A stretch of 64,000 bases of DNA from an uncultured delta proteobacterium (GTDB lineage Bacteria; Myxococcota_A; UBA9160; SMWR01): contig CAWHTE010000002.1 in NCBI GenBank assembly GCA_963832165.1, positions 320,001 to 384,000 on the forward strand. The letters are read 5' to 3'. The translations under genes and the position numbers were made by a program. This document shows, one piece after another, positions 1 to 64,000 of the stretch. How positions within the stretch are numbered: the stretch's first letter is position 1; each line of letters begins with the position of its first letter. The notes under the pieces are model-generated. The model saw nothing but the letters and a program-made list of their open reading frames with translations, made no database searches and was not told the origin of the DNA.

Positions 1-1253
1 CTGCTCGTAGCCTTCGGCCCACTCGAAATTGTCGAGCAGCGACCACGCGTGATAACCGCGCACGTCGGCGCCGTCCTCGATCGCGCGCGCCACCGCCTCG
101 AGGTAGCCGCGGTAGAAATCGATCCGGCGCCGGTCGTGGATTGCGCCGCGCGCGTCGGGACCATCGAGATACGAGCAGCCGTTCTCGGTGATCTCGATGA
201 CCGGGCGATCGTAGTCGCGCGTGATCCGGACCAGCACGTCGTAGAGCGCGTCGGGCCACACCTCCCAGCCGAAGTCGGTCTTCGGCCCCTGCTTCCCGGC
301 GACGGGCCCGAACAGCGCGCGCGCTCCCATCCCGAGCGGATCCGAGTCCTGGTGCTCGATCATGGTGCGCGTGTAGAGGTTGATGCCGATGAAGTCGAGC
401 GGCGCGCGCACGAGCTCGAGGTCGTCGTCGCGGATTCCCATGCGGTCGAACGGGGCGACGGCGAACGCCTCGGGGTAGCGCCCGCGCAGGGCGGGCTCGA
501 GAAACCAGAGATTGGCGAGACGGTGCCAGCGCTCGGCGGCGGCCTGATCCTCTTCGGTGTCACGGGCCGGTTGGCAAGCCGTCATGCTGTACGCGGAGCC
601 GATCACGGCGTCCGCGCGCACCGCGCGCATCGCGCGGAACGCTTCGCCCTGCGCGAGATTCACGACGTGGCTCGCGCGCAGATACGCGGCGAGGTCGCGG
701 CGACCCGGCGCGTGGATCCCCACGTAGATATCCGAACAGCGTGAAGACTCCGGGCTCGTTGAAGATCATCCAGTGCTTCACGCGGTCGCCGAGCGCGCGC
801 ACCACGATCTCGGCGTAGTCGGCGAAGCGCCCCGCGGTGTCGCGCTCGGGCCAGCCGCCGCGGTCTTCGAGCGCCTGCGGCAGATCCCAGTGGTAGAGCG
901 TCGGGAACGGCCGGATGCCCGCGTCGAGCAGCGCGTCGACGAGGCGGCGGTAGTGATCGAGCCCCTTCTCGTTCGGCACTGCCCGACCCGTTCGGCTGGA
1001 TGCGCGGCCACGCGATCGAGAAGCGGAAGCTCGTCTGGTTCATCGCGCGCATCAGCGCGATGTCTTCCTCGAAGCGGTGATAGGAATCGCACGCCACGTC
1101 GCCGGTGTCGCCGTTGCGGACCTTGCCCGGCGTGTGCGAGAAGCGGTCCCAGATCGACTCGCCCTTGCCGTCCTCCTGCCAGGCGCCTTCGATCTGATAC
1201 GACGCGGTGGCGGTGCCCCAGTGAAATCCGGCCGGAAAATGCAGACGCCCCAT
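1..1253 (-). CDS. GH1 beta-glucosidase; runs off the left edge; two apparent frameshifts (~980, ~725)
   Basis: [42 protein letters not shown] and IFNEP motifs split across frames. Confidence 0.85.
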
Positions 1254-1295
1254 CTCACCATTCAACCACAGGATCGCAGCGTCGGCAGCGGTGGA

Positions 1296-3386
1296 TCAGT
1301 CCGCTTCCGGCGTTCCGCGCGCGACCGCGCGGCGCACGAGCTCTTCCTGGGCGGCGAGGCTGCGGCGCCGCGGAACGCGGTGCCACACGCCCTCGGCGTC
1401 GAGCTGCCACGCGAGCACGTCGTCGGCGAGACAGAGCTCGAGGAACTCGTCGATGCGCGCTGCGAGCGGAGCGGACTCCACCGGAACGACCACTTCGACG
1501 CGGCCCTCGAGATTTCGCGGCATCAAGTCGGCCGATCCGATGTAGTGGCGTGCTTCACCGTCGCAGCCGAAGCGGTAGACGCGCGAGTGCTCGAGGAAGG
1601 GCCCCACGATCGAGCGCACGCGGATCGTCTCGGAGAGGCCCGGGACGCCCGGGCGCAGGCAACAGACGCCGCGCACCACGAGATCGATCTCGACGCCGGC
1701 CTGCGAAGCCTCGTACAGCGCATCGATCAGCGGTCCGTCCGCGAGTCCGTTCACCTTGATCGCGATCCGCCCGCGATGCGCGCGCTCTCTCTCCCGCTCG
1801 ATCTCTTCGAGCAGCCGCGTGCGCAGTGATCGCGGCGCGACGAGCAACTTGCGATAGGCCCCCTGATTGCTGCAGCCGGTGAGATAGTTGAAGAGCTCGG
1901 CGGCGTCCGCCGCGAGCGCGTCGGAACAGCTGAACAGTCCGAGGTCGTCGTAGGTGCGCGCGGTCTGCGGGTGGTAGTTGCCGGTGCCGACGTGAACGTA
2001 GCGCCGAATGCCATCGGACTCGGCGCGCACCACGAGCGTGACCTTGCAATGGGACTTGAGCCCGACCACGCCGTACACGACGTGCACGCCGGCCTCTTCG
2101 AGCACGCGCGCGAGCTTGATGTTGGCCTGCTCGTCGAAGCGCGCCGTGAGCTCGACGAGCGTCACCACCTGCTTCCCGGCCTCGGCGGCCTCGATCAGGT
2201 TGCGCACCAGCGTGTTCTCGACTCCCGAAGTGCGATAGAGCGTGTGCTTGATCGCGAGCACCGCGGGGTCTTCGGCGGCCTGTGCGAGGAACGCCTCCGT
2301 GGAGTCGCCGAACGACTCGTAGGGGTGGTGCACGAGCACGTCGCGCTCGCGGATCGCCGCGAACAGATCCACGGTCCCGTCGACTCCGGGGACGAACGCG
2401 GGCGGCGTCACGGGCGTGTGGGCGGGCAGCTTCGCCTCGGGCCGATCGAGCGCGTGGATCTCCCAGAGCGAGCCGAGGTCGATCAGCTCGCGCGTCACGT
2501 AGAGGTCGTCGCTCGTGAGCTCGAGCTCCGCGAGCAGGAGATTGCGCACGCGCTCCGACATGCGATCGGTCACTTCGAGTCGCACGGCGGCGTTCATGCG
2601 CAGGCGGCGCTTGAGCCCGAACTCCACTGCCTGCAGCAGGTCTTCGGCATCCGTCTCGTCGAGTGCGAGGTCGGCGTCGCGCGTCACGCGGAACGGATTG
2701 CACGACACGATCTCCATTCCCGGAAACAGCGTCGGGGCTTGCGCCGCGATCAGCTCCTCGACGGGCAGGAATCCGCTGCCGCCCGGCAGCGCGATCCAGC
2801 GCGCGAACAGCGGCGGCACCTTGATCCGCGCGAAGCGGTGCGCCTGGGTCTCGAGATCGCGCACCACGACCGCGAGGTTCAGCGACAGGTTCGAGATGTA
2901 CGGGAAGGGATGCGAGGGATCGACCGAGAGCGGCGTCAGAACCGGGAAGATCCGCGTCTCGAACATGCGCGAGAGCTCGCGCTGCATCGCGGGCTCGAGC
3001 TCGTCCCAGCTGCAGAGATGGATCCCGAGATCGCGCAGCCGCGGGCCCAGATCCTTGTCGAGGATCTCGTCGCATCGCGCGACCTGCAGGGTCACGATCG
3101 GGCGGATCGCCGCGAGCTGTTCGGCAGGCGAACGCCCGTCGATCGAGCGCGCGCCGACCTCCGCGGCGATCTGGGTCTTGAGACCCGCGACGCGCACCTG
3201 GAAGAAGTGGTCGAGGTTGCGGCTCGCGATCGCGAGGAACTTCACGCGCTCGAGCACCGGCAGCGATTCGTCCGCCGCGAGCGCGATCACACGCGCGTTG
3301 AAATCGAGCCAGGTCAGCTCGCGATTGAAATAGAGCGGCAGATCGGGACGCGCAGCGTCGGCGTCGATCGGGGGAAGGCGCTCCAT
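1296..3386 (-). CDS. ppk1: Polyphosphate kinase 1
   Basis: YFNRELTWLDFNARV, PSHPFPYISNLSLN, HHPYESF, GTGNY, FLEHSRVY, GSADLMPRNL. Confidence 0.97.
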   Translation of the reverse strand: MERLPPIDADAARPDLPLYFNRELTWLDFNARVIALAADESLPVLERVKFLAIASRNLDHFFQVRVAGLKTQIAAEVGARSIDGRSPAEQLAAIRPIVTLQVARCDEILDKDLGPRLRDLGIHLCSWDELEPAMQRELSRMFETRIFPVLTPLSVDPSHPFPYISNLSLNLAVVVRDLETQAHRFARIKVPPLFARWIALPGGSGFLPVEELIAAQAPTLFPGMEIVSCNPFRVTRDADLALDETDAEDLLQAVEFGLKRRLRMNAAVRLEVTDRMSERVRNLLLAELELTSDDLYVTRELIDLGSLWEIHALDRPEAKLPAHTPVTPPAFVPGVDGTVDLFAAIRERDVLVHHPYESFGDSTEAFLAQAAEDPAVLAIKHTLYRTSGVENTLVRNLIEAAEAGKQVVTLVELTARFDEQANIKLARVLEEAGVHVVYGVVGLKSHCKVTLVVRAESDGIRRYVHVGTGNYHPQTARTYDDLGLFSCSDALAADAAELFNYLTGCSNQGAYRKLLVAPRSLRTRLLEEIERERERAHRGRIAIKVNGLADGPLIDALYEASQAGVEIDLVVRGVCCLRPGVPGLSETIRVRSIVGPFLEHSRVYRFGCDGEARHYIGSADLMPRNLEGRVEVVVPVESAPLAARIDEFLELCLADDVLAWQLDAEGVWHRVPRRRSLAAQEELVRRAVARGTPEAD

Positions 3387-3463
3387 CGGGGTCGGGCCTG
3401 CGGGTGCTGGGAGGGGAGGACCCAGTCTACCACTTCCCCCGGGGAACAAGCGAGCCGTGGTCG

Positions 3464-4189
3464 TTACGTTTCCGTGAACGCGGTCCCGCCGCGCGGCTCG
3501 ATCGCGTTCTCGGCGAGCCGATATCCAACCCCGCGAACCGTTTCCAGGTAGCTCCTCGCGGGTCCGAGCTTGCGCCGGATGCTCTTGATGTGCGCATCGA
3601 TTGCGCGCTCACTGCGGGGTTCGCGACCCGCCTGGAGACGGTCGATGAGCTGACTTCGGCGCACGACGCGCCCGGCCTGCGCGATCAGTGCGGAGAGCAG
3701 CTCGCGCTCGCGCGGTGTCAGCTCGACGCGCCGTCCGTCGGCGATCACGCGCCCGGTCCGCGGGTCGAGCTGGATCGCGCTGCTCCCGGGGGTGCGCGCC
3801 GTGGGCTCCTCCGCGCGCGGAACGAAGCCGCGGAGCACCGCCGAGACGCGCGCCCCGAGCTCGGGCGGGTAGAACGGCTTCGCGAGGAAGTCGTCGACGC
3901 CGGACTCGAACGCGAGCACGCGGTCGATCTCGCTCGCGCGGCTCGTCAGCACGATGATCGGAGTGGCCGCGATCGACGGAGACTCGCGCACGGTGCGGCA
4001 CAGGCCGAGCCCCGACTGGTCGGGCAGCACGAGCTCGACCAGGATCAGGTCGGGCGGGTCGTCGAGCGCCGAACGCAGCGCTTCTCGAGCGGTCGCAGCC
4101 TCGCGACACGACAGGTGTCGATTCGCGAGACACTCGCGGATCTCGGCACGGACGTCTTCGTCTTCGTCGACAACCAGGACCACTGCCAC
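3464..4189 (-). CDS. OmpR/PhoB-family response regulator with Glu at the phospho-acceptor position
   Basis: Receiver domain (LVVDED...LILVELVLP...GVDDFLAKPF) plus winged helix (LTPRE...IDAHIKSIRRKL...ETVRGVGYRL). Confidence 0.9.
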   Translation of the reverse strand: MAVVLVVDEDEDVRAEIRECLANRHLSCREAATAREALRSALDDPPDLILVELVLPDQSGLGLCRTVRESPSIAATPIIVLTSRASEIDRVLAFESGVDDFLAKPFYPPELGARVSAVLRGFVPRAEEPTARTPGSSAIQLDPRTGRVIADGRRVELTPRERELLSALIAQAGRVVRRSQLIDRLQAGREPRSERAIDAHIKSIRRKLGPARSYLETVRGVGYRLAENAIEPRGGTAFTET

Positions 4190-4238
4190 GCCGCTTCACA
4201 CTCGGGGAATTCCCAGTTCCTCACACAATCAAAACGCG

Positions 4239-4254
4239 ATGACGATGGCGTGAA
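4239..4254 (-). promoter_or_regulatory. Pho-box-like site upstream of the response regulator
   Basis: Minus strand TTCAC-gccatc-GTCAT, 11-bp spacing. Confidence 0.55.
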
Positions 4255-4420
4255 GGCCTTGGGACGTTTTCGCGCACAATCGGTATAGCGGGGGCAGGAA
4301 CAGTCCGATCGCGATCGGGTTGGACCGGGTGGATCGCCCCGAGCTCGCCGATCGGGCGCGTTTCGGGCCGGCTTCGGCGCGCGCGCAGCCTCCGCTGCCG
4401 GGCCCGCTGCCGTACGCCCC

Positions 4421-4621
4421 TCAGAGGACCGCCCGGAGCAGACGGCCCGCGAAGCCCCGATTCGCCGAGAGCACCTGCGCCTTGCGGTACTGCAATACGA
4501 GGCCGCGGGTCTCGCTGCGCCAGTCGCATTTTTCTGCGCGCGCCCGCGCGCGACGCGCAAGGCGCGCGGAGATCCCGTCGATCTTGGGCGCGAACACTTC
4601 GGTGAACAGAGCGATTCGCAT
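4421..4621 (-). pseudogene. Internally deleted GT4 glycosyltransferase (SqdX/MgtA-like) remnant, 66 aa
   Basis: MRIALFTEVFAPKIDGISARL (GT4 N-terminus) joined directly to RARARAEKCDWRSETRGLVLQY (GT4 C-terminal helix-like). Confidence 0.6.
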
Positions 4622-4999
4622 GCCCGGAACATCGGCGCCCCATGCGTCGGTGGCGTGGGAGAGCGGTGAACTCGCGGGCAAGAGCGCGCGGCAGCCCGGC
4701 GGAGCCGATGTCACCGTTCGGTGACAAAGCGCAATCGCACCGGATCGCGACTCCTCGCGCAGTGCGTGGGGAGCGGGGGCTGCGGCCGCAGCCCCCGCTG
4801 ACCTCGCGCCCCGCTGGACGACGGCGGGGGGCGCCTGTCGTCCGTTCGGGTTCGCACTTCGCAGTCCGGCGTCTCGTCGGTTGGGATGGGGAGAGAAGGA
4901 AGAGACGCTAGGCCTACGCGAGATGTAACTTACGCATTGGACGTGTCGTTCGAGTGAAGAACACGGCGAGCTATCGTGACACGGTTCGGAGGGCACCCC

Positions 5000-5518
5000 G
5001 TGAAGACGCTCTGGCTGCTGCGACACGCAAAGGCGATCACGGGTGAAGGCATGCCCGACCGCGAGCGGTCGCTCAGCGCGCGCGGTCGCGAAGCGGCCGA
5101 GCGGATGGGCCGTTGTCTCGCAGAGCGCGGAGCGCGGCCCGACCTCGTGCTCTGCTCTCCGTCGGTCCGCACGCGCGAGACGCTGGAGCTCGCAGCCAAG
5201 GCGCTCGGCACCTCGCTCTCGGTCGAATTCGAGGAAGAGCTCTATCTCGCGAGCGCGGACGACCTGCTCGAGCGCATCGAGCTGGTGCCCGACGATGCGG
5301 CATCGGTTCTCCTGGTGGGGCACAACCCCGGCATCGAGGAGCTCGGGCTCGAGCTCGCCGGGCGCGGCGACTCCGGCGGGATCGAACGGATGCGCCACAA
5401 GTTTCCGACGGGGGCGCTGGCCGAATTCCGCGTCCATGCTGAGGAATGGCGCCGTTTCGCGCGCAAATGCGAGCTGATCGCGTTCGTGACGCCGAAGACT
5501 TTGTCCTCCGAGCGGTGA
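5000..5518 (+). CDS. sixA: Phosphohistidine phosphatase, SixA family
   Basis: LLRHAK, SPSVRTRET, LLVGHNP motifs. Confidence 0.9.
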   Translation: MKTLWLLRHAKAITGEGMPDRERSLSARGREAAERMGRCLAERGARPDLVLCSPSVRTRETLELAAKALGTSLSVEFEEELYLASADDLLERIELVPDDAASVLLVGHNPGIEELGLELAGRGDSGGIERMRHKFPTGALAEFRVHAEEWRRFARKCELIAFVTPKTLSSER

Positions 5519-5530
5519 TATCCTGCCGAG

Positions 5531-7079
5531 GTGGACACCCCCCGCGAGATCGAGCTCAAGCTCGACGCGTCGATCGAGGTCCTGCGGCGTCTTCAGCGCC
5601 ATCCGCTCGTTCGCAGCCACGCGCAGGGTCGCGCGCGATCCCAGTCGCTCGAATCGGTCTACTTCGACACGGAAGACCACGACCTCGCCGAGGCGAACCT
5701 GGGTCTGCGCGTGCGGCACACGGGCAAGCGGCGAGTCCAGACGCTCAAGGGCGAGCGCTCGTCGTCGGGTGGGTTGTTCGAACGCATCGAGGTCGAGGTC
5801 CCGATCGACGGGGACGAGCCCGACCTCGCGCTGATCTCCGATCCCGAGCTGCGAGCTCGGGTCGACGAAGCGGTGAATGGAAAACCGCTCGTCGAGGTGT
5901 TCCGGACCGAGTTCCGCCGCACGCGCCGCGTGCTGCGCAAGGGCGAGAGCGAGTGGACGATCGACCTCGACGCCGGCAGCATCGTCGCAGGCGAAGAGCG
6001 CGCTCCGATTCACGAGGTCGAGCTGGAGCTTCTCGCGGGTGAGCCCGCAAAGCTGTTCGAGTTCGCGCTGCTCTTGCAGGAGCGGCTCGATCTGCGGCCC
6101 GCGACGGTCAGCAAGGCGGAGCGCGGCTATGCGCTGGCGCGCGGAGAGCGCGCGAGCTCGTACTACGCGCCGCGCGTGCGACTCGACGCGCAGACGACGC
6201 TCGAGGACGGGCTCAGAGCGATCCTCTCGCACTGCCTCTCCCAATTTCACGAGGAACGCCGATTGCGCACGCAACGGGGTCGAGCCCGAAGGTGTGCACC
6301 AGATGCGCGTGGGCGTGCGCCGCATGCGAGCGGCATTCGCGCTGTTCGAGTCGCGTCTTCCGGCAGACCGCGTCCGCTACTTCCGCTCCGAGCTGCGCTG
6401 GCTCGGCCGAGAGCTCGGCGCGGCGCGCGATCTCGACGTGTTCACGCGCGGGCTGCTCGCGGACATCGAATCCCATCGGCCCGACGACGTCGCGCTCGAG
6501 CGCCTGCGCGTCGAGGCGCTGGCTCTGCGCGCCGAATGCTACGAGGGAGTTCGCACCTGCATCGACTCGCGGCGCTATGCGCGCCTCGTGCTGGAGCTCG
6601 GCGGGTGGCTCGCCGCGCGCGGGTGGCAGGAGAACGCGTCGCGCGACGACTCGATGCGCTGGCTCGAGCCCGCGCATACCTTCGCGGAGACCGAGCTCGA
6701 GCGCAGGCACCGCAAGATCGCCCGCCTCGCCGAGCGGATCGACGAATCCGTCGACGCGCGCCACGCACTGCGCATCGAGCTGAAGAAGCTCCGCTATGCC
6801 GGGGAGTTCTTTCGCGATCTCTACCCGCGCCACGGCGCCAAGCGCTTCCTGCGCCGGATCGCGCGCGTGCAGAACGCGCTCGGGCACATGAACGACGTCG
6901 CCACCGCAGAGCGGATCCTCGCTCTGCTCCTGGCGCGGCTCGGCCCGGATCGCATGCGCCACCACGACCGCGCCGCGGGCTTCGTCGAGGGGTGGGCCGC
7001 GGAGCTCGCGGCGAACGCGCTGCGCGAGACCGAGGATGCCTGGCAGCGCCTCGAGCGCGCGCAACCGTTCTGGCTCTAG
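5531..7079 (+). CDS. CYTH + CHAD domain protein (inorganic tri/polyphosphatase-like); frameshift near 6245
   Basis: EIELKL, YFDT, EVELEL (CYTH); VHQMRVGVRRMR, ARDLDVF, HALRIELKKLRY, LGHMND (CHAD) in the second frame. Confidence 0.88.
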
Positions 7080-7082
7080 GAA

Positions 7083-7120
7083 TTCGCACGATCGTCACGA
7101 AATCGCCGTGGCTTTCTCAC
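7083..7120 (+). promoter_or_regulatory. Pho-box-like repeats upstream of the small ORF
   Basis: TTCGC(7083)/GTCAC(7094)/CTCAC(7116) on an 11-bp register; region paralogous to 7453-7490. Confidence 0.5.
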
Positions 7121-7168
7121 CCGATCGCCCCACGCGAAAACCGATGTTTTTGTAGGTTCGGGGCCATC

Positions 7169-7423
7169 ATGAAGCGTCTGGGTTCGCCTATCACGACGCG
7201 CTCCGCCTTTGCGGGGCTCGCAGGAGTGCTCGCGCTCGGGATCGCGTTCTACAGCCGCTCGGCCGTGGGGCGGATCGGCTCGCCCGATCCCGGCCCGTCG
7301 CCCGACCCGCTCGTCGACACCCTCGATGAGGACGAGCTCGTGAAGTTCGCCGTGATCGACATGGTCGATGCGCTCGATCGCGTCGTCGATGCGAACGCGG
7401 CCGCGAGCGACGTCCAGGAGTAG
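7169..7423 (+). CDS. 84-aa protein: N-terminal hydrophobic anchor plus a fragment homologous to the plug region of the downstream TonB-dependent receptor
   Basis: DPLVDTLDEDELVKFAVIDMVDALDRVVDAN versus receptor DQLVNVLGAEDLSKFAVVDMADALKRVAGVN. Confidence 0.7.
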   Translation: MKRLGSPITTRSAFAGLAGVLALGIAFYSRSAVGRIGSPDPGPSPDPLVDTLDEDELVKFAVIDMVDALDRVVDANAAASDVQE

Positions 7424-7452
7424 ATAGGGCTTCTCGAGATCGCGGCGCAGAC

Positions 7453-7490
7453 TTCGCGCCCGTGTCATGCGATCGCCCCGGACTCCTCAC
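7453..7490 (+). promoter_or_regulatory. Pho-box-like repeats upstream of the TonB-dependent receptor
   Basis: TTCGC(7453)/GTCAT(7464)/CTCAC(7486) on an 11-bp register. Confidence 0.5.
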
Positions 7491-7539
7491 GTGAACGCCC
7501 CACCTGGCGCAGAACCTCGCACTAGGGTTTCGCGACTTC

Positions 7540-10500
7540 ATGCGCCCCCATGTGTCGATAGTGTGGCGACGGTGCGGAGACGTCCGCGCGCGGGTCGCGC
7601 TTCGAAGCGCGGTGGTCGCCGCGATCGCGTGGCTCGTGGTGAGCGCGAGCCCACCCGCGATCGCGCAGACGAGCGCAGCGGAAGGGCGCATCGCGGGACG
7701 CGTTACCGATGCCGCGTCGGGCGCGGCCCTCTCCGGAGCGACGATCGTGCTGAGTGCTCCGGGAGCGGGCCAGCTCTTGCGCACGAGCGGCGCGGACGGC
7801 GGCTTCTTGTTCGAGTCCGTGGGTGCGGGCACCTATCGGCTCGACCTCACACTCTGGGGGTACCAGGCTGCGAGCATCGCGCAGCTCACCGTGCAGGCGG
7901 GCCAGGAGATCCGCGCAGACCAGAAGATGTCGGCGCGCCCCGCCGAGGAGTCCGATCGGGTTTCGTCGACCGCTGGCGTCGAGGAGATCGTCGTCCACGG
8001 CGATCCGACCAAGGATCTGCTCAGCTCGATCGAGACGCGTTCGCAGTCCGATCAGCTCGTCAACGTGCTAGGCGCCGAAGACCTCTCGAAGTTCGCGGTC
8101 GTCGACATGGCCGACGCGCTCAAACGCGTCGCGGGCGTGAACGTCGTGGAGGGTCAGTTCGCGATCGTGCGCGGGCTCGAGGACCGCTACAGCAGCACGC
8201 TCTACAACAGCGCTCCGGTGCCGAGCCCCGACCCCGACCGCCAGTCGCCCCAGCTCGATCTGTTTCCGTCCGAGATCGTGAACAGCCTCGTGGTCTCGAA
8301 GACCTTCGGTCAGGAGCTGCCCAGCAACTCGTCGGGTGGCTCGATCGACATCCTCACGCCCGACCGCCACGAAGACGAGCTCGAGGTCTCGATCTCTGCG
8401 AAGACCGGCATCAACGAGAATGCCTACGATCGCTTCATCGAGCTCCGGCCCGGCTCGTCGATCGGAAAAGAGACGGATGGCGTCGACCTGCTCGAGCAGG
8501 AGTTCGGAGGCTACGTCAACGGGCGCACCAGCCTGCGCGGCCGCGAGATCCACTACAAAGCGGTCGCGAACTGGGGCACCGACTACGTCACCGAGGAGGG
8601 GTTCCAGGAGGGGCGACAGCCCGCGGTGCCGGGCAACTCGATCTTCTTCCCCGCCGGCGACCTCTCGTTCGGGCAGCTCGGCCTCAGTGACGGCCGCTTC
8701 GACCTCACCACGAGCGAGGGCGAAGAGCAGATGACCCTGTTCGGGACGTTCGGCTTCGACGTCGACGAGTTCAGCGATCACACGATCGACTTCTCGGCGT
8801 TCTACACGCGCAAGGACATCGACACGGTTCAGCTGCGCGAGTACGGCCATCTGCCCGGGTTCGATTACCCCGCCGTGAAGGCCGCAGTGCAGGCGGACCC
8901 CTTCGAATTCCCCAATTTCTCCCAGTTCCAGTCGAGGGCAACGTTCGACGCGTGGATCGTGAAGAAGGTCGGCCCGCTCGGCGAAACCCCGACGCGGACG
9001 ATCCCCTACTACGCGGCCTTCTTCGACAGCCGCTCCTTCGAATCGCGCCGCGACCTCCAGATCTACCAGATCAACGGCGACCACATCCTCGACCTGCTGA
9101 TCGACGGCCTCCATCTGAGCTGGGTGGGGAACTACGCGACGACGGCGCAGAACGAGAACTCGCTGGGCTCGCGCTTCTCGTTCGAGCCGTGCCGCAACGA
9201 CACCGTCGCTTCGCTGCGCTGCCCCACTGGCGTGACGCCCATCAACCAGAATTTCGACCTGATCCCGGCCTCGTTGCCGGTTCGCGAAGCCGCGCTCGCG
9301 CCCGGCCAGTATCTGGCGCGCAACGGCCTGTTCGGGAACCACAACGACATCGAGGAGGAGCAGTACTTCGGCCGCTTCGACGGCGACTACGAGCTCCTCC
9401 CGGCCCACTGGCTCACCGCGAACCTGAGCTCGGGGCTCTGGTTCGAGCACGCCGAGCGCGATGTGGATTCGAGCTTCCTTTCGGGCGACGGGCTCACGAT
9501 CAACTGCCCCGAGTCGTCTGGGTGCATCGGCACGGGCAGTACGCAGTACGTGATCTTCGCCGATACACCCGAGCAGCTCGGGGCCAGGATCTTCGGCACG
9601 GGTCTCCCGCGCACTACCGACGGCTCCTACGCCAATCAGCGGTCCACGACCAACGAGTCGACGCGGGAGATCCAGGCGATGCACGCCGGCGCCAAGGCGA
9701 CGTTCTGGGGGGACTTCGACCTCCTGGGCGGCGCGCGATTCGAGAACATCTTCATCGAGTCGAAGAACGATCCGTTCGTGCCGGGAGGCTTCTCACCCGA
9801 TCAATCGCCGCTGATCTTCCCGTCGAAGTACTTGTTCTTCGATCGCTTCGACAACCTCGATCGCGAGGGATTCATCCGCAATCCCCCGTTCAACAACGAG
9901 ATCCTGGGCATCGACGTTCCGGCCGGTCCGTGTCGCGACACGGCGGGCAATCCGATCCCCGGCGGCGGCGAGTGCGTCGACCTGATCGACGCCGCGGAGA
10001 TCGGGAGGCTCGTGAACGGCGACATCGACGAGAACAAGGTGCTGCCATCGGCAGGCCTCGCCTATCGCGCGTTCGACTGGCTGACGTTGCGCGGCGCCTA
10101 TTCCCAGACGGTGGCGCGCCCCTCGTTTCGCGAGCTCGGCTACTACGTCTCGGCCGAGCCCGGCACCGACGATCTCTCGATCGGCAATCCCCAGCTCGGA
10201 CTCTCGGACGTGGAGAGCTGGGACGCGCGCGCCGAGTTCGTGTGGGGCAACTACTCGGATCTCTTCGCGGTCAGCGTATTCCAGAAGGACATCGAGGATC
10301 CGATCGAGCAGATCGTGATGCGCGACCCCGGTGTGTTCGAGGACACCGCGACCGACACGTTTCGGACCTTCTTCAACAACCCGAACGAGGCGACGATCCG
10401 CGGCATCGAACTCGAGGCGCGCAAGAATCTCGGCTTCCTGACCTTCGATTGGCTCGAGACCGAGGTGCCGGGCCGCGAGTTCCTGGGTGTACTCGAGTAC

Positions 10501-11004
10501 TTCTCGATCGGAGGCAACTACTCCTTCTTCGACGCCGAGGTGCGCCGCACCGAGGCCGAGCTGGCGCGCTCCGTAGGGTTCTTCGGAAACCCGCTGGGTG
10601 GGGTCCCTTTTCCGGGCCTCGAGCGCAAGCGTCGGCTCTACGCCCAGCCCGAGTGGATCGCCAACGCGGACATCTCGTTCGACCATCTCGGCTGGGGCAC
10701 CAAGGTGACGCTGGCGTATTTCGCGATCAGCGATCTGCTCGACGCCGCTGGTGTGGCCGCGCCGAGCGCGAGCAGCGCAATCGACACGTTCGTGCTCGAC
10801 CGCTACGTGGACTCGTTCGAGCAGCTCGACCTGATCGTGTCCCAGGAGCTCTGGAGAGGCTTGACCGTCAAGCTCACCGTCAAGAACCTCACCGACAGCA
10901 AGCGCGGGATCATCTACGACCCCGAGCAGACGCTGCACCGGGTTGCCGAGCGCGAGTACCGCAGAGGGCGCGACTACGGGCTCTCGCTCCGCTGGACGTT
11001 CTAG
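7540..11004 (+). CDS. TonB-dependent receptor with N-terminal carboxypeptidase-regulatory-like domain
   Basis: Signal peptide, GRIAGRVTD, EEIVVHG, plug (DALKRVAGV, VRGLEDRY, LDLFPSE), SQTVARPSFREL, terminal Phe. Confidence 0.95.
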   Translation: MRPHVSIVWRRCGDVRARVALRSAVVAAIAWLVVSASPPAIAQTSAAEGRIAGRVTDAASGAALSGATIVLSAPGAGQLLRTSGADGGFLFESVGAGTYRLDLTLWGYQAASIAQLTVQAGQEIRADQKMSARPAEESDRVSSTAGVEEIVVHGDPTKDLLSSIETRSQSDQLVNVLGAEDLSKFAVVDMADALKRVAGVNVVEGQFAIVRGLEDRYSSTLYNSAPVPSPDPDRQSPQLDLFPSEIVNSLVVSKTFGQELPSNSSGGSIDILTPDRHEDELEVSISAKTGINENAYDRFIELRPGSSIGKETDGVDLLEQEFGGYVNGRTSLRGREIHYKAVANWGTDYVTEEGFQEGRQPAVPGNSIFFPAGDLSFGQLGLSDGRFDLTTSEGEEQMTLFGTFGFDVDEFSDHTIDFSAFYTRKDIDTVQLREYGHLPGFDYPAVKAAVQADPFEFPNFSQFQSRATFDAWIVKKVGPLGETPTRTIPYYAAFFDSRSFESRRDLQIYQINGDHILDLLIDGLHLSWVGNYATTAQNENSLGSRFSFEPCRNDTVASLRCPTGVTPINQNFDLIPASLPVREAALAPGQYLARNGLFGNHNDIEEEQYFGRFDGDYELLPAHWLTANLSSGLWFEHAERDVDSSFLSGDGLTINCPESSGCIGTGSTQYVIFADTPEQLGARIFGTGLPRTTDGSYANQRSTTNESTREIQAMHAGAKATFWGDFDLLGGARFENIFIESKNDPFVPGGFSPDQSPLIFPSKYLFFDRFDNLDREGFIRNPPFNNEILGIDVPAGPCRDTAGNPIPGGGECVDLIDAAEIGRLVNGDIDENKVLPSAGLAYRAFDWLTLRGAYSQTVARPSFRELGYYVSAEPGTDDLSIGNPQLGLSDVESWDARAEFVWGNYSDLFAVSVFQKDIEDPIEQIVMRDPGVFEDTATDTFRTFFNNPNEATIRGIELEARKNLGFLTFDWLETEVPGREFLGVLEYFSIGGNYSFFDAEVRRTEAELARSVGFFGNPLGGVPFPGLERKRRLYAQPEWIANADISFDHLGWGTKVTLAYFAISDLLDAAGVAAPSASSAIDTFVLDRYVDSFEQLDLIVSQELWRGLTVKLTVKNLTDSKRGIIYDPEQTLHRVAEREYRRGRDYGLSLRWTF

Positions 11005-11046
11005 CGCTCCTCGACGGAGCCGGCCCCCACAGGGCGGCACCAACAG

Positions 11047-11095
11047 TCCACGCGTCCTGCACGAGAACGTCACGGTTTTGCGGCCGACCAGTCAT
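11047..11095 (+). promoter_or_regulatory. Pho-box-like tandem repeats
   Basis: TCCAC(11047), TGCAC(11058), GTCAC(11069), GTCAT(11091) on an 11-bp register. Confidence 0.55.
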
Positions 11096-11211
11096 TTCGG
11101 GCTGCGAACTTGCCGCCGCCGCAACCGGGTTCTTTGGCCCGCGCTGGCTCCCGTTCCTGTAGCAACGCAATCACCAGGGATCGAAACCACACAATGATGG
11201 GGCAGTTAGTC

Positions 11212-12981
11212 ATGCGAAGAGTTCTCCCCTTCCTGTCCGCTCTCGCGCTGGCCTGGGTCGGCGTCGCCGGCAGCGCGAACGCGCAGACGTGCACCACGAC
11301 GGTCGGCGTCGACGACGCGAACGCCGCCAATGACATCATCAACACCAGCACCACCTGGAGCGGTACGGTCTGCCTCGAGGCGCCGATCTTCGTGAACGTG
11401 GGCGCCGTGCTGACGATCCAGCCGGGCACGATCGTGCGCGGCCAGCCGCGACAGGCCGTTGCGGGAGCCCTTCCGGGATCACCGGGCGCGCTCGTCGTGA
11501 CCCAGGGCGCCAAGATCATCGCCGACGGCAGCCCGCAGGCCCCGATCGTCATGACGACCGGCGCCATGGACAACGACAGCGACGGTGTCTGCGACAACTT
11601 CGACGCCGACGCGTTCCTCGACGACTACCCCGGCTACGATCCGGCGTCCCTGCCGGCGCTCGTCGCCGATGCGACGCCGACGTTCTGCGACGACACTCCG
11701 ACCACGGCGCCGATGCCGCCGCTCAACGCGAACGGCGTTCAGAACGTCTCGATGTGGGGCGGGTTCGTGTTGCTGGGCCGCGCTCCGACCAACCTCGCCA
11801 ACGAGCAGGCCACGCCGAGTGGTCACGGCACCGGATTCCTCGAGGGCGTCACGCTTCCGGGCGTAACCCCGAACGACGCGGTCTGCGGTGGCGTGGAGCC
11901 GCACGACTCGTCCGGCATCGTCCGCTACGTCTCCGTGCGCCACGCAGGGGACGAGCTCGGCGCCGGAAACGAGCTGAACGGCGTGACGCTGTGCGGCGTC
12001 GGCGACAATACGATCTTCGAGTTCAACGAGGTCTACGCGAACTTCGACGACGGCTTCGAGTGGTTCGGCGGCACCGTGCACGCCAACCACCTCGTGGTGA
12101 CCTACGTGGGCGACGACCTGCTCGACATCGACTGGGGCTACACGGGCTCGATCCAGTTCGCGTTCACGCTGGCGACGTTCTTCAACCAGGACGGCGGCGC
12201 TGTGTTCGGATCGCTCGGTGGCGACAAGCAGGGCGAGCTCGACGGCGATGACTACCTCAACAACGACAACACGAACATCGACAGGAACGTCAACGTGCGC
12301 ACGGCCTACTCGGCCGCGGTATTCGCGGGCGATGCACTCGCGCAGGCGGTGGACTCGCGCGAGAAGACGCCGTGGCCGCTCTCGGGCGCGTACATCGCCA
12401 ACTGGACCGGCATCGGTGCCGTACCGGACGGGGGAAACCCGGCCGTCGCGCCCTCCACGGGCCCGCGGCTCGGCGTGCAGATGCGCCAGGGCTTCGCAGG
12501 CCAGGTGGTGAACAGCGTGTTCGTGAACACCTCGAACCCGTGCCACGTGGTGAGCACGAGCACGGGACAGGCACCGGCCGGGCACGACGCGACCACGCAC
12601 GTCACGCTGGGCCTCGCGCGCTGGATCACCAACTCGTGTGACGGCTCGTCCGCGCTCGCGGCGGGCGTCGGTGCCGCTACGGGTTCGGCCGACCAGGGCG
12701 ACACGTTCTCGCAGTTCGACACGGGCGCAACGGCCTGCGCGCTGAACATCCGCGCCACGGGCGGCGGCTTCGCGGGCCTCGTCGACGAGAACCCGAACTT
12801 CAATGCGAAGACGCTCACGGGCGGTGGCTACGACCCGCGTCCGGCCGGAGCGGGTGCGGATTGCGGCGTGACGCCGCGGCTTCCGGGGCTCGACCGCGTG
12901 AACTACCGCGGCGCGTTCGTCGCGGGGGCGCCGCTGTGGACCGACGGCTGGACGGTGCTCGACCAGGCGGGCGCGCTCTGA
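11212..12981 (+). CDS. Secreted acidic protein, probable parallel beta-helix, of the kind that accompanies this type of TonB-dependent receptor
   Basis: Signal peptide; LTIQPGT, WGGFVLLGRA, SSGIVRYV, NELNGVTL, DDGFEWFGGTV, YRGAF...WTDGWT. Confidence 0.8.
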   Translation: MRRVLPFLSALALAWVGVAGSANAQTCTTTVGVDDANAANDIINTSTTWSGTVCLEAPIFVNVGAVLTIQPGTIVRGQPRQAVAGALPGSPGALVVTQGAKIIADGSPQAPIVMTTGAMDNDSDGVCDNFDADAFLDDYPGYDPASLPALVADATPTFCDDTPTTAPMPPLNANGVQNVSMWGGFVLLGRAPTNLANEQATPSGHGTGFLEGVTLPGVTPNDAVCGGVEPHDSSGIVRYVSVRHAGDELGAGNELNGVTLCGVGDNTIFEFNEVYANFDDGFEWFGGTVHANHLVVTYVGDDLLDIDWGYTGSIQFAFTLATFFNQDGGAVFGSLGGDKQGELDGDDYLNNDNTNIDRNVNVRTAYSAAVFAGDALAQAVDSREKTPWPLSGAYIANWTGIGAVPDGGNPAVAPSTGPRLGVQMRQGFAGQVVNSVFVNTSNPCHVVSTSTGQAPAGHDATTHVTLGLARWITNSCDGSSALAAGVGAATGSADQGDTFSQFDTGATACALNIRATGGGFAGLVDENPNFNAKTLTGGGYDPRPAGAGADCGVTPRLPGLDRVNYRGAFVAGAPLWTDGWTVLDQAGAL

Positions 12982-13028
12982 GAGCTGCGCAGCCATCGCG
13001 TCACAACCCCAATTCAAGGTGAAACGAC

Positions 13029-13919
13029 ATGAACAGAAAACTGCGCGTGATCGCTCCGCTCGTCGCCGTCGCGGTGCTCGCGGCCGTCTCGGCGAGCGCG
13101 GCGGAGGTCGCCGCGGGTTGGGACTTCTCCCAGTACCGCGGCAACAACAGTCTGGCTCCGCTCGGGAGCACCCTCCCCGCGAACTACTCGGATTCCGATC
13201 CGACGTTCAACGCGGGTAGCGGTTCGGCGACATTCGGGACGCTCTACTTCGATGGAACGAACGGGTCGAGCTCCACGAGCACGGCCTTCCTGCCGACGGC
13301 GGGCACGATGAACTGCCAGCGCCTTCCGGTCGGTGGACCGCTCAAGCCTTCGGGCTGCGCGACCCCGAACGTCGACGGTCCGATCCGGTCGAACAAGCAC
13401 GAGGCCTGGTCGGATCCCGGTGAGGTCTCGTTCGACGCTCACTCCGTCTTGCGGTCCGAGGGGCAGCAGTATCAGAACCTGCTCGCGATGACCGCAAACG
13501 ACAACGTGAGCGTGGTGTTCAAGGCCGACCTCGGCGCCGGCAACACGGGAAGCGGCTGGGGCGTGAGCTTCGGCGGCAAGACGTTCACGGGGACGGGCGA
13601 CAGCGGCGGACCGCTCTCGTGCGATCCCGCAGGCGCGAGCCAGTGCAGCACGAGCATCGGCATCGAGCACTCGACGGATGGCGTGAGCTACGCGAGCGCC
13701 GGCTCCGTGCAGCTCACGTCTGCGGATGCCCGCTATCAGGTCGCGGTGGGGGCGGGGTCCAGCCAGGCCAAGTACGTCCGCCTGAACCTCGCGCCGGGCG
13801 GCGGCGGAGCCCAGCCGATGATCGACAACGTGGCGATCACGCTTCCCGAAGCGGGATCGACGGTGATGTTGCTCTCCGGAACGCTGATGATCCTGTTCCT
13901 GCGGCGACGCAGCTGCTGA
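13029..13919 (+). CDS. Secreted protein with a PEP-CTERM-like sorting signal
   Basis: Signal peptide; C-terminus LPEAG + hydrophobic helix + RRR. Confidence 0.75.
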   Translation: MNRKLRVIAPLVAVAVLAAVSASAAEVAAGWDFSQYRGNNSLAPLGSTLPANYSDSDPTFNAGSGSATFGTLYFDGTNGSSSTSTAFLPTAGTMNCQRLPVGGPLKPSGCATPNVDGPIRSNKHEAWSDPGEVSFDAHSVLRSEGQQYQNLLAMTANDNVSVVFKADLGAGNTGSGWGVSFGGKTFTGTGDSGGPLSCDPAGASQCSTSIGIEHSTDGVSYASAGSVQLTSADARYQVAVGAGSSQAKYVRLNLAPGGGGAQPMIDNVAITLPEAGSTVMLLSGTLMILFLRRRSC

Positions 13920-13943
13920 GCGGAATGGAACCGGAGTGATTGC

Positions 13944-13982
13944 GGAGCCGCCACCTCCTCGGAGGTGGCGGCTCCCTTTCTT
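13944..13982 (+). terminator. Rho-independent terminator
   Basis: GGAGCCGCCACCTCC/GGAGGTGGCGGCTCC perfect inverted repeat followed by a T-rich tract. Confidence 0.8.
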
Positions 13983-14006
13983 CTCACCGACCTTCTCGCG
14001 CCACCA

Positions 14007-14780
14007 ATGCGCCCCTCCCTGTTTGCCCTCCTGCCGCTGCTCCTGATCCTCGGAGCTACCGCGGGTGACGGTTCGCCCGTCACCGCCGCGAACCTGCTCG
14101 AGCGCGAGCGCTTCTGGCCGTACCGCATCGTGTTGACCGAGGCCTGGCGACCGCCAGGGCGTGAGGCACCGCTGACCGCCGGAACGCTAGGTGTGCTGAT
14201 CCGCGTCGAGCGAGGCGGCGCTGCGCGGATCGACTTCTCAGCCGATGGGAAGTACGAGGTCCCCGTCGAGAAGACCGATCTCGTCGAGAATGCCAATCGC
14301 ATCCGGCGCGGTGAGCTCGCCAAGAGCGAGCCCAATTTCATCCACGCGATCGCGACGAGACTCGTCGACTCTGCTGCCGATTCGCTCGCGGGCCTGCCCC
14401 CGGAGCGTGTCGCCGGGCGCCCGGGATTTCTCTGTGTGTTCGCGGATCCGAGTGCGAAGGAGTTCGGCGATCTCGTTGCGGCGCTGCGGCCGCTCAATGA
14501 CCGACACCGGGTGATGACGATTCTCTTCGCGCAAGGCGCCCACCCGGACGAGGAGCTGCGCGAACGCCTGCGCTCGCTCGGATGGACCGTGCCCTTCGTC
14601 TACGACTTTCTCGCGGAGCCATACACGCGCACGCTGCTCGCGGAGAACACTGCGTTCCCGGCCCTGCTGCTCCAGACGGACGAAGGGCGCGTGATCGACC
14701 AGCAAGCGGGGGGGCCAGACGCAGAGCCGAAGCTCCGCGCGGCGCTCGACGCAGCGTTTGGAGGGAGTTCGAAACCATGA
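14007..14780 (+). CDS. Hypothetical exported protein (possible degenerate thioredoxin-like C-terminus)
   Basis: Signal peptide; ATGA coupling to the next gene. Confidence 0.65.
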   Translation: MRPSLFALLPLLLILGATAGDGSPVTAANLLERERFWPYRIVLTEAWRPPGREAPLTAGTLGVLIRVERGGAARIDFSADGKYEVPVEKTDLVENANRIRRGELAKSEPNFIHAIATRLVDSAADSLAGLPPERVAGRPGFLCVFADPSAKEFGDLVAALRPLNDRHRVMTILFAQGAHPDEELRERLRSLGWTVPFVYDFLAEPYTRTLLAENTAFPALLLQTDEGRVIDQQAGGPDAEPKLRAALDAAFGGSSKP

Positions 14781-15298
14781 AGGCTCATGTCGCGGGCTCG
14801 CTGCTCGCGCTTCTGGTCGCGGTGCTCGGATGTGCGGCATCCACTCCATGCACCGAGGTAGTGCGCAATCCGGCCCAGCTGCTCGAGGCCGCGAACGCGG
14901 CGATCGCGGAAAACGACCTCGAGCTCGCCTATCGCTATGTCGCGTTGATCCATGTCCTGCACCCCGAGAGCACGCAGAACCGCGACACGTTCCCGCTCGC
15001 GGCGCGGCTGTTCCACAAGAACTACGCGCGGCATCGCTACGAGGTCGACTCGACCTGGGTGAGGTCGGAGCCGCGCTTCATGATCTCGTGGCTCGCGGGC
15101 TTCTTCGAGGACGACAAGGAATTCCCGCAGGAGTCGGTGGATGGGCTGTTGCTGGGCGCGAACTACGGCCTGTTTCGCGAGTTCGTGGCGTATGCGCAGA
15201 GCCACCCTCGGCTCTCGCAGTGGGTCGTGACCGCCAGCGACGACAACGGGATCGTCCAGGAGATTCGCGCGGTTCCCGCGGCTCGACCGGGTCCCTGA
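14777..15298 (+). CDS. Hypothetical lipoprotein
   Basis: MKAH...LLVAVLGC lipobox. Confidence 0.7.
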   Translation: MKAHVAGSLLALLVAVLGCAASTPCTEVVRNPAQLLEAANAAIAENDLELAYRYVALIHVLHPESTQNRDTFPLAARLFHKNYARHRYEVDSTWVRSEPRFMISWLAGFFEDDKEFPQESVDGLLLGANYGLFREFVAYAQSHPRLSQWVVTASDDNGIVQEIRAVPAARPGP

Positions 15299-15332
15299 CC
15301 CCTCATCGAATCGACTCGATCGCGCCTTTTTC

Positions 15333-15348
15333 TTCACACATTCGTCAC
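15333..15348 (+). promoter_or_regulatory. Pho-box-like site upstream of the porin
   Basis: TTCAC-acattc-GTCAC. Confidence 0.6.
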
Positions 15349-15441
15349 AGAGACGACCCGAATCCTTGCGCGCGCGTAGATAGCGTTCGGCGACTTCGGA
15401 CCCCCGAAGCGCTCCACACGAACATCCGAAGGAGGCCATTC

Positions 15442-16788
15442 GTGAAGGCGATCGTGTGCTCGTTCCGGACCGTGGCTCTCGTGATCCTGGTCGTTGCGGC
15501 GATCCCCGCACCAGCTCTGGCGGAGGACAAGGACCCGACGCTGTCCGAGATCGTGAACATCCTGCACGAGAAGGGTCTGATCGACGACGAAGAGCACGAG
15601 GCGCTCGCGGCCAAGGCGTCCAAAGAGCATGCAAAGGACAGCTGGGCTGATCGGATCAACGTGTTCGGCGACCTGCGCGGGCGCATGGAGATGTACGACT
15701 ACGAGAAGGACATCTACACCCAATCGACGGGTGCGAGTCTCAACGACCGCTATCGCGCCCGCTACCGCGCGCGTCTAGGCGTGAACGCGAAGGTGGTGAG
15801 CCGAGCGTCGGTGACGCTCGGTCTCGCGAGCGGCGGCGCCGACCCGCGCAGCGCGAACCAGACGCTCGGCAGCGGAACCGACTTCGACAAGGACGAGATC
15901 CGGCTCGACCTCGCGTACGCCACGATCTCGCCGTTCGCCGACGGCGTGCTGCCGGGAATCGAGGGCGGCTATCTCGGCATCGACATCGGCAAGGTGAAGA
16001 ATCCGTTCATCTGGAAGCAGCTCGGCCTCGACAACCTGCTCGTCGACAACGACCTCAATCCCGAGGGTGCGAACCTGCGCATCACGGGCGGTGCCGGTCC
16101 GGTGATGATGTTCGCCAACGGTGGCGTCTACGTGATCGACGAGAACTCCGTGTCGAAGGATCCGATGTACGCGGGGGGCCAGCTCGGCGGATCTGCGAAG
16201 CTCGCCGACTGGGCCTCCCTCGGCGCGCGCGGGACGCTCTACCACTTCTTCTCGCTCGACGACGACTTCTTCGCGCGCGGGGCGACGAACCTCGCGAATC
16301 CCGGCGGAACCGGCGGCAACATCATCGACGGCCTGTCGCGGCGGAATGGCTCGATCCAGGTCGCCGAGACGTCCGCGTTCGTCACACTCGTGCCGCACGC
16401 GCTGGTCCCAGTGACCTTCTACGGAACGTTTGCCACCAACCTCTCCGCGCGCAATTCGCTGATCGCCACCACCGTCGGTCGCGAGGCGGACGCCTGGACG
16501 TTGGGCTTGTTCGTGGGCGACAAGGTGACACTGCTCCGCGTCGGAGGTGCGATCTACTACGTCGAGGCGAACGCGATGCCTTCGATGTTCCTCGACAGCG
16601 ACACCCTCGACGGATTCTCGAACCGCAAGGGCTACGCGGCGACCATCGAGCGCCAGCTGTTCGAGGGTGTCGACCTCCGGCTGGCGGGCTTCTTGTCGGA
16701 TCGGATCGAGGGCGGAACCGCGTTCGCCAACTCGGGACCCTCGTCCGAGCGCTTCCGCGGCCAGGCCGACCTGATTTTCAAGTTCTGA
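15442..16788 (+). CDS. Putative outer-membrane porin upstream of pstS
   Basis: GGAGG SD, signal peptide, ILHEKGLI, GDLRGR, RYRARLG, DPRSANQTL, terminal IFKF. Confidence 0.85.
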   Translation: MKAIVCSFRTVALVILVVAAIPAPALAEDKDPTLSEIVNILHEKGLIDDEEHEALAAKASKEHAKDSWADRINVFGDLRGRMEMYDYEKDIYTQSTGASLNDRYRARYRARLGVNAKVVSRASVTLGLASGGADPRSANQTLGSGTDFDKDEIRLDLAYATISPFADGVLPGIEGGYLGIDIGKVKNPFIWKQLGLDNLLVDNDLNPEGANLRITGGAGPVMMFANGGVYVIDENSVSKDPMYAGGQLGGSAKLADWASLGARGTLYHFFSLDDDFFARGATNLANPGGTGGNIIDGLSRRNGSIQVAETSAFVTLVPHALVPVTFYGTFATNLSARNSLIATTVGREADAWTLGLFVGDKVTLLRVGGAIYYVEANAMPSMFLDSDTLDGFSNRKGYAATIERQLFEGVDLRLAGFLSDRIEGGTAFANSGPSSERFRGQADLIFKF

Positions 16789-16809
16789 GTCTGGCGGAGC
16801 GCGCGGTCG

Positions 16810-16847
16810 TTCACCGTCACGTCACGTGATCGTGCGATATCGGTCAT
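16810..16847 (+). promoter_or_regulatory. Pho-box-like tandem array upstream of pstS
   Basis: TTCAC(16810), GTCAC(16821), GTGCG(16832), GTCAT(16843) at 11-bp spacing. Confidence 0.65.
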
Positions 16848-16906
16848 GTGCCCTGCCTAGAGTCGACTCGCTTCTCGTCCACCATCGACCAACAGGGAGG
16901 GGGAAA

Positions 16907-17959
16907 ATGTCCCTCACGACTCTCACCAGGAGTGCCGTGTTCGCGGCGGCCGCCATTCTCGTGGCGGTGCCCGCGGGTGCTCGCGACCAGATCCGGATCG
17001 TCGGCTCCTCGACCGTGTACCCGTTTGCGACCGCGGTCGCCGAGGAGTTCGGCCGCAACAGCAAATTCAAGACGCCGATCATCGAGAGCACCGGCACCGG
17101 CGGCGGAATGAAGCTGTTCTGCGCCGGCGTAGGCGTGCAGCACCCCGACGTCACCAACGCCTCGCGCCGGATCAAGCAGACCGAGGTCGATCAGTGCACC
17201 GCCAACGGCGTCAAGGCGATCACTGAAGTGAAGATCGGCTACGACGGGATCGTGATCGCGAACGCGAAGAAGTCGACGCGCTACAAGGTCACGCTGCAGC
17301 AGCTCTTCCTCGCGCTCGCGAAGCAGATCCCCGCGCCGGGTGGCGGACTGGTCCCGAACCCGAACAAGACCTGGAAGGACGTCGACCCCGCGCTGCCGAA
17401 CGTGAAGATCGAGGTGCTCGGTCCGCCGCCCACGTCGGGCACGCGCGACGCGTTCAACGAGCTCGTGATCGAAGGCGGCTGCAACGCGTATCCCGAGCTC
17501 AAGGCGCTCAAGGACAAGGACGAGGCCAAGTACAAGTCGATCTGCCTCGCCGTGCGCGAGGACGGCGCCTACGTCGAGGCGGGCGAGAACGACAACCTGA
17601 TCGTGCAGAAGCTCGTCGCGAATCCCAACGCACTCGGCGTGTTCGGCTTCAGCTTCCTCGACCAGAACACCGACCGGCTCCAGGGCAGCGTCGTCGGCGG
17701 CACGGAGCCCACGTTCGAGAACATCGCGAGCGGAAAGTACCCGGTGTCGCGCCCGCTGTTCATCTACGTGAAGAACGCACACGTCAAGTCGATCCCGGGC
17801 ATCCGCGAGTACGTGACCGAGTTCACGAGCGAGAAGGCGATCGGAGAGGAGGGCTACCTCTCCGAGCGAGGCCTGATCCCGGCGCCGAAGGCGGAGCGGG
17901 AGAAGTACCGCACCGACGCCACGAGCCTCACTGAACTGAAGATGACAGCGGGCAAATAG
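16907..17959 (+). CDS. pstS: Phosphate ABC transporter substrate-binding protein
   Basis: IVGSSTVYPF, STGTGGG, GPPPTSGTRDAF, YPVSRPLFIY. Confidence 0.96.
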   Translation: MSLTTLTRSAVFAAAAILVAVPAGARDQIRIVGSSTVYPFATAVAEEFGRNSKFKTPIIESTGTGGGMKLFCAGVGVQHPDVTNASRRIKQTEVDQCTANGVKAITEVKIGYDGIVIANAKKSTRYKVTLQQLFLALAKQIPAPGGGLVPNPNKTWKDVDPALPNVKIEVLGPPPTSGTRDAFNELVIEGGCNAYPELKALKDKDEAKYKSICLAVREDGAYVEAGENDNLIVQKLVANPNALGVFGFSFLDQNTDRLQGSVVGGTEPTFENIASGKYPVSRPLFIYVKNAHVKSIPGIREYVTEFTSEKAIGEEGYLSERGLIPAPKAEREKYRTDATSLTELKMTAGK

Positions 17960-18022
17960 CGCCGGGCGCGGCGGGTCTGATACGGACCCGCCGCGCGGCG
18001 CGAGCGCCCGGGAGCCCCCCCG

Positions 18023-19399
18023 ATGAGTGTGCTGGTCCTGCTCGCCGCGATCGCTGCACTCGCCGCGGGCGGGTTCGCGCTTGCGCGCGGCCGCGCACTC
18101 GCGGTGGTGGCGAACGGCGGCGCCCGCCTGCACTCGCTGCCCGGCTACTACGGGTGGTACGGCGCGCTCTGGAGCGCGATCCCCGGGCTCGTGGTGACCA
18201 CGCTCTGGCTCGGGGCCGCTCCCTCGGTTCTCCCCTCGCTCGCGTTGGCGCCCGGTGTGGCCGTGCCCGACGACCCCGCGCAGCTCGAGCTGTTCTGGAA
18301 CGACGTCCAGAACCTCGTGCGCGGCTACATTGCGCCCGAGAACGCGAGCGATGAGGTGCGCAGCACGGCTGCGCGCTACGTCGCCCTGCGCAAACGCGCG
18401 CTCACGGGTGCGCTCGCGCTCACGGTTCTGCTCGGGGTTGCGGGCGGGGCGATCGCGCTGCGTCGGACCCGCCCTGCGTTCGCCGCCCGCGTTCGCGTCG
18501 AGCGCTTCTTGCGCGGCGTGCTGCTCGCGAGCTCGACGCTCGCGATCCTCGTCACGATCGGCATCGTGTTGTCGCTCCTGTTCGAGACGGTCCGGTTCTT
18601 CGATGAGGTCGCTCCGAGCGAGTTCCTGTTCGGCACCCAGTGGAGCCCGCAGACGGCGATGCGCTCCGACCAGGTCGCGAGCTCGGGGTCGTTCGGTGCC
18701 GTTCCCGTGTTCGTGGGCACGCTCCTGATCACGGCGATCGCGATGGTGGTGGCGCTGCCGATCGGTCTGCTCTCGGCGATCCACATGACCTTCTACGCGT
18801 CGGCGCGCGCGCGCGACGTGCTCAAGCCCCTGCTCGAGATCCTCGCGGGCGTTCCCACCGTCGTCTACGGGTTCTTCGCCGCGCTCGTGGTGGCGCCTGC
18901 GGTGCGCGGCCTCGGCGCGTCCGTGGGGTTGTCGGTGGCATCCGAGAGCGCGCTCGCGGCGGGACTCGTGATGGGAATCATGATCGTTCCGTTCATCTCG
19001 TCGCTCTCCGACGATGCGATCACGGCCGTGCCGATCTCGCTGCGCGACGGCTCGTACGCTCTCGGGGCGACGCGCTCCGAGACGATCCGGCTCGTGATGA
19101 TTCCGGCCGCGCTGCCCGGCATCATGGGCGGGTTCCTGCTCGCGGTGTCGCGCGCGATCGGCGAGACGATGATCGTGGTGATGGCCGCGGGGCTCGCGGC
19201 CAACCTGTCGTTCAATCCGCTCGACGCCGTCACGACGGTGACCGTGCAGATCGTGACGCTGCTGACCGGCGACCAGGAATTCGACAGCGCGAAGACGCTC
19301 GCGGCGTTCGCACTCGGCCTCACGCTGTTCGTGGTCACGCTGTTTCTCAACATTGCGGCTCTGCGGATCGTGAAGCGCTATCGGGAAAAATATGACTGA
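18023..19399 (+). CDS. pstC: Phosphate ABC transporter permease
   Basis: KPLLEILAGVPTVVYG, SRAIGETMIV. Confidence 0.96.
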   Translation: MSVLVLLAAIAALAAGGFALARGRALAVVANGGARLHSLPGYYGWYGALWSAIPGLVVTTLWLGAAPSVLPSLALAPGVAVPDDPAQLELFWNDVQNLVRGYIAPENASDEVRSTAARYVALRKRALTGALALTVLLGVAGGAIALRRTRPAFAARVRVERFLRGVLLASSTLAILVTIGIVLSLLFETVRFFDEVAPSEFLFGTQWSPQTAMRSDQVASSGSFGAVPVFVGTLLITAIAMVVALPIGLLSAIHMTFYASARARDVLKPLLEILAGVPTVVYGFFAALVVAPAVRGLGASVGLSVASESALAAGLVMGIMIVPFISSLSDDAITAVPISLRDGSYALGATRSETIRLVMIPAALPGIMGGFLLAVSRAIGETMIVVMAAGLAANLSFNPLDAVTTVTVQIVTLLTGDQEFDSAKTLAAFALGLTLFVVTLFLNIAALRIVKRYREKYD

Positions 19400-20702
19400 C
19401 CAATCGCACGGAGCGCGCTGGTCCTCACCCGGGATGCAGGCGCACCTGCGCCGGCGCCACCGCGCCGAGCGCCGCTTCCGCCGCGCCGGCGCGATCGCGA
19501 TCGGGCTCGCGCTGCTCGGGCTCGCGACGCTGCTCACCAGTATCACGGCGAACGGCTGGACGGCGTTCCGGGCCACCGAGATCCAGTTGGACGTCGCTTT
19601 CGACCCGGCGGTGTTCGCGGGCGTGGCGGAGGCGTCGCCGGACGAGCGCCTGGCGCTGATCGCAGGCGCCGACTACGCGTTGCTCGTGCGCGACGCGCTG
19701 CGCGCGCAGTTTCCGGACGTGGAGGAGCGACTGGCGCTGCGCGAGCTGTCGAGCCTCTTGAGCTCGGGCGCGCGCAAGGAGTTGCGCGCGGCCGTGATGG
19801 CCGAGCCGGCGCTGATCGGCACCACGCGCTCGTTCTGGCTCCAGGCCGACGACGAAGTCGATCTCTACCGAAAGGGGCACGGCGCGGGCGACGTGCTCGA
19901 GGCCGATCGCAACCTCAGCGACGCGCAGCTCGCGTGGATCGATCAGCTTTCGGAGCGCGGGCGCGTTCGATCGGTGTTCGCCACCGGATTCCTGACCTCG
20001 GGCGATTCGCGTGATCCCGAGCTGGCCGGAATCTGGGGCGCGGTCGTCGGGTCGTTCCTCACGCTGGTCGTCACGCTCACTCTCGTGTTCCCGCTGGGCG
20101 TGTCGGCGGCGGTCTACCTGGAGGAGTTCGCGCCGCGCAATCGCTTCACCGATCTGATCGAGGTGAACATCAACAACCTCGCCGCCGTGCCTTCGATCGT
20201 GTTCGGTCTGCTCGGCCTCGCGGTGTTCCTGGGCTTTTTCGAGCTTCCGCGCTCGGCGCCGCTCGTGGGCGGGCTCACGCTCGCACTCATGACGCTGCCC
20301 ACCGTGATCATCACCGGGCGCGTGGCGATCGGTGCCGTTCCACCCTCGATCCGGGAGGCGGCGCGCGGGCTCGGAGCGTCCCCGCTCCAGGTGGTGCTGC
20401 ATCACGTACTGCCGCTGGCGATGCCGGGCATCCTCACGGGCACTATCATCGGGATGGCGCGCGCGCTCGGCGAGACGGCGCCCCTTCTCATGATCGGCAT
20501 GGTGGCGTTCGTAGTCGACATTCCCCACGGCATCGGCGACGCGGCGACGGCGTTGCCGGTGCAGATCTTCCTGTGGGCCGACAGTCCGGAACGGGAGTTC
20601 GTGGAGAAGACCTCGGGAGCGATCCTGGTCCTGCTAGGCTTCCTCATCGCTATGAATGGGACGGCGATCTGGCTGCGCCGCCGATTCGAAAAACGCTGGT
20701 AG
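19392..20702 (+). CDS. pstA: Phosphate ABC transporter permease
   Basis: [26 protein letters not shown]. Confidence 0.96.
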
Positions 20703-20706
20703 CGTC

Positions 20707-21540
20707 ATGGCGGAGCCCCGCGTGGTTCGAGAGATCCGGATCGAGCAGCCGCAACCGCAGAGCCGCGTTGCACAGAACGGGTCCGCGGTGAAGATGCGGG
20801 CGCGCGGCGTCCACGTGTTCTACGGCGACAACCACGCGGTCCAGGACGTGGACCTCGACATCACGCGCGACGACGTCACCGCGCTGATCGGACCGTCCGG
20901 CTGCGGAAAATCGACGCTGCTGCGCTGTTTCAATCGCATGAACGACACGATCCCGGACTGCCGTGTCACGGGCGACCTCTATCTCGACGATCAGCCGATC
21001 TACGGCGCCGCGATGGACGTCGAACAGCTGCGCGCTCGCGTGGGCATGGTGTTCCAGAAGCCGAATCCGTTCCCGAAGTCGATCTTCGACAACGTCGCCT
21101 ACGGCCCGCTGATCCACGGTCTCGCGCGGAAGGGCTCCGAGCTCGAGGAGATCATCGAGCGCAGCCTCACGCGCGCGGGGCTCTGGGACGAAGTGAAGGA
21201 CCGTCTCGACGAGCCCGGCACGGCGCTCTCGGGCGGGCAGCAGCAGCGTCTGTGCATCGCGCGCGCGATCGCCGTCGATCCCGAGGTGATCTTGATGGAC
21301 GAGCCGTGCTCGGCGCTCGACCCGATCGCCACGGCGCGCATCGAGGAGCTGATCTACGAGCTGCGCGGCCGCTATGCGATCGCGATCGTCACGCACAACA
21401 TGCAGCAGGCCGCGCGCGTATCGCAGCGCACCGCGTTCTTCCACCTCGGCGTGTTGATCGAGCAGGGCCCGACCGACGAGATCTTCACCAATCCGCGCGA
21501 GCAGCGGACAAGCGACTACATCACGGGGCGCTACGGATGA
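20707..21540 (+). CDS. pstB: Phosphate ABC transporter ATPase
   Basis: [37 protein letters not shown]. Confidence 0.97.
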
Positions 21541-22208
21541 GCCGTGCCTTCGACAGCGTCATCGAGGGATTGCGCGGAAACCTGCTGCGCATGGGCGGAC
21601 GCGCGGAAGCGATCCTGGACAAGGCGCTGCGCGCGCTCTGGGAGCGCGACGCCCGGCTCGCCCAGGAGGTGGCGCAGGACGACGTCGAGATCGATCGCCT
21701 CGAAGTGGCGATCGACGAGGGCGTGCTCAAGGCGCTCGCGCTCCAGGCGCCCGTGGCCGAGGACCTGCGCGAAGTGCTCGCGGTGAAGATGATCGCGACG
21801 GATCTCGAGCGCGTCGGCGACCTCGCGCGCAACATCGCCAAGAGCGCTGCGCGCAGCGCGACCAATCCCGCGCTGCCGTTTCCCGCGGCGTTGACCAGCC
21901 TCGCGCGCTCGGCGCAGCGCGTACTGCGGCGCTCGCTCGACGCATTCAGCCGCACGGACGCAGAGCTCGCGCGCGCGGTGCTCGGCGAGGACGACGCGAT
22001 CGATCGCGCACAGGACGAGGTGGTGCAGACGATGCTGCGCGCGCTCGAGCGCCAGCCCGGCGCGGCCTCCCAGGAGGTCGACCTGATCATGGTGGCCAAG
22101 CACCTCGAGCGCGTCGGCGATCACGCCACCAACATCGCCGAGGACGTGATCCTGGTGGCCGAGGCGCGCAACGTGAAGCACGCCGCGAAGCTGGCGCGCA
22201 ACAACTGA
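21537..22208 (+). CDS. phoU: Phosphate signalling protein PhoU
   Basis: [29 protein letters not shown]. Confidence 0.95.
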
Positions 22209-22267
22209 CGGCGACGGACTCGCGCGAGAGCTTCGACGCGGCACTCGATGCCGCGCTGCGCCGCGCG

Positions 22268-23215
22268 ATGGGCCGCGGGCTCGCGAACGCCACGCGCCTG
22301 TCGGGAGGCGCGAGCCAGGAGACCTGGGCGGTCGATGCGGGCAGCGGTGGGGAGACCGAGCCGCTGATCCTGCGCCGGCGGCCCGGCGGAGCGAGCGTCG
22401 CGGGCAGTGCGATGGCGCTCGAGCTCGCCACCGAGGCGCGCCTGATCGGGCTCGCCGCGCAGGCGGGCGTTCCGGTGCCCGAGGTGCGCTACGTGCTGAC
22501 ACCCGAGGACGGACTCGGCTCCGGATACCTGATGCAGCGCCTCGCGGGCGAGACGATTCCACGCAAGATCTTGCGAGATGCGGCCCTTGCGGACATCCGC
22601 CCGCACCTCGCGCGTCAGTGCGGCGAGATCCTCGCGCGCATCCACTCGGTGCCTCGAGCCTCACTGCCGGCGTTGCGGGTCGCGCCTGCGTCGACTCAGT
22701 GGCGCGAGTACCGCGACCTCTACGACGGCTTCGACTGGCCGCATCCCGTGTTCGAGCTCGCGTTCCGCTGGATCGAGGAGCGCATGCCCCTTGCCGAGCG
22801 CGCGCGCGACACGCTCGTCCACGGCGATTTCCGGCACGGGAATCTCATGATCGGACCCGACGGCGTGCGCGGCGTGCTCGACTGGGAGCTCGCCCATCGC
22901 GGCGATCCGCTCGAGGACCTGGGCTGGCTGTGCGTGAACTCGTGGCGTTTCGGAAACATCGACCTGCCCGTGGGCGGATTCGGCGAGCGAGCGGATCTGT
23001 TCGCGGGCTACGAAGCGGCCGGCGGCCAGCGTGTCGACCCGGAGCGCGTGCGTTTCTGGGAGGTCATGGGATCGCTCAAGTGGGGCATCATGTGCATGGT
23101 GATGCTCTCGGTATTCGAGCGCGGGATCGACCGCTCGGTGGAGCGCGCGGCGATCGGTCGCCGTTCGTCCGAAGCCGAGATCGATCTGCTCGCATTGATC
23201 GCAGGCGAGAGATAG
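22268..23215 (+). CDS. APH/phosphotransferase family protein (may start at an in-frame CTG at 22205)
   Basis: LSGGASQETW, HGDFRHGN, LDWE. Confidence 0.88.
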   Translation: MGRGLANATRLSGGASQETWAVDAGSGGETEPLILRRRPGGASVAGSAMALELATEARLIGLAAQAGVPVPEVRYVLTPEDGLGSGYLMQRLAGETIPRKILRDAALADIRPHLARQCGEILARIHSVPRASLPALRVAPASTQWREYRDLYDGFDWPHPVFELAFRWIEERMPLAERARDTLVHGDFRHGNLMIGPDGVRGVLDWELAHRGDPLEDLGWLCVNSWRFGNIDLPVGGFGERADLFAGYEAAGGQRVDPERVRFWEVMGSLKWGIMCMVMLSVFERGIDRSVERAAIGRRSSEAEIDLLALIAGER

Positions 23216-23217
23216 CG

Positions 23218-23589
23218 ATGCAGGATCGTCCCAGCACGGCGCAGCTCGTCGCGGCGGTGCGCGACTTCCTCGAGCGGGTCGCGCAGCCGCAGCTCTCGGG
23301 TCACAGCGCGTTTCACGCGCGCGTGGCCGCGAACGCGCTCGCGATCGTCGAGCGCGAGCTCGCGCTCGGCCCCGCCCAGGACGCCGCGGAGCGCGATCGC
23401 CTGCGCGCGCTGCTCGGCAGCGAGGGGACGCTCGAGGAGCACAACCGCGAGCTGTGTCGCGCGATCCGCGCCGGGGACATCGGCGTCGACACGCCCGGCC
23501 TGCTCGACCACCTGCGCGCGACGACGCTCGCGAAGCTCGCGGTCGATCAGCCGAACTATTCCGGATACCGGCGCGCGATCGAGAAGTAG
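23218..23589 (+). CDS. DUF6285-like protein, typical partner of APH-family genes
   Basis: FHARVAANAL...KLAVDQPNY. Confidence 0.75.
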   Translation: MQDRPSTAQLVAAVRDFLERVAQPQLSGHSAFHARVAANALAIVERELALGPAQDAAERDRLRALLGSEGTLEEHNRELCRAIRAGDIGVDTPGLLDHLRATTLAKLAVDQPNYSGYRRAIEK

Positions 23590-24234
23590 CTACTCGCCCG
23601 TTCCGTCGTCGGGGCCGAAGATCTGGAAGCTCTGCCGCGGAAGGATCTCGTGTACCGCGATCCGCTTGTAGCCGGCCTCGCGCATCTCGCGTTCGATCGC
23701 GTCGGGCGGGGTGTAGTGGCCGAATGTGCGCACGAACCCGCCTCCGCGCTCGTCGTACTCGACGACCGCGACGCGCCCGCTCGGGGCCAGATCGACGAGC
23801 ACGCGCCGGAAGTAGGCGGGCCGATCGGCGATGTGGTGGTAGGTGTCGCAGACGAACACGAGATCGATCTCGCCGTCCGGCAGCTTCGGATCGCCGAGCT
23901 CGCCGCGCACGACCTCGACGTTCGCAGCCCCGAGCTCGCGCGCGCGCTCCGTGAGGAAGTCGGTCATGTCGTCGTCGACGTCCACCGCGTACACGCGCCC
24001 CGATCGGCCCACGGCTTCGGCGAGGCGGAACGTGAAGTAGCCGCCGCCCGCGCCGAGATCGGCGACGCGGTCGCCGGGCCCGATCCCGAGCAGCGCGATC
24101 ACGGCGTCGGGCCGCTGCCATTCGTCGCGGCCGGAGCCCTCGTAGGCGTAGCGCTTTCCGGCGCCGCATCCGGTGCCCGGCAGCGCGAGCACCAGTGCGA
24201 TGACGAATCCGAGACGACGGGCAAAACGCTTCAT
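23590..24234 (-). CDS. Class I SAM-dependent methyltransferase, probable lipoprotein
   Basis: RDEWQRP, VADLGAGGGYF, DTYHHI. Confidence 0.88.
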   Translation of the reverse strand: MKRFARRLGFVIALVLALPGTGCGAGKRYAYEGSGRDEWQRPDAVIALLGIGPGDRVADLGAGGGYFTFRLAEAVGRSGRVYAVDVDDDMTDFLTERARELGAANVEVVRGELGDPKLPDGEIDLVFVCDTYHHIADRPAYFRRVLVDLAPSGRVAVVEYDERGGGFVRTFGHYTPPDAIEREMREAGYKRIAVHEILPRQSFQIFGPDDGTGE

Positions 24235-24279
24235 CGCGAGCTCAGCTTGGCACGGAGTCGCGCGAGCTGCTTCTCTCCC

Positions 24280-24945
24280 GTGGAATGCCGCGCTGCCGCT
24301 CCGCCTGGCTCTCGCTGTGGATCGCCTTGCGCCTGGGCGCCGGCCCTCGCGCACGCGGAGCAGACCCGCGCCGATCAGGTTCCGCTCGGCGATCTGGTCG
24401 AGATCGTCGTGATGGAGGACGAGATTCTCGGGATCGATGGCGAGAGCGGTGGCACTTCGGTGGTGCGGAGGCGCCTCACCGAGCAGGTGCTCTGGAAGGG
24501 CTCTCGCGGCCGCGTAGGCATCGTGATCACCGATCAACGCGTGCTCGCGATCGCTCCGAAGACGGGCGGCTGGCAGGAAGCCGCCTACGAGCGCGGCGAG
24601 CCGCCCGCGCGCAGCGCCGAGCTCGGCGATCGCGTGGCGCTCGTGATCCTTCCGAAGCGGGTACTGGGATTCCTCGGCACCGTCGGCCGTTTCGTGCAGG
24701 TTCGGCTCGGCCCGCAGGAAGACCTGCGCGCTGTGCGCGTCGGCGCAAACGTGGCCGTGATCGTGACCGATCGCGTGGCGCTCGGGCTGTCTCCGCACGC
24801 CGGTGGGTTCTTCCCGATCCGTCTCCAGCTCAAGGAGCGGATCCACGAAGTGGCGGCGCGCTCGAACATGGCCACGGTGCAAACCGATCAGCGCGTGCTC
24901 GTGTTCCGCTCGTCGACGGGCACCTGGGCGGAGCGACGACACTGA
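24280..24945 (+). CDS. Hypothetical exported protein with short beta-repeats
   Basis: Repeated V..TD.R.L units; start uncertain. Confidence 0.6.
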   Translation: MECRAAAPPGSRCGSPCAWAPALAHAEQTRADQVPLGDLVEIVVMEDEILGIDGESGGTSVVRRRLTEQVLWKGSRGRVGIVITDQRVLAIAPKTGGWQEAAYERGEPPARSAELGDRVALVILPKRVLGFLGTVGRFVQVRLGPQEDLRAVRVGANVAVIVTDRVALGLSPHAGGFFPIRLQLKERIHEVAARSNMATVQTDQRVLVFRSSTGTWAERRH

Positions 24946-24959
24946 GCCCGGTATGAGGC

Positions 24960-26602
24960 CTACCAGCCCAACGCTGCCACGAGCGCGTGGTAGACGTAGC
25001 TCTGCTCCTGCACGCCGTGGAAGAGAGCTGCGCCGGGGCCGCCCGCGTAGAGCGGCACGTCCTCGCCGCCGTGGGACTCCGATTCGAGCGGCACGGTGCT
25101 CTCCTGGAGATAGCGCGGGTCGGCGGTGTCGACGCGCGAGAGATCGGGGCGGCCCGCGGCGATGCCCTTCACGCTGCGCGGACGTGCGGAAACCGCTTGA
25201 CCCCCTCGCGCTGCGAATCCGAGGCGCCCGTGTAGCCGGGTCCGTTCGCATAACCCAGCGTGGTGTAGGGGCGTCCGGTTGCGTCGAGCATCGGCTCGCC
25301 GTTCGGCTCGCCGCGCGCGTCGTTTCCGCGCACGAGGCCCAAAATCGGATTGCCGCGCGCGGGATAGCCACCCAGCGTGAAGGTGTGGCTGTGATCGGCC
25401 GTGACCACGACGAGCGTCTCGCGCAGGTTCACGCGGGAGAGCGCCGCGTCGACGGCGGCCGACAGCGCGACCGCATCGTGCAGCGCGAGATACGCACTCG
25501 AGGCGTGGTGGCCGTGATCGATGCGACCCGCCTCGACGAGCAGGACGTAGCCCTTGCGTTCGCGCGCGAGGCGATCGATCGCGATACCGGTCATCTCGGC
25601 GAGCGACGGCTCGCCCGCGCGATCGCGCGCGCGGTCGGTCTCGTACTGCATGTGCGAGGGCTCGAACAGCCCGAGCACCTGCGGAGTCTTCGCGAGATCG
25701 AGTGCGAACAGCTGTGCGCGATTCCACACGTACGCCCGACCCGGTCGCGCAGACTGCCAGGCGCCCGCGAGATCGCGGCCGTCGGCGCGCCGCCCGCGCT
25801 GATCCGGATACTCCGGATCGCGCGCGGTCGCGGGCAGGAACTGCGCGCGCCCTCCGCCCAGCGCCACGTCGACGCCGTCGCCCACCGGGAGCTCGACGAA
25901 CTGGCGCGCGATGTCGCGCTCCCCGGCGGCCGACGCGCCCGCGGGCAGGTCGGCGTCGCTCTCCCAGTCGCGGTGCGGGCTGTGGGCATAGGCGGCCGCG
26001 GGTGTGGCGTGGGTCAGCCGCGCGGTCGTGACGACCCCGGTCGCGACGCCGCGCTCCTCGGCCCACTCGAACAGCGAGCGCACCCGCTGCTCGGGCCGGC
26101 TCGGCACGCCGAGCGGCGCCGACGCATCCAGATCGATCACGCCGGCACGCGTCTTCACGCCGGTGAGGATGGCGGTCGCGGTACCCGCGGAGTCGGGCAC
26201 CTGCTGATTCGTGTCGTAGGTCTTGATCAGCGCGACGTAGGGCAGGCGCTCGAACGCGAGCGCATTCTCCTCGCCGGATTCACCGCGCAGCTGGCCCGCG
26301 AGGATGCGCGCCGCCGTGACGGTACTGACGCCCATGCCGTCGCCGATGAACACGATCGCGTTGCGCGCGCGCTCGCGCTGAGGATGGAGCGCGCGGGCCG
26401 CGGCGACCGCGGCGCGCCCCTGCTCGCGCCACGCGGCCGCAGAGTTGGGATCGCGCGGCCCAGCCCGATGGACTTCGCTCGCCTTCGTCTCGCTGCGCGA
26501 AACTTGCGCTCCCTGGGCGAAACTTGCCTCAGCAGGCAACACGAACGGCCCCAGCACGAGCAACGCCGCGCAGATCGCGCGTCGCCGCGTCGACTCGGAC
26601 AT
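24960..26602 (-). CDS. Alkaline phosphatase (PhoA/ALP family); frameshift near 25185
   Basis: FIGDGMG, VPDSAGTATA, THATPAA, EAGRIDHGHH, TADHSH, HGGEDV. Confidence 0.92.
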
Positions 26603-26613
26603 GCCGATCCTCC

Positions 26614-27345
26614 TCATCGCGCCTTGCACACGCCCTGTGCGATCAGCTCGCGGCGCGCCTTGCCCGCCCAGTCGCGCTGCGCGAGCGGGCTCGCCGGGCT
26701 CGGATGCAGCACGCGCGCCACGCGCACGCGCGATCCGAGCACTTCGCGCGCGCGCCCCTCGGCAAACGTCCCCACGCCGACGACCCAGGTGGGCTCGAGC
26801 ACCTCGACCACGCGCAGGAGGTGGCGATCGCACGCGCGATAGAGCGCCTCGCGCTCGGCAGCGGGGAGCTTGTCGGGCGTGCGATTGCGGCCGCTCGCCT
26901 CGAGGAACAGCAGCGGGCAGTAGTTCGCGACGAAGTGGTCGGCGAAGAAGCGCGCCGCGGTGCCGAAATGACTCGCGATCGCCCCCCACAGCCGCGCGCC
27001 GCTGACCTCGCTGCGCGCACACGCAAATCCGTGCACGGGCCGCTTCGGGTGCTCGAAGGCCGGGCGGCCGACCGGGGCCTCGATGGCGAGGAAGTCCCGC
27101 ACCGCGCCGATCTCGCCGAATGGAACGCCGGTCTGCGCCATTCCGAAGGGGCCCGGGTTCATCCCGAGGAATACGACCCGCTTGCGCGAGCTCGCGTACG
27201 CGTCGAGGTAGGCGGCGTGCGCGCGGCGCGCGTAGTCGAGCGGGTCGTAGACGTGGGACACCGGCGCGGCGAAACGCAGCGCGGCGACGTCGCGCGAGAG
27301 ACGCGAGGCGGCGGTGCGCAGTGCGCGGGCGCGGGTGGCAGGCAT
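26614..27345 (-). CDS. SMUG1-family uracil-DNA glycosylase
   Basis: GMNPGPFGMAQTGVPFG, SEVSG, NRTP, HPSPASP. Confidence 0.92.
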   Translation of the reverse strand: MPATRARALRTAASRLSRDVAALRFAAPVSHVYDPLDYARRAHAAYLDAYASSRKRVVFLGMNPGPFGMAQTGVPFGEIGAVRDFLAIEAPVGRPAFEHPKRPVHGFACARSEVSGARLWGAIASHFGTAARFFADHFVANYCPLLFLEASGRNRTPDKLPAAEREALYRACDRHLLRVVEVLEPTWVVGVGTFAEGRAREVLGSRVRVARVLHPSPASPLAQRDWAGKARRELIAQGVCKAR

Positions 27346-27475
27346 GCGGTTCCGGGTGGACGCCCGTGCGTACCGCAGCCGGCTCGGGATCGCGAGGGGC
27401 ACCGCGCAAGACCGAGGCTGCACCCCACCGACGTGCGCGCTTCTCCGGCTACAGTACGGCCCGGGGTGAAATGGG

Positions 27476-28255
27476 ATGAACGCAGTCGCCGACGGAAGCG
27501 CACGGGTTCGGCTCGAAGACGTGCACCTGTCGGTTCGCGGCCATGCGATCTTTCGCGGCCTCTCCTGCAGGTTTCCGCGCGGCAAGATCTCGGTGATCCT
27601 GGGTGGCAGCGGCGCGGGGAAAAGCACCCTGCTGCGCATGATCGGAGGACTCGCGCGGCCACAGCGCGGCGTCGTCACCGTCGCGGGAGTCGATGTGAAC
27701 CGGCTCCCCGAGCGCGAGCTGTACGACGTGCGCCAGCGCATCGGCATGCTGTTCCAACACGGCGCACTGCTCGATTCGATGAGCGTGTTCGACAACGTTG
27801 CGCTGCCGCTGCGCGAGCACACCGACCTCGCCGCGAGCGACGTTTCGGCGGAGGTCGAGCGGCGCCTCGCTGCGGTGGGGTTGCCCGGAACCGGGGCGAT
27901 GTATCCGCGCGAGCTGTCGGGCGGCATGCTGCGGCGCGCTGCGCTCGCGCGCGCGATCGTGACCGACCCGGAGATCGTGCTCTGCGACGAGCCGTTCTCG
28001 GGCCTCGATCCGATCAACGTGCGGCGCATCGAGAAGCTGTTCGCGACGCTCAATCAGCAGCTGGGTCTCACGCTCCTGATCACGTCACATCACATTCCCT
28101 CGTCGCTCCGAATGGCCGACCAGATCGTGTTCCTGCTCGACGGAACGGCGATCGCGGGCGCACCCAAGGAGATGCGTCACCACGCCGACGCGCGAGTCGC
28201 GGGCTTCTTCGCGGCCGAGCTCGATGCGGACGCTGCTCCGGAGGGCGACGCATGA
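27476..28255 (+). CDS. mlaF: Mla ABC transporter ATPase
   Basis: GGSGAGKS, LFQHGALLDS, ELSGGM, DEPFSGLDP; operon context. Confidence 0.9.
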   Translation: MNAVADGSARVRLEDVHLSVRGHAIFRGLSCRFPRGKISVILGGSGAGKSTLLRMIGGLARPQRGVVTVAGVDVNRLPERELYDVRQRIGMLFQHGALLDSMSVFDNVALPLREHTDLAASDVSAEVERRLAAVGLPGTGAMYPRELSGGMLRRAALARAIVTDPEIVLCDEPFSGLDPINVRRIEKLFATLNQQLGLTLLITSHHIPSSLRMADQIVFLLDGTAIAGAPKEMRHHADARVAGFFAAELDADAAPEGDA

Positions 28256-29025
28256 ACGCGATCCAGGACCTCGGCCTGCGCACGATCACGCTGGTGTCAC
28301 ACCTCGGGCGCCTCGCGGCGTTCGTGATGCAGATCGGCCAGAACGCGGTCCGCCCGCCGTGGCGCGTGCAGCGCCTCGTCGACGAGATCTACGACGTGGG
28401 CGTGTTGTCGCTCGCGATCATCTGCCTCTCGGGCGCCACGGTCGGCGCGGTGCTCGGCCTGCAGGGCTATGTGACGCTTTCGCGCTTCGGCGCCGAGGGG
28501 TCGCTCGGCGCCGTGGTCGGGCTCTCGCTCGTGCGCGAGCTCGGCCCCGTGCTCACGGCGCTGCTCGTGACCGGGCGCGCGGGTTCGGCGATGGCGGCCG
28601 AGATCGCCTCGATGGTCACGACCGAGCAGCTCGATGGTCTGCGCATGATGTCGATCGATCCGGTCGACTTCGTGGTCAAGCCGAAGGCACTCGCGATGCT
28701 GATCGCGATGCCGATGCTGAACGCGCTGTTCATCGTGTTCGCGCTGTTCGGCGGCTATCTGGTCGGCGTGACGCTGCTGGGCGTCGACGGCGGAACCTAC
28801 GTATCGAGCATGGAGGGATCGATCAACTTCGAGGACGACATCGCCGGCACGCTGCTCAAGTCGGTCGTGTTTGGCGCGTTGGTCGGGATGATCGCGACCT
28901 ACCGCGGCTACACCAGCGCGCCCACCTCGGCAGGCGTCTCGAAGGCCACCACCGGAACGGTCGTGACGGGCTCGGTGGCGATTCTCTTGCTCGACTACGT
29001 GATCACCGCACTCTGGGGCGTCTAG
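28252..29025 (+). CDS. mlaE: Mla ABC transporter permease
   Basis: RELGPVLTALLVTGRAGSA, EQLDGL. Confidence 0.92.
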   Translation: MNAIQDLGLRTITLVSHLGRLAAFVMQIGQNAVRPPWRVQRLVDEIYDVGVLSLAIICLSGATVGAVLGLQGYVTLSRFGAEGSLGAVVGLSLVRELGPVLTALLVTGRAGSAMAAEIASMVTTEQLDGLRMMSIDPVDFVVKPKALAMLIAMPMLNALFIVFALFGGYLVGVTLLGVDGGTYVSSMEGSINFEDDIAGTLLKSVVFGALVGMIATYRGYTSAPTSAGVSKATTGTVVTGSVAILLLDYVITALWGV

Positions 29026-29064
29026 CCCGATCCCCGACATTTCCCCTTCGATCCGGAGACCCGC

Positions 29065-29544
29065 ATGCAGCCTTCACCCGTCCGCGACATGATCGTCGGT
29101 CTGTTCGTGGCGCTCGGCCTCGCCACCATCGCCTATCTGTCGATCCAGGTCGGCGGCGTCTCCTATTCCGGTCGCGGTGGGCTCGCGCTCCACGCGACGT
29201 TCGATCAGATCGGAGGGCTCAAGCCGCGCGCGCCCGTGTCGGTGGCGGGCGTGACGGTGGGCCAGGTGCGCGAGATCTCGCTCGACGAACGGCTGCGCGC
29301 GCGCGTGACGTTCGAGGTGGACGAGGACCTCGAGCTTCCGGTGGATACCTCCGCAGCGATCCACACCGCAGGACTGCTCGGCGACCAGTTCGTCGCGCTC
29401 GAGCCCGGCGGCGAGGACGAGCTGCTCACGAACGACGGCGAGATCGAGTTCACCGAGAGCGCGCTCTCGGTCGAGCGGCTGATCGGCAAGTTCGTGCACG
29501 ACTCGGGGATCGATTCGGGAGCGAAGGGGGCGGAATCGAAATGA
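29065..29544 (+). CDS. mlaD: MCE-domain protein
   Basis: FDQIGGLK, AGVTVGQV, TAGLLGDQF. Confidence 0.92.
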   Translation: MQPSPVRDMIVGLFVALGLATIAYLSIQVGGVSYSGRGGLALHATFDQIGGLKPRAPVSVAGVTVGQVREISLDERLRARVTFEVDEDLELPVDTSAAIHTAGLLGDQFVALEPGGEDELLTNDGEIEFTESALSVERLIGKFVHDSGIDSGAKGAESK

Positions 29545-30339
29545 ACACGGGCGCTCCCATGCGCGTCGCAGCCGGGATCGCGCTGCTCTCGGGCGCGCTC
29601 GCGGCGGCTGCGCGAGGCGCAGTCGGCTGCGGAGGTCGTCGGCGACAGCGCCGCGACCGAAGCGGAGCAGCGCGCCGTGCACGACCCGTGGGAGACGATG
29701 AATCGCGGGATCTTCGAGTTCAACGATCTATTGGACCGCTATCTGCTCGAGCCGGTCGCGACCGGCTGGAACGCCGTCGTTCCCGAGCCGGCGCAGCGCG
29801 GTATCGCCAATTTCTTCGCCAACCTCGCCACGCCGCGCCGGGTCGCGAACGATCTGTTCCAGGGCAAGCCGGAAAAGGCGGGCGACGACATCGGGCGCTT
29901 CCTGATCAACACCACGTTCGGCGTGCTCGGGCTGTTCGATCCGGCCAGTGCGGAGGGCATCGCTGCGGGCAACGAGGACTTCGGGCAGACGCTCGGGGTG
30001 TGGGGCTCGCCGGCGGGGCCCTATCTGGTGCTGCCGCTGTTCGGCCCCTCGAGCCCGCGCGACGCGGCCGGGCTCGCGGTCGACAGCTTCGCGCTATCGC
30101 CCGAGTTCTACGTCGTTCCGTGGTACGTGAGCGTGCCCACGTCGAGCACGCGCGTGATCAACGCGCGCTCGCTCGTGCTCGAGACCGTGCGCGCCGAGCG
30201 GGAGTCGGCGTTCGATTTCTACGCTGCGGTGCGGAGTGCATACGTTCAGTACCGCATCAACCAGGTTCGGGACCGCGCTGAAGAGCCGGAGGATCAGGAT
30301 GAAGACGAGGACTTCTATTACCTCGAGGACGAAGAGTGA
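29541..30339 (+). CDS. mlaA: VacJ/MlaA lipoprotein; probable frameshift near 29600
   Basis: DPWETMNR, RFLINTTFG, EDFGQTLG, GPYLVLPLFGPS. Confidence 0.88.
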
Positions 30340-30946
30340 GATCGCGGCGCTGTGCGTCGCGCTCGTCGCGTTCCTCGGCGCTGCCGCGGCGAGTGCCGCC
30401 ACCGCGGCCACGCCGCCGGACAGCGCCAAGGCGCTGATCGAGAAGACGGTGGTGCAGGTGCTCGACGTGCTGCGCGACAAGTCGCGCAGCGCCGCGCAGC
30501 GCCGGCTCGAGCTCGAGAAGATCGCCCACGAGCGCTTCGACTTCCGCACGATGGCGCGGCTCGTGCTCGCGCGCGATTGGAAGCGGCTCGACGCCGCCAA
30601 ACGCGACGAGTTCGTCGATCACTTCACCACCTACCTCGCCAACGACTACGGCAGCCGAATCGACCGCTACCAGGAGCAGGACGTCAAAGTCATGGGCGAG
30701 CAGCCGAAGCCGCGCGGCGACGTGGAGGTGCGCACGAAGATCGTCGGCGGCGACAACAGCGGCGCGATCGTCGATTACCGCATGCGCAAGGGCAAGGACG
30801 GCTGGCGCATCATCGACGTCGTGATCGAGGGTATCAGCCTCGTGGCGAACTTCCGCGACCAGTTCCGCGAGGTCATCGCGCGCGGCGGACCCGAGGCGCT
30901 GCTGCAGAAGCTCAAGGAGAAGAACGCCGCGGCGGCCGAAGCGTGA
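30299..30946 (+). CDS. mlaC: Phospholipid-binding protein MlaC
   Basis: FDFRTMARLVL, WRIIDVVIEGISLVANFR; start uncertain. Confidence 0.9.
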   Translation: MKTRTSITSRTKSEIAALCVALVAFLGAAAASAATAATPPDSAKALIEKTVVQVLDVLRDKSRSAAQRRLELEKIAHERFDFRTMARLVLARDWKRLDAAKRDEFVDHFTTYLANDYGSRIDRYQEQDVKVMGEQPKPRGDVEVRTKIVGGDNSGAIVDYRMRKGKDGWRIIDVVIEGISLVANFRDQFREVIARGGPEALLQKLKEKNAAAAEA

Positions 30947-31768
30947 GCCCTTCGGCGGCGCGCGCGCTCGACGCGGCCGCGGTGCGCGCCCACCTCGAGC
31001 GGATCGCGCGGGACGGCTACACGATCGTCGAGGATGCGATCGAGCCCGAGCTGCTCGACGAGCTCTCCGGGGATCTCCTGCGCCTGGAGCGGGAGCTGCG
31101 GATCACCCCGGCGCAGAACGCGTTCGAGGGCACGAAGACCGTGCGCATCTACAACCTGCTCGTGCACGGCGCCTGCTACGAGCGGATCCCGGTCCACCCG
31201 AGTGTGCTGCCGATCGTCGAGGGCGTGCTCGACGCCGGATGCCTGATCTCTTCGCTCTCGTCGATCAGCATCGGGCCCGGACGAAACGCCACAGCCGATC
31301 CACGCCGACGACATGGTGATCCCGCTCGCGAAGCCGCACAACGCGATCATCTGCAACTCGATGTGGGCGCTCACGGACTTCACGGACGAGAACGGTGCGA
31401 CGCGGCTCGTGCCCGGCTCGCATCTGCGCGACTCGCCGACCTACGGCTCCGATGTCGAGAGCGTGCCTGCACAGATGCGCCGCGGCAGCGTGCTGATCTG
31501 GCACGGGAGCCTGTGGCACGGTGGCGGCGCGAACCGCACCCGCGAGCGCCGTGTCGGCATCGCCATGAACTACTGCGCGGGCTTCATCCGCCAGCAGGAG
31601 AATCAGCAGCTCGGGATTCCGCGCGAGATCGCGAGCCGATTCTCGCCGCGCCTGCGCGAGCTCGTCGGATACGGCGTCTACCGCGGCCTGATCGGACACA
31701 TCGACAAGCACAGCCCGGCCGAGCTGCTCTCGGCGCCGATCGGATCGAAGATGATCTGGGATCACTGA
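30943..31768 (+). CDS. Phytanoyl-CoA dioxygenase family protein; frameshift near 31280
   Basis: RDGYTIVE, QPIHADD, NGATRLVPGSH, LWHGGG. Confidence 0.85.
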
Positions 31769-31787
31769 TCCCGCCACGCGGCTCTTG

Positions 31788-32360
31788 CTACGGCCGGCCG
31801 CGCGACTCGCCGCGCACGAGCGCGTGCGCGAACAGGTGGGCGAGGCGCAGCGGCTCGGGCAGATCCGACTTCGCGCGCGTGCGCGCGATCAGCTCCGCGG
31901 CGAGCTCGGGTGCGCCGCCCGCAATGCTCGCGCGCAGTCCGCCCGGCAGGGCGATCGACGGAGGCGCTGCCGCGAGCAGCGCGGCGCGGTCGGGGAAGCC
32001 GGCCGTCAGCAGTGCGCCGCGCAGCGGCTCATCGCTGCGGTCCTTCCGGTTCACCACCACCACGGGCGTCCCGAGCGCTCGAGCGAGCGCCGTTGGATCG
32101 AGCACTGCGAGCCCCGCGAGCGTGATGCCGCCGAACAGCACCCCGTGCAGCGCGGGCGCGAAGCGCCGCGCGCGGATCCAGTCGGAGAGGAACTCCGTGA
32201 CGCCGTCGCCGTCGACGGGGAAGTCGGTCACGGCGATCGCCTCGACGAGGTCGTGCCCCTCCATCATCACACCCACGATCGGTGCGCGTCCGTCGGTCCG
32301 ATACTTCTCGAACGGCCCGTCGTCGACGCCGAGCACGTGGGGTCGAGCGGGTAGGGACAT
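31788..32360 (-). CDS. DUF99 family (endonuclease V-like fold)
   Basis: LGVDDGPF, VDGDG, LPEPLRLAH. Confidence 0.8.
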   Translation of the reverse strand: MSLPARPHVLGVDDGPFEKYRTDGRAPIVGVMMEGHDLVEAIAVTDFPVDGDGVTEFLSDWIRARRFAPALHGVLFGGITLAGLAVLDPTALARALGTPVVVVNRKDRSDEPLRGALLTAGFPDRAALLAAAPPSIALPGGLRASIAGGAPELAAELIARTRAKSDLPEPLRLAHLFAHALVRGESRGRP

Positions 32361-32382
32361 CGTGGGGTCGATTCTACGAGGA

Positions 32383-36078
<3,696 letters not shown>

Positions 36079-36107
36079 TTGGATCCTCTCGGCTCGCGCC
36101 GCCCGGC

Positions 36108-36138
36108 AGTATAGTTAAATATCAGCCTATCTCAATGT
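36108..36138 (-). promoter_or_regulatory. Sigma70-type promoter of metH with an overlapping imperfect 20-bp palindrome (candidate operator)
   Basis: TTGAGA(36135-36130)-N16-TATACT(36113-36108); ATATCAGCCTATCTCAATGT at 36119-36138. Confidence 0.55.
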
Positions 36139-36782
36139 CCTGATTCAATATCCCCTAGGGGATCTACCAGCCCCAGCAGCGCCGTGAGCTCAGCGAGTGC
36201 CTGCTCCGGCGTCTCGACGCGGATCGTCGTCATGCCGAGCGCGCGCGCGGTCTTGAGATTGCGCCCGATGTCGTCGAGGAAGACCGCCTCGGACGGGGCG
36301 ATCGCGAGAGCCGTGCACGCGTGCTCGTAGATGCGCGGGTCGGGCTTCTGCAGCCCTAACGCACTCGACTCGAAGAACGCGTCGAAGTGCCCGGAGAGCG
36401 AACGCGTGCCCGTGTCGCCTTCGTCGGAGGCCCAGTTGTTCGTGAGCGCGGCCACTCGCAGCCCGCGCGCGCGCAGCGATCGGATCGCCGCGAGCATCGC
36501 GGGGCGCGGCTGCGACTCCGCGGCGATCCTCTCCATCATCGAGCGCGCATCGATTGCGAAGCCCGCCGCGGCGCACTCGGCCTCGAACGCCGGGATGAAT
36601 TCCACGAAGCCGATCCGACCGCGCTCGAGGCGGCCCCACGCTCCCTCGGCTCCCGTATCCGCGACCACGCGGTTGATCGAGCCCGCGGCGATGCCGAGCT
36701 CGCGCTCATAGGCTGCGATCGCGTGCATGGGCGACCCGAGCACGACGCCGCCGAGATCGAAGATCACGGCGCGGATCGCCAC
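36132..36782 (-). CDS. HAD-family phosphatase
   Basis: FDLGGV, LTNN, KPDPRIY, FLDD. Confidence 0.9.
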   Translation of the reverse strand: MAIRAVIFDLGGVVLGSPMHAIAAYERELGIAAGSINRVVADTGAEGAWGRLERGRIGFVEFIPAFEAECAAAGFAIDARSMMERIAAESQPRPAMLAAIRSLRARGLRVAALTNNWASDEGDTGTRSLSGHFDAFFESSALGLQKPDPRIYEHACTALAIAPSEAVFLDDIGRNLKTARALGMTTIRVETPEQALAELTALLGLVDPLGDIESGH

Positions 36783-37865
36783 CTAACGCTCCGCGTTCGA
36801 TACGCGCACGATGCGGTCGCCCGCGAACGTGCCGATCAGGAGACCGCCCTCCACCTCGAGTCCCACGGTGCCCGCACCGCTCGGTGTACCCGGACCGCCC
36901 TCGTAGACCGTCTCGGTTGCCATCGTGTTCGGATCGAGTGCGACGATCGCGAACGGCATCGGGCAGGATCCGCCCTCGAGGCCATCGCACGAGAGCATCT
37001 CGCGCATCTCGCCGCGCAGCGAGGCCACGAGCAGTTGGCCGTCGCGTGTCCACGTGAGGTTGTCCGGCTGCATCACCTCGGCGCGCGCCTCGATCTCGCC
37101 CGTGCGGCGATCGATCCGCCGCACCTCGCTCGCGAGCGTGGCGTTCAGGAAGATCTTCTCGCCGTCGGCCGAGAGCTCGATGCCGTTCGGACCCGCTACG
37201 CGCGTGCCAGGCACTTCGGAGAATCCCTGCTCCCGACTCCACGCGTACACCCATCCCGTGTCACCGCCGAACAGCACGGCCTTCGCCGCGGCGAACATGA
37301 ACGCAGTGGACGAGATGGGCCCGAAGCGCGTGACGAGGAATCCGCCGTCGGGCAGCGCGACCACGTCGTTGAGACCGCCCTCCGGCGCCACGGCACAGCC
37401 GCGCCACACCAGCTGCCACGAGCCCTGCGCCGGGAGCACCTCGAACATCTCCACCGACTCGCGCTCGCCGTGCTGCACAACGAGCAGCTGCAGAAACCCG
37501 TCGGCGCGCTTCGCGAGGTAGATCCCGTGTGGACTGAACGCGGTCGACGGTCCGCTGCAGTCGGCCTCGCCCCAGGGTCCCGGGGCCGTAGGCTCACCGC
37601 CCGCGAACAAGCTCGTGTGTTCGCCCGACTCGAGGTCGAGCAGCGAGATCCGGCCCGAGCGCGCACCCGCCTCACCGAACCCACCGTACTCGCTCACGAG
37701 CACGTGGCGGCCGTCGGGCAGCAGCGCGAGATCCTCGGGGTTCTGGTAACCGCACAGCGGCGCCGCAGCGCCGATCGGATCGCACGACGCGATCGGCGGG
37801 GCCGAGCCGCACGCGACCAGGCCGAACGCGAACACGATGGCGGCAGAGACGGCGACGTGGTTCAT
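36783..37865 (-). CDS. SMP-30/paraoxonase-like beta-propeller lipoprotein
   Basis: Lipobox LVAC, NPEDL, FSPHGI, LNDV, PNGI, PDNL. Confidence 0.82.
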   Translation of the reverse strand: MNHVAVSAAIVFAFGLVACGSAPPIASCDPIGAAAPLCGYQNPEDLALLPDGRHVLVSEYGGFGEAGARSGRISLLDLESGEHTSLFAGGEPTAPGPWGEADCSGPSTAFSPHGIYLAKRADGFLQLLVVQHGERESVEMFEVLPAQGSWQLVWRGCAVAPEGGLNDVVALPDGGFLVTRFGPISSTAFMFAAAKAVLFGGDTGWVYAWSREQGFSEVPGTRVAGPNGIELSADGEKIFLNATLASEVRRIDRRTGEIEARAEVMQPDNLTWTRDGQLLVASLRGEMREMLSCDGLEGGSCPMPFAIVALDPNTMATETVYEGGPGTPSGAGTVGLEVEGGLLIGTFAGDRIVRVSNAER

Positions 37866-37872
37866 CGATCCC

Positions 37873-38766
37873 TCACGGCGTGGGTTGGGCCGGGGAAGGC
37901 TCGCGCGTCGATCGCAGCGCGTCGAGGGTGAAGATCGAGAGCGCGACGGCCACGAACCCGAACGCGATCGCGTGATCGCGCGTGAACGGCTCGCGGTACC
38001 AGAGCACGGCGAGCAGCAGTGCCAGGCTCGGCGAGATGTACTGCAGGATCCCGATCGCGCTGAGCGGCAACCGCCGCGTGGCGCTCGCGAAGAACACGAG
38101 CGGCGCCGCAGTGACGAGCCCAGAGGCGGCGAGCCACGCGTCGACTCCGGCTCCCGCACCCGGAAGCGCGAGCGATCCGTCCGGCTGCGCGACCAGGAAC
38201 ACGGCCGCGAGCGGGGCGAGCAGCAGCATCTCGACCGCGAACCCCGCGAGCGACGAGACCGGTACGACCTTTCTCACGAGTCCGTAGAGCGCGAACGAGA
38301 TCGCGAGCGCGGCCGAGATCCAGGGCAGACCACCGAGGCGCGCGGTCCACCACGCGACGCCCGCGGTCGCGATGCCGACCGCGAGCCACTGCGCGGGGCG
38401 CAGTCGCTCGCGCAGCACGACGAAGCCGAGCGCGACCGAGACGAGCGGATTGATGTAGTAGCCGAGGCTCGTGTCGGTGATGCGCCCGGCCTGCACGGCG
38501 AGGATGAACACGAGCCAGTTCACGCCCAGCAGCGCTGCCGAGAACGCGATCGGGAGCAGGCTGCGGACGTCTCGCAACACGAGCGCCAGATCGCGCGCAC
38601 GGCGGGCGAGCAGCAGCAAAGCGAGGCCGAACGCGGCCGAACACAGCGCGCGCCACGCGGTCAGCTCCGCGGCGGGGATTTCCGCGAGCTGCTTCCAGTA
38701 GACGGGCATGAAACTCCAGAGCCCGTAGGCGGCGAGCGCGAAGGCGGTGCCCACGGCGGTGTTCAT
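37873..38766 (-). CDS. rarD: EamA-family transporter RarD
   Basis: LLGVNW, SLGYYINPL, YGLVRK, LQYISPS. Confidence 0.93.
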   Translation of the reverse strand: MNTAVGTAFALAAYGLWSFMPVYWKQLAEIPAAELTAWRALCSAAFGLALLLLARRARDLALVLRDVRSLLPIAFSAALLGVNWLVFILAVQAGRITDTSLGYYINPLVSVALGFVVLRERLRPAQWLAVGIATAGVAWWTARLGGLPWISAALAISFALYGLVRKVVPVSSLAGFAVEMLLLAPLAAVFLVAQPDGSLALPGAGAGVDAWLAASGLVTAAPLVFFASATRRLPLSAIGILQYISPSLALLLAVLWYREPFTRDHAIAFGFVAVALSIFTLDALRSTREPSPAQPTP

Positions 38767-38831
38767 GGGGGCGGAGGGCGTGTGACCGGGCGGCATCGGG
38801 GCGCGCCAGGATACAGGCCGCGGGCGCTACC

Positions 38832-39764
38832 GTGTCGCGCATGGAGTTCGTCCGGTCTCGGGCCGGTGGCCTGCGCATCCTCCACCGACCCGACCTCGCG
38901 CCGGAGCACGTCGTGCGCGCGATCGAGGCGCATCGGTCCAACGCGGATCGGGGGCGCGAGTTCTGCGAGCACTGGGGCCCGGCGTCGTCGGTGAGCCGGA
39001 TCCTGCTGCGCCGCGACCAGGGCGATCTCGATCTCGCGGTGAAGTGGAACCACGCGCGCGGGCCGCGCGCTGCGTTCACCGAGTGGTGGCGCGGATCGCG
39101 CGCGGCGCGCGCCGTCACGGGGGCCGAGCAGCTGCGCGGCATCGGGATCCCGCATCCCGAGGCGGTCGCGATTGCGGAGAACCGGCGGCCGGGTCGCCTC
39201 TCCGAGAGCTATCTGCTCACGTGCTTCGTGGCCGGATCCACACCGCTTCCCGCGCTCATGCCGCAGCTGCTCGCCGCGCCGCGACGCCGGCGCGCCATCG
39301 CGTTCGAGATCGGCCGCGTGGTCGGTGCGCTGCACGCGGCCGGCCTCGATCACGCCGATCTCAAGCACTCGAATCTCCTGGTCACGGCCGACGACCGCAT
39401 CGCTCTGCTCGACCTCGACTCGCTGATTCCGCCGCGAGCGCCGACCTGGCGCCGGCGCGTGCGCGCGCTCGGGCAGCTCGAGGCCTATGCGAGCGACCTG
39501 TATCCCGAGCTTCCGCGCAGCGATCGCGCGCGCGTGCTGCACGCCTACTTCGAGCGCGAGCCCGCGCTGCGCGCGCGCCGCCGCGAGCTGGTGCGCGAGG
39601 TGCGGCGCTGGGTCGAGCATCGGCTCCAACGCTGGCTCGGACGCGACCGCGAGCTCCACATCTACTACCCGCTCGCGCCGCGCGCACCGCTCGCGCCGAC
39701 GCTCGTCGATCTGCGCGCGAGCGCGGACTCGAGAGTGCAGGGCGGGGGAGCGCGATGCGCATAG
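38832..39764 (+). CDS. LPS kinase (Kdo/WaaP/InaA) family
   Basis: AVK, HADLKHSNLL, LLDLD. Confidence 0.82.
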   Translation: MSRMEFVRSRAGGLRILHRPDLAPEHVVRAIEAHRSNADRGREFCEHWGPASSVSRILLRRDQGDLDLAVKWNHARGPRAAFTEWWRGSRAARAVTGAEQLRGIGIPHPEAVAIAENRRPGRLSESYLLTCFVAGSTPLPALMPQLLAAPRRRRAIAFEIGRVVGALHAAGLDHADLKHSNLLVTADDRIALLDLDSLIPPRAPTWRRRVRALGQLEAYASDLYPELPRSDRARVLHAYFEREPALRARRRELVREVRRWVEHRLQRWLGRDRELHIYYPLAPRAPLAPTLVDLRASADSRVQGGGARCA

Positions 39765-40909
39765 CACTCACCCACCCGCGCGCGAGTGACCTGGGCGGCG
39801 TCGAGCGCCAGGCACATAGCGTGGCGCAGGCGCTGCTCGACGCAGGCCACGAGGTGCACTTCTTCTGCCAGCGCGCCGACGCGAGCATCGACCCGCGGAT
39901 CACCGTGCACCGCGTCTCGAATCCGCTGCGTCCCGTGCGCTGGTTCAAGGTCTGGTGGTTCGACCGCGCCTGCGAACGCGCCGTGGCAGCCTCGGGACCG
40001 TTCGATCTCGTGCACGGCTTCGGGAAGACGTCGCGTCAGGACGTGTATTTCGACGGCAGCGGCTGTCTCGCCGATTTTCAGACCTGGTCGGTCGACGGCG
40101 CGATCGCATCGGAGTGGCGACGCCGGCTGCGGCGCGCGAGCCCGCATCAGCGCGTGGTCGCGCGGATCGAGCGCGCGCGGTACACGCGCGGGAACTACCG
40201 CCGCGTACTCGCGATCTCCGAGCTCGTGCGCCAGCAGATCCTCGAGCGATACGCACTCGCGCCGCACGACGTCGAGACCGTCTACCCGGGCGTCGATCTC
40301 GAGCGGTTCGCGCCCGATCCATCGGCGCGCGAGCAGACGCGCCGCGTGCTAGGCGTGGCCCACGACGTGCCGCTGATCGCGTTTCTGGGCTCGGACTATC
40401 GCCGCAAGGGGATCCCGGTCCTGCTCGCAGCGCTCGCGCAGATCCCCGGCGCGCACGCATTCGTGATCGGGGCGGAGCGGGCCGCGCGTCGCGCGGCGTT
40501 CGAGAGCGAGGCGCGCGCGGCGGGGCTCGGCGAGCGGATCCACTGGCTCGGCGTCCAGCCCGAGCCGCAGCGCTGGCTCGCGGCTGCCGACCTGCTGCTG
40601 TTCCCGACCCGGTTCGATGCCTTCGGCAGCGCGGTGCTCGAGGCGCTCGCGTGCGGCGTCCCCGCGATCGTGAGCCGGCTCGCGGGCGCCGCGGAGCTGG
40701 TGTCGCCGGGGGAGACCGGGCTCGTGGTCGACGCGCACGCCGACGTCTCCACCTGGGCCGCGGCGGCGCGCCCGTTCCTCGACCCGGTCCGGCGTCCCGA
40801 GGTTCGCGCCCGCGCGCGCGCGACCGCCGAGCGCCATCCGTGGAGCCGCCATGCCCAGCGCGTGCTCGCGGTCTATCAGGAGCTAACCGGGGTCCCCAAG
40901 GGGGAATAG
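39755..40909 (+). CDS. GT4 glycosyltransferase (WaaG-like)
   Basis: GGVER, GSDYRRKG, FDAFGSAVLEALACGVP. Confidence 0.88.
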   Translation: MRIALTHPRASDLGGVERQAHSVAQALLDAGHEVHFFCQRADASIDPRITVHRVSNPLRPVRWFKVWWFDRACERAVAASGPFDLVHGFGKTSRQDVYFDGSGCLADFQTWSVDGAIASEWRRRLRRASPHQRVVARIERARYTRGNYRRVLAISELVRQQILERYALAPHDVETVYPGVDLERFAPDPSAREQTRRVLGVAHDVPLIAFLGSDYRRKGIPVLLAALAQIPGAHAFVIGAERAARRAAFESEARAAGLGERIHWLGVQPEPQRWLAAADLLLFPTRFDAFGSAVLEALACGVPAIVSRLAGAAELVSPGETGLVVDAHADVSTWAAAARPFLDPVRRPEVRARARATAERHPWSRHAQRVLAVYQELTGVPKGE

Positions 40910-41008
40910 CGGGTCGCCCGCGGGCATTCCATACTCGGGCGGGCCACGAATTTCCCCGGGCATCCCCCATTCCGCCCGGAACGCTGAGGCGAGGGGAAAA
41001 AGCCTTCG

Positions 41009-43183
41009 ATGGATTTCGAGCGGGCCTTCGACACCCTGGGGCTCACGCCCGGGGCGTCCGAGCAGGACGTCGACGCCGCCTATCGCCGTCTCTGCGTGGA
41101 CTTCGATGCGCGCATCGGGCGCGTGAACAGCCTCGCTCTGCGCGACCGCTATGCCGCCGCGCGCGCCGAGCTCGAAGGCGCGCGCGCGATCGCGCTCCAG
41201 GCGGCCAAGCTGAACACCGCTTCGCGGAACGTTCCCGAGAACTTCGCCACGCGCGCGTGGGCGGTGCTCGGGCTCGCCGTGGGTGCGTCGCCGCTCGAAG
41301 TGGCGTCGGCGTACGTCTCGCTGTGCGAAGAGCTCGATCGCGAGCTCGCGGAGGCTCCCACTGAAGCGCTGCGCCACCGCTGCCTCGAAGCGCGCGCCGA
41401 GATCGACAGCGCCTATCAACAATGCGCGGCCGCACCGCTCGCGGCGGAGACGGCCGGAGACGCGAACGCCAGGGCGGGCTACGAGACCCAGGTGGCGCGC
41501 GCGACCTTCGAGGCTCCGATCGCGGCGCCGCCGACCCCGGATGCTGCACTGATGCGGATCCTCGCCGAGCCCGACCCGCCCCAGACGCCGCGCCGGCGTC
41601 ACCGCCGCCGCCCGCTGCGCCGCTTCGCCGTCTCCTCGGCGCTGCTGCTGTTCGCCGCGGCCGGATCACTCGGCTACGTCTGGTGGAGCGATCCCGAGCG
41701 CGTGCACTTCCTCACGCGCTACATCCCGCTGCCGCCGGATCCGGAGCTGGTCGAATCCCAGACGAGCGCGGAGTATCTGCGGCGCCGCGTCGCGGAGGAA
41801 CGCCGCGACATCCAGCGCCGTGCGGAAGAGGCCGCCGCGCGCCTGGTGCGAATGCAGACCGAGCCCGCGCCGACAGCGGACGGCTCCGATCCGCACACGC
41901 GCACCGATGGCACGCTCGAGCAGGCGCAGGCCCGCTCCGAGCTCGCGAAGCATCTGTTCGAGCTCACCGAGCGGCACATCTTCTCGAGCAGCGCGCTCGC
42001 CGAGGCGTTCGGGCACATGGAGCTCGCCACCGAGCTCGCGGGCGCGGGCGAAACCGATCGCGCCGTGGCGGCCTACTCCGAGGCGCGCGCGAACCTCGAG
42101 GCCACGCTCGCCAATCTCGACGAGGCCGAGTCGGCGCTCGGTGCGCGCTACGAGGCGGTCGATGCGCGCGACGCCTGGGTCGCGCTCGCGGCATCGGCCG
42201 GGCTCGAGCCAGGCCAGTCCGTGCTCGACGGCGGACAGCGGCTGGACGAGGCCGATGCGCTGCTCGACGGGGGCAACTTCGCGACCGCGATTCCCGAGAT
42301 GCGCCTGGCCTCGCAGAATTTCCGCACGGCGATCGACGAGGCGCGGCGTGAGCTCGCGGCGCGACGGGAGGTCTTCGAAGCCGAGCGCAAGAGCGAGCGG
42401 GCGCGCGCAGAGGCGGATCGCCTCGCGCGCGCAGTGGAGCTCGGCTCGAGTGAGGACACGTCGCTGCCGCCGGTGTCGTCCGGGAACGCCACCGACGTCA
42501 AATTGGTCACGATCCCGGCCGGGAGCTTCGTCTATGGCTGCAACGGCGACGGAGGCCGCGAATGCCCGTCGTCGGAGTCGCCGGGTCAGCGCGCCGAGAT
42601 CTCCGCGTTCAAGATCGATCGCACCGAGGTGCGCGTGAGCGAGTACCGCCGCTGTGTCGACGAGGGCGCCTGCGCACCGCCCGGCGTGGCGAACGGCTGC
42701 AACTGGAGTGCGCCCGGTCGCGGTGACCATCCCGTGAACTGCATCGACTGGGAGCAGGCCGCGACTTATTGCGGCTGGGTCGGGAAGCGGCTTCCGACCG
42801 AACAGGAATGGGAGAAGGCCGCGCGCGGAACCGACGGCCGCGTCTATCCGTGGGGCAACACGAGCGCATCCTGCGACGTGGCCGTGATGAGCGGCGGTTC
42901 GGGAGCGGGTTGCGGCGGCGCCTCGACGGCGCCGGTGGCCAGCCGCGACCGCGGCCGAAGCCCCTACGGGTTGTTCGACATGGCCGGCAACGTGCTCGAG
43001 TGGACCGGAAGCGCGTTCGCGTCCGGCGCCGGCGCGCGCGTACTGCGCGGCGGATCCTGGAAGAACGACGCCGGCGCGGTCCGCTCCTCGCATCGCGAAG
43101 GAGCGCTGCCGAACGTGCGCGACCCAAGCATCGGGTTCCGCTGCGCACAGGGTGCGATCGTCGCCGAGATGCGCGCGCATTGA
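41009..43183 (+). CDS. Membrane protein: two J-domain-like repeats, TM helix, helical stalk, C-terminal FGE-sulfatase (SUMF1) domain
   Basis: LGLTPGAS..V.AAY and LGLAVGAS..V..AY; HPVNCIDW, RLPTEQEWEKAARG, DMAGNVLEW, RGGSW, GFRCA. Confidence 0.85.
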   Translation: MDFERAFDTLGLTPGASEQDVDAAYRRLCVDFDARIGRVNSLALRDRYAAARAELEGARAIALQAAKLNTASRNVPENFATRAWAVLGLAVGASPLEVASAYVSLCEELDRELAEAPTEALRHRCLEARAEIDSAYQQCAAAPLAAETAGDANARAGYETQVARATFEAPIAAPPTPDAALMRILAEPDPPQTPRRRHRRRPLRRFAVSSALLLFAAAGSLGYVWWSDPERVHFLTRYIPLPPDPELVESQTSAEYLRRRVAEERRDIQRRAEEAAARLVRMQTEPAPTADGSDPHTRTDGTLEQAQARSELAKHLFELTERHIFSSSALAEAFGHMELATELAGAGETDRAVAAYSEARANLEATLANLDEAESALGARYEAVDARDAWVALAASAGLEPGQSVLDGGQRLDEADALLDGGNFATAIPEMRLASQNFRTAIDEARRELAARREVFEAERKSERARAEADRLARAVELGSSEDTSLPPVSSGNATDVKLVTIPAGSFVYGCNGDGGRECPSSESPGQRAEISAFKIDRTEVRVSEYRRCVDEGACAPPGVANGCNWSAPGRGDHPVNCIDWEQAATYCGWVGKRLPTEQEWEKAARGTDGRVYPWGNTSASCDVAVMSGGSGAGCGGASTAPVASRDRGRSPYGLFDMAGNVLEWTGSAFASGAGARVLRGGSWKNDAGAVRSSHREGALPNVRDPSIGFRCAQGAIVAEMRAH

Positions 43184-43926
43184 TTCCGCTCCGCGACGAC
43201 AACCCCACGCTCGGCACGTCCACGGCGACGTTCGCCATCATCGGCGCGAACATCGCAGCGTGGATCTTCGTGCAGGGGCTCGGCACCGAGCCCACGCTCG
43301 CGCGCTCGGTCTGCGAGCTCGGTGCGATTCCGGGCGCTCTGCTCGGCAGAGTGGCGACGGGTGCCGCGGTTCCGCTCGGGCCCGGACTCGAATGCGTGGT
43401 CGGTCACGGGGGCTGGCACACGCTGTTCACCTCGATGTTCATGCACGGCGGCTGGTTCCACATTCTCGGCAACCTGTGGTTCCTGTGGGTGTTCGGAGAC
43501 AACGTCGAGGATGCGATGGGGCCGCTCCGGTTCGCGGTGTTCTATGTCGTGTGCGGCATCGCCGCGGCGCTCGCCCACGTCGCCTCGAGCCCGGACAGTG
43601 CAGTGCCGGTGGTCGGAGCGTCGGGAGCGATCGGCGGTGTGATGGGTGCATACGCGGTGCTCTACCCGCGCGCGCCCGTGCACATGCTCCTCGCGCTCGG
43701 CTTCTACTTCACGCGCGTCGTGGTGCCCGCGTATCTGATGCTCGGATACTGGTTTCTGCTCCAGCTCCTCGGCGGCATCCCGGCACTGCAGGGTACCGGA
43801 GGGGGTGTCGCATTCTGGGCACACGTGGGCGGATTCGCCGCTGGCATCGCACTGCTGCCGCTGTTCCGGGTTCCCGCGCGAGTCGAGGCCCATCGACGTC
43901 ACGTCGCGGAGCGCTTCGGCGCGTAG
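43180..43926 (+). CDS. Rhomboid intramembrane serine protease
   Basis: IPLRDDNP, SMFMHGG..H..GN, GASGA, AHVGGF. Confidence 0.93.
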   Translation: MIPLRDDNPTLGTSTATFAIIGANIAAWIFVQGLGTEPTLARSVCELGAIPGALLGRVATGAAVPLGPGLECVVGHGGWHTLFTSMFMHGGWFHILGNLWFLWVFGDNVEDAMGPLRFAVFYVVCGIAAALAHVASSPDSAVPVVGASGAIGGVMGAYAVLYPRAPVHMLLALGFYFTRVVVPAYLMLGYWFLLQLLGGIPALQGTGGGVAFWAHVGGFAAGIALLPLFRVPARVEAHRRHVAERFGA

Positions 43927-43976
43927 TTTTGCGGCTATGATTCTCGTCCACTTCCCGGTGGAACATCGCTGGAGGA

Positions 43977-44273
43977 ATGCGCGTGGTCACGATCGGAATG
44001 AACTACTTCGTGCTGCCCGGGAAGGAGCAGATCTTCGAGGACGCCTGCGATCGCGTGGTGCAGACGATGCAGGGCATCGACGGCCACGACCAATCCCATC
44101 TCTATCGGCGGATCGGCGGAGACGACCGGGTGTATCTGATCGTGTCGCGCTGGCAGAGCGAAGCCGCCTTCGATGCCTTCGTCGCGTCCGATGCGTTCAA
44201 GAAGGTCACGAACTGGGGCAAGCAGAACATTCTCTCCGGTCCGCCGCGCCACACCACGTATCGCGAGGGGTGA
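43977..44273 (+). CDS. Antibiotic biosynthesis monooxygenase (ABM) family protein
   Basis: PGKEQIFE, YLIVSRW...F...SDAF. Confidence 0.85.
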   Translation: MRVVTIGMNYFVLPGKEQIFEDACDRVVQTMQGIDGHDQSHLYRRIGGDDRVYLIVSRWQSEAAFDAFVASDAFKKVTNWGKQNILSGPPRHTTYREG

Positions 44274-45190
44274 CCCGCTCGGCGCCCGCCGCGCGTCCCA
44301 CCGTCGTCGGGCTGGGCCTGTGCGTGGTCGATCACCTCTACGTGGTCGACGAGATCGCGAGCACGCGCGAGCGCTCGCGCTACACGCAGCGCAAGGTGCT
44401 CGCGGGTGGAATGGTGTCGAACGCGCTCGCTCAGGTCGCGCGCCTCGGTTGCCGCGCCGAGCTGATCTCGCTGGTCGGCAACGACGCAGACGGGCGCCTG
44501 GCCCGGCGCAGTCTGCGCGCGATGGGAGTGTCGACGCGCGGACTCCTGCTCTCGGACGCATTCCCGACCACGATCGCGGTGGTGATGATCGGTGCGCGCG
44601 ACGGCGAGCGCCGTTTCGTCACCGCGCATCGCGCGCGCTTCGAGCGGCGCGTGCCCGCGTTCGATCTCACGCCGGTTCGTCCTGGGCGCGTGTTGCTGAT
44701 CGACGGCCATTTCCCCGCGCAGGCGCTGCGCGCCGCGAAGCGCGCGCGCTCGCTCGGCGTTCCGATCGTCGCGGACTTCAGCGATCCGCGCCCCGACTAT
44801 CTCCGCCTGCTTCCCTGGGTGGATCACCCCGTGCTCCCCGAGGCATTCGTGCGGCAGTGGTCGCCGGGCGATCCCGCCGACGCGCTGCGCAGGCTGCGGC
44901 GCGAGTTCGGCGGCTCGCCCGTCGTGACGCTCGGCGCGCGCGGCGGTCTCTACTGGTGCAACGGGAAGGTGAGGCAGTACCGCAGCCCGCGTGTGCGCGT
45001 GCTCGACACGACCGGCGCAGGTGACGTGTTCCACGGCGCGTTCGCAGCGGGCCTCGCCTCCGGACTCGAGCTTCCCGAGATCGTCGCGCGCGCCGCGCGC
45101 GCGGGCGCGCTCGCGTGCACGGCGCTCGGCGCGACCGCGCGCCTGGCCTCGCGGCGCGAGTGGAAAGGCTTGGTTCCCGCGGGTCGTTGA
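44270..45190 (+). CDS. PfkB-family carbohydrate kinase
   Basis: GG..NA, VGND..G, VTLGARG, DTTGAGDVF. Confidence 0.9.
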   Translation: MTRSAPAARPTVVGLGLCVVDHLYVVDEIASTRERSRYTQRKVLAGGMVSNALAQVARLGCRAELISLVGNDADGRLARRSLRAMGVSTRGLLLSDAFPTTIAVVMIGARDGERRFVTAHRARFERRVPAFDLTPVRPGRVLLIDGHFPAQALRAAKRARSLGVPIVADFSDPRPDYLRLLPWVDHPVLPEAFVRQWSPGDPADALRRLRREFGGSPVVTLGARGGLYWCNGKVRQYRSPRVRVLDTTGAGDVFHGAFAAGLASGLELPEIVARAARAGALACTALGATARLASRREWKGLVPAGR

Positions 45191-45564
45191 CCTCGCACAC
45201 TCTCGCAGGCTGCGCCCCGAGTACTGCCGAAGGCGGATCGTGCCGCCTGATCGATCCTGGCGCGCCCCCGCAGGTTCAGCTCGAGCTGATCGCATCGGTG
45301 GACGCGCGCCTGCAGGGCACCGTGCGGATCAAGCCAGACCTCGCTGGAAGTCCGCGATTTCATTGGACCTGGTTTCGGCGTCGAACTCGACACGATTCGC
45401 GGTCCTCGACCGAGCCCGAAACCCCGCGGGCGCACATTTAGTCAGGTAGCCGAACTGGATTCAAATCCAGTTCACGGAAACGATCAGTGCGTTGGTGACT
45501 CCGGCCAGCGCATGTCACCCAGGACGAGCGCCGAGATCGTGACTCCTGTCGGACGACCCGAGCA

Positions 45565-45822
45565 TCACTTGCTGAAGTGTTTGACCAGAAAGAATCGGGC
45601 CAACTGCTCGCCTTCCTCGGTCAACACCACGGACTTCGACTTCGAAACAGGATCTGAGATCCAGCCTCTTTCGAATAGGAGATTCATGAGGTCCCAATCG
45701 AGCGCCTTCCAGACGCGCCCGCCGTGCAGGGTCAGGCCGAGCATGGCGAGCGCGACCTCCGCGAGCTTGTCCGAATCCAGCTCGTCGGGGAGGCGCGCAG
45801 GACGTTCATCATCGTGAGTCAT
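45565..45822 (-). CDS. DUF6429-like small protein (distal cassette)
   Basis: WKALDWDLMNLL.E.G.I.DP..KSKSVVLT.EG. Confidence 0.75.
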   Translation of the reverse strand: MTHDDERPARLPDELDSDKLAEVALAMLGLTLHGGRVWKALDWDLMNLLFERGWISDPVSKSKSVVLTEEGEQLARFFLVKHFSK

Positions 45823-45839
45823 CGTGGTGCTTGCATGTC

Positions 45840-45897
45840 GCATGACGCTGTCACTCAGCCGCCGGCGGAGCCGGTCGGCTCCAGTGGCTGGTTAGAC
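45840..45897 (-). repeat. attC1, short (58 bp), degenerate R' core
   Basis: Minus strand GTCTAAC...GTCATGC with internal palindrome. Confidence 0.7.
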
Positions 45898-46193
45898 GGT
45901 CGTCGGGTTAGGCGCGACAGCAGATACCCCAATAGACGGTGCAATACGAAGACCGGACCCAGCGGAGCGCCGAGGAGCAGCGCCCAAAACAAATAGCCAG
46001 CTCGCGCTCCGGTATCCCAGATCTCACCGAACGGCGGCGCTAGACAGGCACGACGCGCATTGTCATACCCCACGCCAGCGTCCAGGCATGTATCCATGGC
46101 GTTGAGAATGTAGAACCACTGGCATATCCACACGTACAGCGCGAACATAATCAGGCCGAGTGTCACTTGAATGCCCCGGTGCATCTTCGTCAT
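45855..46193 (-). CDS. Cassette-borne hypothetical 2-TM protein
   Basis: Starts 3 nt after the attC2 core; reads into attC1. Confidence 0.7.
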   Translation of the reverse strand: MTKMHRGIQVTLGLIMFALYVWICQWFYILNAMDTCLDAGVGYDNARRACLAPPFGEIWDTGARAGYLFWALLLGAPLGPVFVLHRLLGYLLSRLTRRPSNQPLEPTGSAGG

Positions 46194-46195
46194 CC

Positions 46196-46353
46196 GCATA
46201 ACGGATCGCGGTTGAGCTGCGGCCGCCCCGCGTGTCTCCCAGTATCAATCCGGCGGCTGCTGCGCGTCAACCACCGAACCGGCGGCCGCCGGCCGTGCGA
46301 CCCGGTACAGCAACCAAAGCGGGTCGGCCGTCAGCTGCAATCGATTGTTAGGC
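46196..46353 (-). repeat. attC2 (158 bp)
   Basis: Minus strand GCCTAAC-aatcga-TTGCAGCTGAC...GCAGCTCAA...GTTATGC. Confidence 0.9.
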
Positions 46354-46382
46354 AGCGACTCGTTGCCGGCCGAAGCCGAACG

Positions 46383-46601
46383 TTACTGCTTGGCCGGCAA
46401 GCGACTGGAAATGGTCCAGGTAACAGCCGTGCCAAGGAAGCATGCTACGAAATAGAACCCCCACCTTGCAATTGGGCTCTCCGGGACTCCTCGCCCAAAG
46501 CGGATGATCTCGCCCGGAAGCACGAGATCAACGCAGCCGATGACAACCATCGCCGGGAAAAGGAAGCAAAGAGCTGCGAGATAGGTTCGTGCCGAGATCA
46601 T
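46383..46601 (-). CDS. Cassette-borne small 2-TM protein
   Basis: 72 aa, sole plausible ORF between attC3 and attC2. Confidence 0.65.
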   Translation of the reverse strand: MISARTYLAALCFLFPAMVVIGCVDLVLPGEIIRFGRGVPESPIARWGFYFVACFLGTAVTWTISSRLPAKQ

Positions 46602-46636
46602 GGATTCTCGTTCGGGTGCCTCCGCTCTGCGTGGTC

Positions 46637-46794
46637 GCCTAACGGATCGGCGCTCAGCTGCGAGCGCGCTGACCGCATCGTAACACCACCGAAGCCGCCG
46701 CCAGGCTGCAAGAGCCGCTGGCGAGCGAAGCGAGCCTTAGCGGCGGTCCTTCGACATGCTGCTGGCGCTCGGCAGCTGCAGCGCCTTGTTAGCC
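46637..46794 (-). repeat. attC3 (158 bp)
   Basis: Minus strand GGCTAAC-aaggcg-CTGCAGCTG...GCAGCTGAG...GTTAGGC. Confidence 0.9.
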
Positions 46795-47249
46795 GGCATG
46801 CCTGCATAGGCGCGCGCGACGAAGCCCGAGAACATCGCCATCACCGTTCCCATGAGAACGAGAAACACCGGGTTTGCAAAATTGGGAAATGGTGGTCCGA
46901 TGACAAACGCGACTAAAGCGGACAGGCTGGATGTTGCGTATGCCGCGCAGCTTAAAGCTAAGAGAGCAACGATTGTCTTAGTAGGTTGCGACGGGACGCC
47001 AACTCGAGATACGCGGAGCCGCGACGCAGCAGCAAACAGGTGGAGGGTAAGCAAGCCCGACCCAGCGAAGGATGCAGCAAGCGAACCCGTGCACCACAGG
47101 TTAACGCGTGGGTCTACGTTGCGTACCGCGAACGCGATGTGGGAGATGAGCAGTCCTGTTAGCAAGAGGACCATCACCCTGCCGCCCTTCGCCGAGCGGC
47201 CCCATCTTTCTAGTCTCGCCAGCCGTGAGTCGGACTCAATCCAAGTCAT
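46737..47249 (-). CDS. Cassette-borne 4-TM hypothetical protein
   Basis: Hydrophobic segments; reads into attC3. Confidence 0.65.
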   Translation of the reverse strand: MTWIESDSRLARLERWGRSAKGGRVMVLLLTGLLISHIAFAVRNVDPRVNLWCTGSLAASFAGSGLLTLHLFAAASRLRVSRVGVPSQPTKTIVALLALSCAAYATSSLSALVAFVIGPPFPNFANPVFLVLMGTVMAMFSGFVARAYAGMPANKALQLPSASSMSKDRR

Positions 47250-47274
47250 CGCCAATCGCCTTTGTACCCATGCC

Positions 47275-47430
47275 GGCTAACGGATCGCGGTTCAGCTGCG
47301 GCCGCCCCGCGTGCCTACGAGTTTCAATCGGCGGCCGCCGCGCGTCAATCACCGGACCGGCGGCCGCCGGCCATGCGACTCAGCGCGGCAACCAAAGCGG
47401 GCGGCCGGCAGCTGCAACCGTTTGTTAGGC
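47275..47430 (-). repeat. attC4 (156 bp), close relative of attC2
   Basis: GCCTAAC...GTTAGCC; aligns with attC2 over its full length. Confidence 0.9.
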
Positions 47431-47868
47431 CGCGCCTCTGATGAGGCCGACGATTTGAAGAATGGCAATGAACAGAGCCGCGAAGCCAAAACCAATGGAC
47501 ATGGTCGCCTGGGTCGTGGCCATGCTGCCACTCGCGACTTTCTGCCGCCAGAGGACCCTGCAGCCAGGGGGCGGGAACTCGCCGAACCGAAGTGCCATTA
47601 CGCCAGTTCTGAGGAAGGCCATGCCACAAACAATGAGAACGCAGATCCCGGGCGACATAAGGAGAACTAGGCGTCGATGCAGGGACGCCGCGTATTGCTC
47701 AGACACTGCGCGGGCCTCGGGAACGGAGAGGCCACTAAGGAAGGGAGGATCTGGGAAAAAGGCCTCAGCGTAGTATCGGACCGAGATGAGCCAAGCCACG
47801 AACACCAACGCGGTGCCGATGACGACCGCTTGGTAAACCGGCTGGGGTTCAGAGTGCCTTGTGCTCAT
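47425..47868 (-). CDS. Cassette-borne membrane protein
   Basis: 147 aa, 3 hydrophobic segments, stop TAA inside the R'' box. Confidence 0.72.
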   Translation of the reverse strand: MSTRHSEPQPVYQAVVIGTALVFVAWLISVRYYAEAFFPDPPFLSGLSVPEARAVSEQYAASLHRRLVLLMSPGICVLIVCGMAFLRTGVMALRFGEFPPPGCRVLWRQKVASGSMATTQATMSIGFGFAALFIAILQIVGLIRGAA

Positions 47869-48074
47869 TCTGTGTGCGGCCTAACGGATCGGCGCTCAGC
47901 TGTCGGCTCGCGGCAACCTTCCGCAACCCCACCGAGCTGCCTTGCCAGACTCTACCAGATTCCGCTAAGGCGCAGGCCGGTCATCTGCAGCGCCTTCCAT
48001 GAGAAGGCCAGCCTCGTCAAGTGGCGAATAACATTATTTCGTCTCTTATCACGACGCGCAGGCTCCCGAGTCGA

Positions 48075-48240
48075 ACCACCACCAGGCTTCCATCCGCACT
48101 CTCGATGACCTCGGTCTCGCGAGGTCGGTGCACACTGAGGTCCTTGGGCGTCGGGTGCTGCAATCTTGTTATCGACCTCTCCTTGCGAAGGGCCCGGCGT
48201 TATAACGCAGTCACCCGGACACGGCGGTCTCGATCCATCA
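48075..48240 (-). ncRNA. Candidate bridge/seek RNA of the IS110 element; boundaries approximate
   Basis: Two stem-loops whose internal loops carry TAACAAG (target match, 48165-48171) and ATGGAAG (donor junction match, 48087-48093). Confidence 0.75.
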
Positions 48241-48245
48241 CGGCT

Positions 48246-49346
48246 CTACGCAGCCTGCACGGAAGCGACTCGCACGGGCTCGTAGACCTCTCCCGTCGTC
48301 CACAGACGGTGCAAGAGGACGGCGAGCCGTCTCGCCACCGCGACGATCGCGCGCTTGCGGGCGATGCTCCCTCCGCGCTCCCCCATGCGAAGGCCCGCAC
48401 GTCGCAGATCCGTGTCGGGACCAAAGGGCCCGAGGATGTAGTGCGCAGCACTCACCAACAGACGCCGCAACAGTCGATCCCCTGCCTTCGTGATCCGTAG
48501 CTGGGGATTCTGTTCCCCCGAATCTCGTCGCTTCGGACGAAGCCCGACGTACGCTCCTACTGCGCGGCTCGTCGCAAATCGGCGCGGGTCCTCGATCGTG
48601 AGCACGTAGTACAGCGCCGTGATCGGCCCCACGCCCGGCACCTGGCGCAGCAGCTCCGTCTCCGGGTAGCGCTCTCGGCACAGCTGCTCCACCTCCCGGT
48701 CCATTTGCCGTATCGTCGCGGTGAGCTGCTCGATCGTGTCGAGGAGCGTCTCCAGCCCGGGGAACAGATCCATCGGCGTCGTCGCGCGCACCCGCTTTGG
48801 AAATGCCTCCGTCGAGCTCGCCGGAACACGCGTCCCCAGCGCCTTCGCGAAACCCCGCACCTGATTCACGAGCTGAGTCCGAGCCCGTACGAGCCCATCC
48901 CGCGTCTGGATCAGGATCCGGTCTCGCTGCGCCTGCGCCCCGCGGTGCACGATCGGCTTCAACAGCGACGGATCCATCCGCCCCAGGCGCGCCAACAGCT
49001 CCGCATCGACGCCGTCGCTTTTCGAGTCGTTCTCCGCGATCAGCCGCACTCGGCGCGGATTCGCGACGATCGCCTCGTGCCCGTGGCGAACGACACAGCG
49101 ACTAACCCATGGCGAGTGCGTCCCTACCTCGAGAACAACCCGACTTGGTGGGAACGAAGCCAACCGCTCCGTCATCGCCGGTTCCGTCGTGCGCACCCGA
49201 AATGCCTCGATCACTGCGCCCGCCGCGTCGAGCACCCGTCCCTCGGTCCACCGGTCGCCTAGGTCCAGACCGATCGTCAACCCGCTCGTGATACGATCAC
49301 CCACGCCAGCCTCCTGTTTGGGACCCACTCCGTGGTGAGCCCGCAA
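48246..49346 (-). CDS. IS110-family DEDD transposase/recombinase
   Basis: IGLDLG, VLEVG, KSDGVDA, VPGVGPITA, YVGLRP..RDSG, ITKAGD..LR, AIVAVARRLA. Confidence 0.96.
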   Translation of the reverse strand: MRAHHGVGPKQEAGVGDRITSGLTIGLDLGDRWTEGRVLDAAGAVIEAFRVRTTEPAMTERLASFPPSRVVLEVGTHSPWVSRCVVRHGHEAIVANPRRVRLIAENDSKSDGVDAELLARLGRMDPSLLKPIVHRGAQAQRDRILIQTRDGLVRARTQLVNQVRGFAKALGTRVPASSTEAFPKRVRATTPMDLFPGLETLLDTIEQLTATIRQMDREVEQLCRERYPETELLRQVPGVGPITALYYVLTIEDPRRFATSRAVGAYVGLRPKRRDSGEQNPQLRITKAGDRLLRRLLVSAAHYILGPFGPDTDLRRAGLRMGERGGSIARKRAIVAVARRLAVLLHRLWTTGEVYEPVRVASVQAA

Positions 49347-49403
49347 TCGTTGCAGACCTTCACGGTACTGCGTTCAGGAGGCTGGCCTTCTCATCCCATC
49401 TTG

Positions 49404-49898
49404 TTAGGCCGCCGGCTCGCCGACAAGAAGTTTGCATTCCTCAATGATTGCGGTGTCGATCTCCGCGATCGAGTCTAGATCGTCGTCCTCGACGTCGTCG
49501 TAGTTGTAGAAGAGGCCCACCAAGCGAGCAATGCCGAAGGACTCGCCCAGGTACTCGCCGGGCGGTAGTAGCTCGTCGATCTCGCGAAACACCCGCTCGA
49601 CGATGAAACGTGCGCCCTGCCTAGGTGGGATCTCGCCACCGGCTACTTGAGAGGCATAGTGCCGCTTGAGGACCTCGCCTGCGTGGATTGGAGTGGGAAG
49701 AGGATGACCAAGCTCTCGGAGCGCAGACTCGAACAGGCTTCGGAGAAGGTGCGGATCGGAGCGGGATGTCTCGCCAGCGAGAACAGCGAGCGATTTCGAA
49801 TCAAGACCGCCCTCTAGCCATGCCGCAGCTACGCCTGGCAGCTTTTCAGGCGGCAAAAACCCGAGGACGTGGGCGGCGGTGGATTCGTTCAGGTGCAT
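49404..49898 (-). CDS. Cassette-borne hypothetical protein (acidic C-terminus)
   Basis: 164 aa between attC6 and attC5; stop in the R'' box. Confidence 0.78.
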   Translation of the reverse strand: MHLNESTAAHVLGFLPPEKLPGVAAAWLEGGLDSKSLAVLAGETSRSDPHLLRSLFESALRELGHPLPTPIHAGEVLKRHYASQVAGGEIPPRQGARFIVERVFREIDELLPPGEYLGESFGIARLVGLFYNYDDVEDDDLDSIAEIDTAIIEECKLLVGEPAA

Positions 49899-49907
49899 TT
49901 TCAGGCG

Positions 49908-50021
49908 GCCTAACGGATGGCCGCTAAGCTGCGGCCGCGCGAAATGCTACCACGACCCGCAAGCGCACAGCTGGCCGAGCTGTTGAAGCCCGCGGCCGTC
50001 AGCTTCAGCGGCTTGTTAGAC
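49908..50021 (-). repeat. attC6 (114 bp)
   Basis: Minus strand GTCTAAC-aagccg-CTGAAGCTGAC...GCAGCTTAG...GTTAGGC. Confidence 0.9.
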
Positions 50022-50387
50022 GGCCACTCGCGCTGGTCGCCAGAACTCCACGAAGAACGACGTTCGGCCTGACAGTGCAACGTGGTGCTCTACCTCAGGC
50101 AGCACGATGCCCGGAGACGCCGGGGTGAGCCGCTGACATCGATTGAAAGGTGCATGCACATAATAGTCGATAGGGCCGTGAGTAATCTGGATGCGAGCCC
50201 AGATGCCTCGCTTCGTGGTGTGAAGCTTGAGGAGAGCTTCAGGAACTGAACTCTCATCGAAGTCTGGCGTTCGGTGGTAGGGCTCGTAGCCGAGTGGAAT
50301 CTCGCTGCGATCACATTGGACACAGTCGAGATCTGTTCCGATCCGCGATTGGCGGCCCTCGGTAGTGAGTACCCATCGTCGGTCGGA
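50009..50387. repeat. ~379-bp direct repeat of 50886-51264 (3' part of the first cassette plus the attC end)
   Basis: Offset 877 bp, about five mismatches by eye. Confidence 0.93.
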
Positions 50388-50885
50388 TCAGAAGCGCGGC
50401 GACCCTACCTGCGTGCTGATCACGGCGCGGTCCGTCACGCAAAGAAGGCCAAGACAAACGAACGCGATGTCTGCGGAAACCTGGGCGCTCGAGCGAAAAA
50501 ATGAACGAGCGCGCGGTCACAACAAGGCGGCGGTCGCCCTGGCGAACAAACTCGCGCGGATCGTATGGGGGGTGTGGAAACACGACCGCGCCTACTGCAG
50601 TCCGTCTCAGAGCTAGAAACCCCATCGGCTGATTCGAGCGAACGACGATGATGGCGCACCGGTTCGGACCGGCGCAGGACCAGGCCGACAACAAGCATGG
50701 CCTCAGAGGCCGCTGTCCAGCGATTGGCCCCCTGCGCGCGACTTTCCATCATGGCCCGGAGCCGAGTGCTCCACACACGAGGCCGGAGATACGACTGCAG
50801 TCGAACCCAGCGCCAAAATCGTTCGAAAGGAGCTCCGAAGTAAAAGATCAGCGCGAAGAATCAGATTGACGGAGGAGTCCAGATA
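50388..50885 (+). mobile_element. Partial second IS1111-type element: transposase C-terminus, non-coding region and right end
   Basis: KRGDP..., RGHNKAAVALANKLARIVWGV, stop 50616; end TTGACG...GGAGTCCAGATA abutting CGGCTTGTTAGAC. Confidence 0.85.
50645..50810 (+). ncRNA. Candidate seek/bridge RNA of the second element; boundaries approximate
   Basis: AACAAGC (50690-50696) and TCCAGCG (50716-50722) match both sides of target TTCAG-CG-GCTTGTT; AGATACG (50787-50793) matches the element end. Confidence 0.72.
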
Positions 50886-50892
50886 CGGCTTG

Positions 50893-51366
50893 TTAGACGG
50901 CCACTCGCGCTGGTCGCCAGAACTCCACGAAGAACGACGCTCGGCCTGACAGTGCAACGTGGTGCTCTACCTCAGGCAGCACGATGCCCGGAGACGCCGG
51001 GGTGAGCCGCTGACATCGATTGAAAGGTGCATGCACATAATAGTCGATAGAGCCGTGAGTAATCTGGATGCGAGCCCAGATGCCTCGCTTCGTGGTGTGA
51101 AGCTTAAGGAGAGCTTCAGGAACTGAACTCTCATCGAAGTCTGGCGTTCGGTGGTAGGGCTCGTAGCCGAGTGGAATCTCGCTGCGATCACATTGGACAC
51201 AGTCGAGATCTGTTCCGATCCGCGATTGGCGGCCCTCGGTAGTGAGTACCCATTGTCGTTCGGAGAAGGGCGGGCCGTGCCGCGTGTGTCGGCGGTGTCC
51301 GCACGCAAGCTCGGCAACCCATTCGGAATCGATGTCTTCGGCAAACGCGACGATCGGTCGATTCAT
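50893..51366 (-). CDS. First cassette: DUF3565-like N-terminus fused to a DUF1971 (TehB/YeaR-like cupin) domain
   Basis: WVAELACGH..H.RH.PP...R.WV...EGR...LDC..CD followed by RTPDF.E.SVP.ALL..HTTK.G.W...PEVEHHV...FFVEFW. Confidence 0.78.
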   Translation of the reverse strand: MNRPIVAFAEDIDSEWVAELACGHRRHTRHGPPFSERQWVLTTEGRQSRIGTDLDCVQCDRSEIPLGYEPYHRTPDFDESSVPEALLKLHTTKRGIWARIQITHGSIDYYVHAPFNRCQRLTPASPGIVLPEVEHHVALSGRASFFVEFWRPARVAV

Positions 51367-51383
51367 TGATTGTGGGAATGGCC

Positions 51384-51545
51384 GTCTAACTTGAATTCGA
51401 CAGGTCTGCGTAACACCCGGCACACAGCAGAGAAGCTGGCGTAACACGGGCGCAGGAGAGATATACCACGCGTGAAGCCGCCGTATCGCCAGCGTTTGCA
51501 AGCGGCAGCGGCGGTAGGTTCCGGCGTTGGGCAGGTCTGCGTAAC
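51384..51545 (-). other. attI-like site with direct repeats
   Basis: GTTAGAC core with no matching inverse core; CAGGTCTGCGTAAC at 51401-51414 and 51532-51545, GCGTAACAC at 51439-51447. Confidence 0.6.
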
Positions 51546-51653
51546 GCCGCCCGGGCAGGGGCGATCGCGTGTACTGCGCTCGGCGTGTCGCGCCCTCGTC
51601 GCGCCGGGAGTGGGAGGGGCGAACGAAGCCGCGGAACGCGGGTTTCACCCGCC

Positions 51654-51923
51654 CTACGCGGTCTCGGTGATCAACCGGTCGATCGCGTGAACGGGCGCAT
51701 CGTCGCCCTTCATGAGATGCGCGATCGCGGCATACACGCGCTGCTGCTGCACGACCCGGCCCTGCTGCGCGAACGTCGCCGATACGACGCGAATCTCGAA
51801 GTGTCCGCCGCCGTTCGCGCGCACCTCGACGCGCGCGTCGGGAAACGCCGCCGCGATCGCCCGCTCGAGATCGCGCGCCGTGTCGCCGGACGAGCTCGGT
51901 GAGGAGAGGATCTGGATCGGCAC
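51654..51923 (-). CDS. BolA/IbaG family protein
   Basis: GGHFEIRVVS..F....V.QQQRVY...HA. Confidence 0.9.
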   Translation of the reverse strand: MPIQILSSPSSSGDTARDLERAIAAAFPDARVEVRANGGGHFEIRVVSATFAQQGRVVQQQRVYAAIAHLMKGDDAPVHAIDRLITETA

Positions 51924-51935
51924 TCGCCTCCCGGA

Positions 51936-53993
51936 CTACTGCCCGCCGCGAGCCACGGCCTCGGCGCCCGGTCCGTCGCGGTGGGTCAATGCGACCAGGT
52001 CGGCGAGCACCTCGACCGCCTCGGTGACCTGGGGATCGTTCTCTTCCTCGGGCTCCGGCTTCGCCTTCGCCTTGGCCTTCGAATCGCCGCCCTTCGCCTT
52101 GTCCTTCGCCTTGTCCTTGTCCTTGTTGCCGTTCGAGCCGTTGGCCTTGGCGTTCGAGTCCTCGCGCTCCTTGATGATGTCGGCGAGACGCACGATGCCT
52201 TCGTGGGCCTTCGCCTCCGCGAGCTTGGTGCGCACCTCTTCGAACTCCGAGCTCTTCGCGATGCGCTCCGACGAAGTTCGCACGAGCTCGGCGAGCGCGG
52301 GCCCCGAGACCTGGCTGTCGACGTCGGCGGGACCGATCGCGTTCGCGAAGCTGCCGTAGAGCGCGGGACGGCTCTCCCCCGAGAGCGCGAACGGCTGATG
52401 CCGCTCGCCGAGGTCGTCGGTGGCGAGCAGCGACGGAATCACCACGTCCGCGGCAACGCCGTCGTTCTGCGTCGAGCGCCCGCCCGGGCGGAAGAAGCGC
52501 GCCGTGGTGATCTTGAGCGCGCCGAGGCCCGGCGGAAGCGGAGTCACGGTCTGCACGGTGCCCTTGCCGAAGGTGTGGTCGTCGCCCGTGATCACGGCGC
52601 GGCGGTAGTCCTTGAGTGCGCCCGCGAGGATCTCCGACGCCGACGCGGACACGCGCGAGACGTGTACGACCATCGGCCCGGTGTAGAGAATCCGCTCGTC
52701 GCGGTCGGACAGCACGCTCATCTGTCGGCGCGCGTTCTCCACTCCCACGACTTCGCCCTTGCGGATGAAGAATCCCGAGATCTTGACCGCGTGCTCGAGC
52801 AGCCCGCCACCGTTGCGCGAGAGGTCGAGCAGGAGCCCATCCGCCTTCGCCTCCTTCACCTGCGTGAGGAGGTTCTCGACGTCGTCGGTGCACTGGCGCT
52901 GACCCGGGTCCGAGTCGCCGTAGAAGGAGGGGAGGTCGATGATCGCGAGCTTGAACGGCTTGCCGTTGCGCTCGCGCGTCTCGAAGCGCAGGCTGGCCGC
53001 CTGCTCAGCGAGATCGATCTTGTCGCGCACGATCGCGAGCGGGAAGCGCTCCGTCTCGTCGCCCTGGCGCAGCACGGTCAGGTGGACCTTGGTGCCTTTC
53101 TTGCCGCGGATCAGGCTGACCGCGTCGCGCAGCGGCATGTCCACGATGTTGACCGCCTCGCCGCCCTCTTCCGCGACCGCGATGATCTTGTCGTTGGGCT
53201 CGAGACCGTTCTCGATCCGGTCGGCGGCGCCGCCCGGGATGATCCGCTCGACCACCGAGTAGCCGTCGCGCTCGGACAGCGCGACGCCGATTCCCTCGAG
53301 CGAGAGCGACATCGAGATGCGGAAGTCCTCGACCGCTTCCGGCGACAGGTAGTTCGAGTGCGGGTCGAGGGCGGTCGCGAACGAATCGAGGAAGATCGAG
53401 AAGATCTCCCACTGCGGGATCTCGCGCAGGCGCTTGGTGCGCAGCTCGTAGCGGTGCGCGAGCAGTCGCTTCGCCTCGGCGAGCTTCTCTCCGGCTCCGA
53501 GATAGTTCGACATCTGGAAGTGGACGAGGCGCCGCCAGAGCTCGTTGCGCTCGTCCTCGTTCTTCGGATAGCCGCGCTCGTCCGGGTCGATCCGGATCTC
53601 GACGCTCTCGTCGAGCTTGAAGTTCTCGTCGGCCATGAGCGCCTTCGCGTGGACTTCCGACGCGGTCTGCAGCGCGATCAGTCGCTCGTGGACGCCCATG
53701 ATCTGGCTGCAGTTCCCGGCCTGGAGGTTCTCGAACACGCCCGCGAGCTTCGCGCGCAGCTCGCCGACCTCGTTCTCGAGCATCAAGCTGCGAGAGGTAT
53801 CGAGGCGGTGGAGATAGCTCTCGATGGCGCGCTGCTCGATGTCGGCGCCGAGCGCGCTCTGGGTCACGTGGTGTTTCAGGAACTCGCGCGCGAGCTGACC
53901 GATGCTCGGGCAGTCGAGCTCGGCGGCCGCGGGCGTCGCGACGACCAGAGCAGCGAGCAGGGCCAGGGAACGGCGAATTTGGCGCAGGATCAT
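51936..53993 (-). CDS. prc: Carboxy-terminal processing (tail-specific, S41) protease
   Basis: DPHSNYLSP, SLEGIG, PDZ, RNGGGLL, SASASEI, TFGKGTVQ. Confidence 0.93.
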   Translation of the reverse strand: MILRQIRRSLALLAALVVATPAAAELDCPSIGQLAREFLKHHVTQSALGADIEQRAIESYLHRLDTSRSLMLENEVGELRAKLAGVFENLQAGNCSQIMGVHERLIALQTASEVHAKALMADENFKLDESVEIRIDPDERGYPKNEDERNELWRRLVHFQMSNYLGAGEKLAEAKRLLAHRYELRTKRLREIPQWEIFSIFLDSFATALDPHSNYLSPEAVEDFRISMSLSLEGIGVALSERDGYSVVERIIPGGAADRIENGLEPNDKIIAVAEEGGEAVNIVDMPLRDAVSLIRGKKGTKVHLTVLRQGDETERFPLAIVRDKIDLAEQAASLRFETRERNGKPFKLAIIDLPSFYGDSDPGQRQCTDDVENLLTQVKEAKADGLLLDLSRNGGGLLEHAVKISGFFIRKGEVVGVENARRQMSVLSDRDERILYTGPMVVHVSRVSASASEILAGALKDYRRAVITGDDHTFGKGTVQTVTPLPPGLGALKITTARFFRPGGRSTQNDGVAADVVIPSLLATDDLGERHQPFALSGESRPALYGSFANAIGPADVDSQVSGPALAELVRTSSERIAKSSEFEEVRTKLAEAKAHEGIVRLADIIKEREDSNAKANGSNGNKDKDKAKDKAKGGDSKAKAKAKPEPEEENDPQVTEAVEVLADLVALTHRDGPGAEAVARGGQ

Positions 53994-54126
53994 GGAGCGG
54001 TTATCGGACGGCGCGGTCCCATACTTTTCTTTTCTAACTCTAGCGGGGAGTCCCGACGCGGGAGTATCGCACGCCCCGCACCCCCCGATCCGCCTCGCGC
54101 CGCACCACCCACGGGGAGCGCCGCGC

Positions 54127-55575
54127 CTAGTACCGGTAGTGGTCGGACTTGTAGGGCCCCTCGACCGGCACGCCGATGTAGGCGGCCTGGTCCGCGGAGA
54201 GCTGGGTGAGCCTCACGCCGAGCTGACCGAGGTGCAGCCGCGCCACCTCCTCGTCGAGCGCCTTCGGCAGCACGTAGACCCGCTTCTCGTACTTGTCGTT
54301 GCGCTGCCAGAGCTCGAGCTGGGCGAGCACCTGGTTGGTGAACGAAGCGCTCATCACGAAGCTCGGGTGGCCGGTCGCGCAGCCCAGGTTGAGCAGGCGC
54401 CCTTCGGCGAGCACGAGCACCGAGTGGCCGTCCGGGAAGACCCACTCGTCGTACTGCGGCTTGATGTTCTCGCACCGGATGCCGGGGGTCTTCTTGAGGC
54501 CCGCGATGTCGATCTCGTTGTCGAAGTGACCGATGTTGCCGACGATCGCCTTGTCCTTCATGCGCGCCATGTGCGCCGCGGTGATGATGTCCTTGTTGCC
54601 GGTCGCGGTGACGAAGATGTCCGCGGTCTCCACCACGTCCTCGAGCGTCGCGACCTGGTAGCCCTCCATCGCGGCCTGGAGTGCACAGATCGGGTCGATC
54701 TCGGTGATGACGACGCGGCAGCCCTGGCCGCGCAGCGCCTGGGCGCAGCCCTTGCCCACCTCGCCGAAGCCGCACACCACGCCGACCTTGCCGCCGAGCA
54801 TCACGTCGGTGGCGCGCATCAGGCCGTCGGGCAGCGAGTGCCGGCAGCCGTAGATGTTGTCGAACTTGCTCTTGGTGACGGAGTCGTTCACGTTGATCGC
54901 GGGGAACGCGAGCGTGCCGTCCTTCTCCATCTGGTAGAGCCGGTGCACACCGGTCGTCGTCTCCTCGGAGACGCCCTTGATGCCGGCAGCCATGCGCGTC
55001 CAGCGCGTCGTGTCGCGCAGCTGCTCGCGGCGCAGTGTGTCGAGGATGATTCCCCACTCCTCGGGCTCCGAGTCGGGCTTGAAGTCGGGCACCTTGCCCG
55101 CGGCCTCGAACTCCGCGCCCTTGTGCACGAGCAGCGTGGCGTCGCCGCCGTCGTCGACGATCAGGTTCGGACCGCTGCCGTCGGGCCACACGAGCGCCTC
55201 GACCGTGCACCACCAGTACTCGTCGAGCGTCTCGCCCTTCCACGCGAACACGGCGATGCCCTGCGGATCTTCGGGGGTGCCGTTGGGACCCACCGCGACC
55301 GCCGCGGCGGCCTGGTCCTGCGTGGAGAAGATGTTGCACGACACCCAGCGCACGTCGGCGCCGAGGTGCGTGAGCGTCTCGATCAACACGGCGGTCTGCA
55401 CGGTCATGTGCAGGCTGCCCATGATGTTCGCGCCCGCGAGCGGCTTGCTGTTCCCGTAGCGCGCGCGCAGCGCCATCAGACCGGGCATCTCCTGCTCGGC
55501 GAGCCGGATCTCCTTGCGGCCGGCGACGGCGAGATCGAGGTCCTTCACCTTGAAGCGCGGGCGGGACTGCGACAT
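54127..55575 (-). CDS. ahcY: Adenosylhomocysteinase
   Basis: [50 protein letters not shown]. Confidence 0.98.
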
Positions 55576-55626
55576 GCGCGGAATCTCCTCAGCGAGGTCG
55601 TCCGCTGCGCGGGTCGCCTCTTCTAT

Positions 55627-55646
55627 TCATCCGTTTATGCGGATGC
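55627..55646. promoter_or_regulatory. Palindromic candidate operator upstream of ahcY
   Basis: CATCCG-tttatg-CGGATG. Confidence 0.5.
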
Positions 55647-55705
55647 AGTGTTCCAAAGCTTGAGCCCGATGTCGAGGCCAATCTGTATCTGCCCCTCGGG
55701 GAGGC

Positions 55706-56095
55706 TCAGTGGAGGGCCTGGGGCTGTCGCAGATCGAAGCGCTCGATCTCGGCGTCGAAGTGCGAGCCGTCGTCGCGGACCATCTGATAGGTGCCCTCCA
55801 TCGAACCGAAGGGCGTGTCGAGCGGGCAGCCGGACGTGTACTCGAACGCGTCGCCCGGCTCGAGCACGGGCTGCTCGCCCACCACTCCGGGTCCGCGGAC
55901 TTCTTCGATGCGGCCCGCACCGTTGCGGATGATCCAGTGTCGCGAGACCAGCTGGCAGGTCCGCTCACCCTCGTTGCGCAACCGGATCGTATAGAGAAAG
56001 AACCACTGACTGTGTCCGGGATCGGAGTGCTCGGCCGAATAACGCGCCTCGACCTGCACGCGCAAGCCCTGCGTCACCGACTCGGACCGCGTCAC
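55706..56095 (-). CDS. apaG: ApaG protein
   Basis: QLVSRHWII, EVRGPGVVGEQP, YTSGCPL.TP.GSM.G.Y. Confidence 0.95.
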   Translation of the reverse strand: MTRSESVTQGLRVQVEARYSAEHSDPGHSQWFFLYTIRLRNEGERTCQLVSRHWIIRNGAGRIEEVRGPGVVGEQPVLEPGDAFEYTSGCPLDTPFGSMEGTYQMVRDDGSHFDAEIERFDLRQPQALH

Positions 56096-57009
56096 GTGGT
56101 CCAACGTGTGTCCTCCACGGCGACGCCCACCCAATCGCAGGAGAGGTTCCACAGCCGCCGCGCTGCGTCGCCGTCGCTCGCCGCGCTGCTCGGCTGATGC
56201 TCGCGGCACTCGGCGAAATAGCGCCCGCTCGTGTTCGCGAGCTCGGGCGACGTGGCGACGTAGAGCGACGTCGCCGCGCCCTGCTCGGGAGTCTTCCCGA
56301 ACAAGCGCATCGGGAGCTGGGCAATCTTCGCAAGCGCGCCCGTGTTCGTGCCGAGGCGCGTCGCCACGCCACCCGGGTGAACCGCGTTGGCCGTGACTCG
56401 CGTTCCCTCGAGGCGGCGCGCGAGCTCGGCCGTGAACAGGATGTTCGCGAGCTTGGACCGCCCGTAGACGCGCAAGCCCGTGACGACCGTCGGAAATCCG
56501 AAGCCGCGCTCGGCCATCGGATCGTCGAAGTCGAAGCCGCCCGTGAATTTGTGGGCATCGGACGCCACGTTCACCACGCGCGCGGGGCCGCTCGCGAGCA
56601 GCCGCTCGCGCAAGAGATGCGTGAGCAGGAACGGCGCGAGGTGGTTTACCGCGAGCGTCATCTCGTAGCCGTCGACAGTAAGGACCCGCTCTCTCATCAC
56701 GAGGCCTGCGTTATTCACGAGCAGGTGCAGCGCGGGGTACCGCTCGCAGAACTCGCGCGCGAGGCCGCGCACTGCCTCGAGCGAGGCGAAGTCCGCGAGC
56801 AGCACGTCGACGCGCGAGTTCCCGGTTCGCTCCGTCACGTCCTTGCGCGCGGCTTCCGCGCGCGCGCGATCGCGCCCGACCAGCACCACCTGGGCACCGC
56901 GCGCAGCGAGGCCGACGGCGGTCTCCTGTCCGATCCCCGAGGTCGCGCCCGTCACGAGCGCGATGCGCCCGTCGAGCGATCGCGCGTTGGAATCCTGCTT
57001 CGTCGTCAT
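56092..57009 (-). CDS. SDR oxidoreductase (retinol dehydrogenase-like)
   Basis: TGATSGIG, NNAG, VNHL, YGRSKLAN, HPG. Confidence 0.93.
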   Translation of the reverse strand: MTTKQDSNARSLDGRIALVTGATSGIGQETAVGLAARGAQVVLVGRDRARAEAARKDVTERTGNSRVDVLLADFASLEAVRGLAREFCERYPALHLLVNNAGLVMRERVLTVDGYEMTLAVNHLAPFLLTHLLRERLLASGPARVVNVASDAHKFTGGFDFDDPMAERGFGFPTVVTGLRVYGRSKLANILFTAELARRLEGTRVTANAVHPGGVATRLGTNTGALAKIAQLPMRLFGKTPEQGAATSLYVATSPELANTSGRYFAECREHQPSSAASDGDAARRLWNLSCDWVGVAVEDTRWTT

Positions 57010-57036
57010 CGGAGACCTCCTCGTCGACCGGCGATT

Positions 57037-59098
57037 CTACGCCCCGCGGAGCCCACACGCGAGGATCGCCACGAATTCGCCCGGCGACAGCACTCGCTCG
57101 GCGAAGAGATCGACGAGCGCATCGTGCAGCGCGAGAGTGCGCGCGCGGCGATTCGAGGTGCTCGCACCGAGCGCGTGAAGCCGATCCGCGATCGTGCAGC
57201 CCTGCGCGTCGGCGCGCTCGCGCACGTGTGAATCGCAGCTGTTCCAGACCACCGTCGGCGCGAACCGTGAAATCGGACACGCGTCGCGTGCATCGGTGCG
57301 GCCGTCGCCATCGCGGTCCGGAAAGAGGTCGACGAGCACGGGGTCGTGATCGGACGCGCGGAACGGATCGGGCGCAAACGCATCGGGCGGGTTGTCTTCG
57401 CGATAGTCGAACAGCGGCGGCTCGTCGGAGTTGGCGTGCCACACCGCGGCGCCGCCCGCGAGCCGTGCGAGGTCGGGGCTCGCGAGCGCGTGGTCGAGCC
57501 GGCCCGCCGCGGCGTCGAAGACGTAGCTGTAGGTGTCGGGTCCGCTGAATCGCGCGAGCAGATCGACGAAGCCCGCGGCGGAGAGCGCAGCGATGGGATC
57601 CTCGGCCGGGTAGCTGTTCAGGTCGCCCACGATCAGCGCGGACGCGCTGCCGGCGCGTGTGGGATCCGCAGCGAGCCACGCCGCCAGCGCCGTCGCTGCG
57701 CGCGTGCGCGTGAGATTGCAGTCGCCCTGGCCATCCCCTCGGTCGGGATCGCCGCTGCGCTCGCAGGACGATGCCTTCGACTTCCAGTGGTTCAACGCGA
57801 TGGTGAAGCGCTCGCGCGTACCCGCGTGCACGAAGCTCTGCGCGAGGCTCGGGCGATTGCGTGTGGAATCGAAGTCCGGGTGCGCGCGCTCGTCGAGCAC
57901 CGCGGGCGAGCCGAGCGGCGCGACGCGATCTCCGCGATAGAGGATGCCGACCGAGATCTCCTGATCACCGAGCGCGTTCGCTCCGGGATCGACCCAATCG
58001 ATCGGCGCGCCGATCCGATCCGCGAGCGCCGCCGCGAGCTCGCGCGCCGCGCTTCCGGGTGCGACGCCATCGTTCTCGAGCTCGGCGAGCGCGAACACGT
58101 CGGCGTCGGTGGCCGCGAGCATCGCGACGAGCTTGGCGCGCTGGCGCGCGAGCTCGCGCGCGTTCGCGGCGCCGCGCGTCGGAAACCCGCCGCCGGATCC
58201 GTCGCCGTTGAAGAAGTTCTCGACGTTCCAGGCCGCGACGCGCAGCGCGCCGCGCGGGCGCGCGCGGCTCGGGCCGCGCACCTGCGGACTCGAACCGGAT
58301 CGGCTGGGTAGGGTGGATCCGGAAGCTGCCGAACGCGAAGTCGACGACTCCCTCGATGCGCGCGAGTCGATCGCCGAGCCGCAGCGCGCGGCCCTGCGCA
58401 GTTTGGAGGTAGGGGGTTGGATCGGGCCAGCGCACGTGTCGGCCGTCGTCGAGGAGCAGACGGTGGCGCAGATTGCGCTCGTGCCACGCGCGTGCGGGGT
58501 TACCCGGCAGCGCGCGCTGCGTGGGCGCGAACAGGCGCTCGCCCGCGGCGAGCACGAGCTCGCCGAATCGGCCCAGCTGCTCCGCACCGCTCGCCACGAG
58601 CGGCTGCTCGATGCGCACGCGCATGCCCTCGATGCGCTCCCAGCCCAGAGCATCGACCGGGAGCTGCGCGATCACAGGGCTCGCCGCTCCGCGCGCGGGG
58701 CACCGCTGCACCCAGTCGATGCGGCCGATCTCGGTGAGACCGAAGAACTCGCGCACTTCGCCGCTCACGCGCACGGTTTCACCGGCCTGCACACCGCGCT
58801 GGTCGGGCGCGAATACGAACAGGCCCTCGGAGGAGAGCTCGCTCGCATCCGCGTCGAAGTCTTCTTCCTGCACGAAGAAGCCGCCGAGCCCGTCGGGGTC
58901 GGGGAAGTCGGCCACCGCGACCCCTTCGACGACGACGCCCGCAATCCCCGCGAGCGGACTCGATGCGCCGGTGCCCTGGATCGCGTGGATCGCAGTGGCG
59001 GGAGCGCCGCACTCCGAATCCGCAGCGGCGCACGGCGCGAGCGGCACAACCAGCCAGGCGGCGATCGGAATCGAGACGAGCGAGGCGCGCGTGCCCAA
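57037..59098 (-). CDS. ExeM/NucH-family extracellular endonuclease; frameshift near 58265
   Basis: IHAIQG, GFFVQEED, ERIEGMRV, NVENFFNG, NRPSLAQ, NHWKSK, GDLNSY, SDHDPV. Confidence 0.9.
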
Positions 59099-59264
59099 GG
59101 TTCCACCTCCGGCGGGTGCACGGCACCCGCAAAGTCGGGACCTCGAGCCAGTGATCGGGGTGAGCCGACGGCGCGAATGCGCCGTCCCTGCCTGACTAGC
59201 ACACGAGAGTCGCTACGGGCCCGCTCGTGTCGCTTTGATCGGGATCCGACGCAAACGGACCTTC

Positions 59265-60200
59265 TCAGGCGAACGCGGGTGCCACCTTCTCCGCGAACAG
59301 CCGCGCGGGCTCGCGCGTGTCGCGGCCGAAGAACTCGATCACGAAGAGGCTCACGCCGAGCGCGCGGTGGCGCTCGATGCGCTCGATCACGCCTTCGGGC
59401 GAGCCCCAGATGCCGTGCTCTTCGAGCGCGGCGCCCATGTGACCGCCGTAGATCTTCTTCGCCTTCTCGAGCGCGCCCTTCGCGGCGGCCTCGTCTTCCG
59501 CGATCACGACGACGCACTGCTGGGAGATCTCGATCGAGTCGGGATCGCGGCCCTGCTGCTCGCAGCGGCGCCGCAGCGCCTCGACCTTCTTCGGTAGCTG
59601 CGCCTGGAACACGGCCATGTTGTTCCAGACGTCGGCGTGGCGCGCGGCGATCCCCATGAGCACCTGCTCGCCGCCGCCGCCGATCAGGATCTCCGGGCGC
59701 GTCGTGGGCTTCGGCTCGCACAGCGCATCCTTCACATGGAAGTGTCGGCCCTCGAACGTGGCCTTCTCCTGGGTCCACATCCGCTTCAGGATCTCGACCA
59801 TCTCGTCGAGCGCGCGCAGGCGCTCGCGCGTGCTCGGAAACGCGCAGCCGGTCTGCTCGAACTCGGGCGGGAACCAGCCCGCGCCGAGTCCTGCGATCAC
59901 GCGCCCGGGTGCGATCTGATCGATCGTTGCGATCTGCTTGGCGAGGATCGCGGGGTTGCGGAAGAAGGGCGGCGTCACGAGCGTGCCGAGCTTCACGCGC
60001 TCCGTGATCGCGGCGACCGCGGAGAGCAGCGTCCACCCCTCGAGGATCGGCAGGTTGGGCAGCGGCACGCCGTACACGTGATCGCACACCCAGACCGAGT
60101 CGAAGCCGAGCGCGTCGACGTCGCGCGCGCACGCGGAGGTCTCCGCCCAGGTGCGTTTGATCTGCGGAAGGGTCACACCGAAGCGGACCGGTCGGGGCAT
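59265..60200 (-). CDS. LLM-class flavin/F420-dependent oxidoreductase
   Basis: GFDSVWVCDH, RNPAILAK, GLGAGW, IGGGGE. Confidence 0.9.
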   Translation of the reverse strand: MPRPVRFGVTLPQIKRTWAETSACARDVDALGFDSVWVCDHVYGVPLPNLPILEGWTLLSAVAAITERVKLGTLVTPPFFRNPAILAKQIATIDQIAPGRVIAGLGAGWFPPEFEQTGCAFPSTRERLRALDEMVEILKRMWTQEKATFEGRHFHVKDALCEPKPTTRPEILIGGGGEQVLMGIAARHADVWNNMAVFQAQLPKKVEALRRRCEQQGRDPDSIEISQQCVVVIAEDEAAAKGALEKAKKIYGGHMGAALEEHGIWGSPEGVIERIERHRALGVSLFVIEFFGRDTREPARLFAEKVAPAFA

Positions 60201-60245
60201 GCATCCTCCGGGCGGCGAGAAGTCATTCTACTACTCTCGGCGGCG

Positions 60246-61067
60246 ATGCCGCTCGCGGTCGAGATCGACAGCCTCGACGATCCGCGCGTTGCCGCGTACC
60301 GCAACGTGCGCGACGCCGATCTTCGCGCGCGCGACGGGCTGTTCCTGACCGAGGGGCGGCTCAACGTGAAGCGGCTGATCATGGGGTCGCGCTTTCGCAC
60401 GCGCTCCGTGCTGGTGACGGAGACGGCGCTGCACGCGATCTCGCCCGCGCTCGAGCGGCTCGACACGGGCACACCCGTCTACGTGGCCGCGCATTCACTC
60501 GTCGCCGACGTGGTGGGCTATGCCATGCACCGCGGCTGCCTCGCCGTCGGCGAGCGCGGCGCCGAGCCGGAGCTCGCGCCCTTCCTCGCGAGCGCGCGGC
60601 CGCGCACGCTGCTCGTGCTCGAGGACGTCTCCAATCCCGAGAACGTCGGCGCGGTGTTCCGCAACGCGCTCGCGCTCGGCGCCGACGGTGTGGTTCTGAC
60701 ACGGCGTTGTGTCGACCCGCTCTACCGCCGCACGATCCGGGTGTCGATGGGCGCGTCGCTGCGGCTCGGCTATGCCCGCGCCGAGAACGGCGCGGCGGCG
60801 CTCGCGGAGCTGCGCGCGGCGGGTTTCACGAACGTCGCGCTCACCGCCTCGCGCGACGCCGCGCCGCTCGAGCGCGAACGCGTGGCCCCGCAGCGCCTCG
60901 CGCTCTGGCTCGGCAGCGAGGGCGACGGGCTCTCGCCCGACGTGCTCGCGGGCGTCGAGCGGCACGTGACGATCCCGATGGCGTCTGGCGCCGACTCGCT
61001 CAACGTCGCGACGGCGTCCGGAATCGCGCTGCATCACTACCGCGCGCTCGCGGAGGAGTCGCGTTGA
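60246..61067 (+). CDS. TrmH/SpoU RNA methyltransferase
   Basis: NPENVGAVFRNA, RVSMG, GSEGDGL, IPM...DSLNVA. Confidence 0.92.
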   Translation: MPLAVEIDSLDDPRVAAYRNVRDADLRARDGLFLTEGRLNVKRLIMGSRFRTRSVLVTETALHAISPALERLDTGTPVYVAAHSLVADVVGYAMHRGCLAVGERGAEPELAPFLASARPRTLLVLEDVSNPENVGAVFRNALALGADGVVLTRRCVDPLYRRTIRVSMGASLRLGYARAENGAAALAELRAAGFTNVALTASRDAAPLERERVAPQRLALWLGSEGDGLSPDVLAGVERHVTIPMASGADSLNVATASGIALHHYRALAEESR

Positions 61068-61783
61068 GCCGCGTGCTGATCGTGAAGACGGGCGGCACGC
61101 TGCCCGAGGTGCGCGCGCAGCGCGGCGATTACGAGGCGTGGATCGCTGAAGGCATGGGGCTCACGCGCGGAGACGTCGACGTGGTGTCGGTTGCGCAGGG
61201 CGAGCCGCTGCCCGCACCCGAGTCGCCCGCGGGCGTCGTGGTGACGGGCTCGTCCGCGATGGTGAGCCACCGAGAGCCCTGGAGCGAGCGCCTTGCCGAG
61301 TGGCTCGCGAGCGCGGTGGAGCGCGCGACGCCCGTGCTCGGCATCTGCTATGGCCACCAGCTGCTCGCCCATGCGCTCGGCGGCGCGGTGGGCCCCAATC
61401 CGCGCGGCCGCGAGATCGGCACTGTGCAGGTGCGCAGCCTCGCGCCCGCGCAGCGCGATCCCCTGTTGAGTGTCTGGGGAGCCGCAGAGCCCGCGCACGC
61501 CACTCATTTCGAGAGCGTGCTCGAGCTGCCCGCGAGCGCGGTCCGGCTCGCCGAGAGCGATCTCGATCCGGTGCAGGCGTTCGCGGCCGGCGCGTGCGCC
61601 TGGGGCGTGCAGTTCCACCCCGAGTTCGACGCCGACACCACGCGCGCCTACGTCGCCGCGCGCCGCGACAAGCTGCGCGGTGAAGGGCTCGACCCCGACG
61701 CGCTGCTCGCGGATGTGCGCGAGTCGCCGGGTGGACCGCGCCTGTTGCGCCGCTTCGCGGAACTGCTTCGCAAGCCCGCTTGA
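61064..61783 (+). CDS. Class I glutamine amidotransferase
   Basis: VVTGS, LGICYGHQ, GVQFHPEF. Confidence 0.9.
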   Translation: MSRVLIVKTGGTLPEVRAQRGDYEAWIAEGMGLTRGDVDVVSVAQGEPLPAPESPAGVVVTGSSAMVSHREPWSERLAEWLASAVERATPVLGICYGHQLLAHALGGAVGPNPRGREIGTVQVRSLAPAQRDPLLSVWGAAEPAHATHFESVLELPASAVRLAESDLDPVQAFAAGACAWGVQFHPEFDADTTRAYVAARRDKLRGEGLDPDALLADVRESPGGPRLLRRFAELLRKPA

Positions 61784-61816
61784 TGGTACGATGCGCGTTC
61801 CCACCAGGAGACCGCC

Positions 61817-62821
61817 ATGGCGACCATCTACCACGACTCCGACGCCGACCTCTCTGCGCTCTCGGGCCAGACCGTCGCGGTGGTCGGCTACGGCAACCAG
61901 GGGCGCTCCCAGGCGCTGAACCTGCGCGATTCGGGCGTCGACGTGGTGGTGGGCAACATCCGCGACTACGCGCTCGAGGCGGCCGAGGCCGACGGCTTCG
62001 CCGTGCAGCCGATCGCCGATGCGTGCGCGGCAGCGGACTGCGTGATGCTGCTGATCCCCGACGAGGTGATGCCCGAGGTCTACGCGCAGCACGTCGCGCC
62101 GCAGCTCTCGAACGGAAACCTGATCTCGTTCGCCTCGGGCTACAACGTGGCGTTCGGGCTGATCGAGGCCGCGCCCGAGCTCGACGTCGTGCTCGTCGCG
62201 CCGCGCATGATCGGCGTCGGCGTGCGCGACGCCTATCTCGGCGGTCGCGGCTTTCCCGCGTTCGTGGGCGTGCACCATGACGCGACGGGCACTGCGCACG
62301 CGCGCATGCTCGCGCTCTCGAAGGGAATCGGTGCCACGCGCGGCGGCTGCATCGCGATGTCGATGCACGACGAGGCCAGCCTCGACCTGTTCACCGAGCA
62401 GGGTTTCGGCCCCGCCTTCGGCCGTGTGATGATGAGCGCGGTCGAGCTGCTCGTCTCGGCGGGCTATCCGCCCGAAGCGGTGCTTGTCGAGCTCTATCTC
62501 TCCGGCGAGTTCGCGTACTCGCTCGAGAAGATCCGCGAGGTGGGCATGACGCGGCAGATGGACTTCCACTCGCGCACGAGCCAGTACGGCAGCATCACGC
62601 GCGGAGCGCGCTACCTCGGGCTCGACGCGGCGCTCAAGGAGAAGATGGGCGCGGTGCTCGAGGAGATCCGCTCGGGCGCGTTCGCCAAGGAGTGGTCGGA
62701 GCGGCAGGAGGAGGCGAACGAGATCTTCGAGAAGATCCGCGCGATTCGCGAGGAACTGCCGTTCACGAAGTGGGAGGACTCCGCGCGCAAAGCCTTCCGG
62801 ATCGGCAACGCCTCCGAGTGA
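61817..62821 (+). CDS. ilvC: Ketol-acid reductoisomerase
   Basis: GYGNQGRSQALNLRDSG, LIPDE, DLFTEQ, SRTSQYG. Confidence 0.9.
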   Translation: MATIYHDSDADLSALSGQTVAVVGYGNQGRSQALNLRDSGVDVVVGNIRDYALEAAEADGFAVQPIADACAAADCVMLLIPDEVMPEVYAQHVAPQLSNGNLISFASGYNVAFGLIEAAPELDVVLVAPRMIGVGVRDAYLGGRGFPAFVGVHHDATGTAHARMLALSKGIGATRGGCIAMSMHDEASLDLFTEQGFGPAFGRVMMSAVELLVSAGYPPEAVLVELYLSGEFAYSLEKIREVGMTRQMDFHSRTSQYGSITRGARYLGLDAALKEKMGAVLEEIRSGAFAKEWSERQEEANEIFEKIRAIREELPFTKWEDSARKAFRIGNASE

Positions 62822-63243
62822 GGGCGCCCCCCACACGCATCGTGCTCTACGACGGCGTGTGCGGCTTCTGCAACGGAAGCGTGCGCTGGCTGATCGACCA
62901 CGACCGCGGGGAGCGGCTCAGCTTCGCGCCGCTCCAGGGCGACACGGCTGCGGTGTTGCGCGCGCGCCATCCCGAGATCCCGACCGAGCTCGACACGATC
63001 GTGTTCGTCGAGGTGGCGGTTCCGTTTTCCGAGCGCGTCTGGCTGCGCTCGGCCGCCGTATTCCGCGTGCTGCGCGAGCTGCCCGCGCCGTGGTGCTGGC
63101 TCGCGCCGCTGCGCTGGCTCTTGCCGGGGCGGCTCTGGGACGTCGCCTATCATGCTTTTGCGAGCCGGCGCTACCGCTGGTTCGGTCAGCTCGAGGCGTG
63201 CCCGATTCCACCGCCGGCGCTGCGCGCGCGGTTTCTGGCTTAG
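62818..63243 (+). CDS. DCC1/DUF393 thiol-disulfide oxidoreductase family
   Basis: YDGVCGFCN, FAPLQ, RYRWFG. Confidence 0.9.
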   Translation: MRAPPTRIVLYDGVCGFCNGSVRWLIDHDRGERLSFAPLQGDTAAVLRARHPEIPTELDTIVFVEVAVPFSERVWLRSAAVFRVLRELPAPWCWLAPLRWLLPGRLWDVAYHAFASRRYRWFGQLEACPIPPPALRARFLA

Positions 63244-63293
63244 GAACGGGCGGATTCGAATCTGATTTTCGACTACATCGAGGTGGAACGGCC

Positions 63294-63716
63294 ATCTCCT
63301 CGCTTCTCACTCCTCTTCGTTACTTGTATTTCAGGATCTACTGTTGGCTCCTTCGACGCTGGGGGCCGGAGGACTATCCGGAGGTCAGCGCACTCATCGC
63401 GACAGCGCTCCTGTTGACACTTAACGTGATGAGCATCCCTGTAATCGTGAATGTGCTGGGCGGCCCAGCTCTCGCTGATCAAGTCTTTCGTCCATTGACC
63501 ATATTCGTTGGGATCGGCGCACTTCTGTTGGGGTACGTAACGCTATACCGTGATGGGAGTTACACGAAGATCGCTCGCGAGTTTCAGGATGAGAACGATG
63601 TCGCCCGTCGACGAGGCACCATCCTGGTCTGCGTGTACATCATTGCGTCTTTGGCTGCTTTCTATGGAGTCATGCTCGCGACGATTCCTGATCCGCCTCG
63701 CTCGTCAGAATCGTGA
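63294..63716 (+). CDS. Low-GC hypothetical membrane protein; no canonical start found
   Basis: Three or four hydrophobic segments; SD-like GAGGTGG then an in-frame ATC. Confidence 0.55.
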   Translation: MSSLLTPLRYLYFRIYCWLLRRWGPEDYPEVSALIATALLLTLNVMSIPVIVNVLGGPALADQVFRPLTIFVGIGALLLGYVTLYRDGSYTKIAREFQDENDVARRRGTILVCVYIIASLAAFYGVMLATIPDPPRSSES

Positions 63717-64000
63717 TGCCTTAAGCCATAAGCCGATGAGTAGGGCGGGAGAGCGAAGCGATCCCGCCGTGGAACGGACGCAATGGCGGGATCATCCCGC
63801 AGCGGTGCTCCGTCGTTGTGCAAGAGCAGCGGTGGCGGGATTCTCCCGCCCTACGCGTGGCGTGGCGGCTCAGTCGGCGCGCGGGACGTCGTTCCAGATC
63901 GCGCGCCACTGACTCGCGGCGGCCGTCGCGGCCTCGAGCGCGCTGTTGCCGAGCGCGAGGATCAGCTGTCCGCGCTGCGTCCCCCAACGCGGCGTGCGCA

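What the first reader, a model, noticed from the sequence alone, without database searches (positions are those of the whole stretch)
47997..49402. Intact attC-targeting IS110 element with a readable two-loop bridge RNA and a CTT core
Seen: the element splits attC5 at ...GCGC-CTT-GTTAGGC, with CTT at both junctions, a perfect 17-bp sub-terminal IR and an intact DEDD+Ser recombinase. Read on the transposase strand, the downstream non-coding region forms two hairpins. Hairpin 1 (GGGTG-ACTGC...TGCAG-CACCC, ~48153-48216) has an internal loop with TAACAAG, matching the target flank plus core. Hairpin 2 has ATGGAAG (48087-48093), matching the donor end plus core. Both matches end on the same AAG core. 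The target-loop match extends by AT into donor sequence (ATCTTGTTA equals the recombinant junction), as expected for handshake pairing. Established: IS110/IS1111 elements use bridge/seek RNAs, and some IS1111 elements target attC. Inference: this is a complete RNA-guided recombinase with an apparently 3-nt core, inserting at a different attC position and in the opposite orientation from the second element here. The opposite loop strands (TTATAACGC, ACCTCAGTG) match poorly, so their role is unclear.
Basis: partly seen in the sequence, partly recalled or inferred. Interest (0 to 1): 0.82.

Follow-up and report, generated by a model that had tools for sequence, protein, structure and literature searches.

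The report
RNA-guided insertion sequence in integron site
An intact-looking jumping gene sits in a gene-cassette recombination site and carries a small guide RNA that spells out that site; the mechanism is already known, but this lineage enters at a different base and faces the other way from the described ones.

Summary
The element is real: a 1,406-bp IS1111-type insertion sequence (47996-49401, minus strand) with a perfect 17-bp sub-terminal repeat, an intact DEDD+Ser recombinase and a downstream two-loop RNA whose stems co-vary. In 55 distinct homologous insertions both target-loop strands track the insertion site (0 of 5,000 shuffles reach it), so the bridge/seek RNA reading holds. The core is 2 nt (CT), not CTT: the third base varies with the target. 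The 5' target strand does not match poorly: it pairs at 6 of 9 plus a wobble, one base off the IS621 register. Donor-side handshake covariation was not significant and no RNA data exist. The protein is 27-29% identical to ISKpn4/ISPa21/ISPa25, lies near ISAcp5/ISCARN52, inserts 3 nt from their site and runs with the cassettes, not against them. A third, unrelated lineage in this genome uses the identical base. The freshest point: the 5' guide uses two registers that switch between close relatives. The scan has noted attC-targeting IS1111 elements with readable guides in other genomes before. Verdict: new variant of a known kind.

The parts
47996..49401 (-). Whole insertion sequence, 1,406 bp, ends drawn by the IS1111 convention (7-bp left extension that includes the core, 3-bp right extension)
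   Evidence: single copy in G000
47994..47995 (+). 2-nt core CT, copy at the element's right end (AG on the transposase strand)
   Evidence: AG at the right junction in 48 of 55 and at the left junction in 54 of 55 distinct insertions
49400..49401 (+). 2-nt core CT, copy at the element's left end
47999..48015 (-). Right sub-terminal inverted repeat, 17 bp, 3 bp inside the end
49378..49394 (-). Left sub-terminal inverted repeat, 17 bp, 7 bp inside the end
48015..48020 (-). -35-like hexamer TTGACG pointing out of the right end; a weak -10 (3 of 6 consensus letters) forms only across the predicted circle junction
   Evidence: TTGAC starts 25 nt (100 of 109 right ends) or 26 nt (7) before the core; no complete promoter in the integrated form; function inferred
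48246..49304 (-). IS110-family recombinase, 352 aa from the GTG behind an AGGAGG; D14, E59, D97, D100, S262
   Evidence: start codon inferred
49305..49316 (-). Inner copy of the repeat over the ribosome-binding site; pairs with 49375-49386 in a predicted hairpin
   Evidence: exact inverted match of 10 nt or more in 48 of 75 distinct left ends
48148..48222 (-). Target-binding hairpin of the bridge/seek RNA
48196..48204 (-). 5' target guide (LTG in IS621 terms), TATAACGCC; pairs with 8 target bases plus the first core base, 6 of 9 plus one G.U
48165..48171 (-). 3' target guide (RTG), TAACAAG: 5 target bases plus the core, 7 of 7
48163..48164 (-). Target-loop handshake AT, matching the two donor bases next to the core
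   Evidence: AT in 73 of 81 parsed loops; same letters as IS621 A81/U82; role inferred
48080..48147 (-). Donor-binding hairpin (outer stem weak and poorly resolved)
48133..48141 (-). 5' donor guide position (LDG), ACCTCAGTG; 4 of 9 plus one wobble against the left end
   Evidence: no covariation can be shown, role inferred
48087..48093 (-). 3' donor guide (RDG), ATGGAAG: right end plus core, 7 of 7
   Evidence: invariant in 48 of 48 aligned sequences (the rows were cut using this motif as an anchor)
49402..49409 (-). attC R'' box plus one base, left on the upstream side of the element; holds the stop codon of the cassette gene 49404-49898
47879..47995 (-). Remainder of the attC (spacer, L'', L', R')

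Best explanation
This is an IS1111-group member of the IS110 family, from the ISAcp5/ISCARN52 lineage, whose non-coding region downstream of the recombinase gene encodes a two-loop bridge/seek RNA programmed for the R''-L'' spacer of attC sites. Shown here: the anatomy, the RNA's stems, the tracking of both target guides with insertion sites, the 2-nt core, and the fixed site and orientation. Inferred from IS621 and ISEc11/ISKpn4: the element excises as a circle, the joined ends form a promoter, recombinase and RNA are co-transcribed, the target loop pairs with both strands of the attC around CT, the donor loop holds the joined ends (mainly by its 3' strand, helped by the repeats), and serine-linked 2-nt staggered exchange inserts the element without adding bases. 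By aiming at a motif that nearly every cassette carries, the element gets an intergenic landing site that is renewed with each new cassette.
For: 3' guide matches the left flank at 4.35 of 5 against 2.33 in shuffles, 5' guide matches the right flank at 6.82 of 9 against 4.20, 0 of 5,000 shuffles for each, n = 55 distinct insertions; in the 28 non-attC insertions alone 3.93 vs 1.94 and 7.0 vs 3.94, again 0 of 5,000. 36 of 38 rows with an attC-type 3' guide sit next to an R''-type flank, 0 of 31 rows with another guide do (duplicates not removed). L080 changes the base outside the core to C in both flank and guide. A complete attC can be rebuilt around 18 of 78 two-ended rows (the query, one duplicate pair and 15 others), always at the same base and orientation. 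Loop layout (G, N, 9-nt guide, linker; G, N, 7-nt guide, AT) mirrors IS621 as described in PMC11208158. Guide order and the 7/3-bp extensions match IS1111 in PMC11187229.
Against: No expression, circle or empty-site evidence for this copy. One copy only in G000, while empty sites with a perfect 3'-guide match stand nearby (46776 and 50003). The query's 5' guide (6 of 9) is weaker than that of most attC relatives with a 12-nt loop (7-9 of 9 in 11 of the other 15). The 5' donor guide is identical to the donor at 5 of 9 positions at best and does not co-vary. Donor-loop handshake bases do not co-vary with the target (1,891 and 365 of 5,000 shuffles reach the observed value). Homologues are kin, so the shuffle tests overstate significance. 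Several homologues fit neither register (12 of 42 under 7 of 9).
Confidence: 0.85

Rival explanations
1. Seek-RNA model: only the target hairpin (about 75 nt) is the working guide; the ends are recognised by the protein through the long sub-terminal repeats, and the second hairpin is a scaffold or precursor part with at most a one-strand contact to the donor.
For: PMC11187229 found short 70-100 nt RNAs dominant and sufficient for ISEc11. Here the 5' donor strand matches poorly near the core and RNAalifold pairs its conserved TCA with the 3' donor strand; donor handshake covariation is not significant.
Against: ATGGAAG is invariant and equals the right end plus core; the second hairpin has compensatory changes (4 of 6 pairs in its inner stem); unrelated lineages keep the same match to their own ends. 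It is compatible with the best explanation on targeting and differs only on the donor loop.
Confidence: 0.3
2. This particular copy is no longer mobile: the 5' target guide has drifted, so the element is a recently stranded relic although gene and ends are whole.
For: Single copy; two A.C mismatches in the 5' guide against its own site; empty matching attC sites nearby.
Against: Frame, catalytic residues, both repeats, -35 and all stems are intact; its closest relatives (88-92%) carry equally imperfect 13-nt loops and are found at attC sites.
Confidence: 0.25
3. The element recognises the folded single-stranded attC hairpin, as integron integrase does, rather than duplex DNA by RNA pairing.
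For: The target is a structured site; the shifted register could reflect an unusual substrate (inference).
Against: [quoted passage not shown]
Confidence: 0.07
4. One reading: the recombinase uses a 3-nt CTT core.
For: CTT stands at both junctions of this copy, and the 5' guide is shifted by one base.
Against: The third base is A in only 27 of 55 distinct insertions and follows the guide; an attC insertion with C there exists (L080); the element's own last three bases are constant. The guide shift points away from, not towards, the third T.
Confidence: 0.02

Closest known systems
IS1111-attC group: ISKpn4, ISPa21, ISPst6, ISPa62, ISPa25 and their seekRNAs (PMC11187229; Tetu & Holmes 2008 and Post & Hall 2009 not read, seen only as cited)
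   Same: IS1111 anatomy, downstream guide RNA with the same loop layout, insertion in the attC spacer beside the R'' box, and a 5' guide that also fits one base off (7 of 9 shifted against 3-5 in register in 5 of 5 fetched elements).
   Different: Protein 27-29% identical; different repeats; core CT instead of CG, 3 nt nearer R''; transposase runs with the cassette genes, whereas the known group is antisense (PMC3001079). A single clade of all attC-targeting elements is rejected (p-AU 5e-5).
ISAcp5 and ISCARN52 (ISfinder; IS1111 side of the trees in PMC11187229 and PMC11208160)
   Same: Shared motifs by eye: IGxDLGD, GTHSxW, and the C-terminal YILGxFGPDTDLRR ... AVARxLAVLLHxLWxTxExYxP. Identity was not computed.
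   Different: No target or guide is given for them in the passages and supplement hits seen; ISAcp5 has long non-coding regions on both sides. Relatives at 53-56% from Acidobacteriota MAGs sit in other repeats, not attC.
IS621 bridge RNA and recombinase (PMC11208160, PMC11208158; PDB 8wt6)
   Same: DEDD plus serine, CT core, two loops, G-N-guide layout, target-loop handshake AU against donor AT.
   Different: RNA lies downstream of the gene and target orientation is flipped; long repeats; 5' donor guide degenerate; 5' target guide covers 8 bases plus only the first core base instead of 7 plus both.
Group IIC-attC introns (PMC3001079, passages)
   Same: Unrelated mobile element that also homes to attC next to the R'' end.
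   Different: Retroelement, inserts antisense to the cassettes.

Membership tests
IS110 family | [quoted passage not shown] | tested here: met
   D14, E59, D97, D100, S262
IS110 family | Recombination about a short core, 2 nt in IS621, with no other bases added | tested here: met
   the rebuilt empty site has the same spacer as the empty attC at 46776-46791
IS110 family | Circular intermediate with a junction promoter | tested here: inconclusive
   -35 at a fixed distance in 107 of 109 right ends, weak -10 only across the junction; no circle seen in contigs
IS1111 group | Sub-terminal inverted repeats with 7-bp left and 3-bp right extensions | tested here: met
   17-bp perfect repeat at offsets 7 and 3; rule quoted from PMC11187229
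IS1111 group | Long non-coding region downstream of the gene | tested here: met
   about 250 nt downstream against about 95 nt upstream
IS1111 group | Top-strand match 5' of the bottom-strand match in the guide RNA | tested here: met
   5' loop strand is the reverse complement of the right flank, 3' strand equals the left flank
Bridge/seek RNA systems | Target loop whose two strands co-vary with the target | tested here: met
Bridge/seek RNA systems | Donor loop pairing with both strands of the joined ends | tested here: inconclusive
   3' strand 7 of 7; 5' strand 4 of 9 plus a wobble; donor invariant, so no covariation test
Bridge/seek RNA systems | Handshake bases pairing with the non-cognate DNA | tested here: inconclusive
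   target loop AT in 73 of 81; donor loop not significant
Bridge/seek RNA systems | RNA is expressed, binds the recombinase and is needed for movement | not testable with these tools
   needs small-RNA sequencing or a pull-down
IS1111-attC group (ISKpn4 clade and ISPa25) | Inserted in attC sites | tested here: met
IS1111-attC group (ISKpn4 clade and ISPa25) | Transposase in the ISKpn4/ISPa21/ISPa25 clade | tested here: not met
   27-29% identity; separate branches
IS1111-attC group (ISKpn4 clade and ISPa25) | Same insertion point (CG core 4 nt before GTTAG on the bottom strand) | tested here: not met
   CT core 1 nt before GTTAG, 3 nt away
IS1111-attC group (ISKpn4 clade and ISPa25) | Antisense to the cassette array | tested here: not met
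   gene runs with the cassette genes; an open frame of 50 codons or more ends within 45 nt of the left end on the same strand in 9 of 18 rows, the others have short flanks (no control)

The most novel reading that the evidence does not exclude
The 5' target guide of these recombinases can pair in either of two registers one base apart (7 bases plus both core bases, or 8 bases plus only the first core base) without moving the crossover. Among 42 insertions with a 12-nt loop, 15 fit each register at 7 of 9 or better and none fits offsets -2 to -4; the state changes at least 5 times among 28 rows on the tree, between relatives 82-91% identical. The second core base departs from T only in the shifted set (3 of 15 against 0 of 15, too few to be significant). 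If real, the bottom-strand heteroduplex slides in the synaptic complex, which would add a design rule and an off-target class for bridge editors; and attC has been colonised by at least three separate IS1111 lineages, two of them at the identical base in one genome.
Probability: 0.55. Interest if true: 0.62.

Novelty: new variant of a known kind. Interest (0 to 1): 0.45.

Why it matters
It extends RNA-guided attC targeting beyond the proteobacterial ISKpn4 group to a widespread environmental lineage that enters at another base and in the sense direction, so read-through from the cassette array could reach the gene and its guide RNA. The homologue set is a natural reprogramming series (one scaffold, dozens of targets, proteins 67-92% identical to the query), which gives ready candidates and pairing rules for IS1111-type bridge editors, including a testable one-base register shift. 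The principle itself is published, so the gain is in breadth and in detail.

Tried and rejected
Rfam: no family at gathering score in the window. Viral contigs: no relative. Plasmid collection: best relative about 35% identical; the second G000 lineage 28% at best. Folding energy of the non-coding region alone: not above shuffles. Sequencing runs: no RNA holder listed; contigs of 4 runs laid on 45400-51500 show pieces identical to the inside of the element in X1 but none across a junction, no circle and no empty site; no evidence either way. Donor-loop handshake covariation: not significant. Covariation of the 5' donor guide with the ATGAG/ATGGG variation of the left end: none. A protein residue that separates the two registers: no clean column among 35 rows. 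Integron integrase in G000: 5 weak tyrosine-recombinase matches, none over the TIGR02249 cut-off; the assembly is 89% complete, so absence is not shown. My first loop parser mis-cut the 5' loop (replaced); my first tree took wrong reading frames for many rows (replaced, which dropped 4 short rows; 26 near-redundant or endless rows had been left out beforehand). My attC pattern scan of the genome was too strict to count sites (5 hits). Self-pairing of the palindromic part of the 5' guide with the 3' guide: not favoured (both over 0.9 unpaired). Literature searches for a description of this site, orientation or register found none, but Tetu & Holmes 2008 is not held, Post & Hall 2009 was not read, most subscription papers are missing, and one scanned supplement in each of the two 2024 papers could not be searched (the large Durrant table is cut). 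That ISUnCu1 equals ISPa62 is recalled, not checked; if it is a different element its site remains unchecked.

Full report
What is there. The window holds a small cassette array on the minus strand (about 45500-51400) with repeated attC-like sites. One of them is split by the element in question. With the element removed in silico the site is 125 bp, with R'' and R' complementary at 7 of 7, and its spacer is the same as that of the uninterrupted site at 46776-46791. The stop codon of the upstream cassette gene (49404-49898) lies inside R'', as usual for cassettes (established knowledge). The element has a perfect 17-bp inverted repeat set 7 and 3 bp inside its ends, a 352-aa frame with PF01548 and PF02371, NF033542 well over its cut-off and the residues that align with IS621's DEDD and serine. 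It is the only copy in G000. No integron integrase over the family cut-off was found in this 89% complete assembly.

Homologues. Searches gave 58 loci from genomes, 80 (the best of 135) from metagenomes and 8 from relatives, including the query itself. Ends were located with short anchors. The target hairpin could be parsed in 81 rows; 60 had both flanks, 55 of them distinct. All counts below use these sets, and the rows are kin, so shuffle tests overstate significance.

The core is two bases. On the transposase strand the junctions read AG on the left in 54 of 55 and on the right in 48 of 55 (GG 4, AA 2, AC 1). L080 sits in a complete attC with C at that place, and its guide has C there too. 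The apparent CTT arises because the element's last base and the attC base happen to be the same. Drawn this way the ends have the 7-bp and 3-bp extensions that PMC11187229 gives for IS1111 (passages), and the core is CT on the plus strand, as in IS621 (PMC11208160 and PMC11208158, passages).

The RNA. The non-coding region does not fold better than shuffles by energy alone (z -0.80), and Rfam has nothing. Across 48 aligned sequences (48 of the 66 available) two hairpins are kept: 97.1% of cells paired, 10 of 30 pairs with changes on both sides, 0 of 500 shuffles as high, slid controls 31-46% (the structure came from the same alignment). The target loop has the layout G, N, nine bases, linker on the 5' side and G, N, seven bases, AT on the 3' side, the same as IS621's numbering in PMC11208158. 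The 3' strand matches the left flank at 4.35 of 5 non-core bases (null 2.33) and at 6 or 7 of 7 in 47 of 55. The 5' strand matches the reverse complement of the right flank at 6.82 of 9 (null 4.20, best of two registers in both). Neither is reached in 5,000 shuffles, also not in the 28 non-attC insertions alone. 36 of 38 rows with an attC-type 3' guide stand next to an R''-type flank, and 0 of 31 others do.

Results against the full bridge model. The 5' donor strand is identical to the left end at positions 1, 3, 5, 6 (91-100% of 64 rows) and partly 4, but not at 2 or near the core, and does not follow the one variable base of the end; RNAalifold pairs part of it with the 3' donor strand. The donor-loop handshake does not co-vary with the target; in the query it matches 1 of 2. 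The target-loop handshake is AT in 73 of 81 but faces an invariant donor. The query's own 5' target guide is 6 of 9 plus a wobble, weaker than most attC relatives. PMC11187229 reports that the short RNA alone moves ISEc11. So target guidance is well supported, donor guidance only by one invariant 7-base match.

Two registers. In 42 insertions with a 12-nt 5' loop, 15 fit at 7 of 9 or better in the IS621 register (7 bases plus CT), 15 fit one base off (8 bases plus C), none at offsets -2 to -4, and 12 fit neither; chance rates were 2% and 7%. Thirteen more have a 13-nt loop and are ambiguous. The shifted register holds for 11 of 16 attC-like rows and for 4 of 26 others. It changes at least 5 times among 28 rows on a FastTree tree, between pairs 82-91% identical, and no residue separates the states. 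The five fetched ISKpn4-group elements also fit better one base off, so it is not peculiar to this lineage; I found no text that describes it. A one-base bulge near the core is an alternative that sequence cannot exclude.

Relation to known attC invaders. The remnant at 50378-50885 resembles ISPa21/ISPa62 in protein end, guide and terminal sequence. ISPa21-like, ISPa62, ISKpn4 and ISPa25 records (the ISPa21 record is not in an attC) insert at a CG 4 nt before GTTAG and antisense to the cassettes, in line with the table in PMC13604230 (section read) and PMC3001079 (passages). The query inserts 3 nt nearer R'', in the sense direction, and is 27-29% identical to them. By shared motifs its nearest named relatives are ISAcp5 and ISCARN52 (supplement hits; identity not computed). 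Within its lineage a 59-row branch is mostly attC-targeting and contains re-targeted offshoots. G000 also holds two near-identical copies of a third lineage (25% identical to the query) at exactly the query's base and orientation, with its own TAACAAG guide; of its three relatives at 80-86%, two are in attC and one has a changed guide and target. A tree that holds all attC-targeting rows together is rejected (27 rows, LG+G4, p-AU 5e-5); the group was named after I had seen the larger tree, long branches are present, and the test does not tell separate origins from repeated loss.

How it most likely works. Shown: anatomy, stems, target guides, core, site, orientation. Inferred from IS621 and ISEc11: excision to a circle; a promoter from the -35 kept 25-26 nt inside the right end (107 of 109 rows) and a weak -10 that forms only across the junction; one transcript for gene and RNA, later trimmed; a hairpin between the left repeat and its inner copy over the ribosome-binding site that would damp translation (such inner repeats in IS1111 elements are recalled, not from a call); pairing of the target loop to both strands around CT; serine-linked exchange with a 2-nt overlap. 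Insertion moves R'' 1.4 kb away from the rest of the site, so the cassette boundary is probably closed to integrase until the element leaves (inference). Being co-oriented, the integrated copy could be read from upstream cassette transcription (inference).

Verdict. The mechanism and attC targeting by IS1111 elements with seekRNAs are published (PMC11187229). New here are the lineage, the site, the orientation, the convergence of unrelated lineages on one base, and the two-register guide. Earlier notes of this scan describe comparable elements in other genomes; none was found by sequence or place and none on the register. They were not checked and did not change the reading. Papers seen: PMC11187229 (passages, section 13, supplement search), PMC11208160 (passages, section 12, supplement search), PMC11208158, PMC3001079, PMC11616780, PMC11226647, PMC13626964 (passages), PMC13604230 (passages, section 32). 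Tetu & Holmes 2008 and Post & Hall 2009 were not seen.

Noticed in passing
G000:C5 about 195380-196916 (L147, L153) and G000:C7 about 814980-816510 (L148, L171): Two near-identical copies of an unrelated IS110-family element (351 aa, 25% identical to the query, no plasmid relative above 28%) sit in attC sites at exactly the query's base and orientation; its downstream region has its own TAACAAG and ATGGAAG matches; the C7 copy is frameshifted.
   Followed up: partly
window 50378-50885: 3' remnant of an ISPa21/ISKpn4-type element (last part of the gene, guide region and right end) at the classic CG site, antisense to the cassettes. A soil-run contig carries a near-identical piece that continues upstream.
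   Followed up: partly
window 50009-50376 and 50886-51253: A stretch of about 368 bp (attC end plus part of the last cassette gene) is duplicated on both sides of the remnant, with 3 differences; cause unclear (rearrangement by the element, or assembly).
   Followed up: no
L067 right flank: A 92% relative of the query is inserted at the left junction of an element of the C5-type lineage inside an attC: two unrelated elements stacked at one site.
   Followed up: no
L098, L100 flanks; L157-L165 upstream regions: Two relatives of the query are inserted in a sequence that looks like the left end of another IS110-family subgroup (51-54% relatives of the C5 element): an element that targets another element's end.
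   Followed up: no
L015-L033, L046, L048, L049: Relatives at 53-64% in Acidobacteriota MAGs occur in many copies, all within one short interspersed repeat family.
   Followed up: no
L005, L117, L118: One element whose 5' guide has G at the first core position is found at three different target cores (GT, TT, CT on the flipped strand), a natural case of relaxed core reading.
   Followed up: partly
window 45500-51400: Cassette array of seven or so small genes, mostly without Pfam match (one DUF6429 at 45565-45843), with no integrase beside it and none over the cut-off in the assembly; further attC clusters lie on C2, C5, C7 and probably C11.
   Followed up: partly
G000:C3 about 790690-791800: A further IS110-family gene, 31% identical to the query, with a long upstream non-coding region and no attC seen beside it.
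   Followed up: no

Follow-up and report, generated by a model that had tools for sequence, protein, structure and literature searches.

The stretch between positions 50388 and 50898 of the analyzed window (64,000 nucleotides in all) lies within an attC site of a cassette array and raises the question of which mobile element it belongs to, and whether that element encodes an RNA that would specify its own site of insertion. The initial annotation had read it as a second IS1111-type element, unrelated to the insertion sequence nearby, with RNA guides that spell out the attC target. We consider it roughly 85% probable that the element is the 3' part (the right-hand third) of an IS1111-attC insertion sequence, lying backwards in an attC, and that its downstream region, as modeled here, encodes a seek/bridge RNA with two loops, by which the transposase would be directed there. 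The features of the locus are as follows.

49908–50021, minus strand: intact attC ("attC6"), with the insertion point between 50008 and 50009 (from the sequence)
50008–50385, minus strand: the 3' three quarters of the cassette (copy A), offset by 877 bp from copy B (a duplication of 50885–51262)
50386–50508 (to ~50515), plus strand: mosaic zone of transposase letters, interrupted by 10 small indels in register with the cassette 5' end (likely a consensus or polishing artefact)
50509–50616, plus strand: clean C-terminal 35 codons of an IS1111-family transposase (ARGHNKAAVALANKLARIVW...), stop TAG (by identity to homologues)
50617–50885, plus strand: downstream non-coding region (269 bp), with the predicted seek/bridge RNA and the right end (from the sequence)
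50673–50736, plus strand: predicted target-binding loop module, with a basal stem, the closing stem GGCCGA/TTGGCC and the apical hairpin GGCCT-CAG-AGGCC at 50699–50711 (RNAalifold, 51 sequences)
50690–50696, plus strand: guide AACAAGC, the complement of GCTTGTT on the top strand, to the right of the insertion point (by covariation with right flanks)
50716–50722, plus strand: guide TCCAGCG, equal to the left flank plus CG at 6/7 letters and pairing with the bottom strand (by covariation with left flanks)
50746–50752, plus strand: predicted right-donor guide CCATCAT, overlooked in the initial annotation; it is the complement of A/TGATGG, the junction expected when the ends are joined (from homologue left ends)
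50787–50793, plus strand: predicted left-donor guide AGATACG, equal to the right end AGATA plus the target CG (by agreement with right ends)
50866–50885, plus strand: right end, with the -35-like TTGACG at 50866–50871, the subterminal inverted repeat GGAGGAGTCCAG at 50871–50882 and the ATA extension at 50883–50885 (same end in close homologues)
50886–50898, minus strand: R'' end (GTCTAAC-AAGCCG) belonging to the interrupted attC that follows cassette copy B (from the sequence)
50896–51369, minus strand: cassette gene copy B, complete, a DUF3565 and DUF1971 fusion (Pfam PF12088, 1e-24; PF09313, 4e-17)

The plus-strand transposase C-terminus, read from the sequence, ends with a TAG stop at 50614–50616. 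Over its clean part, 26 of 29 aligned residues are identical in L064, the closest full-length proxy, 20 of 27 in ISKpn4, ISPa21 and ISPa62, and 17 of 28 in ISPa25. The 83-residue frame alone has no Pfam match; the full-length homologue L002 carries PF01548 and PF02371, the DEDD transposase domains of the IS1111 family. The end of the element reads TTGACG-GAGGAGTCCAG-ATA, followed by CG (50886–50887) and GCTTGTTAGAC. The window thus contains both the downstream non-coding region of IS1111 members and, with GGAGGAGTCCAG and ATA, their subterminal repeat 3 bp from the right end; the left subterminal repeat, 7 bp from the end, is present in the 65 homologues in which both ends were found, and is complementary at 11 of 12 positions in the closest. 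Homologues, mostly 1.37–1.45 kb long, typically consist of 7 bp (mostly TGATGRG) and ATGGACTCCTCC, as in the left ends of the close homologues, then the transposase, the non-coding region, and GGAGGAGTCCAG/T with ATA. The assignment to the IS1111 type with an attC target is supported.

The left end and the catalytic domain are absent from the assembly. No full-length or second copy, for which the initial annotation had advised a search, was found by blastn or tblastn in the genome of the same organism (89% complete). No Rfam family matches the window at gathering score, and a promoter scan of 50500–51700 returned no complete promoter. The sequencing runs listed include no RNA run, and the best of them shares 0.14 of words.

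Homologues were collected by a DNA search of 61 genomes, nine of which matched, including the genome of origin; in three relatives the homologues are full-length and occupy the same attC position. The set was widened by a 17-base pattern search of metagenomes (among the matches listed) and by a protein search of genomes (the best 79 loci of 248 relatives). Among the matches listed, 226 loci were obtained, 89 of them with a recognizable right end and enough non-coding region, and 88 after L194, which lacks a donor anchor, was left out. Three duplicates (L013, L144, L145), an element at a contig end (L106), a false end match (L155) and an element with a replaced 5' part (L015) had been removed before counting. 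Both flanks are available for 65 of the 88 elements, which yield 47 distinct guide pairs; a full protein is available for 52 of these 65 and served the nearest-relative pair test. The end pattern missed ISKpn4-like Pseudomonas elements, which the counts exclude. An attC-like right flank, by a loose pattern, is present in 49 of the 65 elements with both flanks. Three loci (L004, L029, L069) have an attC left flank and an unrelated right flank, as though one side had recombined elsewhere; they might be half-match events or assembly joins.

The array lies on the minus strand of the window, and its empty site reads TTCAG-CG-GCTTGTT at 50004–50017. The insertion is at the R'' end of the attC, the position used by ISKpn4 and ISPa25, with the junctions ATA/CGGCTTGTTAG in the window, ATA/CGACTTGTTAG in ISPa25 and ATA/CGAATTGTTAG in ISPa62. 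Element and cassette gene are opposite in orientation (transposase on the plus strand, cassette gene on the minus strand), as they are at the plasmid loci L223, L225 and L226. Such an opposite orientation to the cassette genes is reportedly general for IS1111-attC elements (Tetu and Holmes in 2008 and Post and Hall in 2009 are said to have described it).

The truncation of the element and the duplication of the cassette are probably artefacts of some kind, likely a chimeric long-read consensus in which an empty allele and a filled one were merged. In the transposase stretch 50388–50503, the window differs by ten indels from every one of the six closest intact homologues, whereas the next ~90 bp have none. 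The mosaic zone scores 55 against the cassette (51260–51392), a value reached by none of 2,000 shuffles, and the equivalent segment of 41 intact homologues scores 35 or less. Since the mosaic blends two unrelated sequences, consensus calling is indicated and not recombination. A 536-base contig from sequencing run X1 matches 50434–50822 with one substitution and four indels, the latter all within 50456–50503, and extends leftwards as in-frame transposase. Contigs from 4 of the 16 listed runs include none that spans the locus, and the parts that they leave uncovered prove nothing; because no read spans it, we can only infer the artefact. A collapsed true duplication is a possible source of it.

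The structure could instead be real, a tandem cassette duplication in which the insertion sequence entered the first attC and later lost its left two thirds to a deletion that also removed what remained of this attC and the beginning of the second cassette copy. The element would then be dead, with an RNA gene that, the same in either case, could still act in trans. Cassette duplication is common in arrays, the two copies differ by three substitutions in 50009–50376, away from the junction (two further ones adjoin the mosaic zone), and the neighboring long genes are intact, so that the assembly is not generally noisy. A deletion would, however, leave one junction, whereas here two unrelated sequences are blended over 120 bp with ten indels, and run X1 contains a near-identical element without those indels, which makes a real truncation unlikely. 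As the truncation is likely an artefact, the real element may be whole. The site that had been annotated separately as "attC6" is then probably the empty allele of the element's own site; both it and the filled site come after the same cassette gene, which makes it the right target for comparison, artefact or not. In long-read assemblies, an insertion sequence present in part of a population can thus appear as a false truncation together with a false cassette duplication.

The initial annotation had also proposed a CG core, which implies an IS621-like bridge system with one CG common to donor and target and duplicated on insertion. This would be in line with the left-target and left-donor guides, which in 83 of 88 elements both have CG as their last letters and in four have changed jointly to GG/GT, and with CG being the commonest right-junction pair (55/87). 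By contrast, of 65 left junctions 54 read TG and 2 read CG, and one five-copy set keeps TG on the left while its right pair reads TG, AG, GG, CG and GG. Because the left pair is constant and the right pair variable, CG stems from the target and TG from the element, and nothing is duplicated. With the homologues as proxy, the absence of a target-site duplication is apparent from the same dinucleotide occurring at both junctions in just 6 of 65 elements, and part of PMC11187229 reports that IS1111 members add no bases on insertion. A shared and duplicated core is accordingly very unlikely.

IS621, of the IS110 group (PMC11208160, in part), resembles the present element in having an RNA with two loops, for the target and for the element ends, each with guides for both strands. 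It differs in that its RNA lies upstream, its identical CT core is duplicated and long subterminal repeats are lacking, whereas here the RNA region lies downstream, the guide order is reversed and the junction dinucleotides are unequal. Membership in the IS110 group (IS621 type) was considered and ruled out by the downstream RNA and the TG left/CG right junctions.

Single-strand transfer has been reported for IS110-group elements (10.1101/2025.10.25.684509 and 10.64898/2026.08.31.748434, in the parts available). The fixed polarity of the junctions fits such a transfer by analogy, a link to the IS110-group reports that is our own. Tentatively, one may go further: donor and target cores would be unequal (TG versus CG), the donor loop would be written for the integrated junctions (AGATA-CG on the right, TG-ATGG on the left) more than for the circle, the polarity would be a genomic record of single-strand transfer by IS1111-attC elements, and the ~47 guide pairs found in nature, which have a 3-nt seed on the left and tolerant positions −4 and −5, would amount to design rules for an untested soil clade. 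We regard this extended reading as possible but doubtful; it was not found in the open-access literature searched.

The three motifs of the initial annotation, AACAAGC at 50690, TCCAGCG at 50716 and AGATACG at 50787, were confirmed letter by letter. In 20,000 dinucleotide shuffles of the non-coding region minus the terminal repeat, AACAAGC occurred 516 times, AGATACG 168 times, a 6/7 match to TTCAGCG 7,485 times, and all three together once; the 6/7 match of the left guide alone is at chance level. Its mismatch to TTCAGCG sits at position −4, and with the variant C50717T of sequencing runs X3 and X5 the guide becomes TTCAGCG, a 7/7 match. AACAAGC, the top-strand complement, lies 5' of TCCAGCG, the bottom-strand match, in the order of IS1111 seekRNAs.

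The guides track the flanks of their own elements over the 47 guide pairs. The right guide agrees with its own right flank in 6.0 of 8 letters (4.16 when shuffled) and the three letters of the left guide before CG with the own left flank in 2.68 of 3 (1.12 when shuffled), with 0 of 10,000 shuffles reaching either value. Agreement of the left guide is 41/47 at position −1, 44/47 at −2, 41/47 at −3, 24/47 at −4 and 27/47 at −5. As kin share letters, nearest relatives with different guides were compared too: among 26 such pairs, the own left guide fitted better than the swapped one in 24 (one tie, one against), and the own right guide in 17 (seven ties, two against). The initial annotation had named as contrary evidence homologues that insert elsewhere while keeping the same loops. 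For the target loop the opposite was found, since homologues with other flanks have correspondingly changed guides, including six elements at non-attC sites (L146, L148, L178–L181). The two target guides, as originally named, are real, and natural covariation confirms which letters of the RNA pick the site.

That the loop matches reflect chance or shared ancestry, with attC recognized by the protein alone from the folded site, is extremely improbable, for although the motifs are short, the left match recurs in shuffles and similar attC flanks are common to many homologues, the joint occurrence of the three motifs, the nearest-relative comparisons and the experimental reprogramming within the same family (PMC11187229, in part) all speak against it.

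The consensus fold was computed from 51 rows thinned to at most 90% identity, with L108, L071 and L087, whose target loops are altered or cut, left out. Both target guides are unpaired in it. The named stems are paired in 83.8% of cells, as compared with 25–47% in slid controls, and their covariation is 0.214 against 0.100 when shuffled (0/500), in a test that ignores relatedness; helices 2–4 are paired in 80–93% of cells, with changes on both sides. The fold of the single sequence is not unusually stable (z −1.48, 13/200 shuffles) and pairs 2 of the 7 letters of each target guide. Two of the 88 non-coding regions contain two target-loop modules, those of L040 (80–138 and 330–392 of the region) and L087 (12–70 and 360–421). 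In both, the second module, downstream of the donor loop, matches the own flanks (left GAACT and right CGCGGATGA in L040; right CGGGTGTA in L087) and the first does not, possibly a retargeting through an added stand-alone target loop.

The donor loop contains the AGATACG guide, whose proposed role is backed by its position −4: G or T there agrees with the right end in 88 of 88 elements (53 G, 35 T), largely as one clade split with about two independent events. In the four elements whose target guide ends in GG/GT, the left-donor guide ends in GG. The covariation of the right-donor guide is not significant (1,359/10,000), and the metagenome search pattern fixed that stretch by construction. AUC and GAU on opposite sides of the donor loop are predicted to pair, which involves 3 of the 7 letters of the left-donor guide (GAU). 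Motifs inside stems, which the initial annotation would have taken as evidence against its proposal, are consequently met with in part, for these three letters, the target guides being free; the basal donor helix as drawn is weak (69% paired). In a clade with the target TTCC(T/C)^GG (L178, L180, L181, L191), the target guides, the ending of the donor guide (GG) and the left end (TGAC, guide GTCA) have changed together, by sequence comparison a natural reprogramming of both loops.

Based on these results, a course of insertion can be proposed. The joined element ends would form a promoter, with TTGACG of the right end presumably as part of it, and the RNA would be expressed by being cut from the transcript of this junction promoter. 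Both strands of TTCAG^CGGCTTGTT would be bound through its target loop, in which the complement of the top strand comes first as is the order in IS1111, and its donor loop would pair with the element ends, AGATA on the right and TGATGG on the left. The element would enter between CAG and CG without duplication, the target keeping CG on the right and the element bringing TG on the left; such an outcome would fit single-strand transfer with subsequent replication or repair.

As judged from sequence, the element is related to ISPa25 and ISKpn4. The best plasmid matches of a homologue are ISPa21, ISKpn4, ISPa62 and ISPa25 (48–51%), and those named all belong to the IS1111-attC group. ISPa25 (plasmid locus L225) shares the layout of the ends (TGATGGA-ATGGACTCCTCC ... 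GGAGGAGTCCA-ATA, the right end also given as GGAGGAGTCCAT-ATA), the insertion point in attC (CTTGAG^CGACTTGTTAG), the orientation opposite to the cassette gene, and an RNA core with the same two loops that is identical in 93 of 130 aligned letters. It differs in its transposase (~50% identical to L064), in its right end CCAT-ATA and donor guide ATATACG (here CCAG-ATA and AGATACG), and in its target guides AACAATG/TTGAACG (here AACAAGC/TCCAGCG). A seekRNA with the same attC matches has been predicted for ISPa25 (PMC11187229, Suppl. Fig. 7, in part).

With ISKpn4, ISPa21, ISPa62 and ISPst6, the element shares the downstream non-coding region, the top-strand complement before the bottom-strand match, and the target at the R'' end of attC (L223 and L226; ISPst6 by description); the RNA core of ISKpn4 is identical in 89 of 125 letters. 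The transposases of ISKpn4, ISPa21 and ISPa62, in contrast, are 52–54% identical to L064, their left ends are different, and the close homologues form a starred clade of their own, with 33 rows within an open fork, in a quick tree of 91 rows built without an IS1111 or ISEc11 reference as outgroup. Part of PMC11187229 presents seekRNAs shown experimentally for ISKpn4 and ISPst6, with the same loop order and attC match, and both natural and engineered reprogramming within the IS1111 family, and for 93% of IS1111 elements a bridge RNA has been predicted in the right end (PMC11208160, in part). Targeting of attC by a guide RNA has thus already been published for ISKpn4, ISPst6 and ISPa25 (PMC11187229, in part); the present element is a further example and no new system. 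With it, the attC-seeking IS1111 group reaches beyond clinical Gammaproteobacteria into a widespread soil clade. Because IS1111-attC elements are compact programmable recombinases, both the guide variants found in nature and the TG/CG asymmetry of the junctions are of use to mechanistic studies and to design.

The first insertion sequence (window 47990–49400; transposase 48246–49346, minus strand) also interrupts an attC, at TAAC-AAG; it points the same way as the cassette genes and has the repeats GAGAAGGCCAGCCTC. Its transposase is 29% identical to the family of the element, compared by way of a full-length homologue, which bears out the original description of the two as unrelated, and at most ~35% identical to anything on plasmids; by sequence, it may represent a separate, unnamed attC-targeting lineage. 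Run X1 contains long pieces of this insertion sequence without differences.

No match to the integron integrase model TIGR02249 over the cut-off was found in the genome (89% complete), nor any on the contig; only generic tyrosine recombinases were detected, and the array looks like an attC cluster without integrase. It starts with GTTAGAC (51390–51384, minus strand), after GTTACGCAGACCTG repeats, in an attI-like manner, and no integrase gene follows in window 51384–51650; the adjacent frame is presumably BolA-like. In run X2 a different sequence comes after the array-start site, as if another cassette came first. A further cassette, at 45565–45843, encodes DUF6429. Two more attC-like sites with CAG-CG-GCTTGTT, both empty, are located on another contig of the same genome (G000:C4, near 694983 and 695780), and constitute a second array with potential targets.
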